Made by a program: the position numbers and the translations under genes. The notes under the pieces were generated by a model. That model made no database searches, was not told where the DNA came from, and was given only the letters and a program-made list of their open reading frames with translations. 64,000 nt of DNA from Heptranchias perlo (lineage: Eukaryota): NCBI RefSeq assembly GCF_035084215.1, contig NC_090340.1, positions 15,190,001 to 15,254,000 on the forward strand, written 5' to 3'. Shown here one piece after another: positions 1-64,000 of this stretch (position 1 is the stretch's first letter; every line of letters begins with the position of its first letter).

Positions 1-2998
1 AAAGGAACAGGAGACGAGCATAAAGGTCAGACCAGGGGAAGGAATAAAAATAACATAAACGGTCAATGAACAAATACGGTTATGAACCAAAAGTATAAAC
101 GGTTCGTTAAAAATAAAGTAAAAGGAATAACTATTAAAGACGAATTAAACTGGCTGTACAGCAATGCACACAGCGTCCAAAATAGAACGTGGGAACTGAA
201 GGCAGTAATCCCTAGCGAGGAACCAGATGTAGTAGGAAAAATTTAAACATGGCTTCAGAAAGAACAGGACTGGCAACTAAATGTTGCAGGTTATAATTTA
301 ATCAGAAAGAATAGGGAAGGAAGAAGGGGGTGGATTAGCTGTACTAATTAGAAATAACACAATGGCATTAATAAAAAAGGGAAATAAGTAACAGACGGAT
401 AGAAACAGAATCCATATGGAGTGAAATAAAAGATAAGAAGGGATCTATCACGTTATTAGGGTTACACTACAGACCACCTAATAATGGAAAGGAGATGGAG
501 GAAGAAATATGTAAGCAAATACGTGAAATGAGTAAATGACATAGAATAATAATCAATGGAAATTTTTAACTACACCCAAAGAAACTAGCAAGAAGAGGTA
601 GGTAAAATGGTACAGGGAATGACGTTTCAACAATGTGTGCAAAATTCCTTTCTTACCCAGTATGTAAAAAGCCCAACAAGAGTGGAAGCACTGCTGGGTC
701 TATTAATCGGAAATGAACCAGAACAGATCAGGGACGTAAGCGTAGGGAAATATCTAGGTCACGGCAAGCACAGCATAATAAGATTTAAGATAAAGTTTGA
801 GAAGCCAGTAAGTAAGACAAAGACCAAACTAATATATTGGAAAAAAAGCTGATTTTAAGGGGATGAGAATGGAACTAGGGAAAAAAAGCTGAAAAAATTA
901 CTGACAAAGAAATAAATAAAAGAACAGTTGGTAACATTTAAAACGATGATCAATTGGAGAAATATATCCCACTAAAAGGAAAGAACAAACTAGCCAGTAA
1001 TGACACACCATGGATGACTAAAGAAATAAGGGCAACACTGAAACTAAAGAAAAAGGCAGACATGAAGTGCATAGAAAATAAATGAGAGGATGACAAAAGG
1101 GAATATGAAAGGATTAGGAAAGAAGTCAAGAAAACAATTAGGATTTCAAAGAGAAACTATGGAATTAAATCATCAAAGAATATAAAAGGAAATAGTAAAG
1201 TATTCTGCAGACACATAAATAACAAAAGGAAAATCAAGATAGGGATGGGGCCACTAAGGGATACACATGATAAACTCACAGGTAATGACTGCAAAATGGC
1301 AGAAATATGAAATGATTACTTTGCCTTAGTATTTACCAGAGAGACAAACATGGTGGGCGTTCGAAGAAGAGATCAAGACAGATATAAAGACATTTAAGAT
1401 AGAAAGGGGAAGGTAATTGATAAACTAATCAAACTGAGAGAGGATAAAACCTCATGTCTTGATGGATTGCATCCATACACATTAAAAGAAGTTAAGGAAG
1501 AGATATCGGAGGCAATATTACATAAAAATAAAAAATCATTAAAAAGGGAATAGGGCCAGAGGACTGGTGTCATGCTGATGTCATTCCGATATTTAAAAAG
1601 GGAGATAGTACAAGTCCAGGGAACTACAGGCCAATTAGCTTAACGTCGGTGGTAGGAATGATAATGTAATCCTTATTCAAAGATGTAATTAAAAAAACAT
1701 CCAGAACCTAAAAATATAATAAAGAATAGTCAGCATGGACTTCAAAAGGAAATGTCATGCTTACCCAACCTTATTAAATTATTTGAAGAATTATCAGAAA
1801 GAGTAGACAAGGGTAATGTAGTTGATGTAATGTATTTCTATTTTCAAAAGGCCTTCGATTGGGTACTGCATAATAGACCCAAGACTTAGGTCAGAGCTTT
1901 TGAAGTCATGGGACAAGCAGCCAAATGGATAGCAAACTGGCTACAAATCAGAAAACAAAGAGTAGGGGTTAAAGGTAGTTTACTCAGATTGGCAAAAGTG
2001 GGAAGTGGTGTTCCACAAGGGTCGGTGCTGGGACCACTGTTATTCACCATTTACACAAATGACTTGGACTCGGAATTGGAAGTACAATTTCAAAATTTGC
2101 GGATGACACCAAATTGGAGTTAATACTGAGGAGGACTGTGACAAAATAGAGGAAGACATTAATAAACAAGCAGAATGGGCGAATAATTGGCAAATGAATT
2201 TCAACATAGATAAGTGTGAGATGGTACATTTTGTTAGCAAGAATAAGGAGGCCACATACTCCTTGGAAAATAAGAATCTAAATGGGGTAGAAGAGCAGAG
2301 GGATCTGGGGGCACTAAAAGTAGTGATGCACATTACAAAAAAAGTCATAAAAGCAAGATCAGCACTGGGGTTCAATTCTAGAGGGATAGAAATGAAAAGC
2401 AGGCAAATTATGTTAAACTTATATAGACCCTTGGTTAGACTACGTTTTTAGTACTGTTAACAGTTCTGATCTCCATGTAATAAAAAGGATGTAGAGGCAC
2501 TCGAGAATGTGCAAAAGAGATTTACCAGGATGATATCAGAACTGAGATTTTATACCTATCTGGAACGATTGAACAGGCTGGGGCTTTCGTCTCGAGAAAA
2601 GAGAGGACTGGGAGGTGACCTGATAGAGGCATTTAAGATTGTGAAAGGTTTCGATAGCATAAACGTGGAGAAGATCTTTCCACTTGCAGGGGAGACCAGA
2701 AGTAGGGGCCATAAATATAAGATAGTCACTTTAATAAATCCAATACTGAAATCAGAATAAACTTCTTACCCAGAGAGTGCTTAGAATGCGGAACTCACTA
2801 CCACAAATAGCAGTTGGGCCGTGTAGCATGGATGCATTTAAGGAGAAGCTCGATAAACACGTAAGGGAGAAATGAATAGAAGGATATGTTCATGGGGTTA
2901 TATGAACAGAGACGGGAGGAGACTCGTATGTAGCATAAACACCGGCAATGGACTTCTTTGTCCGAATGGTCTGTGCTGTCCATTCTATGTAATTCTAT
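1..2998 (+). mobile_element. Decayed CR1 LINE (ORF2: APE endonuclease + reverse transcriptase + 3' tail)
   Basis: Fragments YRPP, Q.V..PTR...L.L, GNYRPISLTS, GVPQGSVLGPLLFTIY.ND, FADDTK, EKRGLGGDLIE.FKI, TRSRGH.YK. Many frameshifts and stops; ends in a TTCTATG-type tail at ~2985-2998. Confidence 0.93.
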
Positions 2999-4364
2999 AT
3001 AAAACGTTGTATCATAAATATCCCATTGAAAGTGTTCAAACTGTTCGGCCACTGAAAAAAATGTCCCCTTCCAGCGCAGACAACTCGGCCCCCACTCTAA
3101 GACATGTAAAAAGTACATTTTCTCATTGCATATTGATGCAGCTCCAAGCATCAGCAGTGAAAATGAGCCACAGAAAACTGAAAGTCACAGGTTTGATTTG
3201 TGATCAGTGCTGTGTGCAAGACCAGAACTAAAGTCAGCGAACTGGACGCAGTCATTAGGTACGATGGGACATAATGTGATATCCGTCGTGGAACCTTGGG
3301 GGCAATTTTGATTTTGGGCGGACAGTGTAAAGCGTGCTGTATCATATCCTCCGCCGTATACATCTTTGTCGTTCTATGAGATTCGGCTCATCTGATTTCG
3401 CCCGGGGATGAGCGGGGATGAGGGAGGGTGCTACATATTTCTGGATATAAATTTTGATGAGAAAAAGAGACGGAACAATTGGCTCATGTGTACATATTAA
3501 CGAAGTATAGTAGCACAACATTCGAAAGGGAAGTTTTTATTGATGGTGGTGCTCAGACCAAGCATTTCTGATTTGAATTAAGTAAAAATAACCGAACTGC
3601 CCTATAATGATGGACATTATAGATGAGGCAAAAGTGTGAAAGAAATTTAACTTGATAATTGTAAGCAATTTAGCGAGGTCTACAGTAATAATGCAGCTGC
3701 AAAAATGAGGGCTTTCAACTGTCCTAACAACCTCGAACAAGAGAACCGCTTTCGTCAAAATAGGGAGGAGTTCTTAGAATGCATCTGGAACTGTTTCCTT
3801 AATCGGTATGTTGCATTTTCAAGAAGGAAGAATATCGTGCTTTATTTAGGTCCAGATAATATGAGTTTAAATGGATATGTCAAAATCCAGCGACTAACAT
3901 TCTACTGTAAATAGAACGAGCATGTCTGACCCATGGTTCTACAAATGTAACACAATGCTTGACTTCAGATGTCACGGTGAACTGTCCGATGAACTGAATG
4001 GCCTACCTCATCCCTATTAACCTTATGGTCTTATTTCCTATGAACATTGAAACTAACAAGCTAAAAAAGAGACTGACAAAGGAACGACCCATCGTATCTA
4101 TTTTTTGTACGTTATGGAGAATCCTTTCATCCCTATGCCTGATCAAAGCGCCCAGATCCACCTGAATTCACAGGCACTAACCTGGTGGCTTCTATTAAAT
4201 GATTGTAGTGTTTACCATAACCTGTGGGTATCCCGTTAGCACTACCCTCCGATCAAAAATTTCGTGTGAGTTTGTTTTACATGTGTATAATCAGCTAACG
4301 CACATGCAGCCACTAAACCCATTCACTGTATATCTGTATTTTTGGAGATTGTATAGTTGCTTAC

Positions 4365-4520
4365 CGGGTGCTGTTCGCTTATTTTACTCAAGCCTTGGCC
4401 CCTGGAGTTTTCTGCATTAGGTGTCGTCCGAAAGAGCAATGGTCGAGTTAGCAGGTTTGAGCTAAGTGTTCCTGCGCTGGAGAGAATAGTAGTCATCTCG
4501 GCTTGGGTCGTCATCCCTAT
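4365..4520 (-). other. Candidate exon (156 bp) of an unknown minus-strand gene, possibly stalk or cytoplasmic exon of a receptor
   Basis: Acceptor ctgtttcag and donor CCG|gtaagc; length divisible by 3; open in phase 0 (IGMTTQAEMTTILSSAGTLSSNLLTRPLLFRTTPNAENSRGQGLSKISEQHP). Confidence 0.3.
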
Positions 4521-5174
4521 CTGAAACAGGCAACTGTAATGAAGCCTTACGTATCAACTAGTATGGGAAAGGTAATTCTGGAATACTTTTGACAGCACAA
4601 CAGCTATTGTAGGACAAATTGTCAAGAGTGCAAATGAGTAGAAGGTAAATTTAGGACTGCTATACGGAAGATTTTTTTTGACACAGCAGTGGTCAACATG
4701 AGGAAGGGACTTTCAGGTAGAATAGTGGAGATTAAAAAAAACATACAATATTTTCAGAAACAATTAGATGCTCTGTTCGGAGACTATAAGATCTTTCTGG
4801 ACGCATGAGCAAGAAATGACCAGAATAACTTTTCTCATCTGCATCAACTTTGCACTCGTTACGCCTGCTCGAAGGTGTGTGTGTATGAATGTCCCCGAAG
4901 GCTCACTTCTAGCTCCATTGCAATGTTCTACGCCCACTCACCACTGGAACTGACGCGTGAAGAATGGTCAGCTCAATGGGCGTGAATGGTACCTGAGGGA
5001 TAGTGATGTCTGTGAAAGTTTATCTGAGTCACCTTCAAGAGCAGAAGAGAAAAGGAGAAGAAATGTAGGCAACATTTTTTAAAAATCTGTTGCTGTATTC
5101 TTGAAAGCAGCTGAACCAGTTTAAATATAGGTGGGTGGTTGCGTTTACAAAGTATTTTTTCATCGTTATTTTAC

Positions 5175-5630
5175 AAGTGGTTTTGGGCTCATCCCTTTGC
5201 CCATCCCTCATTGCCCCGAGAAGGTGGTGGCAGCAGTTCTTCTTCTTGCAGGTTTCTTATAACTGATTGGCTTGCTAGGACAGTTCAGAGGACAGTTCAG
5301 AGTCAACCACGGTGGTGTGGGACTGGAGTCACATGAAAAACTAGATGGCAGATTTACTTCGTTAAAAGAGTGAACCGGTTAGCTTTTTACAACAATCCAA
5401 TAGCTTTATGGTCAGTCTTACTGATACTAGAGTGTTGCCTTCTTCTACCTTCAGTCACATCTATAAAGACATTGACCTGAAACATTTTTTTTTGCATTTC
5501 AGTACAGGTACATGCTTTTTACTTCCAGGTTTCTTTTAAACCGATTTCAAATTCTCAAACTATCATGGTGGGATTTGAATTTACTCGCTCTGGATTACAA
5601 GTCCAGTAATTGAACCACTATACAACCGGC
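5175..5630 (-). mobile_element. tRNA-headed SINE with a 3' tail shared with the CR1/L2-clade LINE of this window
   Basis: Minus-strand head tagtggttcaattactggacttgtaatccaga...ttcaaatcccacc (A/B-box-like). Tail ccaccaccttctcggggcaatgagggatgggcaaa matches the LINE ends at ~8505-8530 and ~26450-26490. Confidence 0.7.
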
Positions 5631-7210
5631 CCCACTAGAATTTCTCGGTCACAAAACAGCAGATTAGCGTTCTGTGGGTCAAACAATCTCGAGTCATAAG
5701 GCTGAGTACATTTCCTCTTGCGAAAGTGCTTCCTCTCACCACAGCAGACCAATCCCAATTCACCTATTTATTTTTATTGCCAATTGACATACAGCACATT
5801 CATATATAGAGTAGATGGTGTTTTATATACAGCATATTTTGATACTGAGTTTTACTGAGTGGCTTAACATTAACATCTACGCTAAAATCAACCGAAGCTT
5901 CCTGTGCAGAAATAACTCGAGCATCTGTTTAAATTGAAAGGACCTGAAACAGCCTATCACTGCCGTACAGCAGAGTTAACCACATTGCGAAACATTCGCG
6001 CGGTTACTGCAACAGGTTGAAGGAAATACATTTAACATCTTATTGTGCAAGTTCGCATGTTCGTTTTGCAATATTGAAATCAAATATCAAAGGAACAGCA
6101 ACCGTTTGTCTAACGCGAGCAGTGAAACATCAAACAGTCAAACCTGCCTTGTTTGAGTAAAGGATTACCACCCCGGCTATTTATATTTTCTTATATATTA
6201 TACTATAACCTGTCATTTTTTCAATCTGCTTACTTTCTAATTTATATTTCTTTTTCTTACACACAGGTCGATAATTTGAAAAGCCGCCCGAACGTAATTC
6301 CCAAGACCAAAGATGGGTTTCAGGCCCGAGACAGCTCAGTGTCGATCTTTCAAAACTCGATCAATGAGTAAATGGTGTACGTTATGTCGGATTATTGGAC
6401 AGTGCCTGTAGCTTTACAAATCGTTTCACAGACTGGGATAAGTATGAAAAAAACTTGCTTTACTTTTCAACAATTCATCAGTTTTAAGATTGACTTGAAG
6501 TAGTTCAAGCTTGTCCTTTTCATTGAGGCAATTTCAGGTAAGACAGGTGCGGTGCATCAGGTGGAGTGAGGGAAACAATACAAGATGGGAGCTGAGCCGT
6601 TTTGAAGGTGACCCGGGGATGAGACATGATCACGAATCTCATTTGGAAGATGACGAGTGCAGAGGAAATCATAAGGACCAACTTTACCATACTTAGCTAA
6701 TTCCGCGTACCGATCCATCAGACAACACCCTTTAATCCCTTACGAATGATTTAAACAATATATGGAGAGCAATAAATTAAAGATATGATGCGACGTGAAG
6801 CTTCGGCGGAGCAATAAAATAATAACTAAATAAATTAGCTTCCACATATCTATCTAATGTGACAATAATCTTATTCTGTGTATACAATCTTTGTGTAAGT
6901 GCTCTGCGTCGCCGGGGTACACACGTAAACGTCTTTCAGATGTTCAGTTAAGGTTCAGAGGCAACAACATTATATATGTGCAATGTAATCATCAGTCCCT
7001 GCTTGCCAGCAAAGGGAAAATTTGCAAATTTGATATAAGTATAAAACAGGTTAGGTTTGAACCTAACCACTTGTTTTGGGTTTTTTTGTATTTCTGATCT
7101 AGACGTTTTATGAAAAGGGCTGGAGGTGAAACGTGGATACAAGCTACACAATCGACTCATCTCAAAATGTCAAACGCTTGCATGTCACGTACATAAGTAA
7201 CTTACCTGTA

Positions 7211-7530
7211 ACAAAAGCAGAAAATGCTGGAGAAGCTCAGCAATTCAGGCAGCATCTGTGGAGAAAGAAACGGAGTTAACGTTTCAGGTCGAAAACCTTT
7301 CGTCAGAACTGGAAGATGTTCAAAGAGTTAAAGGTTTTGAGCAAGCACAGATTCAGGGAAAAAGGGGGATGGGAGGGAAGGGAAGAACAAAAGGGAAGGT
7401 CTGTGACATCGTAGAGGGCACGAGTGCTTAAATAACAAAAGGGATCTTGGTGCAAGGAAGGAAAGCGGTAATGGGACAGGTTAAGAAATAAAAGATTGAT
7501 CAGGAGTAGCTGTAAATGCCAGCAACGAGT
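7211..7530 (-). mobile_element. Penelope-like element remnant with a minimal hammerhead motif (7274-7310)
   Basis: aaaagcagaaaatgctgga...ggcagcatctgtggag segment. Minus strand reads AGTT CTGACGA A AGGT-tttcg-ACCT GAAA CGTT AACT. Confidence 0.65.
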
Positions 7531-8268
7531 GAATGAGTTAGTCCGCTCTTTATCAAGGCTGAAACAAGGTCAAACATTAACTTGGAAACGATCCTACTGC
7601 ATCACTGCAAACCTCAAGTCTCTGAATTAATGGAGTTTCACATTCCAGCAAATAAACCCAGAGCACTGAGAAGCTTCGGCTTCGCGACGGCTGCAGTTTA
7701 AGTACAGCTGCAACAATGTAAACTATTAGGACTTTTTGTCTTCCCTTTGGAGGTTTCTAATTTTGGCAAAGAGCCAGTTCACCATCACTGACATTGAGTT
7801 AAGCGATTTTAGTTGTGTATAACAGAGCATTCTTCAGTCGACATTCGCATAACCCATTCAAACATAACCGATAGAACACTGGGAGTCCTCCCCTGACCTT
7901 GCTCTGGTCCTGCTCGCCCCTATTGCGAAGAAATTGTATGTATTTTAACTTCATTGTTGTAACAAGCTGAGATAATAACCCCACCTCTTAAACACGTTAG
8001 GAATGGCAGGAGCTCTTGTATAACTGTTTTAAGAGGATGCAGTGCCATCCTGTGGAGAAACTAGAAGATATGAGGCGCTACTGTTACGTTTACAAGATTA
8101 CCCATTGATTTTAATGGACTGAAATCCACAGCCTTAAGAACATGAGACATAGGAGTGGGAGTAGGCCACAGGGTACCTCGAGCCTGCTCCGCAGTCAATA
8201 AAGTCATGTCTGATCTTCTACCACAACTCCACTTCCCCACCCTATCCCAATATCCCTTGATTCCCTTA

Positions 8269-8575
8269 CTCCCAAACCCGCAACCTCTACCACCTAGAAG
8301 GACAAGAGCAGCAGGTACATGGGAACAACACCAGCTGCACTTTACCCTCCAAGTCACACACCATCCCAACTTGGAAATATATCGCTGTTCCTTCATCGTC
8401 GCTGGGTCAAAATCGTGGAACTCCCTTCCCAACAGCACTGTTCCCAACTCCCTTCACCACACGGAGTGCAGCGGTTGAAGAAGATGGCTCGCCAACAACA
8501 TCTCAAGGGCAATTAGGGATGGGCAATAAATGCTGGCCTCATCAGCGACGCCCACATTCCATGAAAGAATAAAAC
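8269..8575 (+). mobile_element. 3' fragment of a second non-LTR LINE family nested in CR1
   Basis: Homologous to 26230-26540 (PNPQPLPPRRTRAAGTWEQH...RCSFIVAGSKSWNSLP); A-rich end; short cctta flanking repeat. Confidence 0.85.
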
Positions 8576-10477
8576 AAATCCTTAATGTTCAAAAATCTAT
8601 CGATCTCAGTTTTGAACATACTCAATCACTGAGCATCCATGGCACTCTGGGGTAGAGAATTCCAAGGATTCACTGCCCCCTGAGTGAATACATTTTTCCT
8701 CATCTCAGTCCTAAATGGCCGACCACTTATCCTGAGACGATGACCATTGGTTCCAGACTGTCCAGCCAGGGGAATCAGCCTCTCAGCATTTACCCTGTCA
8801 ATCCCTCTAAGAATTTTATATGTTTCACTGAAACCACCTCTCATTCGTCTAATCTCCAGAGAATATAGGCCCATTCTGCTCAATCTCTCTTCATAGGACA
8901 ACCCTCTCATTCCAGGAATGAATCTAGTGAACCTTCGTTGCACCTCATCTAAGGCAAATATATCCTTCCTTAGGTAAGGAGATCAAAACTGGTTCCCTCT
9001 TATCTATCCTGCTAGTTACACCCTCAAAAAACGTACACTGTATCCCGGTGTGGTCTCACCGAAGTCCTAAATAATTGCAGGAAGACTTCTTAACTCTTAT
9101 ACTCCAATCCCCTTGCAATAGAGGCTAACGTACCATTTGACTTCCTAATTGCTTACTGTACCTGCATGTCAACTTTCAGTGAATTGTTTACAAGGACACC
9201 ATAATCCCTCTGAATATCAACATTTACTAGACTCTCACCTTTTAAAAAATATTTTGCTTTTCTATTCTTCCTACCAAAGTGGATAATTTCATATTTCCCC
9301 GCATTATATTCCATCTGCCACCTTCTTCCCCAATCATTTAACCTGTCTGTATCCCTCCTTCTGTCCTCCTCAGAACTTACTTTCCCACCTAGCTTTAGAT
9401 CGTCAGCAAATTCGAAGATATTACATTGTGTCCCCTCATCTAAGTCAGAAAATAGCTGAGGCATCTTGTGGCATCCTAGTGGTTACAACCTGCCAACCCG
9501 GAAATGACGCATTTATTCCTATTCTGTTTTCTGTCCGTCAACCAATCCTCAATTCATGCTAATATATTGCCCCAAATTCCATGAGCCCTTATCTTATGTA
9601 ACAATTACTTGTGTGGCATATTATCAAATGCCTTTTGAAAATCCAAATATAATACATCCACTGGTTCCCTCTTATCTACCCTGCTAGTTACACCCTCAAA
9701 AAACTATAATAGATTTGTCAAACACAATTTCCCTTTCATAAAACTGTGTTGACTCTGCCTAATCATATTATGATTTTCTAAGTGCCCTGTTACCACATCC
9801 TTAACAATAGATTCTAGCATTTCCCTACTACTGATATCAAGCTAACTGGCCTATAGTTCCCTGTTTTCTCTCTCCCTGTTTTCTTGAATACCGGGGTTAC
9901 ATTTGCTACCTTCCAATCCACGGGGACCGTTGTAGAATCTAGAGAATTTTGGAAGATCAAAACCAATGCATTAATTATCTCTGCAGCCACCACTTTTATA
10001 ACTCTAAGATGTAAGCCATCAGGTCCAGGGGTTTTGTTGGCTTTCGGTTTCATTAATTTCTCCAGTACTTTTTCATTACTAATATTAATTACTTTAAATT
10101 CCACACTCGCATTAGACCCTTGGTTCCCCATTATTTTGGATATGTTTTTGTGTCTTCTACTGTGAAGACAGGTACAAAATATTCGTTTAACATCTTTGCA
10201 ATTTCCTTACTCCCCATTATAAATTCTCCTGTCTCTGCCTCTAAGGGACCCACGTTTACTTTTGCTAATCTCTTCCTTTTTTCATACTCGTAGAAGCTCT
10301 TACAATCTGTTTTTATATTTCCTGCTAGTTTACAGTCACATTCAATTTTCTCCCTTTTTATCAATTTCTTGGTCATCCTTCTGATTTCGAAAACCTCCCA
10401 ATCCTCAGGCTTACTATTGTTTTCGGCAACATTATAAGCATCTTCCTTTAACCTAATACGATCCTTATCTTCTCTAG

Positions 10478-11631
10478 AGCCTCTCCTCCGCCGCCCAGCT
10501 GGATGGGACTGCACTCGCCTGGCTCCATTCTTATCTATCCAGTCATAGCCAGCGAATCAACTGCAATGGCTTCTCTTCCCACTCCTGCACCGTGACCTGT
10601 GGAGTCCCCCAAGGATCTACCCTTGCCCCCCCCCTTCCTATTTCTCATCTACATGCTGCCCCTCGGTGACACCATCCAAAAACACGTCAGATTCCACATG
10701 TACGCAGACGACACCCAGTTCTATCTCACAATCACATTCCTCGACCCCTCCACTGTCTCTTATTTGTCACATTGCCTGTCCAAACTCCAGTAGTGGATGA
10801 GCAAAAGTTTCCTCCAACTAAATATTGGGAAGACAGAAGCCATTGTCTTTGATCCCCGCGACAAACTCTGTTCCCTAGCCACCAACTCCATCCCTCTCCC
10901 TGGCCACTGTCTGAGACTGAACCAGACCGTTTGCGACCTTGATATCCTATTTGACACGGAGATGAGCTTCCAACCACATATCTGCTCCATTACCAAAACC
11001 GCCTACTTCCACCTCCATAATATCAAACGTCTCTGCCCCTGCCTCAGCTCATCTGTGGCTGAAACCTTGTTATATGCCTTTGTTGTCTCCAGACTGGATT
11101 ATTCCAATGGTCACCTGACTGGCCTCCCATCTTCCACCCTCGATAAACTTGAGCACATTCAAAACTATGCTGCCCGTACCCTCGGGCCAAGTCTCGTGCT
11201 CCCATCATCCCTGTGCTCATGGACCTACATCAGCTCCCAATCTGGGACTTAATTTTAAAATTCGCATCCTTGTTTTCAAATTCCTCCATGTCCTCGTCCC
11301 TCCCTATCTTTGTAAACTCCTCCAGCACTACAAGCCTCAGAGATCTCAGCGCTCTAATCCTTGCCTCTTGCGCATCCCCGATTTTACTTGTTCTAACATT
11401 GGCGGCCGTGACTTCAGCTGTCTAGGCCCTAAGCTCTGGAATTCCCTCCCAAAACCTCTTCAACTCTCTACCTAGCTCTCCTCCTTTGAGAATCTCCTTT
11501 AAACCTAACTCTTTGACCAAACTTTAATTTTGTTTGATAACGCATCTGAGAAGTGCCTTGGGGTGTTTTACTACGTTAAAGGCACTATATAAAAGGGAGT
11601 AGTAGTAGTAGTTTCTGTTGTTGTTGTTGTT
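10478..11631 (+). mobile_element. 5'-truncated L2 LINE inserted in CR1
   Basis: LFLIYMLPLGDTIQKH..FHMYADDTQFY, FLQLNIGKTE, AFVVSRLDYSN, FSCLGPKLWNSLP. L2-type 3' end ...aaaggcactatataaa followed by a (GTA)/(GTT) tail. Confidence 0.9.
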
Positions 11632-14600
11632 AACCACGGTTGGATCATTTTTCCTCAAGGGAACATATATTTGTTGAGAATTATTTCCTTAAGTATTCGC
11701 CATTGCTAATCTTTAGTCTAATTACCACCAGTGTTTTCTGCCTCTTGTTATGTCTTAGTTCCAGCTATACTGAGTTCCCAACATTCATCACCCTGCAACC
11801 ACATCTCAGTAGTGGCATCAAACCCATTTATCTTTATTTGTGCCATTAAAACATCTATCTCGCAACGAATGCTTCATGCATTCAGATATAGCTCCTTTAA
11901 TTTTATTTTTTTACAATTGTTCCTGATGTGACCTGAGTCACTAATGCCCTGTTATCTTTGTTAAACTCTGTCCCTTCCTGACACACTCTGCTTGTTGTTA
12001 CCCAAATCGCTACCCTGCTCTACAGCCTTGACTTTTCTCTTCAGACTTATAAATGTACCCTTACCTGAACTCTCCTCCCTCCCCACCCTCCCCCCCCCCC
12101 CCACTTATTAGTTTAAAGCCCTGCCTACAACCTATTTATTCAATTCACCGGGACACTTGTCCCAGCCCGGTTTAAGTGGAGCCCGTCCCAACGGAACAGC
12201 TCCCTCTTTCCCCAGTACTGGTTGCAATGCTGCATGAATCGAAACCCCTGCTTCCAACACCACTATTTCAGCCTGGCATTTAATCATCTAATCTGTTTGT
12301 CCCTATACCAATTTGCACATGACTCAGGTAGTAATCCAGAGATTATTACCATTGAGGTTCTGCTTTTTAATTTGGACCCTAGCTCCTCAAACTCCCTCAG
12401 CAGAACCTCATTCCTAGTTCTACATATGTCGTTGGTTTCTACATGGACCATGTCAATTGGATCTTCCCCCTGCTGCTTCAAGTTCTCCTCCAGCTGTGAG
12501 GAGATGTCCTTTACCCTGCCACTGGAAACTCCTAGTCAAGGCTGCAGAGAACAGTATCTATCCCACATACGATAGTATAATCTAACACTGCAGCTTTAGT
12601 TTCTGCTTCCCCCACTTGAATAGCCTCCTGCAACAGGGTGCTATGGTTAATGTGCCCATCCTCCCTGCAGTCTTTGTTCTCAACAATAAAGGTAGCTAGT
12701 ATCTCGTACCTGTTGGACAAGGGCAAAGGCTGAGGCTCCTCCACCACTGCATCTGGGGTCCCCTTACCTACCTGACTCGCAGTCACATCCTCCTATCCCT
12801 GACCAGTAACCAAATCTAAACCACTACCTAACCTAAGGGGTGTGACTGCCTCCTGGCTCAAAGTGTCCATGTAACTCTCCCCCTCACTGATGTATCGCAA
12901 TGTCTGCACCACAGACTCCAGCCGAAGTTCCTCTCTGTCCTTCCCAAACTCTGTGTTCAAACTCTGCTTTTCTCTCTTGTTTCTCTCTTCCCAAACCTTC
13001 TCTTTGCTTATTTCTCTCTCTCGTTTTTTCTCTCTCTCTCTCTTTGTCTGGTCTCTTATTTCTATCCCATTTTTTCTTCTTTCGTTATTTCCTTTCAGGT
13101 TGGCGATCGGGTGACGTCATCGAGGGGAAAGAAGCTGCAGATGGCTGTGTTTGCAGGTGGGATTGTACAGAAAATGTGGCCCCCAATGGCTCCCTTAGCT
13201 TTCCATCCCCATCATTTATGCTTCCACACACACAATTTTTATTGTGTTCCTGCCGCTTTGCCTTCCCACGACACCTTTCCCTTCCTATCACCTCCCTTCT
13301 CCCGTTAATTCCTTCATTTAGTCCCACTGCTACTCCGACTGCTTCACCTATGAACTCCTACTGAAACCCCATATCTTCACATCCACCATGATCCAATGCC
13401 ACTCATCTCATCTTTAACCTTGTGTCCATCCCCCTCCATTCTCATTCGCTTCTTCCAAGGTTGTCTGCTGAGAGGTAAAGGCCCCCTCTGTAACAACTTG
13501 TTTCTTTCCTTTCCTCCCCTACACTTCACTAATACCTTTCTTCCCCAAAGATTAGATTTTGCTTTGAAAATCCAACTTATTGTTTTGCATCAAATTAGGA
13601 CAAGGCATGATTTCTGTCTGTCTACCTCTCCCTGTACATTTGTGTCTCTATCATTCTCTCTGTGCTTCTCATAAGTGTCAGAAATTAGAATATTTCTTTC
13701 TCTAACTGTCAGAAAAACACAGGTGAGATGCTTAGAGGCTTTCAGTTTGTTTCAAAATACAACCTTTTCTTGGAAAAATGAACAAAAATTAAGACGAATC
13801 AAAAGCTTCTTAGGATGCTTAATATGCTTTCTAAAGTTTATTAAACACAACAATAGCTTCAACAGATGTTTAATCAGTACATTGTAATTTTTCTCTCTTT
13901 CTGTCTATCTCATACTGACAAACAATCACTTTGTTAAAACAAAAATACTCACAATAAATATTTAACTGAATAAAACTTTTTGAAATTTGTCTCCTCGCTT
14001 TTCTTGAAATAATTTTGATAAACAACTGAGAAGGAACTGCTTGGAGTTAAAGAAAAATGTTCCATCAGTACTGTTGACTGAATGATACTGGTGTCTTCTA
14101 GGAAATTAGATACATTGCATATCCTCAGAATCTGCATTCAACTAACAGAATCATAGCTCTGGGCAAAATTATCAAGTGCATGCCTGGCTTTTGGGATAGA
14201 CTGAGGCGTTCAATGAAGGCATTAAAAGACACAAAAGGCAATTCAGCGGAAAGATGTAATAATGTTAACATGAAATGTGCATTTTTTATTCTTTTATATC
14301 TTGAAATCAAAGAATTTTCAAATAATGGAAAACATGATAGATGATTTTTTAAAGTGTTTTGAGAGACTTGTGGGGAACACATAATACAGTACCACATGAT
14401 GATTTTACAGGGAGTTGTTACAGGTCAGCGATTGGGGTAACATTGGAAACCCTATCATAACATCATCGACTGGCATCACAAGGACTCATTACAGGGAAAA
14501 TGTCGTACATACCTGATGGCATTTTAACATGAGAATGTCGAGAGAAATTTTTTCAAAGCATTTTTCAATGAAACGTGCAACCCATGTATCAATTTTCATA

Positions 14601-14964
14601 TGTTATGCTATTAGTACATCTCCCGGTGTCTTGCTCACGTTTAGTCAAAGAAAATGGTATGTCCGCTAACTGTGTTTGGTGCAACAGGCTGCAAGATGGA
14701 AGACAGCCAGTTCTGGGACAAGAGAAATAACAGACATTCCCGTAATACTATGTTTTCACAGTGCCACTTTTGGAGCAAGTAAGGACAAGTATTACCACAA
14801 CAGTGTTGCCCATTGATTTCAATAGACTGGGGTTACACTAATCAATCTTCCATTACTTTGTTCACATTTAATGAAAAGAAGTGGTAAGTCTTTTCACTGT
14901 ATTTGTTGTACCAGCTGAGAAAGGTTACAGCACTGCCACTGGAACAGGCATTCTAATCATACCC

Positions 14965-15262
14965 GGGGTCGAATTTCAATGGGGTTCTTCCAATCTGATT
15001 TGACATTGAATTCACCCACTCTAATTCACCCTCCTTCTCAGTCCTTCCTCTGTTTATTTCTCAATCCTTAAATCTCATGTTTAAGGAGATAACCTGTTTG
15101 TCCCGTTGTTCACCCAGTTGCACCATTGCCCTCGCCACGCAGTTATCAACTCACAATTCCAGCGACATTGTGCGCAACAATTTTTAAAACCTAAACATGC
15201 ACGAACAAGTCTAATTAATGCTTCACGCCGTGACATGCCCCACTCCAGCAAAATCTGGACCA
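14965..15262. mobile_element. Putative MITE (Harbinger-like termini)
   Basis: Starts ggggtcgaattt and ends aaaatctggacc (imperfect inverted termini); no coding capacity. Confidence 0.4.
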
Positions 15263-15984
15263 TTAGCTTTTACTAGTAGAATCAGCTGTGGTTTGCATGA
15301 ACGCACTTCAAATTCCAATCTGATTTTAAGCTCTGTGCCGATTGAAATAACAATGGGACTGTAGTACTAGACACCAGCCCCACTGCAAGTTAATTTATTG
15401 CAATACAATGTTTATAAAAATATTACACATGCCTCACAATCTATCGGATCCTTGGTAGCCGAGCTGCCCACCTGCACGTTGTAGACATAGTTTGTACGAA
15501 ATGTTCATTTTCCATCAAATATAAAGAAAATGAACATGAATACAAAATATTACATGAGAATGTAAGAAAGTCAATAATTAAAAAAAGACTACTGAGCCCG
15601 ATTTAGCTCCTCCCTCTATTGCATTAAGTAGAGTTTTGAGTTAATTTGTAATCTGAGCATGTTGCTGCTTCCAAGCTCCACAAAAACTTTTCGGTTCAAA
15701 TCATATAAGTTAAATAAATGTTTTAATATTGCTAGAACTCGTATCATAAATATCTTATTACAGTCAAGGACAAGCAAGGGCTATTAACTCATTCTTTCAC
15801 GATCTTGGCTGACCCAGCCCAACGTCCACCTGCATTTGAACTTTGCAGAATATCTAAATGTTTATCATGCAATGCTTCAAGTAAATATAAATTTTAAATT
15901 ATGTTTCACCAATTTAATCAGATGTAACCCAGCCGCCCTATCCTGAATTAACTCGGAAGTAATATTCCGAGTTTACCGTGTCAG

Positions 15985-16520
15985 TATCAAATATGTTTCC
16001 CTCCTTTCAAAACCGAGAGCTTGCGCTGTTCTAACCTTTCCGTAATACTTGGAATCATCCTTTTACTCTGTTCTGCACCCAGTCCAGTGCATGTTCCTCT
16101 TCTGTTGTGAAACGGTGGCCAAAATTTTACAGAGTAGCCCAAGTATGGTCTGACTAGACCTTTAAGAAGCATCAGTCCAATCTCTGTATATTTGCACTCC
16201 AATGCTCTGGTTATATATCTATTCGCTCTATTAATAGTTCCCCCACGTTGTCTGGACAATGAAAGAGGCAACTGTACTGTTAGTTCCAAGCCCTTTCCCA
16301 ATCCTCCTTGTGTTCTCATATTTCACTCACTCTATTCTTACCTTGTGTATTTCCCCCCAATATACAACACTTTACAATTTCAGTATTACATTTAATTTGT
16401 CATTTATCTGTCCAATTATATAACTGATCTGAATCATTAATTGTGTCCTCTCTCCCTAATCTCACTATCGTGGTTTCCATTATTTCCAAGTATTTCGAAT
16501 TCTTGTCCAGCAAGTATGTA
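15985..16520 (-). mobile_element. Old CR1 fragment
   Basis: LLKGLVRPYLGYSVKFWPP-like RT C-terminal remnant. Confidence 0.7.
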
Positions 16521-16586
16521 TAGTTTGTAAATGCAAGATAACGGGTTCAAACAATTTGCTGTTTTTGTGATGATTTTGACATTTAC

Positions 16587-16906
16587 CCGCAGCATAAAAA
16601 GTGAAGCTGTTGCTGGCAGGGTCCAGGAGAGATTCGTGAGATACCAGACAGGTTCAAACAGCTGGGCTCTCGACAGGCTCGGTCTCTTCCAAATTGCTGG
16701 AGACTTCAAGTAGTCCATCCGCGTTCTACTGTCTAATACGTTCTACTGTCTAATAGTATATGTGACGATTAGAATGTCATCAGTCTTACACCAAGAATTG
16801 GAAACTTTCTCCGGATAAAATTCAGCCGTTTTACACACAAGCAACAGAGCAGCAGACGAAGTATTTTCAGGTGCTGAGGCGAACAGCTTCAGCGGAGTTG
16901 GAGGAG
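16587..16906 (-). pseudogene. Ig C1-set exon (pseudogene) of a VJ-C1 receptor paralog
   Basis: Acceptor ctccatcag and donor G|gtaaat, phase 1-1. Reads PPTPLKLFASAPENTSSAALLLVCKTAEFYPEKVSNSWCK...ADGLLEVSSNLEETEPVESPAV*TCLVSHESLLDP. Has in-frame stops and a 17-bp tandem duplication (16722-16755). Homologous to 44063-44373. Confidence 0.85.
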
Positions 16907-17428
16907 CTGATGGAGATTCAAAATAACATAATATTCTGACTTACATCCAATCCCTTTCTGTGCTAGATTGTACCTTCAGGTTAGCTTTCAACATAATTTA
17001 TAGAAAATCTTTAATTTGTGCTCTTTGTATTTTATTTTATAAATTAATATCTTCCAAGCCTTTCCGTCATAGAGTCCATTATGTGTCATCGAAATGCGTC
17101 TCTTTCTTACAATCATTCGTTAAATGCTCAAAAAAAATAGATGTGTGTAGAAACAGCGACAAAAGTTTGGCGCGACCCGTCCCTCCCAGCAAGACCATAA
17201 ATTCTTTCTATCTGCTTGAATTCATCCTCGGTAGCAACATTTCGGGAAAGAGTCCCTTTGCTTTGATGTGAGCGCTTTTGGCTTTGACTGGCGTGTAATC
17301 GGGAGCATTCATTCAAACAAAACTTTCGAAAAACTCACACTGTCATAAATTTTATAACGGGAGAAGAAAATGAAAGACACATTCATCGTTTAAAAAAATC
17401 TGTAAATAAATTTCATTTCGACCGACCG

Positions 17429-17690
17429 TAGAATCCTAAAATCTTACAGCACAGAAGGGGGTCATTCGGCCCATCGTATCTGTGCCGCCTCTTTGAAAGA
17501 AATATCCAATTAGTCCCACTCCCCTACTCTTTCTCCATATCCCTGCATTTTTTTCCTTTAAAAATATATATCCATATCCCTTTTGAAAGTTATTATTGAA
17601 TCTGCTTCTACTGACCTTTCAGGCAGTGCATTTCAGGTCATAACAACTCACTGGTAAAAAAAAATATCCTCTCTTCTCTGGTTCTTTTAC
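17429..17690 (-). mobile_element. CR1 3' end fragment
   Basis: tagaatc...cagcacagaaggggg tcattcggccca, the CR1 3'UTR signature seen at other copies. Confidence 0.75.
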
Positions 17691-18436
17691 TATAACTCAC
17701 TAACTCATCATCTCTTCCGATTCCACCGTTAACCTGTCAGCGTATATTTACTAATCAGGCACAGTCACTGGGCAAGATTTCCAAATAATTGCAAATAATA
17801 GAAACCGAAAATAAGGAGTGTGGGAAGTGAGAATGGGGCTATAGTAGATCAGCAATATAATGAGATAAATGACAAATTACATTTAATACTGAAAATGTAA
17901 AGTGTTGTAGATTGGGTGAAGATGGCCAAGGTAAGAATACAATGATGGCAATATCATTTGAACAGGGCGGCTTGGAAAGGGCGCTGGAACTAACAATTGT
18001 CTAAACATCTTTACTAATAAAACAAAACAGAATATTGAGATACGTAGCCAGAATATTAGAGTGCAAGCTTGGCTTCAATCTTACAGGGCAAAGAAGTCGG
18101 AGCGACTTTATTCTCGAGTCGGAGCAGTACGATTCCTGGAGTTTGTCGTCTCACGGGTTTTAGTTTGACATTCCAAGAACTGCGAGTCCAGTGTAATTTC
18201 AAACCTGGTTTACAAATGCTCCTGGACACTTTTTAAACCTAACTAGCCTCAACCTAAAAGTTTATAGATTGGTACTGTCCCATCCCTGCTCCCAAAATAC
18301 TCTTTGGGCGAGCGCTCGGCCCATGATTGGATCCAAACACGCGCAGAACCCTCTTCTCTGACAGGAGAGTTATTCAGGGTTCCGCTTTATTGAATATTTT
18401 ATATTCTTCTCGCTCATTGCTTCCATAAATCATTAT

Positions 18437-18690
18437 TAGTGATTTTATACTGCAAATATCTTAAACAACAGAAACGTTCCCAAGATTCACAATACTTAAG
18501 ATTCAAATATCCTCCAGCTTTTTGCTACAGTTATTTCTAATTACTTGCACCAATATTCTCTCTGAAATCACACTCTATATAATAAACTGCCAACTACTCT
18601 CATTTCACTTTCGTTCTCCGCTACAATCACATACGAAGTCTGATCCGGTCCCTTTCACTTCTGGCCGGAACCGAAGTGTCTCAAACCATT
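18437..18690 (-). repeat. Diverged duplicate of the V-exon 3' end and downstream intron at ~19340-19615
   Basis: Shared blocks tagtgatttt..actgcaaatat..aaa..cagaaa.gttcccaagattcaca and caatatt..tct.aaatcac.ctcta..aataaactgc; retains a GGGACCGGATCA (GTGS) J-like remnant. Confidence 0.7.
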
Positions 18691-19583
18691 TGCTGCAATT
18701 CACGTACACCCTTAATTTGGTTTTAAAGGGGATTGCCAATGGAGAACAGTGAGAAGTTCCAATCCTTGTAATGCATGCATGGTGAATAATATCTGCATTT
18801 AAAATCTGTGACATTATTATTTGTAGTTCAGCTGTGGGAACGTTTTGTTCAGATGCTTTATGCTGAAAGGCCGATTATTCGAGGAGTGAGGGCGCATGAT
18901 TCCTGTTCGTATTAAACATAGAACTTAAAAAGATGAAACGTTGACCCTTTGCACCTGGATGATATATTTCCTTATTTGTGAAAAATATTCAGTTTTATAA
19001 TTCTGGAGAAGGGGCTTATGTTTGAAAAAAAAAGACTAGAACATTAATTTTAAGGGAAATCGATAGATTAACAAGGAGCGTTATCGGTTAAGTTGGTATC
19101 CGCGGTCCAGGGATGGTTACACATGATTCCAGTCGAGTTGATTTCCAGCCGTAAATACATTTGTAAGTAGTGACTCTCTGTGAATCATCATATCTGCGGC
19201 ATGAAATGCTCTCCACAGACTTTGGCATTAGTCCAATAAAGCCAGGGATAAGCCTTGATTAAATTAATACAATACGAATTAAGTTTAATACTTCTTATCG
19301 CATACTTTACATTATGCTGCCTAATCCTTTCCATAAAGGCGTTAGTGATTTTTCACTGCAAATATTTTAAAAAGCAGAAATGTTCCCAAGATTCACAGTC
19401 TGTAATATTGAAGATATTACAGTAATTTGTAATTATTTGCAACAATATTCCTCTCAAATCACGCTCTAAACAATAAACTGCGACCCAATCGTATTTCACT
19501 CTTGATCTCCTCGACAATGATACTCTCCGACGAGTTGTGACGCAGTCCCGTTTGATCCATCTCGTCCCTACAATCGCACTTAC

Positions 19584-19891
19584 CGTGCATAATAAGCAGC
19601 GATCCGGTTCGGTATCCAATGTTTTGAAATGTCACCGTACAGACATAGGATGAATCATGGCCCACACTCACATCGAGGAGCTGGAAAGAGCCGCTCCCCT
19701 ATTTTACATGAAACCATGTTCTCCCATCTGATGCTGATCGGCGCAATATATTGTTACCACGTTCCTACTAGTAAACGCTCACTTCAGGGACATTTTGGAA
19801 GAGGGGAAATGTGCAAGAGAAGGTAACGGCGTTGCCTTTGATCGCGGTGACGCGTTCAGGGACTTGCTGCACTTAGAAGTATCACCAGCAG
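19584..19891 (-). pseudogene. Germline-joined VJ-type Ig exon (pseudogene)
   Basis: Reads VQQVPERVTAIKGNAVTFSCTFPLFQNVPEVSVY**ERG...GSGSFQLLDVSVGHDSSYVCTVTFQNIGYRTGSLLIMH, then G|gtaagt. The WW codons appear as TAG TAG (19765-19770), with another stop at 19699-19701. Confidence 0.88.
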
Positions 19892-21409
19892 CAGTGAGAA
19901 AATAAATACAAACAGCGGTTACCGACAATACATTGGACAGTGAAATAACGAGAAGGAATTAAATTAATGAATGTATATAAAAAATAAAGAACACAGCCAA
20001 ATTGTTTCAGGCAAATACACAATTTCACTGCACAGAGTCTAACGGCTACTTAACACGTTTTTATACCGTTAGTGTTTGTGGATTTTTTTCTTACTATCGC
20101 TACAAAAGGATTGTTAACCCTTCAACAATAGCTGCAGCTTGATTACCAGCCCCAGTGGTTGTAAAATAGCAAGCTTTAATAGATTGATCCACAGCAGCAT
20201 TATAGTTATAATAAAACTATCTTCAGATTACATTAAATGACAAGTAATCAATACAATCTGATCTCTCCACCAATTCAAGTTGATCAGACTTGACTTCTGC
20301 AGATTGCCTATGGCAATGGAGTTCTGACCATCCCCTCTCAAGAAGTCTAACTTTTGGGAGGGAGCATGCACTATCTTTATACTATTCTGCCGTGATGTTC
20401 TGCACTTACACACCTCTGTCGTTTGCTCCTGTTTGTAAACCATCCCACTGTGCTGACTCTGTCAAAAACTATCAAGGATGGTTTATAGTACCTGCTGCAT
20501 AAACAGTTTCTTCCACCGTAACCTTACTTGGCATCTGCAATGTCTTATTGTTTATGTAGCCTTTCACTGTTATCAGGTATTAAAAAGTTTGTACTATGTT
20601 ATTTCGACCTGTTCCTTGACTATTACTTGTTTTTCACTATTCTAAAGCATCAGCATTTTTTCTATGACCTTTCGGGCTTCTGTAAATTATCTTTCTCACA
20701 GAGATGGTCTTCTTTTTACATCCATCCTCTTGCTAAGATACATGGCACTATGCGAGCCGGTATTTTTCTATGCTTGTTTCAAACCATATTCGTACATCTC
20801 CCTCCTCTTGAACTTGAGTGAAATCACTCTGGTTCAATATTCACTTTATCCCCAACTATTTCTTCGTCTTGCTTAAGATTAGCCTGAGTTTATATAAGCA
20901 CACATAGACGTATACATATTGTTTCTAAGTTTCATTTGGTTAAAGTCACGCATTACGGTTATGGTGCATCAGGTTATCAAGAAAACTGTATTATGTCCTC
21001 ATCCTGTTTAGTTCCCTGTAATCCATACTTGAGAGAACCCTACAACCTGGATCCTCGTTTCCCACTTCAACTTGGCGAGGGTTCGTTTAAGCAAAATGTA
21101 CATGATAATTAACAAAAACAATGCACAACTTTGTAAAATAATTAACAGCTGCGCAATAATTCTGATCCACAACTGTATTGATATGTTATTTACGTGCTCC
21201 CATTATGATTTCCATCCTATCCCCTCAATTTCTTTTGCCACATTCTGATTTTCCCGATGTAGCTGGTACAGATGTGTTACTGGGATCTCACTTCCTGCGA
21301 AGATTTTCTTTATTTTAAGTTTCATGGGGGAATCAGATATCCATATTGAATTAGCAAATTATTAGTGGCTGAGAGCATGCCAGCGTCCACCGTGATGTTG
21401 GTAACTTCA

Positions 21410-21560
21410 GGGGTTAAATTGGTTAACCGCCAAAAACGGGCGTGGGTATCGTGGTGCATGATTAAACTGCACCCTGTCATTGAGATTCAGGCCGTACGTA
21501 ACATTTATGCTGCCTGATGATCTACATGATTGCTGCGTGCAGCCAGCGCTACCTAAGTTG
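21410..21560 (+). mobile_element. Truncated terminus of a Harbinger-like DNA transposon
   Basis: ggggttaaattggttaacc...tgctgcctgatga...cagccagcgctacc matches the terminus at 50291 and the inverted terminus at 26750. Confidence 0.65.
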
Positions 21561-21561
21561 T

Positions 21562-23404
21562 ATGACCTTGAAATGGCGACAATATAAATAATTGAAGATT
21601 ATATGAAATCCCTTTGGTTTCTATTTAAACAGATGTTCAAATAGCAGGGTTGGATAAACGCATTTCATACAACTGTTAGACGTCTTGTGAAAGTCTCTCA
21701 TTTCCAGTCCAATGACACCATTCCTCGGTTTTGTTGCATGTGATGCAGCAGCTGTAGTATTTCTTGCTCACTCCCTATAACCTTCCCCATTTGTGAACGG
21801 TTCCCTCTCCCCTGGCTTTCTAAATAACACCGTGCTCCTTGCATTATAACACAACTGATTCCAACTGGTCATCCACTTTCCTGGAAGAGAATTCCACATC
21901 AAAAATTGTACAGTTGCAACCTCTTAACCATTTTCTTAAGTTCTCCTTGTCTGCAGCCTACTGTGAAATCAAGTGTTTGGGTTGACTGTGCCACATTACA
22001 TCGGACACCTTGGAGCAAAAGCTACCAGCTGTAATTAAAACTAAACTTTGAACAGGGCATGGAGCTGATAACTGATGCTGGGCTATTCGATTTATCGTTC
22101 CTGAGCAGGGCCTGACTTAATTGCTTTCTGCAGTGAAAGCTTCACTTCAGCTCAACTTTTTGATGTAGCAGTTTAGAGTAGAGGCGAAGTTGCTGCAAGC
22201 TTTCACATTCCGTGACTGGGGAACTTCGGCTAAAGATTGTTGTCAAACGGAGTCATTATTACCGTAACCTGGCCAGCATATGTACCATTGTTTGAAGAGT
22301 CATTCTTTTTGGGTGCAGAATCATTGAGCAAACATTAAATTTGGTTTTAATGGCTAAGCTTTCAAAGATGCTGCAATATTTAGCTACAGTGAAGTATTAA
22401 ACTGATTAATGGATGCCTATGGGGTTATGAGTTTTTTCTTGATGGTGTTAGAATAGATACAGCCCACCAGAGACTGCAGCGGTTTAAGAAAGCCCTTAAC
22501 CACCATTGCAAGGCATGGGCAATAAATCCTGGTCTTGGTAGCCACACCCATTATCACAAAACAATTTTTTTTAAAACTCTTTTTAGCAAAGCAATTGAAT
22601 TGGAGAAATCCCTTGCCCCATCACCCTCTCAACCTCTTACCCATTTTGTTAATTCTGTAATCAGGCTACAATATCGCTGCTGGACTTGAAGGACTTTCTG
22701 ACAAGTCAAAGCGTAACATGGTTTGAAGGAGAAGAAAGCTCCTTCTGCCTCATCTGTCTTAGCTCTACCTCAGAACACTTCCTTTTACACAGCAGACATC
22801 CTGTGCCCTTTAGAACGAGCGTAGCAAGTAGTGAATTCGGTATATTTTTGCACTGTGACTACGTCAATTAAAGAACAAACTTGCACTCTCATACCTTTAC
22901 AGGCAATGATGTACTTTTTTTAAAAAATTGTACAGTTGCAATGTAGGAAATGAGCAAGTGGAACGAGACTATGACTAGTTTCATGTGGAATCCTTGCAAG
23001 CAACAGGCATAGATACTCCCCCCACACACGTCTCTCAATGGGTTGCAAACACAAATACTGGATTGATGTGGAATTCTCTTCCAGGGAAAGTGGATGACCA
23101 GTTGGAATCAGTTGTGTGATAATGCAAGGAGCACGGTGTTATTTAGAAAGCCAGGGGAGAGGGAACCGTTCACAAATGGGGAAGGTTATAGGGAGTGAGC
23201 AAGAAATACTACAGCTGCTGCATCACATGCAACAAAACCGAGGAATGGTGTCATTGGACTGGAAATGAGAGACTTTCACAAGACGTCTAACAGTTGTATG
23301 AAATGCGTTTATCCAACCCTGCTATTTGAACATCTGTTTAAATAGAAACCAAAGGGATTTCATATAATCTTCAATTATTTATATTGTCGCCATTTCAAGG
23401 TCAT
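21562..23404. repeat. Near-perfect long inverted repeat (arms 21562-21902 and 23063-23404)
   Basis: Arms are reverse complements over ~341 bp with one substitution and one 1-bp indel seen; spacer ~1.16 kb. Confidence 0.95.
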
Positions 23405-24191
23405 CCAGATTTCTTGTGTTGATGTATGTATTATAGAATCATAGAATGACACAGCACAGAAGGCGGCCATTTGGGCCATCGTGCCTGTGCCGGCTCTTTG
23501 GACGAGCTATCCAATTATTCCTACTCCCCTGCCCTTTTCCCATAGCCCTGCAAATGTTTCCCCTTCTAGTATTTATCCAATTTCCTTTTGAAAGTTACTA
23601 TTGAATCTGGTTCCACCACCCTTTCAGGCAATGCATTCCAGATCATCACAACTCGCTGTGCACATTGAAAAAAATAATAATTCTCATCTCCCTCTGGTTC
23701 TTTCGCCATTTACCTTAAATCTGGGTCCTCTGCTTACCAAGCTTTCTGTCCACTGGAAACAGTTTCTCCTTATTTACTCGATCAAAACCCTTCATGATTT
23801 TGAAGACCTCTGAAATCTCCCCCTACGGTCCTCTGTTCTAAGGAAAACAATCCTAGCTTCTCTAGTCTCCACATAACTGAAGTATCGCATCCCTGCTACC
23901 ATTCTAGTAAATCTCCTCTGCACCCCCTCTGAGGCCTTGACGTCCTACCTAAAGTGTAGGGCCTAGAATTAGACATAATACTCCAGCTGGGGCCTAACCA
24001 GTGTTTTGTAAAGGTTTAGCATAACTTCCTTGCTTTTGTACTCTATGCCTCTGTTTATAAAGCCAAAGATCCCATATGCTCTTTTAGCAGCCTTCTCACC
24101 ATGTCCTGCCACCTTCGAAAATTTAAAAACGTGCACCCCAAGGACTCTCTGTTCCTACACCCCTTTAAAATTGAATCATTTAATCAATATT

Positions 24192-26750
24192 GGGCTAGAA
24201 ATTATGGCTCCTAGCGCTCGTTGTTTTGGCGCTACGCGGCCATCCAAAGGACCAAGATGGCGTCTTGCCTGCGCGTGCATATTTCCATCTTGGCGTAGGT
24301 ATTGCCGCATGAGCAAATGCCGGAAGAATATAAAGTAAGGAGAAAATGGACACAATCAGTGTGCAAAGCTGATTTGAAGTGATATATTACAAAAGGACGC
24401 CAACGCACAATCTTAACCTCAAACATCTGAACATGAATTAGAGTGCCTGGAGGACCCCCAACAGTGCTATTTACAGGCTAGTTGCAGGGTTATTGCTTCT
24501 GGCTGCTGATACATTTGTAACTGTTTTTGGAGGTCTCCTATACTTGAATACTAGGACACAGGGACATAGCCTAACAACGAGAGCCAAGACTTGTAGGAGT
24601 GAAGTTAGGAAACACTGCTACACGCAAAGGGTGGTAGAAGTTTGGAATGCTTTCCTACAAACGGCAGCTGATGCTAGCTCAATTGTGAATTCCAAACCTG
24701 AGATTGATAGATTTCTCTTAACCAAGGGTATTAAGGAATATGGGGCTTAGGCGGGTACATGGAGTTAGGTCACAGACGAAGCATGATCTTGTTGAATGGC
24801 GGAGCAGCCTCAGAGCTTAATGCCACCGCCACTTGCTGCCTCCTGTTGTGCGCTACCTTTTCCTGCAAGCAAGCGGCAGGTGTGTCTGGGTGATGTGCCT
24901 GTCATGATTGAATAGCTGTCAGGGTGTGTGTGGCCTGTGAGTTGTGCGTGGGCAGCTTGCAACCGTGGTAATGTGTAAGGGTGAAAGGAAGCATCTGATT
25001 GGAAGAGTTGAGTACTGATTGATGTGGGTGATGGGGAATATTGCAAGGAGCAGTGGATGCGCCTAATGGTGTAGTTGGTCGGAGACGCCACTTGACAGTT
25101 CACCTCACTCTCCTTGACCACTCGTGTCAAAGCATTGAACTTCTTCCTGCACTATATCCACATTCATGGTGTTGAGCTCCTGGAATTGACTTCATCCCCA
25201 CTGCCTCCCATTTCCTTTTTTTGAGCATGTATCTGGAGGGCATCTTCCCCCCCCCCCCCCCCCCCCACCACCACCACAACCCTGCGGACATAGGCTGTCC
25301 CTCCTTCTGTTCACCTCTTGCACCAAGGCCTCCAGTGCATCAGCAGAGAACCCCACATTCTCTGATCTGCATGCCAGACCTTGCGAATCTGAGGCCTGGC
25401 ACAAACTCAGATTCGCAATGTCTGGCATGCAGATCGGAGAATGTGGGATTTAGAAGTGTGCAACCTTTATTCAATGCTTTAACATAACTCATCAGTTTGT
25501 AAACATAAGGATGGGATCTGCATTTTACATATGCGATGCCTAATCTTCATGCAAATAGCAGACTGTTGTTTTCAGCAAATAACAAGTACCGGCTACCTTT
25601 GAAATTTTAAGAGACAGGTCAGAAATAGAGATGTGCGCTGATGATTGCACAGTGTTCAGTTCAATTCGCAAACCCTCAGATAATGAAGCATTCCGTGCCC
25701 GCATGCAGCAAGAGCTAGAGAACGTCCAGGATTGGGCTGACAAGTGGCAAATAACGTTCGTGCTATTCAAGTGCCAGGCAATGAATATCTCCAACAAGGG
25801 AGAGTCTAACCACCTCCCCTTGACATACAACGGCATTACCATCGCCGAATCCGCCACCATCAACATCCTGGGGGTCACCATTGACCAGAAACTTAATTGG
25901 ACCAGCCACATAAATACCGTGGCTAAAAGAGCAGGTCAGAGGCTGGGTATTCTGCGGCGAGTGACTCACCTCCTCACTCCCCAAAGCCTTTCCACCATCT
26001 ACAAGGCACAAGTCAGGAGTGTGATGGAATACTCTCCACTTGCCTGGATGAGTGCAGCTCCAACAACATTCAAGAAGCTCGACACCATCCAGGACAAAGC
26101 AGCCCGCTTGATTGGCACCCCATCCACCTCCCTAAACATTCACTCTCTTCACCACCGGCGCACAGTGGTTGCAGTGTGCACCATCCACAGGATGCACTGC
26201 AGCAACTCGCCAAGGCTTATTCGACAGCACCTTCCAAACCCGCAACCTCTACCACATAGAAGGACAAGGGCATCAGGCACATGGGAACAACATCACATGC
26301 ACGTTCCCCTCCAAGTCACACACCATCCCGACTTGGAAATATATCGCCGTTCCTTCACCGTAGTTGGGCCAAAATCCTGGAACTCCCTGCCGAACAGCAC
26401 TGTGGGAGAACCTTCACCACACCGACTGCAGCGGCTCAAGCAGGCGGCTCACCACCACCTTCTCAATGGCAATTAGAGATGGGCAATAAATGCAGGCCTT
26501 GCCAGCGACGCCCACATTCAATGAACGAATAAAAAAAAGACAGCGTGCCTTTGAGATTGGGGCTCCCCGCTGTTATAAAGTGTGAATTGCTTCGAATTCC
26601 TTGTTGCAACGCTAATTTCCAACGCTGCTTGAAGGTAAGTCCACAGGCCGGATGAAAGTTTTGTCCTGCCTGAACAGGAAGCACCCAGCGAGGGTTAATA
26701 GCGGATTGCGCTACCCATGCCTGGTGTTTGGGTTTATCCAATTTAACCCC
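24192..26750 (-). mobile_element. Non-autonomous Harbinger-like composite element, copy A (Myb/SANT pseudo-exons + captured CR1 tail)
   Basis: Termini gggctagaaatt and aatttaacccc. Myb/SANT remnant FSADALEALVQEVNRRRDSL (25192-25350) and exon 2 EKVAHNRRQQ (~24830-24863). Colinear with 53357-55020. Confidence 0.8.
25618..26540 (+). mobile_element. 5'-truncated CR1/L2-clade LINE with an open 281-aa RT C-terminal ORF (25631-26476)
   Basis: CADDCTV, WADKWQITF, LGVTIDQKLNWTSHI, YKAQVRSVMEY, SWNSLP; poly-A end; agacag flanks both sides (likely target-site duplication). Confidence 0.92.
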
Positions 26751-29700
26751 CTTAACCTCTCTTGAATTACCCTCCCAAAATACATCACTTCACACTTGTC
26801 AGCCTTAAATTGCATCTGCCATGTGTCTGCCCATTTCACCAATCTGTCCTCCTAAAGTCTGTTAGTATCGTCCTCACTGTTACCCACATTTGAGTTGTGT
26901 GTCATCTGCAAACTTTGAAATTATGCCCTATATACCCAAATCCAGGTCATTAATATATATTAAAGAGCAGTGGTCCTAATACCAATCCGTGGAGAACACC
27001 ACTCTATACTTCCCTCTAGTCTGGAAAAACAACCGTTCACCACTACTCTCTGCTTTCTATTTCTTAGCCAATTTCGTACCCACGCAGCCGCTGCCAATTT
27101 GAATTCCATGGGTTCAATTTTGCTAGCAAGTCTATTTTGTGGTACTTTATCAAACGCCTTTTGAAAGTCGATATGCACAACATCAACCGCACTACCCTCA
27201 TCAACCCTCCCTGTTTCTTTATCAAGGAACTGAATCAAGCTAGTAAAACACGAATTGCCTTGAACAAATCTGTGCTGGGTCTCATTTATCAACCTATAGT
27301 TTTCCAAGTGACAATTAATTTTGTCTCGCATTATTGTCACTAAAACGTTCCCCACCACCACAGGTTACTGGCCTGTAGTTGCCGGATTTACCCCGATCCC
27401 CTTTGGTAAACAAGGAAATAGGAATGTAAAAAGGAGGGAGAAAATCATGTAGAAAAGCACTGTACATAATCGAGAGCAAAATTTGAAACGATAATGTTCA
27501 GCAAATTCTCCATCTGCAGTGTGTGCTATTTAGCTTGTTTTCTCTGCCTATTGTTGGTCCTTCAGCATTTAAAATAAATGGGTGGGATTTTGCCCTGAAA
27601 TTCTTCATGAATGCTATTCTTTTATGTCAGAATTTCACTGACCAAACAAATGGTACTCCACAGCTGCTGGCTGCAACCAAATGCGGCTTAATAGCTTTCT
27701 GTTGCCTGCGAGCCTGCACTATATTTTAAGATGGCCGATGTAGCTTCAGCTGATGGTCGTGTGTGACTTTTCGAGATATTATCTGCAAGGTTGTATAGAG
27801 GGTGCCTTGTCCAGGTCCTTGCTGTGAGTGTCTGCTGTAACTGGCGCATCGAATTAGAGTGGCTACATTTTCTGCAAAAGCTATAAAGGAAAGAACAGCT
27901 TGCATTTATATCCTGCTTTGTCACATATCTCAAATGCCAAAATGCTTACATTTCATAATGATTCAGTTAGTGTTAACGTGTTGTTATTGTAGGGCAGCAT
28001 TGAACAAGAGCTTCAGTCTGGATTAAAAGATAGTCCCGATCACAATACAGTTTCCCATATAGAAAAGTGCATATGTGTGTGTGGGGAGAATCAATGAGCA
28101 CAGTACTGAACTCTGCTGCGATGCTTCCTCCAGTCAAATAGCTTGCTGACATTCGGCTCCTGAAAATCTGAGGCTACGATCCTCGTTTCATACCCACTAT
28201 TCTCCTTCAGTAAACACCCTTAAGGGCTAGTGGGAGGGCACGTAATTAGCAGAGTTGGCAGAAGCCCATGTAACTGTAGGGGCACCTGTGGCATCCACCT
28301 GCCCTATGCAGCAAGGAAATCCAGCATTTGCCTGCTGTTTTTTTTGTGGGTGGGGGGGGGCAAGGGAAAGAGGTGTCCAGTCCCCTTGTGTGAGGGGGCT
28401 GATCCAACTATTTGTTATAAAACAAACACTAACTTGTTTGGAGATCAAGGCCACTCCTCACCCTTTTTTTCCCTGCCAGGTGGGGCCCACTTCTGCTTCA
28501 TCACTGAGTACCAGTCTCCAGTAATTGGGCAGGTCCCTTCTGAGCAACTGCCTTCTTGCTGTTGGGTTCTGCTGGACTCCAGCTGGAGTTAGGGTCTGCT
28601 GCAACCCGATAAAATTCGTGCCGGTCACTGTGACGAATGGTGATAAGGATGAGATACTGGTGGAGTGGCTGGTGTCCTTGAGCTGTCAGCCAGCAAGAGT
28701 CAGTGTCCCTGTGAGGAGAGTGGGGGAAAACTATTCTTTAGACTTTGTTTTCATTTTTCTTTGAGGATTAAAAAAAATAAGTGATTTGAATTCTTCTATT
28801 TTCATTTAAATCACTGGACTCATCCCATCTGATTCCTGCTTAGCTCTGTCAACCAGGTCCTATTTCTCTGAATGTAGACAGTTCCGCCTTCCTTTTACAT
28901 AACTCGTTGCTATTCCTTCGGTTCTGGGTCCATCCTTGCAGAACCGTCAGCCCAGCCAGTGCTGCCTCCCTAGTGTAGAGCCTCTCAGTAAGGCACAATG
29001 TCGGGCAAGACTGTAGAAGGAGCTTTTGGCATCTGTTACTAGGCTACACACTAAGTAGTGGGACTGGAGTATTGGTGTGTGTGAACACATATATAAGGTT
29101 CTCTCCTCCATCACTCTAATCCCCGCCTCCCACCTGAGATATGACATGAGTCACGAGAGGAACCCTGAAGAGAGGAACATTATGTTTTTAAATCCCTGAT
29201 GATACTGGTTAGACAAGGAATTAATTTTTGGAGTCCACAAGTTAAATTGCTTTGAATCTAGAATCTTAGGATTTATCAGTAAAGTTTGTGATGATTGAAT
29301 CACATCTTGCTTCACCTAGCTGGTTGATAGCTCCCCCCGTTCAACGGTTACAGCAAGGAAACTGTATCTGAGTAATGTATAGAATAACAGAAACTTCAGC
29401 ACAGAAGGAAGCCAAATGGAAAAGTTACCTTTTCTGTTTCATACGTTTTCCTATGCTGCTGACCGGCTAATTTGCTGTACTCCCAGAGCTGGTATTTACT
29501 ATTGCCTCTCTGAGATGCTGCCTTAGGGTCTGCATTTACTATTGCCTCCCACAGAGCTGCTGTCCCAGGTTTATTATTGCCTCCTACAAAGAGGTGCTGC
29601 TGCAGAGCCTGTATTTACTGTTACTTTCAATCAAGGAACACTGTGCTAGGGTCAGTTGCTCTTCCCTCCCTTTTCTGTTTTTATTTCAAGTTTCCAGCAT

Positions 29701-29852
29701 TTTGCTTTTTGTTTAATTCGCTGCCACTTATCTCCCAGCGTTGCCCACCTCAAAGAGGTTGTGCTCTTCTCTTTGACGTGATTTTTATTTGTCTCTTCTA
29801 CCCTTTTCACTTTCATTCCTATCCGTTTCCCTTCTCATTTGACCGTGTTACG

Positions 29853-30570
29853 TAGAGTTCCACAGAATCTACAGCACAGAAACAGGCCTTTCGGCCCAAC
29901 TGACCTGTGCTCGTGTTTATATTCCACACGAACCTCCCCTGCCCCCGTATCCTTCCATTCCCTTCTCAATCATGTACGCACCAAGAATTGGTGCTATCTG
30001 CTTCAACCACTCCATCCGGCTGCAAGTTCCACATTCTCACCACTCCTGTGTAAAGAAATGATTTATTTGATGTGTTAGTAAATATTTTGTATTCATACCT
30101 CCTTGTTCTGGACTCACCCACGAGTGGTAACTGTTTCTCCACATCTACGCATCAAACCCCTTCATAATTTTAAAGACCTCTAACAGGTGTCCTGTTAGTT
30201 TTCTCTTTGGAGAAAAGAGCCCCAGCCTGTTCAATGCTTCCTGATAGTTGCATTCTCTCAATTCTGGTAATGTCCTTGTAAATCTATTCTGAACTTTCTC
30301 CAGTGCTTCTATATCCTTTTTGTAGTATGGAGACCAGAGCTGCAATCAGTACTCCCAGTGTGTTCTAACCAAGGTTCGAGAAAAATTTAACATTACCTCT
30401 ATGCTTTTGTATTCTGTTCCTCGACAAATGAACTCCAATTCAATATGTGTTGCTATTTTTAGCGATTTATGTATCTGTATTTCAAGATCTTTGTGCTCCT
30501 CTACCCTATTTAATATCTTATCCAAGGAATAAATGGCCTCCTTATTATTCCGACCAAAATGAACCAGATG
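29853..30570 (-). mobile_element. CR1 3' fragment
   Basis: QLWSPYYKKDIEALEKVQNRFTR...LEVFKIMKGFD. Confidence 0.85.
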
Positions 30571-30756
30571 GCAATTGTCCTGACTGAAACTATTTTTCAG
30601 GAGTTCTTCCTGTTCGACTGCACTGTAGCCTATGTGGAAATGAGCTTGTGAAGACTTCCAGAAGTTGGATTCCACCTGGTAAATCTGCTTTGTGTTCGGG
30701 ATCCCAAGTTCTATGTTATTTGGAGAGCTACTGAAGCGTCATGTCTTACTATATTT

Positions 30757-32407
30757 TTGATACATTCATGGGATGTGGGTGTCTGTGGCGAGGCCGGCAT
30801 GTATTGCCAATCCCTAATTGCCCTTGAGAAGGTGGTGGTGAGCCGTCTTCTTGTACCGCTGCAGTCCGTTTGGTGAAGGTTCTCCCACAGTGCTGTTAGG
30901 AAGGGAGTTCCAGGATTTTGACCCAGCGACGATGAAGGAACGGCGATATATTTCCAAAGCCGGATGGTGTGTGACTTGGAGGGGAACATGCAGGTGGTGT
31001 TGTTCCCATGTATCTGCTGCTCTTGTCCTTCTATGTGGTAGAGGTCGCGGGTTTGGGAGGTGCTGTCGAAGATGCCTTGGCGAGTTGCTGCAGTGCATCC
31101 TGTGGATGGTTTAGGGTGGTGGATGGGGTGCCGATCAAGCGGGCTGCTTTCTCCTTGATGGCGTCGAGCTTCTTGAGTGTTGTTGGAGCTGCACTCATCT
31201 AGGCAAGTGGAGAGTATTCCATCACACTCCTGACTTGTGCCTTGTAGATGGTGGAAAGGCTTTAAGGAGTCAGGAGGTGAGTCACTCGCCGCAGAATACT
31301 CAGCCTCTGACCTGCTCTTGTAGCCACAGTATTTATATGGCTGGTCCAGTTAAGTTTCTGGTCAATGGTGACTCCTAGGATGTTGATGGTGGGGGATTCG
31401 GCGATGGTAATGCCGTTGAATGTCAAGGGGAGGTGGTTAGAATGTCTCTTGTTGGAGATGGTTACTTCCTGGCACTTGTCTGGCGCGAATGTTACTTGCC
31501 ACTTATCAGCCCAAGCCTGAATGTTGTCCAGGTCTTGCTGCATGCGGGCTTGGACTGCTTCATTGTTTGAGGGGTTGCGAATGGAATTGAACACTGTCCA
31601 ATCATCAGCGAACATCCCCATTTCTGACCTTATGATAGAGAGAAGGTCATTGATGAAGCAGCTGAAGATGGTTGGGCTAGGACACTGCCCTGAGCAACTC
31701 CTGCAGCAATGTCCTGGGGCTAAGACAATTGGCTTTCAACAATCATTAACTTTTGTGCTAGGTATGACTCCAGCCACTGGAGAGTTTTCCCCCTGATTCC
31801 CATTGACTTCAATTTTACTAGGGCTCCTTGGTGCCACACACGGTCAATGCTGCCTTGATGTCAAGGGCAGTCACTCTCACCTCATCTCTGGAATTCAGCT
31901 CTTTTGTCCATGTTTGGACCAAGGCTGTAATGAGATCAGGAGCCCAGTGGTCCTGGCGGAACCCAAACTGAGCATCGGTGAGCAGGTTATTGGTGAGTAA
32001 GTGCAGCTTACTGTCAACGACATATTCCATCACTTTGCTAATGATTGAGAGTAAATTAATGGGGCGGTCATTGGCCGGATTGGATTTGTCCTGCTTTTTG
32101 TGGACAGGACATACCTAGGCAATTTTCCACATTGTCGGGTAGATGCCAGTGTTGTAGCTGTACTGGAACAGTTTGGCTGGAGGCGCAGCTAGTTCTGGAG
32201 CACAAGTATTCAGCACTACATCCGCGATGTTGTCGGGGCCCATAGCCTTTGCTGTATCCAGTGCACTCAGCCGTTTCTTGATATCACGTGGAGTGAATCG
32301 AATTGGCTGAAGACTGGTTTCTGTGACGGTGGGGATATCGGGTGGAGGCTGAGATGGATCATCCACTCGGCACTTCTGGCTGAAGATGGTTGCAAACGCT
32401 TCAGCCT
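30757..32407 (-). mobile_element. CR1/L2-clade LINE (same family as 25618-26540), 5'-truncated
   Basis: KAMGPDNI, QFGFRQDH, ALDIKAA, FADDWTV, WADKWQVTF; flanked by ttttga on both sides. Confidence 0.92.
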
Positions 32408-32829
32408 TTTGAGAACCAATAGGCTGTAAGTTAACACCACCTCCCTGCTTTTGTATTCTTTTCCTCTAGAAATGAACTCCAATTTATATATCTGTATTCC
32501 CAGATCTTTGTGCTCCTCTACCCCATTTAATTTCTTACCATCCAAGGAATAAGTGGGCTCCTTATTATTCCTACCAAAATGAACCAGATTGCATTTGTGC
32601 TGACTGAAACTCTCTTTCATGAGTTCTTCCTGTTCTACTACACTGTAGCCTATGTGGAAATGAGCTTGTGAAGACTTCCAGAAGTTGGATTCAACCTGAT
32701 ATATCTGCTTTGTGTTCGGGATCCCAAGTTATTAGGAGAGCTACTGAAGCGTCAAGTCTTCCTATTTTGAGAACCAATACGCTGTAAGTTAAATATTGGA
32801 ATTTAGTTTAATCTACTGTGTTTATGTTG

Positions 32830-34005
32830 TCCTTGAACGTGTTGCTTACTCCCAAATCCGTGCCATCTTTCCCGTAATTGCATGTTTGAACCTCTCCAAT
32901 CAGGTTTCTGCCCCAGCACTGAAACGGCCCGAATCAAAGTCACAATTGACATCCGATGTGAATGTTATTGTGGTAAATTGTCCCCCCTCACCATTCTCGA
33001 CCTGCGTGCAGCCTTTGAGGTGGTTGACCACACCATCCTTCTCCAATGTCTATCCTCCATAGTCCAGACAAGTGGGACTACTTTCGCCTGATTCCACACT
33101 TACCTATCCAGTTTTAGCCAGACAATCTCATGCAATGGCTTCTCTTCCCACCTGTTGCCTCTGGAGTCGCCCAATGATCTATACTTGGCCCCCCTCCTAT
33201 TTTGCTGATCAGCCACAGTACTAAAATGGCCCTGCTCAAATTCAAAAATGATATTCACTTTGACTGTGACCATGGTTGCACTATCGCTCCTCATCTTTCT
33301 GTCTGCAGCTTTTAACACCGTTCACCACACAATCTTCCTCCAATGCCTTTCCTCCGTTAGCCAATTGAGTGGGACTGTCCTCGCCCGCTTCCAATCTTAC
33401 CTATCCAGTTGTAAGCACAGAATCTCCTGCAATGACTTCTCTTCCTACCCCATCACCTCTTTAATCCGCCATGGATCTATCCTTGGCCCTTCCTATTTCT
33501 CATCTACATGCTGCCCCTCGTTGAAATCATCCAAAAACACGTCAGGTTCCACATGTATGCTGAGGACTCTACCTCACCACCAACTCTCTCAACCCCGTTC
33601 AATGCCTCGATGTTCTCTGACTGCTTGTCCGACATCCAGTCCTTGATAAGCCAAAATTTCCTCCAATTTAACATTGGGAAGATCGAAGCCATTGTTTTCA
33701 GCTGCTACCACAAACTCCGTTCCCAATCACTGAATCCATCCCCCTCCTTAGCCACTGTCTCAGCCTGAACCAAACTGTTCACAACCTTGGCATCCTATTG
33801 GTACTTGAACTGAGCTTCCGACCCCATGTCCTCCCCATCACCAAGACCGCCTACCTCCACCTCCAAAATATCGCCCCTGCCTCAGCCCATCTGTTGCTGA
33901 AACCCTCATCCATGCTTTTGTCACCTCCGGACTTGACTATTTCAATGCTCTCCGAGCCAGCCTCCCATCTTACACCGTCCATAAGCTTAAGTACATCTAA
34001 AACTC
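32830..34005 (+). mobile_element. L2 LINE remnant with internal duplication or rearrangement
   Basis: EPLQSGFCP.STETA, LDL.AAF..VDHTILLQ seen twice (~33000 and ~33300), FHMYAED, FLQFNIGKIEA. Confidence 0.85.
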
Positions 34006-34014
34006 ATATTATTA

Positions 34015-35045
34015 CAGTCCTGAGTTCAGACACTCGTGTTCAGACAAAGTAGGGCAATGACACTCGTGAGTTTGCACAAGACGCAATGCCAGCACTCACG
34101 AATTCAGGCAAGGCATTCGCTGCACTCCCGAGTTCAGAAAAGACACAGCGGTAACACACGACTTCACATAATGCATATCGCTATCAGTCCTGAGTTCAGA
34201 CAAGGCACAGTGCGAACACTCGTGAAGTCAGACAATACACAGCACTATCACTCGTGCGTACAGAAATCACAGAACGCAAACACTCCCGAGTTCAGACAAA
34301 GCAGAGAGCTCTAACACACCCCGCGTTACAATAACATTCCTGAGTTCAGACAAGGCACAACGCTAACACTCGTGAACTTAGATAACACACAGCGCTAACA
34401 CAAATAAGTTCAGAAAAAGCACCGCACTAACACGCGTGAGTTCATACAAAGCATGGCATGGCACTAACAATCCTGCGTTCAGACAAGGCACAAGGCTAAC
34501 AGTTGTGAGAACAGACAAGGCACGGCGCTACAGTCGTGAGTTGAGATAACTCACAGAGCTAACACTCCCGAGTTGAGACAAGGCACAGCACTAACACTCG
34601 TGAGTTCAGAAAATGCACAACCCCTGCGCTCGTTAGTTTGGACAAGACACAATGCTAATACTTCTAAGTTCAGACAAGGCACAACGCTAACACCCCGAGT
34701 TCGGACAAGGAACAGCGCTAACACTCCCGAGTTGAAACAAGTCGCAGCACTAAAACTTCTGAGCTCTGAAAAGCACAGCGCTAACATCCCCGAGCTCAGA
34801 TAACACACAATGCTAACATGCGTGCGTTCAGACAAATCACAGCGCTAACACTCGTGAGTTCAGACAAGTCACAGCGCTAACACTCGTGAGTTCAGACAGG
34901 TCACAGCGCTAACACTCCTGAGCTCAGAGAACGCACAACGCAAACACTTGTGAGTTCAGACAAGCTACAGCACCAACACTCGGGAGTTCAGACACCTCAC
35001 AACAATAACACTCCTGAGTTCAGACAAGGAACGGTCCTAATACTC
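34015..35045. repeat. 32-bp minisatellite, consensus ~gagttcagacaaggcacagcgctaacactcgt
   Basis: Period read directly (cagacaag at 34861 and 34893); about 30 degenerate units. Confidence 0.92.
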
Positions 35046-35389
35046 CCCTAGTTCTAATATTGGAGGTGGTAACGTGCAGTGCTTACAGTCGAGGAGCCAA
35101 CACTGTGCTAATGCTAACATACAAATGCTCACAGAAAGCACATATCTTGTCTGCTGACTGGGACAGAGCGTCATGTTTTCCTATTTATCTTCTTTATGAG
35201 GATGGAGCTCAGTGAAGTTATCTGAATTGTGTTAAATTTGCCTCAACAGTCACTGGTCAGTATGAGCACACTCTTGTGTTGAGAAATTATCTAAGGCAGA
35301 CCTGAACTTTGTAGCAAGCTGGACAGAACCTCGTCCTGCCATCTTGTGCATTCCAGGCACAGTTATTCAGAGAGCCTTACTTCAGAGAG

Positions 35390-35535
35390 CAACAAAAAAA
35401 ACTTACATTTATATCGCACATTAAACACAGGAAAATTTCCCATTGCGATTCACAGGAGTGTGATCAGATAAAAATTAACACTAAAGCAAAGAAGGAGATA
35501 TCAGGATGGGGGACCAAGAGCTTGATTAAAGCGAT
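35390..35535 (-). mobile_element. L2-type 3' tail fragment
   Basis: aacttacatttatatcgcac...gaccaagagcttgattaaag resembles the reverse complement of the L2 end at ~11510-11595. Confidence 0.6.
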
Positions 35536-35564
35536 AGTGTAGGAGTATGGTTCGAGCCCCATGT

Positions 35565-35935
35565 GAGTTCAACACTCCTGCGTTCAGACAAGGCACAAGG
35601 CTAACACCCAGGAGCTTGGAGAAGACACAATGCTAATACTTCTGTGTTCAGACAAGGACAGCGCTAACACTCCCGAGTTCAAACAACACATAGCACAAAC
35701 ATTCGTGAATTCAGTTAATGCACAGCACTAACAGTCGTAAGTTCAGACAAGGCATAGCGCATCACTCGTGAGTTCAGACAAAGCAAGGCATTAACACTTG
35801 TGAGTTCAGATAATACACAGCGCGAACACTCCCAAGTTCAGACAAGACACAGCACTAATACTCGTGAGTTCCCACAAGACACGCCGCTACAATTAGTGAG
35901 TTCAGATAACACAGAGCGCTAACACGCTTGGGTTA
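35565..35935. repeat. Second block of the 32-bp minisatellite
   Basis: Same unit, about 11 copies. Confidence 0.9.
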
Positions 35936-35942
35936 ATATAAT

Positions 35943-36917
35943 TATTTTTATTTCGTTCATGGGATGTTGGCCCATTCCTAATTGCCCTTGAGAAGGTGGT
36001 GGTGAGCCGTCTTCTTGAACCGCTGCAGTCCGTGTGGTGAAGGTTCTCCCACAGTGCTGTTAGGGAGTTCCAGGATTTTGACCCAGCGACGATGAAGGAA
36101 CGGCGATATATTTCCAAGTCCGGATGGTGTGTGACTTGGAGGGCAACGTGCAGGTGGTGTTGTTCTCATGTGGCCTACTGTGCTTGTCTTTCTAGGTGGT
36201 AGAGGTCGCGGGTTTGGGAGGTGCTGTCGAAGATGCCTTGGCGAGTTGCTGCAGTGCATCCTGTAGATGGTACACAGTGCAGCCACTGTGCGCCGGTGGT
36301 GAAGGGAGTGAATGTTTAGGGTGGTGGATGGGATGTCAATCAAGCAAGCTGCTTTGTCCTGGATGGTGTCGAGCTACTTGAGTGTTGTTGGAGCTGCACT
36401 CATCCAGGCAAGTGGAGAGTATTCCATCACACTCCTGACTTGTGCCTTGCAGATGGTGGAAAGGCTTTGGGGAGTCAGGAGGTGAGTCACTCGCCGCAGA
36501 ATACCCAGCCTCTGACCTGCACTTATAGCCACATTATTTATATGGCTGGTCCAGTTAAGTTTCTGGTCAATGGTGAACCCCAGTATGTTGATGGTTGAGG
36601 ATTCAGTGATGGTAATGCCGTTGAATGTCAAGGGGACGTGGTTAGACTCTATCTTGTTGGAGATGGTCATTGCCTGGCACTTGTCTGGCGCGAATGTTAC
36701 TAGCGACTTATCAGCCTAACCTGGATGTTGCCCACGTCTTGCTGCATGCAGGCACGGACTGCTTCATTATGTGAGGGATTGCGAATGGAACTCAACATTG
36801 TGCAATCATCAGCAAACATCCCCATTTCTGAACTTATGATTGAGCGAAGATCATTGATGAAGCAGCTGAAGATGGTTGGGCCTAGGACACTGCCCTGAGG
36901 AACTCCTGCAGCAATGT
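35943..36917 (-). mobile_element. CR1/L2-clade LINE (same family), 5'-truncated
   Basis: GVPQGSVLGPTIFSCFINDL, FADDCT, LGFTIDQKLNWTSHI. Confidence 0.92.
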
Positions 36918-36929
36918 CATCATCATCGT

Positions 36930-38003
36930 TAGACGCAGACACACTCAGAACTACATCAATATAATTACACTCACAGACATGCTCACCACTGCACAACCGT
37001 CATTGGACTCAGGCACACTCAGCACTACATCAATACCATTACATTCACAGACATACTCTTCACTGCATCACTATCATTGGACTCAGACACACTCAGCACC
37101 ATATAAGTATAATTACACTCACAGAGACACTCACAACCAGATCAATATCATTAGACACAGAAACAATCATCATGACATCAGTTTCATAACACTCAAAGAC
37201 GCATTCACCACGGTATCAATATCATTAGATTTACAAACATTCACCAATACATCGATATCATTACACTCACAGACACACTCAGCACTGCATCACTATCATT
37301 AAACTCAGACACACTCAGCCCCACACCAGTATAATTACACTCACAGACACACTCACCGTTACATCACTATCATTGAACTCAGAACGCTCACCACTACAAC
37401 AACGTCATTACACTCACAGACACATTCACCACTGCACCACTATCATTAGACTCAAACACACTCACCTCTACATCAATATCACTACACTCACAGACACATT
37501 CACCACTGCAACAATGTTATTAGACTCACACACTCACCACTCCATCAATATCATTGGACTTACAGATACTGACCATAACATCGATATCATTACACTCATC
37601 TTCATTCAACTCTACATCAATACCGTTAAACTTACACACACTCTCCACCGTATCAATGTGATTAGACTTACAGACACCCGCCACTACATCAATAATATTG
37701 GACTCACAGACACACTCACCACTGCATCAATATCATTACACTCAAAGACACACTGACCACTACATCAATGACATTAGACTCACAGACACACTCATCACTG
37801 CATCACTATCATTAAGCTCAAACACACTCAGCACCACATCAATATAATTATACTCACAAACACACTCATCACTGCACCACTATCATTAGACTCAAACACT
37901 ATCCGTGCACTCGCAGACACATCACTGCCTCACTATCGTTAGAATTGTAGTCACACTCACCACTGCATCACTATGGTTAGACTGGCAGACACACCACTGC
38001 ATC
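36930..38003. repeat. 36-38-bp CA-rich minisatellite, consensus ~agactcacagacacactcaccactgcatcaatatcatt
   Basis: Period 38 at 37701, 37739 and 37777; strongly G-poor on the plus strand. Confidence 0.9.
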
Positions 38004-38440
38004 AAGGAGCATGCTTTGTTACACCATCTCCGTTTTGCAATAAATATAGAATTACTTTATCGAAGGAGGAAATTAATGTACTGATACACTTGGATCGTTC
38101 AAAAAACTCAAGCTAAATCAATCTGGTATTAAAACACGATTTTTAAAATTTCTAAATAATTATGCCATCATCCCTGGATGTCAAAAATATTACAACATAC
38201 ATCTTTAATTTGTGCCTGCCAGTATTGATTCAGTGATAGCTTTTCATCCTGTTCTTAGTGAGTTGACCAAATTACCTAATTTATATTAAAATCAGTTGTT
38301 ATTTTGATTAAGAAATAACCAAAGGTCGAAAGCAGAAGAATTTCTCACTGCTCAGTTTTCACTGTGCTCAATGTGAAATGACATTGAAGTAAAAATGTGC
38401 TACTTTGCCATAACTGAAATTCTCCAAATTGTTTCGCCAT

Positions 38441-38535
38441 TTAGAAAGAAATGCCCTCTCCAAGCCCAGAAGACGCTGAGACCAGTCTAACATATATAAT
38501 AATGATCTTCTCATACTGAATATCCAATGCATCAC
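38441..38535 (-). other. Candidate terminal cytoplasmic exon with ITIM-like motifs
   Basis: Acceptor tatttttacag; the phase-1 reading joins the TM exon as (G)DALDIQYEKIIIIYVRLVSASSGLGEGISF*. Confidence 0.35.
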
Positions 38536-38589
38536 CTGTAAAAATAGGCTACAGAGAGCAGAAAATTCCAGTTAGAGCCGAGAGTTGTA

Positions 38590-40235
38590 ATGTTTGATTT
38601 GGATTGTTGAGAGGTTGAGAGACCAGAAATTACGCCAGGGAACTGGGGCACTAATTAGAGTGGAGGGACATGACGTCATATCCTTCATGGAACCATAGTT
38701 TCAGCGGAGTGAGATAGGGAACGAAATGCTTCTGGTTTAAACATTTTCATGAGAGAAAGAGAATGAATAAGAGGGTAAGAGAGGCAATATTAATGGAGGG
38801 CACAGCCTTAGAAAGTAAAGTTTTTTTCTCAACGGTGCTGCTCAGGCCGAGTCTGTCGAATTTAAATTAAGAAATAATAATGGATTTGTTACCATGTTGA
38901 GAGACATTATAGATCACCCCATCGGGTAAAAAATGATCATGAGATTACTGCGTAATTTATGATGAGCACTTAAACTATCCTAAGGAGGTGCGTGGGAACA
39001 CAAATATTTGTGGTCGAAATACAGAGGGGTTCTTATATTGCAACCAGGATTGTTTCTAAGTATGTTACTAGTTCCAACAAGGCAAGTTGCAGTGCTGGAT
39101 CTCGTTCTAGGAAGTGAAGGAAGACAAGTAATTGACCTGGAGGTAGAAGCCTCGCCGTGTAGGAAAACATAACGGGAATCCGGGTGTATTTCTCCGATTT
39201 ACTGTCCAGTCATATTAATGGAACAAAACCCATTGACAGCGCATGCTCAAGCTTCAGATATACACGCCCCACGGGTAAGATTCTCCATTGGGAGCAGGTA
39301 CTCTGGAATTAACCCCCAGGGATCAAAATACGTGGGTAGAGAATTGGCTTGGTTCAGAAAGCAACGAGTGGGGTTAAATACATGTTTCTTTGGAATGGCT
39401 GGTTGTGGATATGCACATGTGCTTCTCCGCCTTACTACTTCCTTCCTTGTCTTCAGAAACATTCTTAGGACCTTCCTCTTTCACCGCGTTCTCCCCCTCC
39501 TGACTTTCATCGTTTCTCTCCTCCACTATCACCCCACTCATGCCCCCTCAATACTGAACATGCTGTGAAGCGTTCCGGATAATTGGCGCTGTAGGATTGT
39601 ACATTTCTGATGTATGGGCACAAAAAGAATGTTATCAACGTTTGCTGGTGATAATAAATTGGGAGACGCAGCACACTGGGAAACTATGCAGGAAATTGCA
39701 GGTGAACATAGGCAGATTAGCAGAGTAGGCAGATAAGTGGTAGACGCGGTTCACTGAAGGTGCATGTAAAGTCATCCAGTATGGGGGAAAAGAATAAATG
39801 CAATATACCCTAAATCGTCCGATTAATTGCGTGGACCCAGACGTTTATATCTTTAGAAGTATGAGTTCAGATAGATAAGGTCATTAAAAGGAAAATAAAT
39901 TCTTCATTCTACACAGATGTGTAGAAGTGACGTTGAATTTGCACAAGAGAGTGGATAGGCCACAGGTGGATTATTGCATGCAGTTTCCGTCACCCATTAT
40001 AGGGATGATATTGGAGCAGTGGGAAGGGTACAGGGAAGATTCACTGGAATTATGCCAGGAATGAATCACTTTAGTTAAAAAGAAATTCTTAAAAGTTAAG
40101 GCCTTTCTCACTGGAACAGGGCGGGTTTAGTGCGGATCTAATAGATGTTTTTAAAAAATTATACAGGCGTTTAGAGAGTAATTTCTCTTGATAGGCCAAT
40201 CGGTAAATCGGAGATATAAACTTAAAATTATATTG
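38590..40235 (+). mobile_element. Very old, fragmented CR1 LINE
   Basis: Degenerate APE (LDL.L, YRSP) and RT (FAGDNKLG, GRPQVDYCMQF) remnants. Confidence 0.65.
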
Positions 40236-40242
40236 AGTTACT

Positions 40243-41092
40243 CAGAATGTATAGCACAGAAACAAGCCATTTGGCACAACTGGTCTGTGCCGGTTTTTAT
40301 ACTCCACATGAGCCTCTTCCCATCCTACTTCATCTAACCCTATCGGCATAATATTCTTTCCTTTCTCCCTCAGGTATTCAACTAGCTTCCCCTTAAATGT
40401 ATCTATGCTATTCACCTTAACTACTACTTCTGGTCGCGAGTTCCACATTCTTGCCACCCTTTGGGTAATGAAGTTTCTCCTGAATTCCTATTTGATTTAT
40501 TGGTGATGGCCTTATATTTATGGCCCCTAGTTTTGGGCTCCCACACAAGTGGAAACATCTTAGAATCATAGAATCATAGAATCTTAAAACACAGCCATCG
40601 TTCCTGTGCCGGCTCTTTGCAAGAGATGACAATTTAGTCCCACACCCCAGCTTTTCCCCCGTAACCCTTCAAATTAGTCATCTTCAAGAACGTGTCCAAT
40701 TGCCTTCTGAAAGTTCCTATGGAATCTGATTCTATCACCCTTTCAGGAAGTGCGTTCCAGATCTTAACAACCACCTGTGTGAAAAACATTCCCCTCGTTT
40801 CCCCTCTCGTCCTGTTGCGAATTATTTTAAATCTATGACCTCTGGTTACTGACCCACTTGCTAAAGGAAACAGTTTCTCCTTATTTGCTCTGTCAAAACC
40901 CTTGGTATCTTCTCCACGTCTACTCTATCAAACCCTTTCATAATTTTAAAGACTTCTATTAGGGCACTCCTCAGCCTTCTCTTTTCTAGAGAAAAGAACA
41001 CCAGCCTGTTCAGCCTTTCCTGATATGTCTTTCCTCTCAGTTCGAGTAACATCCTTGTGAATGTTTTTTGCACCTTCTCCAGTGCCTCTATA
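40243..41092 (-). mobile_element. CR1 3' fragment with a second CR1 3' end nested (~40561-40900)
   Basis: QKTFTRMLLELRGKTYQERLNRL; two 3'UTR tails (40243 and 40561). Confidence 0.8.
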
Positions 41093-41614
41093 GCAGTAAA
41101 ATTACCACCAGGAGAACTAAGAGAGAAGTTAAACGATATTTTCTTAAATAGATGTTGATGAGGACATTGAATATCTTACCTCAAGTGATACTATAACAAC
41201 ATTTAAACCAAAAATGGTTAAGTATTTGGATGTTACGAAAACGAAAGGGTAGAGGAAAAGGGAAGGGAAGAGTTGTTCGGCGTGAAGAGGGAGCTCTGGC
41301 ACAGGCGCAAAAGTCTGAACCATGTCCTGTTGTGCTACAACTTCAATAATTATGTGAATCAACCCCAACGCTCCTAGGTTATGGAGTGTGATATCAACCA
41401 GAGTTGCGCGCTTAATCCCTGTTGGAAATTATGCAGCTGATGATGTCTGCTACAGTCACTATCAAGGCTACAACATGAAGAAAGGCCATTTGGGTAAGCT
41501 TGCGAGTCCTGCCAAAGGCATATCTCGGCCAGAGCCAACAGCTTGAAGGAGAAAATTGGATCAATAAATACACATTGTGGTATTAGTTTATAAGTTAATA
41601 AACCATTGTCTTAC

Positions 41615-41740
41615 CTTCAAAGCAAATTGATTTTGCGTGGTCGACAAGGATCCCCACCAGCACCAGAATTGCAAATAAGCCCACGTATAGCTGAAGAACC
41701 ACCTGGGGCTTGGTTCCGTAACTGTGGTCTAAAGCTAGAT
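41615..41740 (-). CDS. Transmembrane exon of an Ig-superfamily receptor (intact, 126 bp, phase 1-1)
   Basis: Acceptor gttttag and donor AAG|gtaaga; reads (D)LALDHSYGTKPQVVLQLYVGLFAILVLVGILVDHAKSICFE. Confidence 0.72.
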
Positions 41741-41802
41741 CTAAAACTGCAGTTACAAGCAATAAGTTATTCAGCCTTGAACAGACTTTTCTTCATTAAC
41801 AC

Positions 41803-42826
41803 TACATAAGAACATAAGAAAAAGGAGTAGCAGTAGGCCATATGGCCTCTCGAGCCTGCTCCGCCATTCAATCAGATCATGGCTGATCTTCTACCTCAAC
41901 TCCACTTTCCCGCCCGATGCCCATATCTCTTGATTCCCCTCGAGTCAAAAAAGCTATCGATCTCAGCCTTGAATGTACTCAATGACTCAGCATCCACAGC
42001 CCTCTGGGGTAGAGAGTTACAAAGATTCACCACCTTCTAAGTGAAGAAATTCCTCATCATCTCAGTCTTAAATGGCCGACCCCTTACCCTGCGACTGTTG
42101 TCCCTAGCCTGGACTCTCCAGCCAGGGGAAACAACCTCTCAGCATCAACCGTTCAAGACCCCTTAGAATCTTATAGGTTTCAATGAGACCACCTGTCATT
42201 CTTCTAAACTCCAGAGAACATAGGCCCATTCTACTCAAACTCTCCTCATATGACAACCCTCTCATCCCAGGAATTAATCTGGTGAACTTTCATTGCACCA
42301 CCTCTCAGGCAAGTATATCCTTCCTTAGATAAGGAGACCAAAACTGTATGCAATACTCCAGGTGAGGTCTCAACAAAGCCCTGTACAATTGTAGTAAGCC
42401 TTCCTTACTTTTGTACTCCAACCCCCTTGCAATAAAGGCCAACATGCCATTTGCTTTCCTAATTGCTTGCTGTGCCTGCACTCCAAATTTTTGTCTTTCT
42501 TGTACGAGGACACCCAAGTCTCTCTGAACACCAACATTTACTCGTTTCTCAACATTTAAAAAATATTCTGTTTTTCTATTCTTCCTACCAAAGTGAATAA
42601 CCTCACATTTCCGTACATTATTCTCCATCTGCCACTTCTTGCCCATTCACTTAACCTATCAATATCCCGTTGCAGACTCTCTGTGTCCTCCTCACAACTA
42701 ACTTTCCCACCTAGCTTTGTATGGTCAGCAAACTTGAATACGCTCTGTCCCTTCATCGATGTCTTTATACAGATTATATATAGCTGAGTCCCAAGCACCG
42801 ATCCCTGCGGCTCCCCACTAGTTACA
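41803..42826 (-). mobile_element. CR1 3' fragment (intronic)
   Basis: FADHTKLGG, KCEVIHFGRKN, LYRALLRPHLEYCIQFWSP; acataagaacataagaa tail. Confidence 0.92.
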
Positions 42827-43002
42827 TTATGTGTATTCCGGTGAGTGTGTTATTAAACATTCCACATGCCCACACTCGGGATATCTGCGCTCATTTGCCT
42901 GCTTATGTTGATTACAACATTATAATTCCATTATTTAATAATTGATTTTATTACACCCTATAATTTGAATGTGTAGTTACTCCCCGATACAATAACACTT
43001 AC

Positions 43003-43290
43003 CGTACGCAATACGTTGGGAGCCAATTCCATCTGCCAGTTCTATTTTGATGTCCCATTCTTCAATGAAACACTCCGGAGATTGGGACGCAGTGGTCAAA
43101 GGAGCACTTTCCCTTTTTTCACTTTTTGGTTGGTTATTCTGGATTACTGATCTAACCTTTGAAACTACAGAATTACACCGCGTGACCGTCAATTCTGTCT
43201 TCCAGGATACAGCGCCGTGCACACATGGGCACAGAGACCCTGGACCTGGTCAATTTTAAAATTTGAAGAAGGCGAAGGGAACGTCCGCTT
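43003..43290 (-). pseudogene. Heavily decayed VJ-type Ig exon
   Basis: AVSWK (cf. AVYWWK), SGVFH* (cf. DSGxYxC; TGA at 43062-43064) and DGIGSQRIAY G|gtaagt (GxGSxLxV). The intron start gtaagtgttattgta resembles that of the V at 19584. 5' boundary approximate. Confidence 0.6.
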
Positions 43291-43474
43291 CCTCAAAACA
43301 TTAAAGCGACTCTACTGAAAGTTTATAAACTGTCCGGGGCGTACAAGGGAATATTGGAGCACATTAAATCGGCTTCACGCAGAACGGAACACGGTATCGA
43401 GACAAAGCAGTGGTCTCTAGTCTCCCGCAGCCAGTCTCGTTTTTATTTGGCGTCACACTGAGGCCTGCCTTTAC

Positions 43475-43543
43475 AGTTGTGCAACACTGGGCACGGACCC
43501 AAATGTAACAGGACAACAGCACCGGAAGAAGAAACCGCAACAT
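43475..43543 (-). pseudogene. Candidate leader (signal peptide) exon
   Basis: MLRFLLPVLLSCYIWVRAQCCTT followed by gtaaag, just upstream of the V remnant. Confidence 0.45.
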
Positions 43544-44062
43544 AAAGTGGCGACTGAGCTCATATTTTCAGTCGGGGTCAGGACTACTGGTTGTCAACAA
43601 TGTCACTTTCTGATCCATTCGCAATGAATCGCCCAACGGAGGTCTGGATCAGGGGTTATAGTGGGAAAGGGTGGACAGCAGCCAACCTAAACGCAGTTCC
43701 TCATCATGGTGCTCTTGTAAGGAAACCAAATAATGGTAGAGAACACAATCGTTTTAACAAGAGGACAACGTTGAATGTTTTCTAATAAGCAACAGAGGAA
43801 AAAATAATTGGATACAAGAGATAAAGCTCCTGCTTCACATTTTGGAAGCTGTCGAGGTTTAACAGACAGTTTCTGGGTGGACCACGATAATATTACTTCC
43901 GGTTTTACAACAGATTTGGGTCAATAATATTTGACAACAAAACATGAACTTTCCGTTTTATTTGGTGTTATAACATGTTTATCAATATGAACAAATTCTA
44001 TGATATACCCTTTCAGGATTTAACAGTTGCTGACCTCACTTCTTGGACTGTTGGCCTCTTAA

Positions 44063-44373
44063 CTGGGTTGGAATTGGTTACAGCGTACGTGACAATGCCG
44101 GGAGCGTGGAGGGAGATATGAGATACCAAACAGATGTAAACAGTCCCGCTCGGGACACGCTGCGTTTCTTCCAAAGAGCTGGAAATTTCAAACAGTCCCT
44201 CAAGCTTTGCCGTTTAGTGATATTTATCCCAGTTACAGTTTCGACGCTATTTTTATACCAGGTGAGGGTGAAATCCTCGGGGTGAAATGCAGCAGTCTCA
44301 CACACAATAGTCAGAGGCGCTGATGATTTTCTCTCGGGTGCCACGGAGACAATCTTCAGTGGAGCTGGGGCAG
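44063..44373 (-). pseudogene. Ig C1-set exon (frameshifted)
   Basis: Acceptor ttctgttctgcag. Reads APAPLKIVSVAPERKSSAPLTIVCETAAFHPEDFTLTWYKN...[1-nt shift]...EGLFEISSSLEETQRVPSGTVYICLVSHISLHAP. Donor appears mutated (G|ttaaga). Confidence 0.9.
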
Positions 44374-45342
44374 CTGCAGAACAGAAAATTGGGAAAATCA
44401 GGTTACAGGAGCGATTTTAAATGTGACTTCGACCTGTATTATAGCCGTACCATTCCCTGATCATTTACACTCTCTCCATCCATACCACGAGTCACTATCA
44501 GGTTCTGTTCAGTTTTACCTCCGCTATATTTTCTTATTGTTCACTCATAGATTTTAGATTACTCCCTGATAATTCCAACCTTCAAACAGGCACATCACAA
44601 TGATTCTGGATAAATGATTGTGTTTCATATTTCAATGAATGGAACAAGTTAATCCTGGGAGAAGAAGTGCACAGAGTCCCTCCCTGTTTGTCAGTCACTG
44701 TCGCCCTGCCTCCCCAAGAGAGAAACATATGATCTGTAGATTACCGAGAATAAAAGGAGCGACCTTATGGTTATCGGACCGATCTCACAGCCGAATCAGA
44801 GGAATAGCTGAGGGAAATTATATTCGCTTCAACCTCAGAAGGCATCAGCAACGGAGCCTCTGGGGAAAATTGCCTTTATTGGAGACAAAAGAGGTGACGA
44901 CATTATGGTTCATGGTCCAGTTTCATAAGTGAATGCTTAATTTTAGGAGAGAATGTTAAACCTCACTGAGAACGACAGAGGCAAACAGAACATCTAAAAT
45001 GGGGTACTGGCCCTGTATATGGTGGGAAAGGCGTATTAATATAAAATATTTTCAGTCAGTCATCAATATATCGGGATTTTTCCGCAACTTCCATCATCAG
45101 AAGTCTGATGTAGAAACTACATGTTGAGATGATTCCAGTAACATGCTACTTACTCTCGTCAATAGTGATGGATTTTACTCAACTCAGCAAAGGAAGCGTC
45201 ATATTGAGCCGTGTAATTAACAGTTGTGCACAGAGAACGCGGTGCAAAATTTAATTTCACTGTAAATGTATTAATATAATTATTTTATGCAAAGTATGGT
45301 ACAATACAACAATGACAAACATGCTCCTTGTTACACACTTAC

Positions 45343-45652
45343 CATTCACAGTTAAACGTGATCCGTTTTCATTTTCACCAATTTTTCCCTGACGAACCGC
45401 TGAGCAGAGATAGATTCCAGAGTCCTGGTATGTTCCGCTATTCAGACTGAAGCTGCTTCCATTATCTTCCACACCGGTTGTTTTTATGTAATCGGCCTCT
45501 GACGTCAGGTATTTGTTCTCACCCTGTTTCCACCAATACACTGCAACCATTTCTACAACTGATTAGGAGACTTTACAATGGAAGGTGACGTTTGTCCCGC
45601 TGAGTACTTTTTGGGGGTATTTGACTCACTGAGAACGAAAGATGATCAGCGG
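45343..45652 (-). pseudogene. Germline-joined VJ-type Ig exon (frameshift + stop)
   Basis: Acceptor ttttctggcag and donor G|gtaagt. Reads SVSQ..KVLSGTNVTFHCKVS*SVVEMVAVYWWKQGE...FSLNSGTYQDSGIYLCSAVRQGKIGENENGSRLTVN. Length 310 bp (not a multiple of 3); TAA at 45563-45565. Confidence 0.9.
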
Positions 45653-45809
45653 CTGCCAGAAAATATATTCAAAGTCCGGTTAATTGCATCTGATATGACA
45701 TGAAAATAATGAAGTAAACATAGATACACGAATTACATTTCACTGACTGTAAGTAGAAACTACTTCAGATACATTTGCGTTATTGGAGCAGCCGGGTCAC
45801 ATTATAAAC

Positions 45810-45870
45810 CGGTATCTGTGTAAATAATCCCAGGGACAGAGAGACACAGTAGAACAATACACGCCAACAT
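45810..45870 (-). pseudogene. Leader (signal peptide) exon of the VJ-C1 gene
   Basis: MLACIVLLCLSVPGIIYTDT + G|gt (phase 1, weak donor), ~157 bp upstream of the V exon. Confidence 0.65.
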
Positions 45871-46202
45871 TCTGAGCAAATGAACACTGACTGCACTGTC
45901 AGCCGCTGTAAGAAGGTTTGCGGATTGTTTAATCTGAAATGTGTCGCAATGACGTTTGACATCCTGCCCCTGGATTCAGAAAATGGGTTCGGTGAGATTC
46001 AAGGAGATTTGCTGACAATTTTTGTGCGAAGCGGCCACTAGAATGACCAGTGTCACGGACATCAAAGAGCAAGGAAAATTAGCATCTGAATTTCAAATGA
46101 ACAATGTACCAGCATTTGTTGGGGCATGTCTTATTTCCCTATAGATGATGATGTGAGAATAAACGTCATCAGTGCAAGCTCCTTGGGGTGAATTACGTGA
46201 GG

Positions 46203-46287
46203 AATCTTACAATACCAGGTTCTAGTCCAACAGTTTTATTTGAAAATCACAAGCTTTCGGAGCTTACCTCCTTCGTCAGGTGAGTGG
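46203..46287 (-). mobile_element. Penelope-like terminal remnant with a minimal hammerhead motif (46247-46283)
   Basis: Minus strand reads TCAC CTGACGA A GGAG-gtaag-CTCC GAAA GCTT GTGA, followed by aaataaaactgttggacta. Confidence 0.7.
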
Positions 46288-47603
46288 ACGAATGTGGATT
46301 GATTAGGGAAAGCCAGCACGGATTTGTTAAAGGCAAATCACATTTAACTAACCTGATAGAGTTTTTTGATGAGATACCAGAGAGGTTAGATGGGGGCAAT
46401 GCAGTTCATGTGATATATATATATATATATATATGGACTTTCAAAAGGCGTTTGATAAAGTGGCGCTTGGTAGGCTTATCAGCAAGATTGCATCCCAAGG
46501 AATAAAAAGGGCAATAACAACATGGATACAGAATTGGCTAAGGGATAGGAAACAGAATAGTGTTGAACGGTTGTTTTTCAGACTGGAGGGAGGTGTACAG
46601 TGGTATTTCCCAGAGGTCGATGCTGGGACCACTGCTTTTCTTGATATATATTAATGACTGGGTGTTCAGGGCACAATTTCAAAATTTGCAGATAACACAA
46701 AACGTGGAAGGTTAGTGAACAGTGAGGATAATAGTCTTAGACTTTAAGAGGATAGAGTTAGGCTGGTGACATGGGCGGACACATGGCAGATGAAATATAA
46801 TGCAGAAAAATAAGAAGTGATTCATTTCGGTAGGAAGAACAAGGAGAGGTGATACAAACTATAGGGCACAACTTTAAAAGGGTACAGGAACAGAGAGATC
46901 TGGGGGTATACGTGCACAAATTGTTGAAGGTGGCAGGGCAGGTTGAGAAAGTGGTTTAAAAAGCAGGATGATAGGCTTTATAAATAGAGGCATAGAGTAT
47001 AAAAGTATGGAAGTCATGATGAACCTTTATAAAACATTGGTTCGGCCACAACTGGAATATTGTGTCCAGTTCTGGGCACCGCACTTTGGAAAAGATGTGA
47101 AGGCCTTAGAGAGGGTGCAGAAGAGATTTACTGGAATGATTCCAGGGATGAGGGACCTTAGTTAAGTGGATGGACAGGAGAAGCTGGGGTTGTTCTCTTT
47201 GGAACAGAGATGGTTGCGAGGAGATTTGAGAGAGGTATTCAAAATCATGACGGGTCTAGACAGAGTTGATAGAGAGAAACTGTTCCCATTGACGGAAGGG
47301 TGAAGAACCAGAGGACATAGATTTAAGGTGATTGGCAAAAGAACCAAAGGTGACATGAGGAAAACATTTTTTACACAGTGGGTGGTTAGGATTTGGAATG
47401 CACTGCCCGGGAGGGTGGTGGAGGCAGATTCAATTATGGCCTTCAAAAGGGAACTGGATAAGTACTTGAAAGGAAAAAAATTACAGGGCTACGGGGATGG
47501 GGCGGGGGAGTGGGACTAGCTGGATTGCTCTTGCAGAGAACCGGCGCGGACTCGATGGGCCGAATGGCCTCTTTCTGTGCTGCAACCTTTCCATGATTCG
47601 ATG
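46285..47603 (+). mobile_element. CR1 LINE, 5'-truncated
   Basis: RESQHGFVKGKSHLTNLIEFF, MDFQKAFDKV, LYKTLVRPQLEYCVQFWAP; (TA)n expansion at ~46413-46433. Confidence 0.93.
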
Positions 47604-48782
47604 AAACCACTGCTCGAGCTCAGAGAGCACGAAAAGGTAATACTCACCAACCAATTACCTAACTGCTGTCTTGTGACGTCTATCTTCCACGCCTTCATAC
47701 CTGCCGTGGGTGGGTCTGTTCCGGAGCTTTTTGCGGGCCGCTGGGTCGGTGGGTCGGTGGTGGGGTGGGGGGATTTTCGCGAGTACTCTGCGCTGCTCTC
47801 TCTCTCTCTGCTGCTCTTTTACGCCGGGCCGCTGGGGGCGATTCCAGCGCTTTTACCTCCCGGGGAATCAGCAATACTGAGCTCGGCTACGATGACATCC
47901 AACAACCTGCCAATGATCACTGCCCAAGCTCACACCTAAAGAATGGCTGAGAGAGTCCATTGCACCCCTGCATGTGTCAGGGATGAAGGGTGAATTTTTT
48001 TTGAAAAACTAATCTTGCCTGATTTATTCTCTTCCACTTTCCATTTCGCTGGTACCTGGGGTCACACTGATTTTCCCGCGCAACTTTCAGTCGCCTGGCT
48101 AATGCAGTCAGATGCGTGTCTACTGTCTCTTCCATTGTCTGTAAATATTTTATTCATTAAACCATGAATCTATAAGGATGTACGATTGGGATGTAAAATG
48201 AGGAAGATTTTTTTACCTGCCATTTTCTATATAAAATATTTTCTTGGACTGATTTGACCATTTTTGCAATGTTGCGTCTGGAGAGATAAAATTATCCTGA
48301 AGCATTTCAAATGGAACTCTGGAAACTACTCGTCTGAACCGCCTCCACTTTTACATTAACCTACTCTGTCAAAATTTGTATTGTTCGCTTTTCCCATAAA
48401 GTAACTTACATCAATCGCCTGGCAGTGGACGAAATGCTTGCGGCTACAAATCAAACAAAGCGGTGTACATATATAGAAAGGAAACAAAGGTGGATGATCT
48501 CACTATTTTCATTAGGGATTTGCATCTTTAACTGCACCGTGATAAGATTCTGTTCAGAGTCGCTGCTCTTTACACATAAATATCTACACCAACAAAAAAT
48601 ACTCCTCGCAGCCAGAAAAGCAGCCTTCAGCTATGGAACATCAAATCCTAATGGCAAATATGTCTCTTTGCCAATACTCCTGACAGGAGCAATTGTTTAA
48701 CCAGTTGGCTTTGAGTAAGCCTGGTTAGGGCCATTAAATTCAGCATCTGGAACATCAAAATGGGTTTCGAATTATGAATCGG

Positions 48783-48915
48783 GTACGGTAGTGTGGTTGT
48801 TATTTTACTGGACTCGTAATCCGGAGGCCTGGTTTAATATTCCACAGAACGTAAACTCATATCCTATCATGAAGGTTTGAGAATTTGAATTAAGTTTGTT
48901 TAAAATCCGGAAATA
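48783..48915 (+). mobile_element. tRNA-like head of the same SINE family as 5175-5630
   Basis: gtggtt..ttactggactcgtaatccggag...tttgagaatttgaatt. Confidence 0.55.
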
Positions 48916-49299
48916 AAAAGGAATAGCCAGCTGCCCTATGTAAGCTCTTATATACGCTGCAGGAAGATGCCCATCAAATAGCTGACGAAGGAACTCTGAG
49001 GCTGAGAATGGCAACTGCTGGGCACCATTACCTAGATGATGAGTAGATGAACAGTTGCAGATAGATCCAAGGTTGATGTTTACGTTCACTGGCTTGGGCG
49101 AATGTACTCACGATTAAAGTAAGTTGATTTACTTGCAGCAGGAAGAGTTTCAGGTAACTCCTAACTGCTAAACAAGGCCTCAAGTCAGAATCTGCCAGCC
49201 AGCTAATGACCGACTCGTGACTATCCTCCTGGATCAAAGGGAAGTAATGGGAGACACTGACTGACTTTGTCTCTCGGACCCCAATATCTCAAATGTTGA

Positions 49300-49662
49300 A
49301 ATACACATCCTCATGATCAAATTTCTTCATGGCCTCAACCCTCGTAATCTCCGTTACCTCCCCAGACCCACAGCTCCGAATCCGACCTTTGGATCATCCC
49401 CCTTCCTTCGCCCCACCATTCGCTGCGGTCCATCCGGCCATCGAGGTCCCACACTCTGGGGTTCTCTCTCTAAACTAATCTGCCTTGCTACCTCTCTCTG
49501 CTTCAAGACCCTCCTTAAAACCCATCTGTTTGACCAAGCTTTCAGTCATCCCCACTGATACCTCCTTCATTGGCTCGGCCTACATTTTTATCTGATCAGG
49601 CGTTTATTGAGCGCCTGGGGACGTTTATGCCTTTTAAAGGCGCTATATGGATGCAAATCGTT
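49300..49662 (+). mobile_element. L2 3' fragment
   Basis: GPTLWGSL..FKTLLKTHLFDQAF; L2 end aaaggcgctatatggatgcaa. Confidence 0.8.
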
Positions 49663-52458
49663 GCGAGAGTTGAAATAAAACCCGAGTATAGGTACTTCAT
49701 AACGGTTTAAATATATTGCTTAAAACAACTCAATCGTTCCAGCCTGGCTGGTATTAAGTGTTTCTGCAGGTGTCATCTATGTGTGATATCTCACTACTTA
49801 TTTAAAAAGCCACCACATTTCCTGATGTATTGAAGTACATTGGAGCTCTTGATCAGGTTGCGTCAATGTCAGATATAAACCATGCAATGGATCAGCAAAA
49901 TAGAGTGGCTGTGCTGGTTAACCGATAACAACCCAGCACCATACCTATGCACAGGTGAGGTCCCTATCCCTATGTCTCTGGTTAAGTAATGGCTAGGGGA
50001 TGCATTTAGACTTCAACTTACACGTCATTGCAACAGTTGTGTGGACGCTCATCAATTCAATGGTAAATATATAACTCAGAAGACTAAGGAGCATACTAAA
50101 GCTGTAAGATCCGGTACTCCGTTCCAGACGGACATATCGCATTGATTTGAGTTTGCAGAAAGCGCCTCTAACAGCTTAAGTTTCCTGGTTTAACTGCAAA
50201 AAATCCACCTCTGAAAGAAAGCGTGCTCTTCACAATGTGCAAATAAAATTACATCGATGGATTTCTAAGCAATTTACTTCAGACACTTTGGGGGTTAAAT
50301 TCGATAACGCCCGAAACCAGCGATGCAGGCAGCACATGAGATTCGTGCCGCCAGATGATTACCACCTACAGCCAGCACTACCCGCGCTGCTGAGAGGTTG
50401 CAAGCACAAGCAGGAGGCCCGAAATGGGGCGTTGCCATCATTTATTAAAGGCAGTCCACACCTCTTATAGGGAAGGTGTGCATTCAATAAGAGCAGTGCA
50501 GGATGGCAGGAAGGATTGCTGGACTGGCAAGAGAGCACGCCCCAAGATTCTCTGACGATGCACTGGAGGCCCTGATGGAGGGAGATGATGAAAAGCGGAT
50601 AATCCTGTCCAAGCAGGGTAATAGGAGACCCTCCAAACACCAGATGTAGAGGCAGTGGCCCTGGAGGTGAATATCAGGAGCACTGCACTGCACCCGTGGG
50701 TGCAGTGCAGAAACAAGTTCAACGAATTGACATGATCGGACAAGGTGAGTGAATGCAAGTGTCATATGTCACATCCTACCAACTGCACCACTGCTCCATG
50801 CACGACATTCCCCACGCCCCCTCACGCACTCACCAACAAAAGCTGCCCATCGGAATGCAATGCTGCACTTCACATGCTGCATCTCACCCTCACGTAGAAC
50901 CACACTTGCAGGCCACACAACCACTACACAAACAGGTCACACACACTGGAAGACATTTAACTATGACAGGCACATCACCCAGATACCTTGCAGGATACTC
51001 ACTGACACACTTCCCTCTGTCTTGCAGGAGAAGGTGGCGCAAAGCAACGGGCAGCAGGGGAGACCTGAGGGAGGACAGGCATGCCTACACATCCTCACCC
51101 CCTGAAGGATACAGTGTTGCACATCATTGGATGGGCCATTGTTGTGGACGTGGCCACCGGCAGTGCTGGAGATCCTGATGAAGGGGGCTTCCCACATCGG
51201 CCTCATTCCACAATCTTTTGTGACGCACTTGCTGCAGATGGTGTCAGCAAGCCCGTCTTAATTGCTCCTTTCCCCGCTGCACAACTCAAGCAGTTTCCCT
51301 TTGTCATTGCAGATACCCAAGAACTGCAGCCGGCATGGTCCAAGGTGGAGGAGGAGAGGGACACTGATAACAAAGCCACACCATCACTCGATCTGACTCT
51401 CGCATCCACCAACTTAGATACTGACACTGCGCGTCTTTTAGAGGCTAGGTTAGAGGAGGGATCGGCACATGGTGAGACACCAGGCACAAGTGCGCAGCAG
51501 CGGGGGCAAGGGGAATGGATATCACAGGCGCCAGCTCGCCAGAGGGCGAGGTCGCACCATGACTCTGTTGCTGAGAGGTCAGGTGATGACTTTGATGGGC
51601 CAGGCTACAAAAGACGGCTGAAGGGCGTTCACCACCAAATGCTTGGTGCACTGGAAAGTCTGTCAGAATGTCTGCACACAATATCAAGGAGCATTGAGGG
51701 TTCCACCTCGAACTTGGCACAGCGTTTTGCACAGAGTTTGGAGCCCATCCTTACCAACATGGAACGAGTAGTCTGCTCGATCAGCACACCTGAGGAACCC
51801 ACCATGATGCAGCATATGATGGCCGATGTCACAGCTTCCACTGCAGCACAGACTGATATCATTAAAGGTCTGCACAATTCAGTTGAAGCTCAGACTGATG
51901 CTAATATGACTCTGGGTACCACTGTGGAACGGGGCTTCCAGGGTGTCACAGCATTCCAGAAACCCCTTCTCCAGCTGATCATCAGGCGTGCTAAGGCGCC
52001 ACCTCATGTGAGTGGCAGTGGTGCCATGGCAGTTGAACCTGCTGTCCTCTGTCTGGATGGCAGCATTCCTGCTCCCAGCCCTGCCACGCTTCCAGTGCTC
52101 TTGCTGTTGCCTATCAGCCAGCTTGGCCAGACTGCTGCAGCACATGCCGAGATGGTGCAGTCTGAAGCCAGGTCCTCTCGGCCCAGAGCTGCTTGACGAC
52201 GTCCTCCAAGGCCATCCACCTCAATGGAAGGTCAGCAGCATCCCACCACCCATGCTCCAACCACTTGGGGTGCTCCTCGTAGGAGCGCTAGGATAGGTAA
52301 AGGCACATGTACACCAGGCACTACTGGAATGCACAAGGGTGAATAGTCCCATTTTGTTTGCATCATTTCATGTGTTAATTTATAAATGTGAATTTGAATG
52401 TGCATTTGTTGGTGGTTTGTATTTCTGCGTTGAGCTGAGGGAAGAAGCAATGTGTAAT

Positions 52459-53356
52459 ACATACAAACATACATACGAACATAAGAATTAAGAGCAGGAG
52501 TAGGCCAACCGGCCCATCAAGTCTGCTCTGCCATTTAATAAGATCATGGCTGATCTGAATGTGACCTCAACCCTACTTTCCTGTCTACCTACTATAACCT
52601 TTGATTTCCTTGTTAATCAGGAATCTATCTAACTCAGCCTTAAAAATATTCAATAACCCTGCCTCCACCGCTGTCTGGGGAAGGAAGCTCCACAGGCTCA
52701 GGATCCTCTGAGAGAAAAAAAATTCTCCTCATCTCTGTCTTACAATGGAGACCTCTTATTTTTAAACTGTGGCCCCTAGTTCTAGTCTCTCCCACAAGGG
52801 GAAACATCCTCTCAGCATCTACCCTTTCTAGTCCCCTCAGCATCTTATATGATTCAATAAAAACACCTCTCATTCTTCTAAACTCCAGTGTATGCAGGCC
52901 CAACGTGCCCTAGTTGCCCTCATAAAATAACCCCTTCATCCCAGGAATCTATCGAGTGAACCTTCTCTGAACCGCTCCAAAGCAATTATTTCCTTTCTTT
53001 AATAAGGAGATCAAAACTGCACACAGTATTGTAGATGTGGTCTCACCAATGCCCTGTACAACTGTAGCAAAACATCGCTACTTTTATATTCCATTGCCTT
53101 TGCAATAAATTACAACATTCCATTTGAATTTCTAATCACTTGCTGTTCCTGCATGCTAACTTTTTGTGATTCATGTACTCGGACACCCAGATCCCTCTGT
53201 ACATCAGAGTTCTGCAATCTCTCTCCATTTAAATAATATACTGCTTTTCTATTCCTTCTGCCAAAGTGGACAAGTTCACATTTTCCCACATTACACTCCA
53301 TCTGCTAAATATTTGCCCACTCACTAAACCTATCTTTATCCCTTTGCAGACTCCTT
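52459..53356 (-). mobile_element. CR1 3' fragment
   Basis: NVGKCELVHFGRRN, ERVDAERMFPLVGETRTRGHSL; catacgaacataagaa tail. Confidence 0.92.
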
Positions 53357-55020
53357 GGGGAAAAAAATCGATAGGGACTGTATTCGGGTGCAGGTGGCGT
53401 GATGTGCTATTACCCAGCACCCAATGCACCTACGCAGGCAGGACGCAAGTTTGGACCCACCCGAGGACTGACCTGCTGGAAACGATCCTTTCCAGTCCTT
53501 GCACGTGGAATTAATAAAATTCGCACTTTCCACCACCAGAGGGCGGTAAATCTCTTAAAAGGAGGATGTTTCTTCGAAATCTCTTAAAGGAAGCTGCTAC
53601 CTGTTATTTGCTGAAAATAAGAGTCTACTGTCTGAACGGAGATCAGACTTTTCACACATCAAACACAGATGCAGGTCCCATTCCCTGTGTCACACAATGA
53701 TGAGTTATGTTAAAACATTGAATAAAGGTTGCACACTACTAATTCCCACATCCTCCAATCTGCACGTGAGACCGCACTAATCCGCCGTTCTGAGTTGGTA
53801 TCAGGCCTGAGAGAGTGCATGCACCAAGGTTCTCTGTTGATGCACCGGAGACCTTGGATGCAAGAGGTGGACAGAAGGAGGGACTTCCTAATTCCGCAGG
53901 CGGGGGGGCACGGGGGTGGTTGGGTGGGGTGGCGGGGCAAGAGGCCCTCCAACCATATGCTCATAAGGCAGTGGCAGGATGCGGGGGACAGTGGGCAATG
54001 AAGTCAATGCCAGACGCACAGCATCATGAATATGGAGGCAGTGCAGGAAAAAGTTCAATGGTTTGACATGCGTGGTCAAGATGAGTGAGGTCAACTGTCA
54101 AGTGGCATCACCTACCAACTGCACCACACACCACACCCTCCATTCCCCACATACTAATAAACTCTTTCCATCACTACTCACCTCTTTCAATCAGATGCTT
54201 CCTCTCACCCTTACACATTACCACTGTTTCAAGCCACGCACCCACAACTCACAGGACACACACACTGGCAGCTATTCAACCATGACAGGTACATCATCCA
54301 GACACATGTCCGCTTTCTTGCAGGAGAAGGTGGCGCATATCAAGACACAGCAAGTGGCAGTAGCATTTACCTCGTTGAGCCAGTCCCGCCATTCAATCAG
54401 ATCATGGTGGCACTGTGACCCAACTCCATATACCCGCCTTAGCCCCATATCCATTAATACCCTTGGTTCACAGAAATCTATCAAACTCAGATTTAACATT
54501 CACAAGTGAACTATCATCAACCGCCATCTGCAGAAGAGCGTTCCAAACATCTCCGACCCTTTGTGTTTAGAAACATTTCCTAACTTCACTCCTGCACACC
54601 TTGGCTCTAAATGTTAGGTTATGTCCCCGCGTCCTAGTATTAAAGTCGAGGAGACCTCCAAAAGCAGTTATAAATGTCTCAGCAGCCAACAACTAACCTG
54701 TAAATCCTGCATGACCCCTTTAAAAAGCGCTGGTGGGTGGTTCTCCAGGCACTCGAAGACACGTTCAGATGGTTGGGGTTAAGACTGTGCATTGATTTGG
54801 GCGTCAAGTCCCAAAATGGTGTCTATCACTATCACTGACTCTCCCTACTTTAAATGATTCCAAAGTTCCTTATCTGCGTCTGCGCCAACTCCGAGACCAT
54901 GATGGCATCTGGTGCACATCACGATGGAAACGTATGTGCGCATCCAAGACACCATCTTGAATGTCAGAGAGTCCGTGCAGCGCTGAAACAACGGGCGCTG
55001 CACCGCCCACTTTAACACCC
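53357..55020 (+). mobile_element. Non-autonomous Harbinger-like composite element, copy B
   Basis: APRFSVDAPETL...WRQCRKKFNGLT, exon 2 EKVAHIKTQQ, then an inverted CR1 3' tail (~54370-54640); colinear with copy A in reverse orientation. Confidence 0.8.
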
Positions 55021-55902
55021 AGCGAACCCCCGAACCCTTTCTTTATCTGGGCATGCGCAATACTCTTTAACAAGATGGCGTCCCGCGCACGTCACGCTGG
55101 ACGGGTCTGGGCGCATTCCAAACGCCATTGTGGGACTTTGGGAGTTCACGTTCTGCTGAAACAACGGGCGCTATACGGCCGAATTTATAGCCCTGTGTAT
55201 CTTGAGTTCTAGAAAATAAACGTCCACGTCCATATCCAAGGATTAAAAGGAAAGTTTGAATCACTTTTGCTTCCTGTATGCTTTATTTTAACAAGGCATC
55301 GCAATTGAATCTTCTGCTGAAATGGAGGTATTCCTGGAAAGAGAAGGGATTTTGGATTTGCCAATGAAGAGAGGAGTAAATCGAGATACATCCACAGTCT
55401 GACGTGGCTTGAACCTAAGCATCTCCAACCATTTGAATTAAAGACTGGATTCCAAAGGTCGCCTGTTGTAAACGGTGTGGGTATTCTTTTGTAACCAGTG
55501 TCGAATGTCTACTTTCTCTCTTGAACAAACAGTTATAAACATGAGAACTGTGGTAGGGATTCCATGATTGTTTATGTGAAGGGAGAGGCGTGCAGCACAG
55601 AAGGTGGAAGACTGCCAAAATAAGGTTTGACGCTATTCGGTTAATTATGTTTTCTTGCTGTGACTGTACAAATGTAAGGAGGACAAAACAGTTTAAAGTT
55701 ATGGATGGAGCAACTGTGTGGGAGAAGATCGTTGAGAATAACAATGAGTTTTATAAAGGCATGGACTATTTAGGGACTAAAGAAAATGAAGAAAGTGCTT
55801 TAAAACCCGCGTTGAACTTATGAGAAATATTTGGCAAAGACGTAAATTATATAATCAGTGGGGAAAAGGTAGATGAATCAATATATTTTAAACAAGCAAA
55901 TC

Positions 55903-56632
55903 TTAGAATGCTAGAATGGTTACGGCACGTAAGGAGGCCATTCGGCCCATTAAGCCTGCTCGTCCCACTCTCCCGCTCTTTCCCCATAGCCCTGCACATT
56001 TTTCTTCTTCAGGTACCTATCTAATTCCTTTTTGAAAGCTACAATTGACCCTGCTTCCACTGCCCTTTCAGGAGTGACTTCCAGATCCGAAACACTAGCT
56101 GCGTAAAAAGGTTATTCCTCATGTCACCTTTGGTTCTTTTGCCAATCACCTTAAAACTCTGTCCTCTGGTTCGCAACCCTTCCATCAATGGGAACAGTTT
56201 TTCTTTATTTACTTTGTCTCCACCCTTCATGATTTTGAACACCTCTATCAAATCTCCTCTCAACCTTCTCTGCTTTTCCAGTCTAACCACATAACTGAGG
56301 TCCCTCATCCCTGGAAGCATTCTGGTAAATCATTTCTGCACCCTGTCCAAGTTCATGTCCTTCATAAACTACGGTGCCCAGAATTGGACAAAATACTCCA
56401 ATTTTGGCCGAACCAGTGTTTTATAAAGGTTCAACATGACATCCTCGTTTTTGTACTCTGTGCTTCTATTTATAAAGCCCAGGATCCCGTATGCTTTTTT
56501 ATCCACTTTCTCAACCTGTTCTGCCAACTTCAACGACCTGTGTACATATGCCCCCAGGTCTCTCAGCACATGCACCCCCTTTAGAGTTTAACCCTTTAGT
56601 ATATACGCCTCTCCTTGTTCTTCCTACCAAAA
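55903..56632 (-). mobile_element. CR1 3' fragment
   Basis: LYKTLVRPKLEYFVQFWAP; RLRGDLIEVFKIMKG. Confidence 0.9.
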
Positions 56633-56634
56633 TG

Positions 56635-56742
56635 TAAATACTGCAGATGCTGGAAATATGATATTAAAAAACGAAACTGCTGGCGGTCAGACAGCATCTG
56701 TGGAGAAGAAAAAAAGTTAGCATTACGTTTTTCGTCAGAACC
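56635..56742 (-). mobile_element. Penelope-like remnant (same family as 7211), hammerhead region partly deleted
   Basis: aaatactgcagatgctggaa...cagcatctgtggag...ttcgtcagaac. Confidence 0.55.
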
Positions 56743-57159
56743 GCCAACAAATTAAAGAGTTAGTGTTCATAACTCATTTTTGACAAAATAATCACTTAAG
56801 AAACAGTCGGGTGCTTTTCTGGGAAGCAATGGACTTTTCTAGATGGATGAGGTAGCAAGTAAATGGATGAGTCCTGGGTTATGATGCAAAGAAGAGCGTT
56901 CTATCTGGAACATAAAGCAAAGAAATAAAAATTAATCCGATTGAGTTCATAAAGCGAATTATCAATCGTTATTATTATGTCCATTTATGTTAGTAAATTT
57001 GGCGCGCGCACGAGTGTGTGTATGCGCGCGTGTTGGTGTGCATACTTGATTTTCCTTGTGTGTCCACACACGAACTTAGTCACAGGCAGTTACAACGCTT
57101 TCGGTTGTCTCCCATTCACCTCTTGTTATGACGTTCAACTGCTGCAATCATGCAGCCTA

Positions 57160-58620
57160 TGAGAGGATAGTGTTCATGAACTCCATTTACCCACCTTGGT
57201 TCTGTCACCCTTAATACCCTTACCTAACAAAAATCTATCAATGTCAGTTTTGAAATTTTCAATTGACCCCAGCCTCAACAGCTTTTTGGGCTTGAGAGTT
57301 CCCGATTTCCACGGTCCTTTGTGTGAAGAAGTGCTTCCTGACTCCACCCCTGTACGGCCTAGCTCCAATTTTAAATTTGTGTTCCCTTGTTCTGGACTCC
57401 CCACTGTAGGATACAGTTTCACTCTATATACCCTATCAACTCCTTTAATCATCTTAAACACGACAATTAGATCACACCCTTAACCTTCTACACTTAAGGA
57501 AATACAAGCCTAGTATATGCAACGAGTCATTAGAATTTAACGCTTTTAGCCCAGGTATTATTCTGGTGAATCTACGCTGCACCCCCTCCAAGGCTGAAAT
57601 ATCCCATCTGAGGTGCAGGGCCCAAAACTGAACGCAGCGCTCTAAATGGAGTCTAACCAAAGCTCTGTGTAACTGTGATATAGCTTCCACTCCTTTGTAT
57701 TCTAACCGCCCTGAGATAAAGGCCATCATTCCATTAACCTTTTAATTTTTTTCCTGTACCTGTCCTTTAGCTTTTAGTGATTTATGTACTTGGACCCCTA
57801 AATCTCTCCGCTCCTCCACAGTTCCTAGTTTTCCACCATTTAGAAAACACTCGGATTTCTCTTTCTTAGGTCCAAAGTGGATTACTTCATACTTCCCCGC
57901 ATTAAAATCCATCTGACACAGTTTTACCCACTCACTTTATCAATTTCCCATTGCAACTTTCTTTTCCCATCTATTCTATTTAATGTGCCACCTAACTTGG
58001 TGTTGTCAGCAAAAGTGGTATTGTCAGCAAACATACAGCTGTCAATTTCTTCATCGAAATCATTTATAAATATAGTGAAAAGCTGAGGTCCCAAGTACAG
58101 ATCCCTGGGGAACACCACTAGTCACATTCTGACAAATTGAATATATACCCATTATTGCTACTCTCTGTCTCCTGACTTGTAACCAATTCCCTATGCACGT
58201 TAATAGGTTGCCACCAATTCCATGTGCTCTCATTGTTGTTAACAGTCTCTTATGTGGAACCTTGTCGAATACTTTCTGGAAGTGCATATAAATAACATCC
58301 ATAGACACTCCCATATCTACCACCTTAGTTACCTCCTCAAAAAAATCAACTTTGTTTGTTAGACATGACGTAACCTTTTCAAATGCATGCTGGCTCTCTC
58401 TGATCAGTTCATATTTGTCCAAGTGCTCAGTCACTCTGACCCTAATAACAGATTCTAGTAACTTCCTCCCAACGGATGTTAGACTATTAGGCCTATAATT
58501 GACTTGTTTATCTCTTCTACCCTTCTTAAATGATGGAATGACTTTGGCAATTTTCCAATCGAAGAGGACAATTCCTGTACCAAGAGAGTTTTGGAAGATC
58601 ATCGACAATTTCCTCACCTA
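57160..58620 (-). mobile_element. CR1 LINE RT region
   Basis: DWKIAKVIPSFKKG, NYRPNSLTS, FQKVFDKVPH, SGVPQGSVLG. Confidence 0.93.
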
Positions 58621-60042
58621 CTTTTGCCCAGTGTCCTGTCCCTGTGGTGGTTCGAGTAGGGCGTCAATGATGTCACATCAGGAGAAGAACTACGCAAAAT
58701 CTTCTCCATGATCGCCTCCATCCTACAGTTCGAAGGTATAAAACACTGTAATAAGGGACAACTTTAATTAGCAGCATTCCTCTTAAAATAGTGACAATTA
58801 TGGGGAAATTTTATGTAAAAATCCATCACTGTTGCTAAATTCTATTTACGTTTTAACTAACAGGCCAGAAATTACATTTCGGGATCCCGTATGATCAGCG
58901 GAACAGTGTTGCGTACATGAAGAAATTTCATGGGAGGGATTTAACCAATTCGCTGCAGCAAAAATGCAGGCGAAAAAAATAAAACGCTCGTTAATGTATT
59001 TCGAAAAACACACCCGCTGTTTGTTCCACAATTAGTATAATGTCGGAAAATATGAAGAATGGAACGAATATAGCGTCTTAAGGCGGCGCGATTATACATT
59101 CTAAATTTTACCACTGAGATGTTAAGAAATGTTACAGGGCAAGTATGTAGTAAAGTCGTGGTTGAAAATAGACATTTCATGTTGTTGCATATGCGGCGCT
59201 TTTGCAGGATGTTGCAATGAACAGAGCTAAATTTAATACTTGAACTGCTGCTGTGGAGAGGCGAACTGATGAGCCATGTTCTTTATTTAGATGGAGAAAG
59301 TGGTGCGCTCGTATCACGACTTCGCAACAAGTTCCAGTGCTGCAAAAACCACACGGTCAAAACCTTCGCTATTTGCCGACATTTCATCAGAATACATGAT
59401 AAGTCGAACATACTGACATTTCATGCTTCTCTATCTGGATTGCGTTATATTCCGGGTTATCAAATTAATTCATAGCCCAAATATGTATTCTCCAGTTTGA
59501 AACACTATTATTAGACAAGGAAATCGATTGTAAAAAAAAAACAGAATTATAGGTGAACAGTTGCTGGACATTTACGATATTTTTTCCGACTGTCACATAA
59601 TGGAACACTTGGTATTGTAAGCATGAGCCCACTTGCTAATGCCGATTGTCACCAGACCCAGATAATTAGGCGATCCACTCTGTTCACCTTATCACCTTTA
59701 AATTCAGAGTAATACTGCGTATTCAAACGTTACCAACGGGAACATAAGGCTATCAGTCCCGAGTTCGCTTTCAGCCTGGAGGGCTCATTAATACGTCCAA
59801 AATGATATCTGAATTATTTTGTTTATTGACGTCATTGTGCCACCAAACAAGCACACAAAATAGCTTTGTCAAATCTGAAGCGATTAAAGCCCAGGAACAA
59901 CAGCCAATTGGGCACAATTTTAGGTGTCATTACCTCCCTAACTCTTGCTCAACTTACCTTTTGGGACGGGAAATACAGAGGACTGAATTTACACTGTGGT
60001 TTACGATCTGCTATTGCAATTCATTTGATCGGACAGCGAGCA

Positions 60043-60347
60043 TGGGAGTGAAATTCAGCCTTGGCGAGGGCGCAGAATGGGCGGTGGTGGATCGCCACTC
60101 GTTATACACACTGTCAGATTTTCCTTATCGTAGGAAGTCAAGAACGACCCCAGAGTCCAATTGGAGTATAAATTCGTCTTGTGCATTTGCGCAAATCGGG
60201 CGCTAGCGAATCGTCATTCCGTTTTGCACTTTGCATGATTATTTTTCCATTGAAGCAAATGAAGAGGAAAATCGGGCCGAGTGCAAAACGAGCTGCCGAT
60301 TCGCTATGGCCCGTTTTTGCGCTACCACTCAAAAAGAATTTATACCC
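60043..60347. mobile_element. Putative Harbinger-type MITE
   Basis: Inverted termini gggagtgaaattc and gaatttataccc, with subterminal complementarity (gcgcagaatgggc / gcccgtttttgcgc). Confidence 0.55.
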
Positions 60348-60469
60348 AGTAGTGAGTCCTGACGCCGATTTCAGGCTACCTTTGTATTATAAGTGCAGCG
60401 TTCAAGTCGCTACAAGTGTAATGTGAATGCACCGTAAGAGATGACTTTTGATAATCTGGGCTATAAGTT

Positions 60470-62343
60470 TGAGATAGGTGTGTAAAGGTATTCCACAGTT
60501 CTGACAAGTGCAGTTCGTGTCCCTTTATTCAGGAGTTGTCTTGCGTGAATTTCAAGGAAAACGCAAATATGTTTTATAAATACATAAAGAGCAAGAGGAC
60601 AACTAATGAAAGAGTAGGGCCTATTAGAGACCAAAAAGATCACCTCTGTGTGTAGGGGGAAAATGTGGGTATGGTACTTAATGAATATTTTGTGTCTAAC
60701 TTCACAAAAGAGAGGAACGATGTAGACATTGTAGGTAAGGAGGAGGAGTATGAAATATTGGATGGGATAAACATAGTGAGAGAGGAAATATTAGGGGGAT
60801 TAGCATCTTTAAAAGTAGATAAATGGCCAGGCCGGGATGAAACGTATCTCAGGCTGTTAAGAGAAGCAAGGGAGGAAATAGCCGAGGCTCTGACCATCGT
60901 TTTCCAATCCAGTCTAGCTGCAGGTGTGGTGCTGGAGTATTGGAGGACTGCTAATGTTGTACCGTTGTTTAAAAAAGGAGAAAGGGATAGACCAAGTAAT
61001 CACAGGCCAGTCAGCCTAACCTTGGTGGCAGCAAATTAATGGAAAAAAATCTGAGGGACAGTACAACTCGTGATTTAGAAAGGCACGGATTAATCAGCGA
61101 CGGTCAGTATGGATTTCTCAAGGGATGGTCGTGTCTGACTAATTTGACTGAATTTTCTGAGGAGACAACGAGGATGGTCGATGAGGGTAACACATTTGAT
61201 GCAGTGTACATGGATATTAGGAAGGCTTTTGTCAAGGCCCCACATTGCAGACTGGTCAGAAAAGTAAAAGCCCATGAGATCGAAGGGAAAGTGGCAAGTC
61301 GGATACAAAATTGGCTTAGTAGCAGGAAACGAAGTGTATTGGTCGACAGGTGTTTTTGTGACTGGAAGGGTGTTTCCAGTGGGGTTCCGCAGGGCTCAGT
61401 ACTAGTCCCTTGCTTTTCGTGGTATATATTATTGATTTGTAGGGGGCATGAATGAAAAGTTTGCAGATGATACAAAAAATGGCAAAAGATATCAAGGACT
61501 GGTCAGGTAGGCAAAAAAGTAGCAAATGAATTTCAATCCAGAGAAGTGTGAGGTAATGTATTTGGGGAGGGCAAACAAGGCAAGGGAATACACAATAAAT
61601 GGTAGGATACTGAGAAGTGTAGAGGACGAAAGGAACCTTGGAGTGCATGTCCACAGATCCCTGAAGGTAGCAGGACAGGTAGATTAGATGGTTAAGAAGG
61701 CAAATGGAATACTTTCCTTTATTAGCCAAGGAATCGAATATAAGAGCAGAGAGGTGATGCTACAACTGTATAAAACACGAGTTAGGCCATAGTTTGAGCA
61801 TTGCTTAGGGTTCTGCTCACCACATTACAGCAAAGATGAGATTGCACTAGAGACGGTAGAGAGGCGATTTATGAGGATGTTGTCAGGAAAGGAGAATTTT
61901 GGCCATGAGGAAAGATTGGATAGGCTTGGGTTGTTTTCTTGGAACAGAGGAGGCTGAGGGAAGATTCATTTGAGGTGTATAAAAATAAGAGGGGCCTAGA
62001 TAGAGTGGATAGGAAGGAGCTATTTCCTTTAGCAAAGGGGTCAATAACCAGGGGGCATAGATTTAAAGTAATTGGTAGAAAGATTAGAGGGGAGATGAGG
62101 AGAATTCTCTTCACCCAGAGGATGGTGGGGGTCTGGATCTCACTGCCTAAAAGGATGGTAGAGGCAGAAACCTTCATCACATTCAAAAAATGCATGGACG
62201 TGCACGTGAAGAGCGATAACCTATGGACCAAGAGCTGGAAAGTGGGATTAGGCTGGATAGCTCTTTTTTTGGCTGGCACAGACACTATAGGCCGAACGGC
62301 CTCCTTATGTGCCGTGAATTTCTATGATTCCATGATTCTATGA
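60470..62343 (+). mobile_element. CR1 LINE ORF2 3' half
   Basis: WRTANVVPLFKKG, QYGFLKGWSCLTNL, SGVPQGSVL; (TTCTATGA)n tail. Confidence 0.93.
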
Positions 62344-64000
62344 ATTTGATTCTTAACAACTGGAACTTCCGTAACCATCATTTGTATTGGTTGCCGGAAG
62401 ATAGTAACAGAATATGAAATCAAAACGCAAATGTTAGGTTTTTAATCAATCATATTATTGCCTCTAGAGCTTTGTGATTTGTTTATTTCAGAGTAATGGT
62501 ACCACGCATATTTTATTAATCGCTAGACGACTCCCATTGGCCCTGCTCACCGAATCGGGGGTTCTCGAAGAACAGGGATCGAATGCAAAGTAATTTTAGA
62601 ATGGAAATTGATTCAGCAGCATTCAGGCAGACCAGGAATCTGGGAGTATTCGGAAGATTCGAGTTTTAAAAGTATTGGGATGGGGGTCTAGCAGTACTTT
62701 GAGTGTCTCGGGATCTGACTGCTTTGAGAGAGTGCCCAAGTATTCTGGGAACACTCAACAGAGGAGATAATGGCAATAAACTGCAAGGCCTTTCTTACGG
62801 GATCTCTGTGAGATGGATGTTGGGTTGTGCTCAGCGTCCGGCAGCAATGGCGGCAGTTCTTGGATCACGGAGCTTTCGAAATGTAGTTGAGGGGTTTGGG
62901 AGCACTGAAAGGGGGGGGTCTCAGATCTGACAGTTTAGTCAGAAAGTCCGAGAAAGGGAGCCGTAGAATCTAGCATGACTGAGACAGTAGTTTGGGAAAA
63001 CCGGAGGACAGGACCCCGGCAGTATTGGGTGCTGTTGAGATCTGGCAACAATGGGAGAGCAAGGTCTTGCAACTTTGCAAGGGATGGGGGCCCAGAAGAA
63101 TAGGACCTAAACTGCCTTTGGTCCCTTTCAAAACAACAGACCCCAACTTACCACTATCGACCAGGCTTTCCACCTGCTCACTCCCAAAGGTCCTTAGGTG
63201 CCCTGTATCTTTAGGCGCGTTGGCAGGCAATCTCTACCTGAAAGCACTTTAATGTAACTTTTCTGCTTCTTACAATTAATGGGCAGCATGGAGCGGAGGT
63301 GACATTTTCATAATATTCTCTCTCAGCCTATGCCAGGCGCACAAGTGTGAAAAATTTCTCCTTTAGTTCATACGCCAGCTTACTGGACTTGACATTCCAC
63401 AGCGATACTCCCAGTCTTTCAGCCACTTGCACCGTTTCTCTAATGTTTTTGCCCGTCTCCTGCCGAATTTATAGCAGACCAGGATAACGCACACGGAATT
63501 TCATGGCACAGTCTTTAATAAGCATAACATTTTGGTTGTGGAAACCACATTCACAAGGTTGCTAATCACAGGGTCTGTCTCTCACTGGTGTTGTCTCAGC
63601 AGTTCACAACAGAGAGCAGCATCTCTTAATAAATGTTATCACTTTCATGAAGTAAATATTTGCGAATTCAATCTTAATTTTATTTCAAACTCTTTTGGAA
63701 AAAGCAAAGAAATTCTGAAATCCTCACGGACTGAAGGGACATGTCCTCTACTCTTTAATTCCTGTTGATGCACAGGTGGAATGTTGGGAATGCAGAGATG
63801 AGGTGACAGTTTCCTCCAACTGCTGTGAGATAAAAATATCTAGTTGAAGTCTAAGTTTTTGAGATCGGTTGAGACCTCAAAACAAAGACTTTAATGAAGG
63901 TTTTAAAAGACACAAGAGTCAATTGAGTGGGTAAGTTCAAACAGTAACAAGATAATGAGATTATCATTTTATTGGTCCTCTGTTAACGGACACAGAGTTA

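Follow-up and report, generated by a model that had tools for sequence, protein, structure and literature searches.

When broken immunoglobulin-type exons lie together in the genome of a shark, Heptranchias perlo, a question arises: are they the remains of a known family of immune receptors, relics of the receptors that preceded RAG-driven rearrangement, or members of a family that is poorly described? The window considered here is the whole stretch of DNA analysed, 64,000 nucleotides in length. We put at about three in four the probability that its immunoglobulin exons are what decay has left of members of a chondrichthyan family of receptors that lie in a cluster and are likely paired immune receptors, and the evidence is set out below.

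On the minus strand of the window, exons in the order leader-V-C1-TM (TM, transmembrane) make up what we call gene A (Table 1). The leader opens with an ATG at 45870 that is the top match of the family leader profile (score 66 vs 33 for the runner-up), as an earlier note on this DNA had it; the exon end given there, 45810, is rejected, being a cryptic GT, and homology places the end at 45816. The V and C1 exons proposed in that note were recovered by Pfam, the former as V-set (E 2e-7) and ig (E 7e-10), the latter as C1-set (E 8e-5), and none of the four weak heptamer-nonamer matches across the 64 kb lies at an exon edge, so that the V exons, as was claimed, carry no recombination signal sequence (RSS).

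Table 1. Features of the window, in descending order of position
Feature	Position	Strand	Basis and remarks
Gene A leader exon	45816..45870	-	18 codons + phase-1 G; family leader profile
Gene A V exon, short, G strand in same exon	45343..45652	-	310 nt; Pfam + family HMM
Gene A C1-set exon	44063..44373	-	311 nt; Pfam + family HMM
Candidate second leader	43475..43543	-	signal-peptide-like by eye
Heavily decayed family V exon inside gene A C1-TM intron	43003..43292	-	donor-anchored score
Interspersed repeat in gene A C1-TM intron, LINE-like by our reading	41798..42763		self-blastn
Gene A TM exon, family Arg type with Gln at Arg position	41615..41740	-	homology + RNA-type contig
Gene B V exon	19584..19891	-	family HMM; acceptor TG, frameshift at start, three stops
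Gene B C1 exon	16587..16906	-	family HMM; frameshifting 17-nt tandem duplication (16722-16755) and a stop at 16656

The lesions of gene A comprise a frameshift near 45614 and a TAA stop at 45565 in the V exon, where the first Gly of the G strand is also lost, a 1-nt loss at 44203 in the C1 exon, a leader donor mutated to AT and a C1 donor that reads TT in the window. The V lesions recur in read-derived contigs of runs X1 and X3 (45505-45914: 0 differences, 0 gaps) and the C1 frameshift in DNA contigs, whereas the C1 donor reads GT in the DNA contigs and the leader donor GT in the contig of run X2; since the X1-X3 contigs may all come from a single data set, possibly the very one from which the window was assembled, their agreement is not independent support. 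The TM exon, 38 of whose 42 residues are identical to those of the family protein P0001, had been ascribed in the earlier note to a separate VJ-TM gene. This assignment had to be abandoned: an RNA-type contig joins the C1 of gene A to the TM, its loose end matching the start of the TM exon at 28 of 30 positions, and the TM exon therefore belongs to gene A. In this single contig, which spans C1 and TM but not V and comes from a run whose typing as RNA is a guess (the run index listed no RNA run with this sequence, and X5 was taken in as a same-sample run), the C1 reading frame is open, unlike that of the window copy. A sister version of gene A, about 98% identical, has its C1 open and spliced and appears to be transcribed, whereas the copies of gene A and gene B in the window are pseudogenes, dead as the earlier note had supposed, and are mainly markers of turnover. 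The last exon of P0001 and any exon for an ITIM tail were not found within the 64-kb window; the top match to a type-1 TM there, at 41.1 kb, was rejected because we read it as a repeat.

The second VJ remnant claimed by the earlier note, in the C1-TM intron of gene A, gives no Pfam match in the three minus frames and no match to the family HMM, and its unanchored frameshift-aware score of 36.9 is unremarkable (null mean 27, sd 4, max 54.5). Anchored on its splice donor, it is the best of all when set against 1558 other GGT sites (38.9 vs max 24.5), with a donor-anchored global score of 1.3 vs -6.9; the octamer GGTAAGTG occurs four times in the window, and three of these occurrences close the three V exons (gene A, the remnant and gene B). 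Judged by its sequence, the remnant is a real, heavily decayed family V exon. The leader proposed to go with it keeps its resemblance to a signal peptide and is otherwise unconfirmed, because the family leader profile does not have it among its top 7 minus-strand matches and because it ends in a phase-0 donor. The repeat in the same intron matches sequence at 8.6-9.4 kb and 52.5-53.4 kb of the window. The paralogous V-C1 pair that had been noticed at 16.6-19.9 kb also stands: the family HMM finds its exons with iE 6e-16, 8e-16 and 7e-12, and this gene B is a distant paralogue of gene A, its leader and TM not being found within the 64-kb window. A further V fragment suspected at 20.3 kb was rejected. 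Among the 33 long ORFs of the window, 5 match reverse transcriptase, 28 match nothing, and none is a synteny marker gene.

Intact members, which the earlier note expected to exist, were found among the at least 142 family proteins that profile and similarity searches gathered, out of 191 collected sequences; P0006, P0008, P0038, P0002 and P0030 are intact test candidates. The named family proteins among those listed are all chondrichthyan (63/63, from 15 species, chimaera to rays); since the family set draws on the best 150 HMM matches and 79 of the 142 proteins come without a source name, there may also be members in bony vertebrates. Within a species, members lie on contigs of one size where this is stated, the exception being one 660-kb C. 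punctatum scaffold, and ten H. perlo proteins share a single 66.5-Mb contig. A plasmid tblastn and a metagenome scan gave no match. The automatic names of the proteins are scattered (SIRP-like, tapasin-like, IgL-like, MHC II-like, NITR), which may be why the family went unnoticed.

Family proteins start leader-V. Their ectodomain is V-C in 96 and V-C-C in 1 of the 142 listed; 12 models are V-only, some of them identical to V-C1 models and therefore probably exon-skipped. The median pairwise identity is 37% for V and 43% for C1, the C1 domain being marked by F[YHFS]P (107/112) and YxCxVxH (108/112). A TM with 1-5 ITIM-like motifs is found in 62 of the 142 listed proteins, and an Arg-TM of the form R-x15-[VIMF][DE][HY] in 11 of 142 records, isoforms included (4 of these records are catshark isoforms, and 2 from C. 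punctatum are nearly identical). Gln replaces this Arg in P0001 alone among the 142 listed, and a search with the TM and tail of P0001 returned P0001 itself as the sole match. A further 33 of the 142 have a TM and no ITIM, and 35 no TM; many of these 68 may be truncated. For the most part, the family proteins come from automatic gene prediction. Arg and ITIM partners with near-identical ectodomains occur (P0023/P0015, V 100%, C 96%; P0087/P0050, C 92%), and such pairs may stem from alternative splicing or from haplotypes in the assembly instead of from separate genes. The lineage-expanded paired-receptor family surmised from the window is thus supported by the number of proteins, by their chondrichthyan names and by the joint presence of ITIM and Arg-TM records.

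The V domain has features of its own. Its Cys-Cys spacing is 54-60 (59 in 58 of the 99 scored), as compared to 63-66 in three SIRP and 68 in three B7-type sequences. The G strand reads GxG[ST]xLxV, and here the J-like character claimed earlier holds in part: the preceding J Phe/Trp is missing in all 74 motif-bearing V domains. An AlphaFold model lacks the C' and C'' strands, and the V-only structural search has a skate VNAR as its top match (Z 14.5, rmsd 1.9, 99 aligned), which suggests a short, non-rearranging, VNAR-like domain; the likeness may be convergent. With the whole ectodomain, the top match is B7-H6, a ligand (Z 16.1, rmsd 3.3, 193 aligned), several B7-type structures being nearly tied, while Foldseek returned antibody chains only, which is uninformative, and the V-only profile found mostly multi-domain I-set proteins in the PDB. 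Modelling predicts that skate P0010 homodimerises via the C-F-G face of C1 (score 0.46 vs 0.04 for the best control; at least 90% of contacts common to runs; pLDDT at least 83). The mark used for this score was passed by 21/30 dimers and 0/23 monomers in a microbial benchmark and by 17/29 dimers (animals 7/16) and 0/30 monomers in a eukaryote benchmark, where the dimers without a solved relative passed in 1/7 cases; the pass of P0010 may reflect the model's memory of Ig dimers.

Has the family, then, been described already under another name, as PRARP/VJC1, a shark NCR3 subtype or NITR homologues? PRARP is V-C1-TM-ITIM in several vertebrates, the F-G strand spacing of the family resembles that of NKp30, and one skate member bears the automatic name 'novel immune-type receptor 1d'. 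Nevertheless, among the named matches listed there is no V-C1 member from bony vertebrates, and the second domain of the family is a C1, the I domain of NITRs being absent. Moreover, the accessible part of PMC10751288 places NKp30 and PRARP in the MHC, and its sawfish MHC sheet (chr34) contains NCR3 genes and no gene under the family's sawfish name. We therefore regard a previous description under one of these names as unlikely.

The earlier note had also raised the possibility of simple nesting within a known family. In quick trees, which contained three SIRPs and no NCR3, PRARP, UrIg, IgL, TCR or VNAR sequences and in which the root is not settled, the family is one clade (V-C1 tree, SH-aLRT 99, stem 1.03) apart from SIRP and B7-type proteins. 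The V-only tree has a branch with support 99 that parts the family together with SIRP, NITR-like, IgH and reptile V from B7-type V. P0157 was checked as a SIRP; P0155, P0119 and P0153 got no name from the PDB, and hence 'B7-H6-like' and 'NITR-like' are our own labels. It is quite improbable, in our judgement, that the family represents cartilaginous-fish SIRPs (CD47-type checkpoint receptors) minus one C1 domain: many automatic names are SIRP-like, the family profile ranks SIRP-alpha third among solved chains (E 5e-25), and both have a VJ-type V, a C1, tails with ITIMs and partners with a charged TM, but an IgA heavy chain and UrIg2 score equally well, a single C1 is the rule, the family V is shorter, and both trees leave the family and the three SIRPs as separate clades in a trichotomy.

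The germline-joined architecture had invited a special link to the receptors of the pre-RAG era, and direct descent from a VJ-C1 precursor of antigen receptors, as with UrIg, would fit the single-exon V with its G strand, the C1, the phase-1 introns and absent RSS, the VNAR-like V, the second rank of UrIg2 among solved chains and the presence of the family in holocephalans as well as elasmobranchs. Such descent is, however, very unlikely and the link was not upheld, given the absence of C'/C'' and of F/W-GxG, the leader of ordinary split type, the single C domain and the long stem of the clade. The sawfish contig with a family member measures 53.95 Mb; listed coordinates on chr3 and chr12 exceed this length, so that it is neither of these, and by size order it is unlikely to be chr23, 31 or 34. 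The sawfish member thus appears to sit outside both the MHC and its paralogons, and the idea of a relic is the weaker for it. That the proteins serve as ligands or decoys of the B7 type, and not as receptors, is highly improbable, for although B7-H6, PD-L2, B7-H3 and butyrophilin top the fold search and the Atlas structure matches include CD276 and tapasin-related clusters, the family V groups away from B7-type V, and the family is marked by GxG in the G strand, by long tails with several ITIMs and by Arg TMs.

Under the preferred reading of a clustered paired-receptor family, the genes would encode single-pass proteins with leader, short non-rearranging V, C1 and TM, expressed on leukocytes and binding ligands via the variable V. 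To judge by their motifs, the ITIM-tailed forms would be inhibitory, by way of SHP phosphatases, whereas the Arg-TM forms would be activating, with an ITAM adaptor (FcR-gamma or CD3-zeta, for example) as partner. The cluster would undergo birth-and-death turnover, with gene A as a duplicate or allele of the Arg type, of recent origin, in which the Arg went first and the frame afterwards, and with gene B and the intronic V as older casualties. No published description of the family was found in the literature searched, some key subscription papers lying outside our reach, and the family accessions have no match in two published supplements; the family appears to be poorly described, as had been suspected, and, although its kind is known, the family itself is likely undescribed.

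To our knowledge, it is not settled by which receptors the activation thresholds of NK-like and myeloid cells are set in sharks; a diversified family of paired type, maintained from chimaera to rays, offers intact, named candidates. Chimaeras and sharks split more than 400 million years ago. A bolder possibility, which we hold as doubtful, is that the leukocytes of cartilaginous fish have in this family their main, hitherto undescribed, activating/inhibitory receptor complex, more than 400 My old and built from a VNAR-like short VJ and a dimerising C1, which might recognise polymorphic MHC class I and so be the shark counterpart of KIR/Ly49/NITR. According to a 2019 review, NITRs of cartilaginous fish are still to be identified (PMC6795676). 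In addition, this multigene family joins the short list of C1-bearing proteins besides Ig, TCR and MHC, and bears on the spread of the VJ-C1 architecture.

How does the family compare with known systems? SIRP-alpha/beta/gamma resemble it in their VJ-type V with C1, their ITIM-tailed and charged-TM members and their clustering; they differ in having two C1 domains and a V longer by 4-10 residues, and the Lys of SIRP-beta is in mid-TM, whereas the family Arg is near the outer TM end. NCR3/NKp30 shares a joined VJ-type V without the J Phe and an Arg TM, but is a single V-TM protein without C1 and MHC-linked (as compared by description). PRARP and Xenopus VJC1 are, like the family, non-rearranging V-C1-TM proteins with an inhibitory motif, set apart from it as reportedly MHC-linked, again as compared by description. 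Both are named in the accessible parts of PMC10751288 and PMC11599192. The V of IgNAR likewise has no C'/C'' and is the top V-only structural match, but VNAR rearranges and is carried on multi-C antibody chains. Ig and TCR, including germline-joined IgL, have RSS, or a joined VJ with FGxG/WGxG and C'/C'', none of which is seen in the family. Tapasin/TAPBPR and B7 proteins have a tapasin N-terminal domain or a B7-type V without GxG, in contrast to the leader-V start of the family. NITRs of ray-finned fish combine V with a six-cysteine I domain where the family has C1, and the NITR-like P0153 falls outside the family group. Common to both are clustered, diversified V receptors in activating and inhibitory forms (accessible part of PMC7916673). 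Finally, UrIg and UrIg2, as far as the accessible part of PMC12227049 describes them, share with the family an elasmobranch, non-rearranging single-exon VJ followed by C1 and a split leader, but form a pair of paralogues located in the MHC and the antigen-receptor complex, and UrIg2 has nine C1 domains, whereas the family is multigene, splices one C1 to a TM, has signalling tails and occurs in chimaera too.

Within the window, the family profile HMM (for the V-C1 receptor family described below) finds two V and two C1 exons (iE 4e-30 to 7e-12) and, beyond those, has no match below E 2. These are the exons of gene A, where Pfam likewise returns a V-set/Ig domain and a C1-set domain for the exons read as such in the earlier note, and those of the distant paralogous V-C1 pair suspected there, gene B; the orientation holds throughout, and no recombination signal lies beside any V in the window. 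Of the 33 long ORFs, five match reverse transcriptase and the other 28 have no match; outside the receptor exons the window is repeats and, therefore, carries no synteny marker.

Features of the window
Feature	Coordinates	Strand	Remark
Gene A, leader	45870-45816	-	AT donor
Gene A, V	45.3-45.7 kb	-	frameshift and stop
Gene A, C1	44.1-44.4 kb	-	frameshift; TT donor
Gene A, TM		-	
V remnant	43.0-43.3 kb	-	within gene A C1-TM intron
Gene B, V	19.6-19.9 kb	-	broken
Gene B, C1	16.6-16.9 kb	-	broken
Block with second version in read contigs	42900-46000		entire L-V-C1-V2, differing at many sites
Possible 5' half of further V	20261-20383	-	ranks first against 758 null windows (frameshift-aware score 54.5)
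Degenerate tandem arrays	34196-38004		32-bp and 38-bp units
Inverted duplication, 345-bp	21559-21902 / 23063-23407		99% identity
Direct duplication, 240-bp	18387-18627 / 19295-19518		73%; inside gene B V-C1 intron

The high identity of the inverted duplication suggests a recent element insertion, and the direct duplication copies sequence immediately downstream of the gene B V exon. The additional V-like segment may be repeat-derived, since part of it matches the junk first exon of the gene model P0050.

The window feature is real, and its copies are pseudogenes, as first proposed: gene A is broken by frameshifts and a stop, and gene B, whose identity to the family members in the tree does not exceed 48%, is damaged in both of its exons. 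The best database match to the gene A exons is a V-C1-TM protein of the same species, P0001 (XP_067853650.1, Heptranchias perlo; automatic name tapasin-related-like), which starts at an internal Met within V and shares with gene A 63/69 residues in V, 98/103 in C1 and 38/42 in TM. Both the V lesions and the C1 frameshift recur in read-derived contigs from three DNA runs of one sample, possibly the window's own source; at the C1 donor these contigs have GT, which leaves the TT lesion unconfirmed. The second version of the block seen in these contigs, ~10% different locally in introns and V remnant, would be either a divergent haplotype or a tandem duplicate of recent origin. A contig of 621 nt, from a run whose RNA type is a guess, aligns to the gene A C1 at 235/240 bases with one extra base, its differences yielding an open C1 exon of 312 nt, and its loose end matches the start of the gene A TM exon at 28/30; therefore, a sister allele or recent duplicate is spliced from C1 to TM, the stretch to which this evidence applies. 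The V remnant is missed by Pfam and by the HMMs, and its unanchored frameshift-aware score is unremarkable; anchored on the splice donor, it ranks first among 1558 sites. The leader proposed for it is an unconfirmed candidate.

A profile search over 1.84 billion representatives gave 151 matches at E <=1e-30, of which the best 150 were used; together with further searches, 191 proteins were collected, and at least 142 belong to the family (at least 60 bits to its V or C1 profile, <530 aa). All 63 source-named members among the matches listed are chondrichthyan (15 species, Callorhinchus included), the remaining 79 having no source name; members of one species share one contig size, where given. 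The V-C1 architecture is seen in 96 of the 142. The earlier idea of a lineage-expanded paired-receptor family is supported, with ITIM-like tail motifs in 62 members and an arginine-bearing TM in 11 records, some of these putatively activating forms being paired with inhibitory partners whose domains are 92-100% identical. A TM without ITIM is found in 33 and no TM in 35; P0001, alone among the 142, has Gln at the Arg site, the residue that gene A also carries there.

In the portions searched of the literature, including PMC12227049, PMC10751288, PMC13262535, PMC6795676, PMC7916673, PMC11599192, PMC7677710, PMC10529500 and PMC3964593, no description of this family was found. The family behind the window pseudogenes, receptors of known type, is probably so far undescribed. 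With low probability it already bears another name, as might be given in work on PRARP (reportedly Fu, 2019), shark NCR3 (reportedly Kinlein, 2021), MDIR or XMIV.

The V cysteines are spaced 54-60 residues apart, as compared to 63-68 in SIRP and B7-type V. The G strand reads GxG[ST]xLxV in 74 of 101 V domains, none of them with the J Phe/Trp, and the C1 hallmarks are kept in 107-108 of 112. A skate member modelled with AlphaFold (mean pLDDT 82) lacks the C'/C'' strands; the top structural match to its V alone is a skate VNAR (Z 14.5, rmsd 1.9, 99 aligned), and to the two domains together, with near ties behind, B7-H6 (Z 16.1, rmsd 3.3, 193 aligned). In a quick tree built from 52 family rows with 19 outgroups (seven of them C-C rather than V-C segments; none of them NCR3, PRARP, UrIg, IgL, TCR or VNAR), the family forms one clade (SH-aLRT 99, stem 1.03), meeting SIRP and B7-type proteins in an open fork; the V tree places it on the VJ-type side, apart from B7, and the family profile gives similar scores to three solved chains, IgA heavy chain, UrIg2 and SIRP-alpha. 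The suggestion of a pre-RAG relic is unsupported, given V domains without J Phe/Trp or modelled C'/C'' strands and a family forming its own clade.

The best V matches outside chondrichthyans are turtle and viper receptors (P0096, P0119, P0146, P0164) whose automatic names are arbitrary. They have at least three short V domains, Cys-Cys spacing of 57-61 and tails that are Arg-type or ITIM-like; in the V tree they do not group with the family. The PMC10751288 supplement has a reedfish cluster, a candidate relative by the automatic names it shares with the family (SIRP-like, tapasin-related-like), on chr12 (0.3-11.7 Mb), the beta-2-microglobulin chromosome, and its sawfish MHC sheet (chr34) lists NCR3 genes and no gene bearing the sawfish family member's name. 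The evidence on position is indirect: that member's contig, at 53.95 Mb, is smaller than the coordinates listed for chr3 and chr12; if chromosomes are numbered in size order, an assumption, it probably lies off chr23, 31 and 34.

Signalling through ITIM and SHP, or through Arg TM and ITAM adaptor, is established behaviour of SIRP, LILR and NKp30-type receptors. Family members are most likely paired receptors, the proposed signalling steps following this analogy: the diversified short V would bind a cell-surface ligand, C1 would form the stalk and perhaps a surface for dimerisation, ITIM tails would bring in SHP phosphatases, and Arg TMs an ITAM adaptor. The two-copy model of the skate ectodomain, with a predicted interface on the C-F-G strands of C1, passes the tool's mark (0.46 vs 0.04 for the best control; contact agreement >=90%; pLDDT >=83), a mark passed by 21/30 microbial dimers, 0/23 monomers and 7/16 animal dimers, and by only 1/7 eukaryotic dimers without a solved relative; such a pass can reflect Ig dimers that the model had memorised. 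The window itself could be envisaged as a record of turnover, gene A being a recent casualty, gene B an older one, and the intronic V nearly erased. The family would work like SIRP or NITR, yet it fails the domain tests of both.
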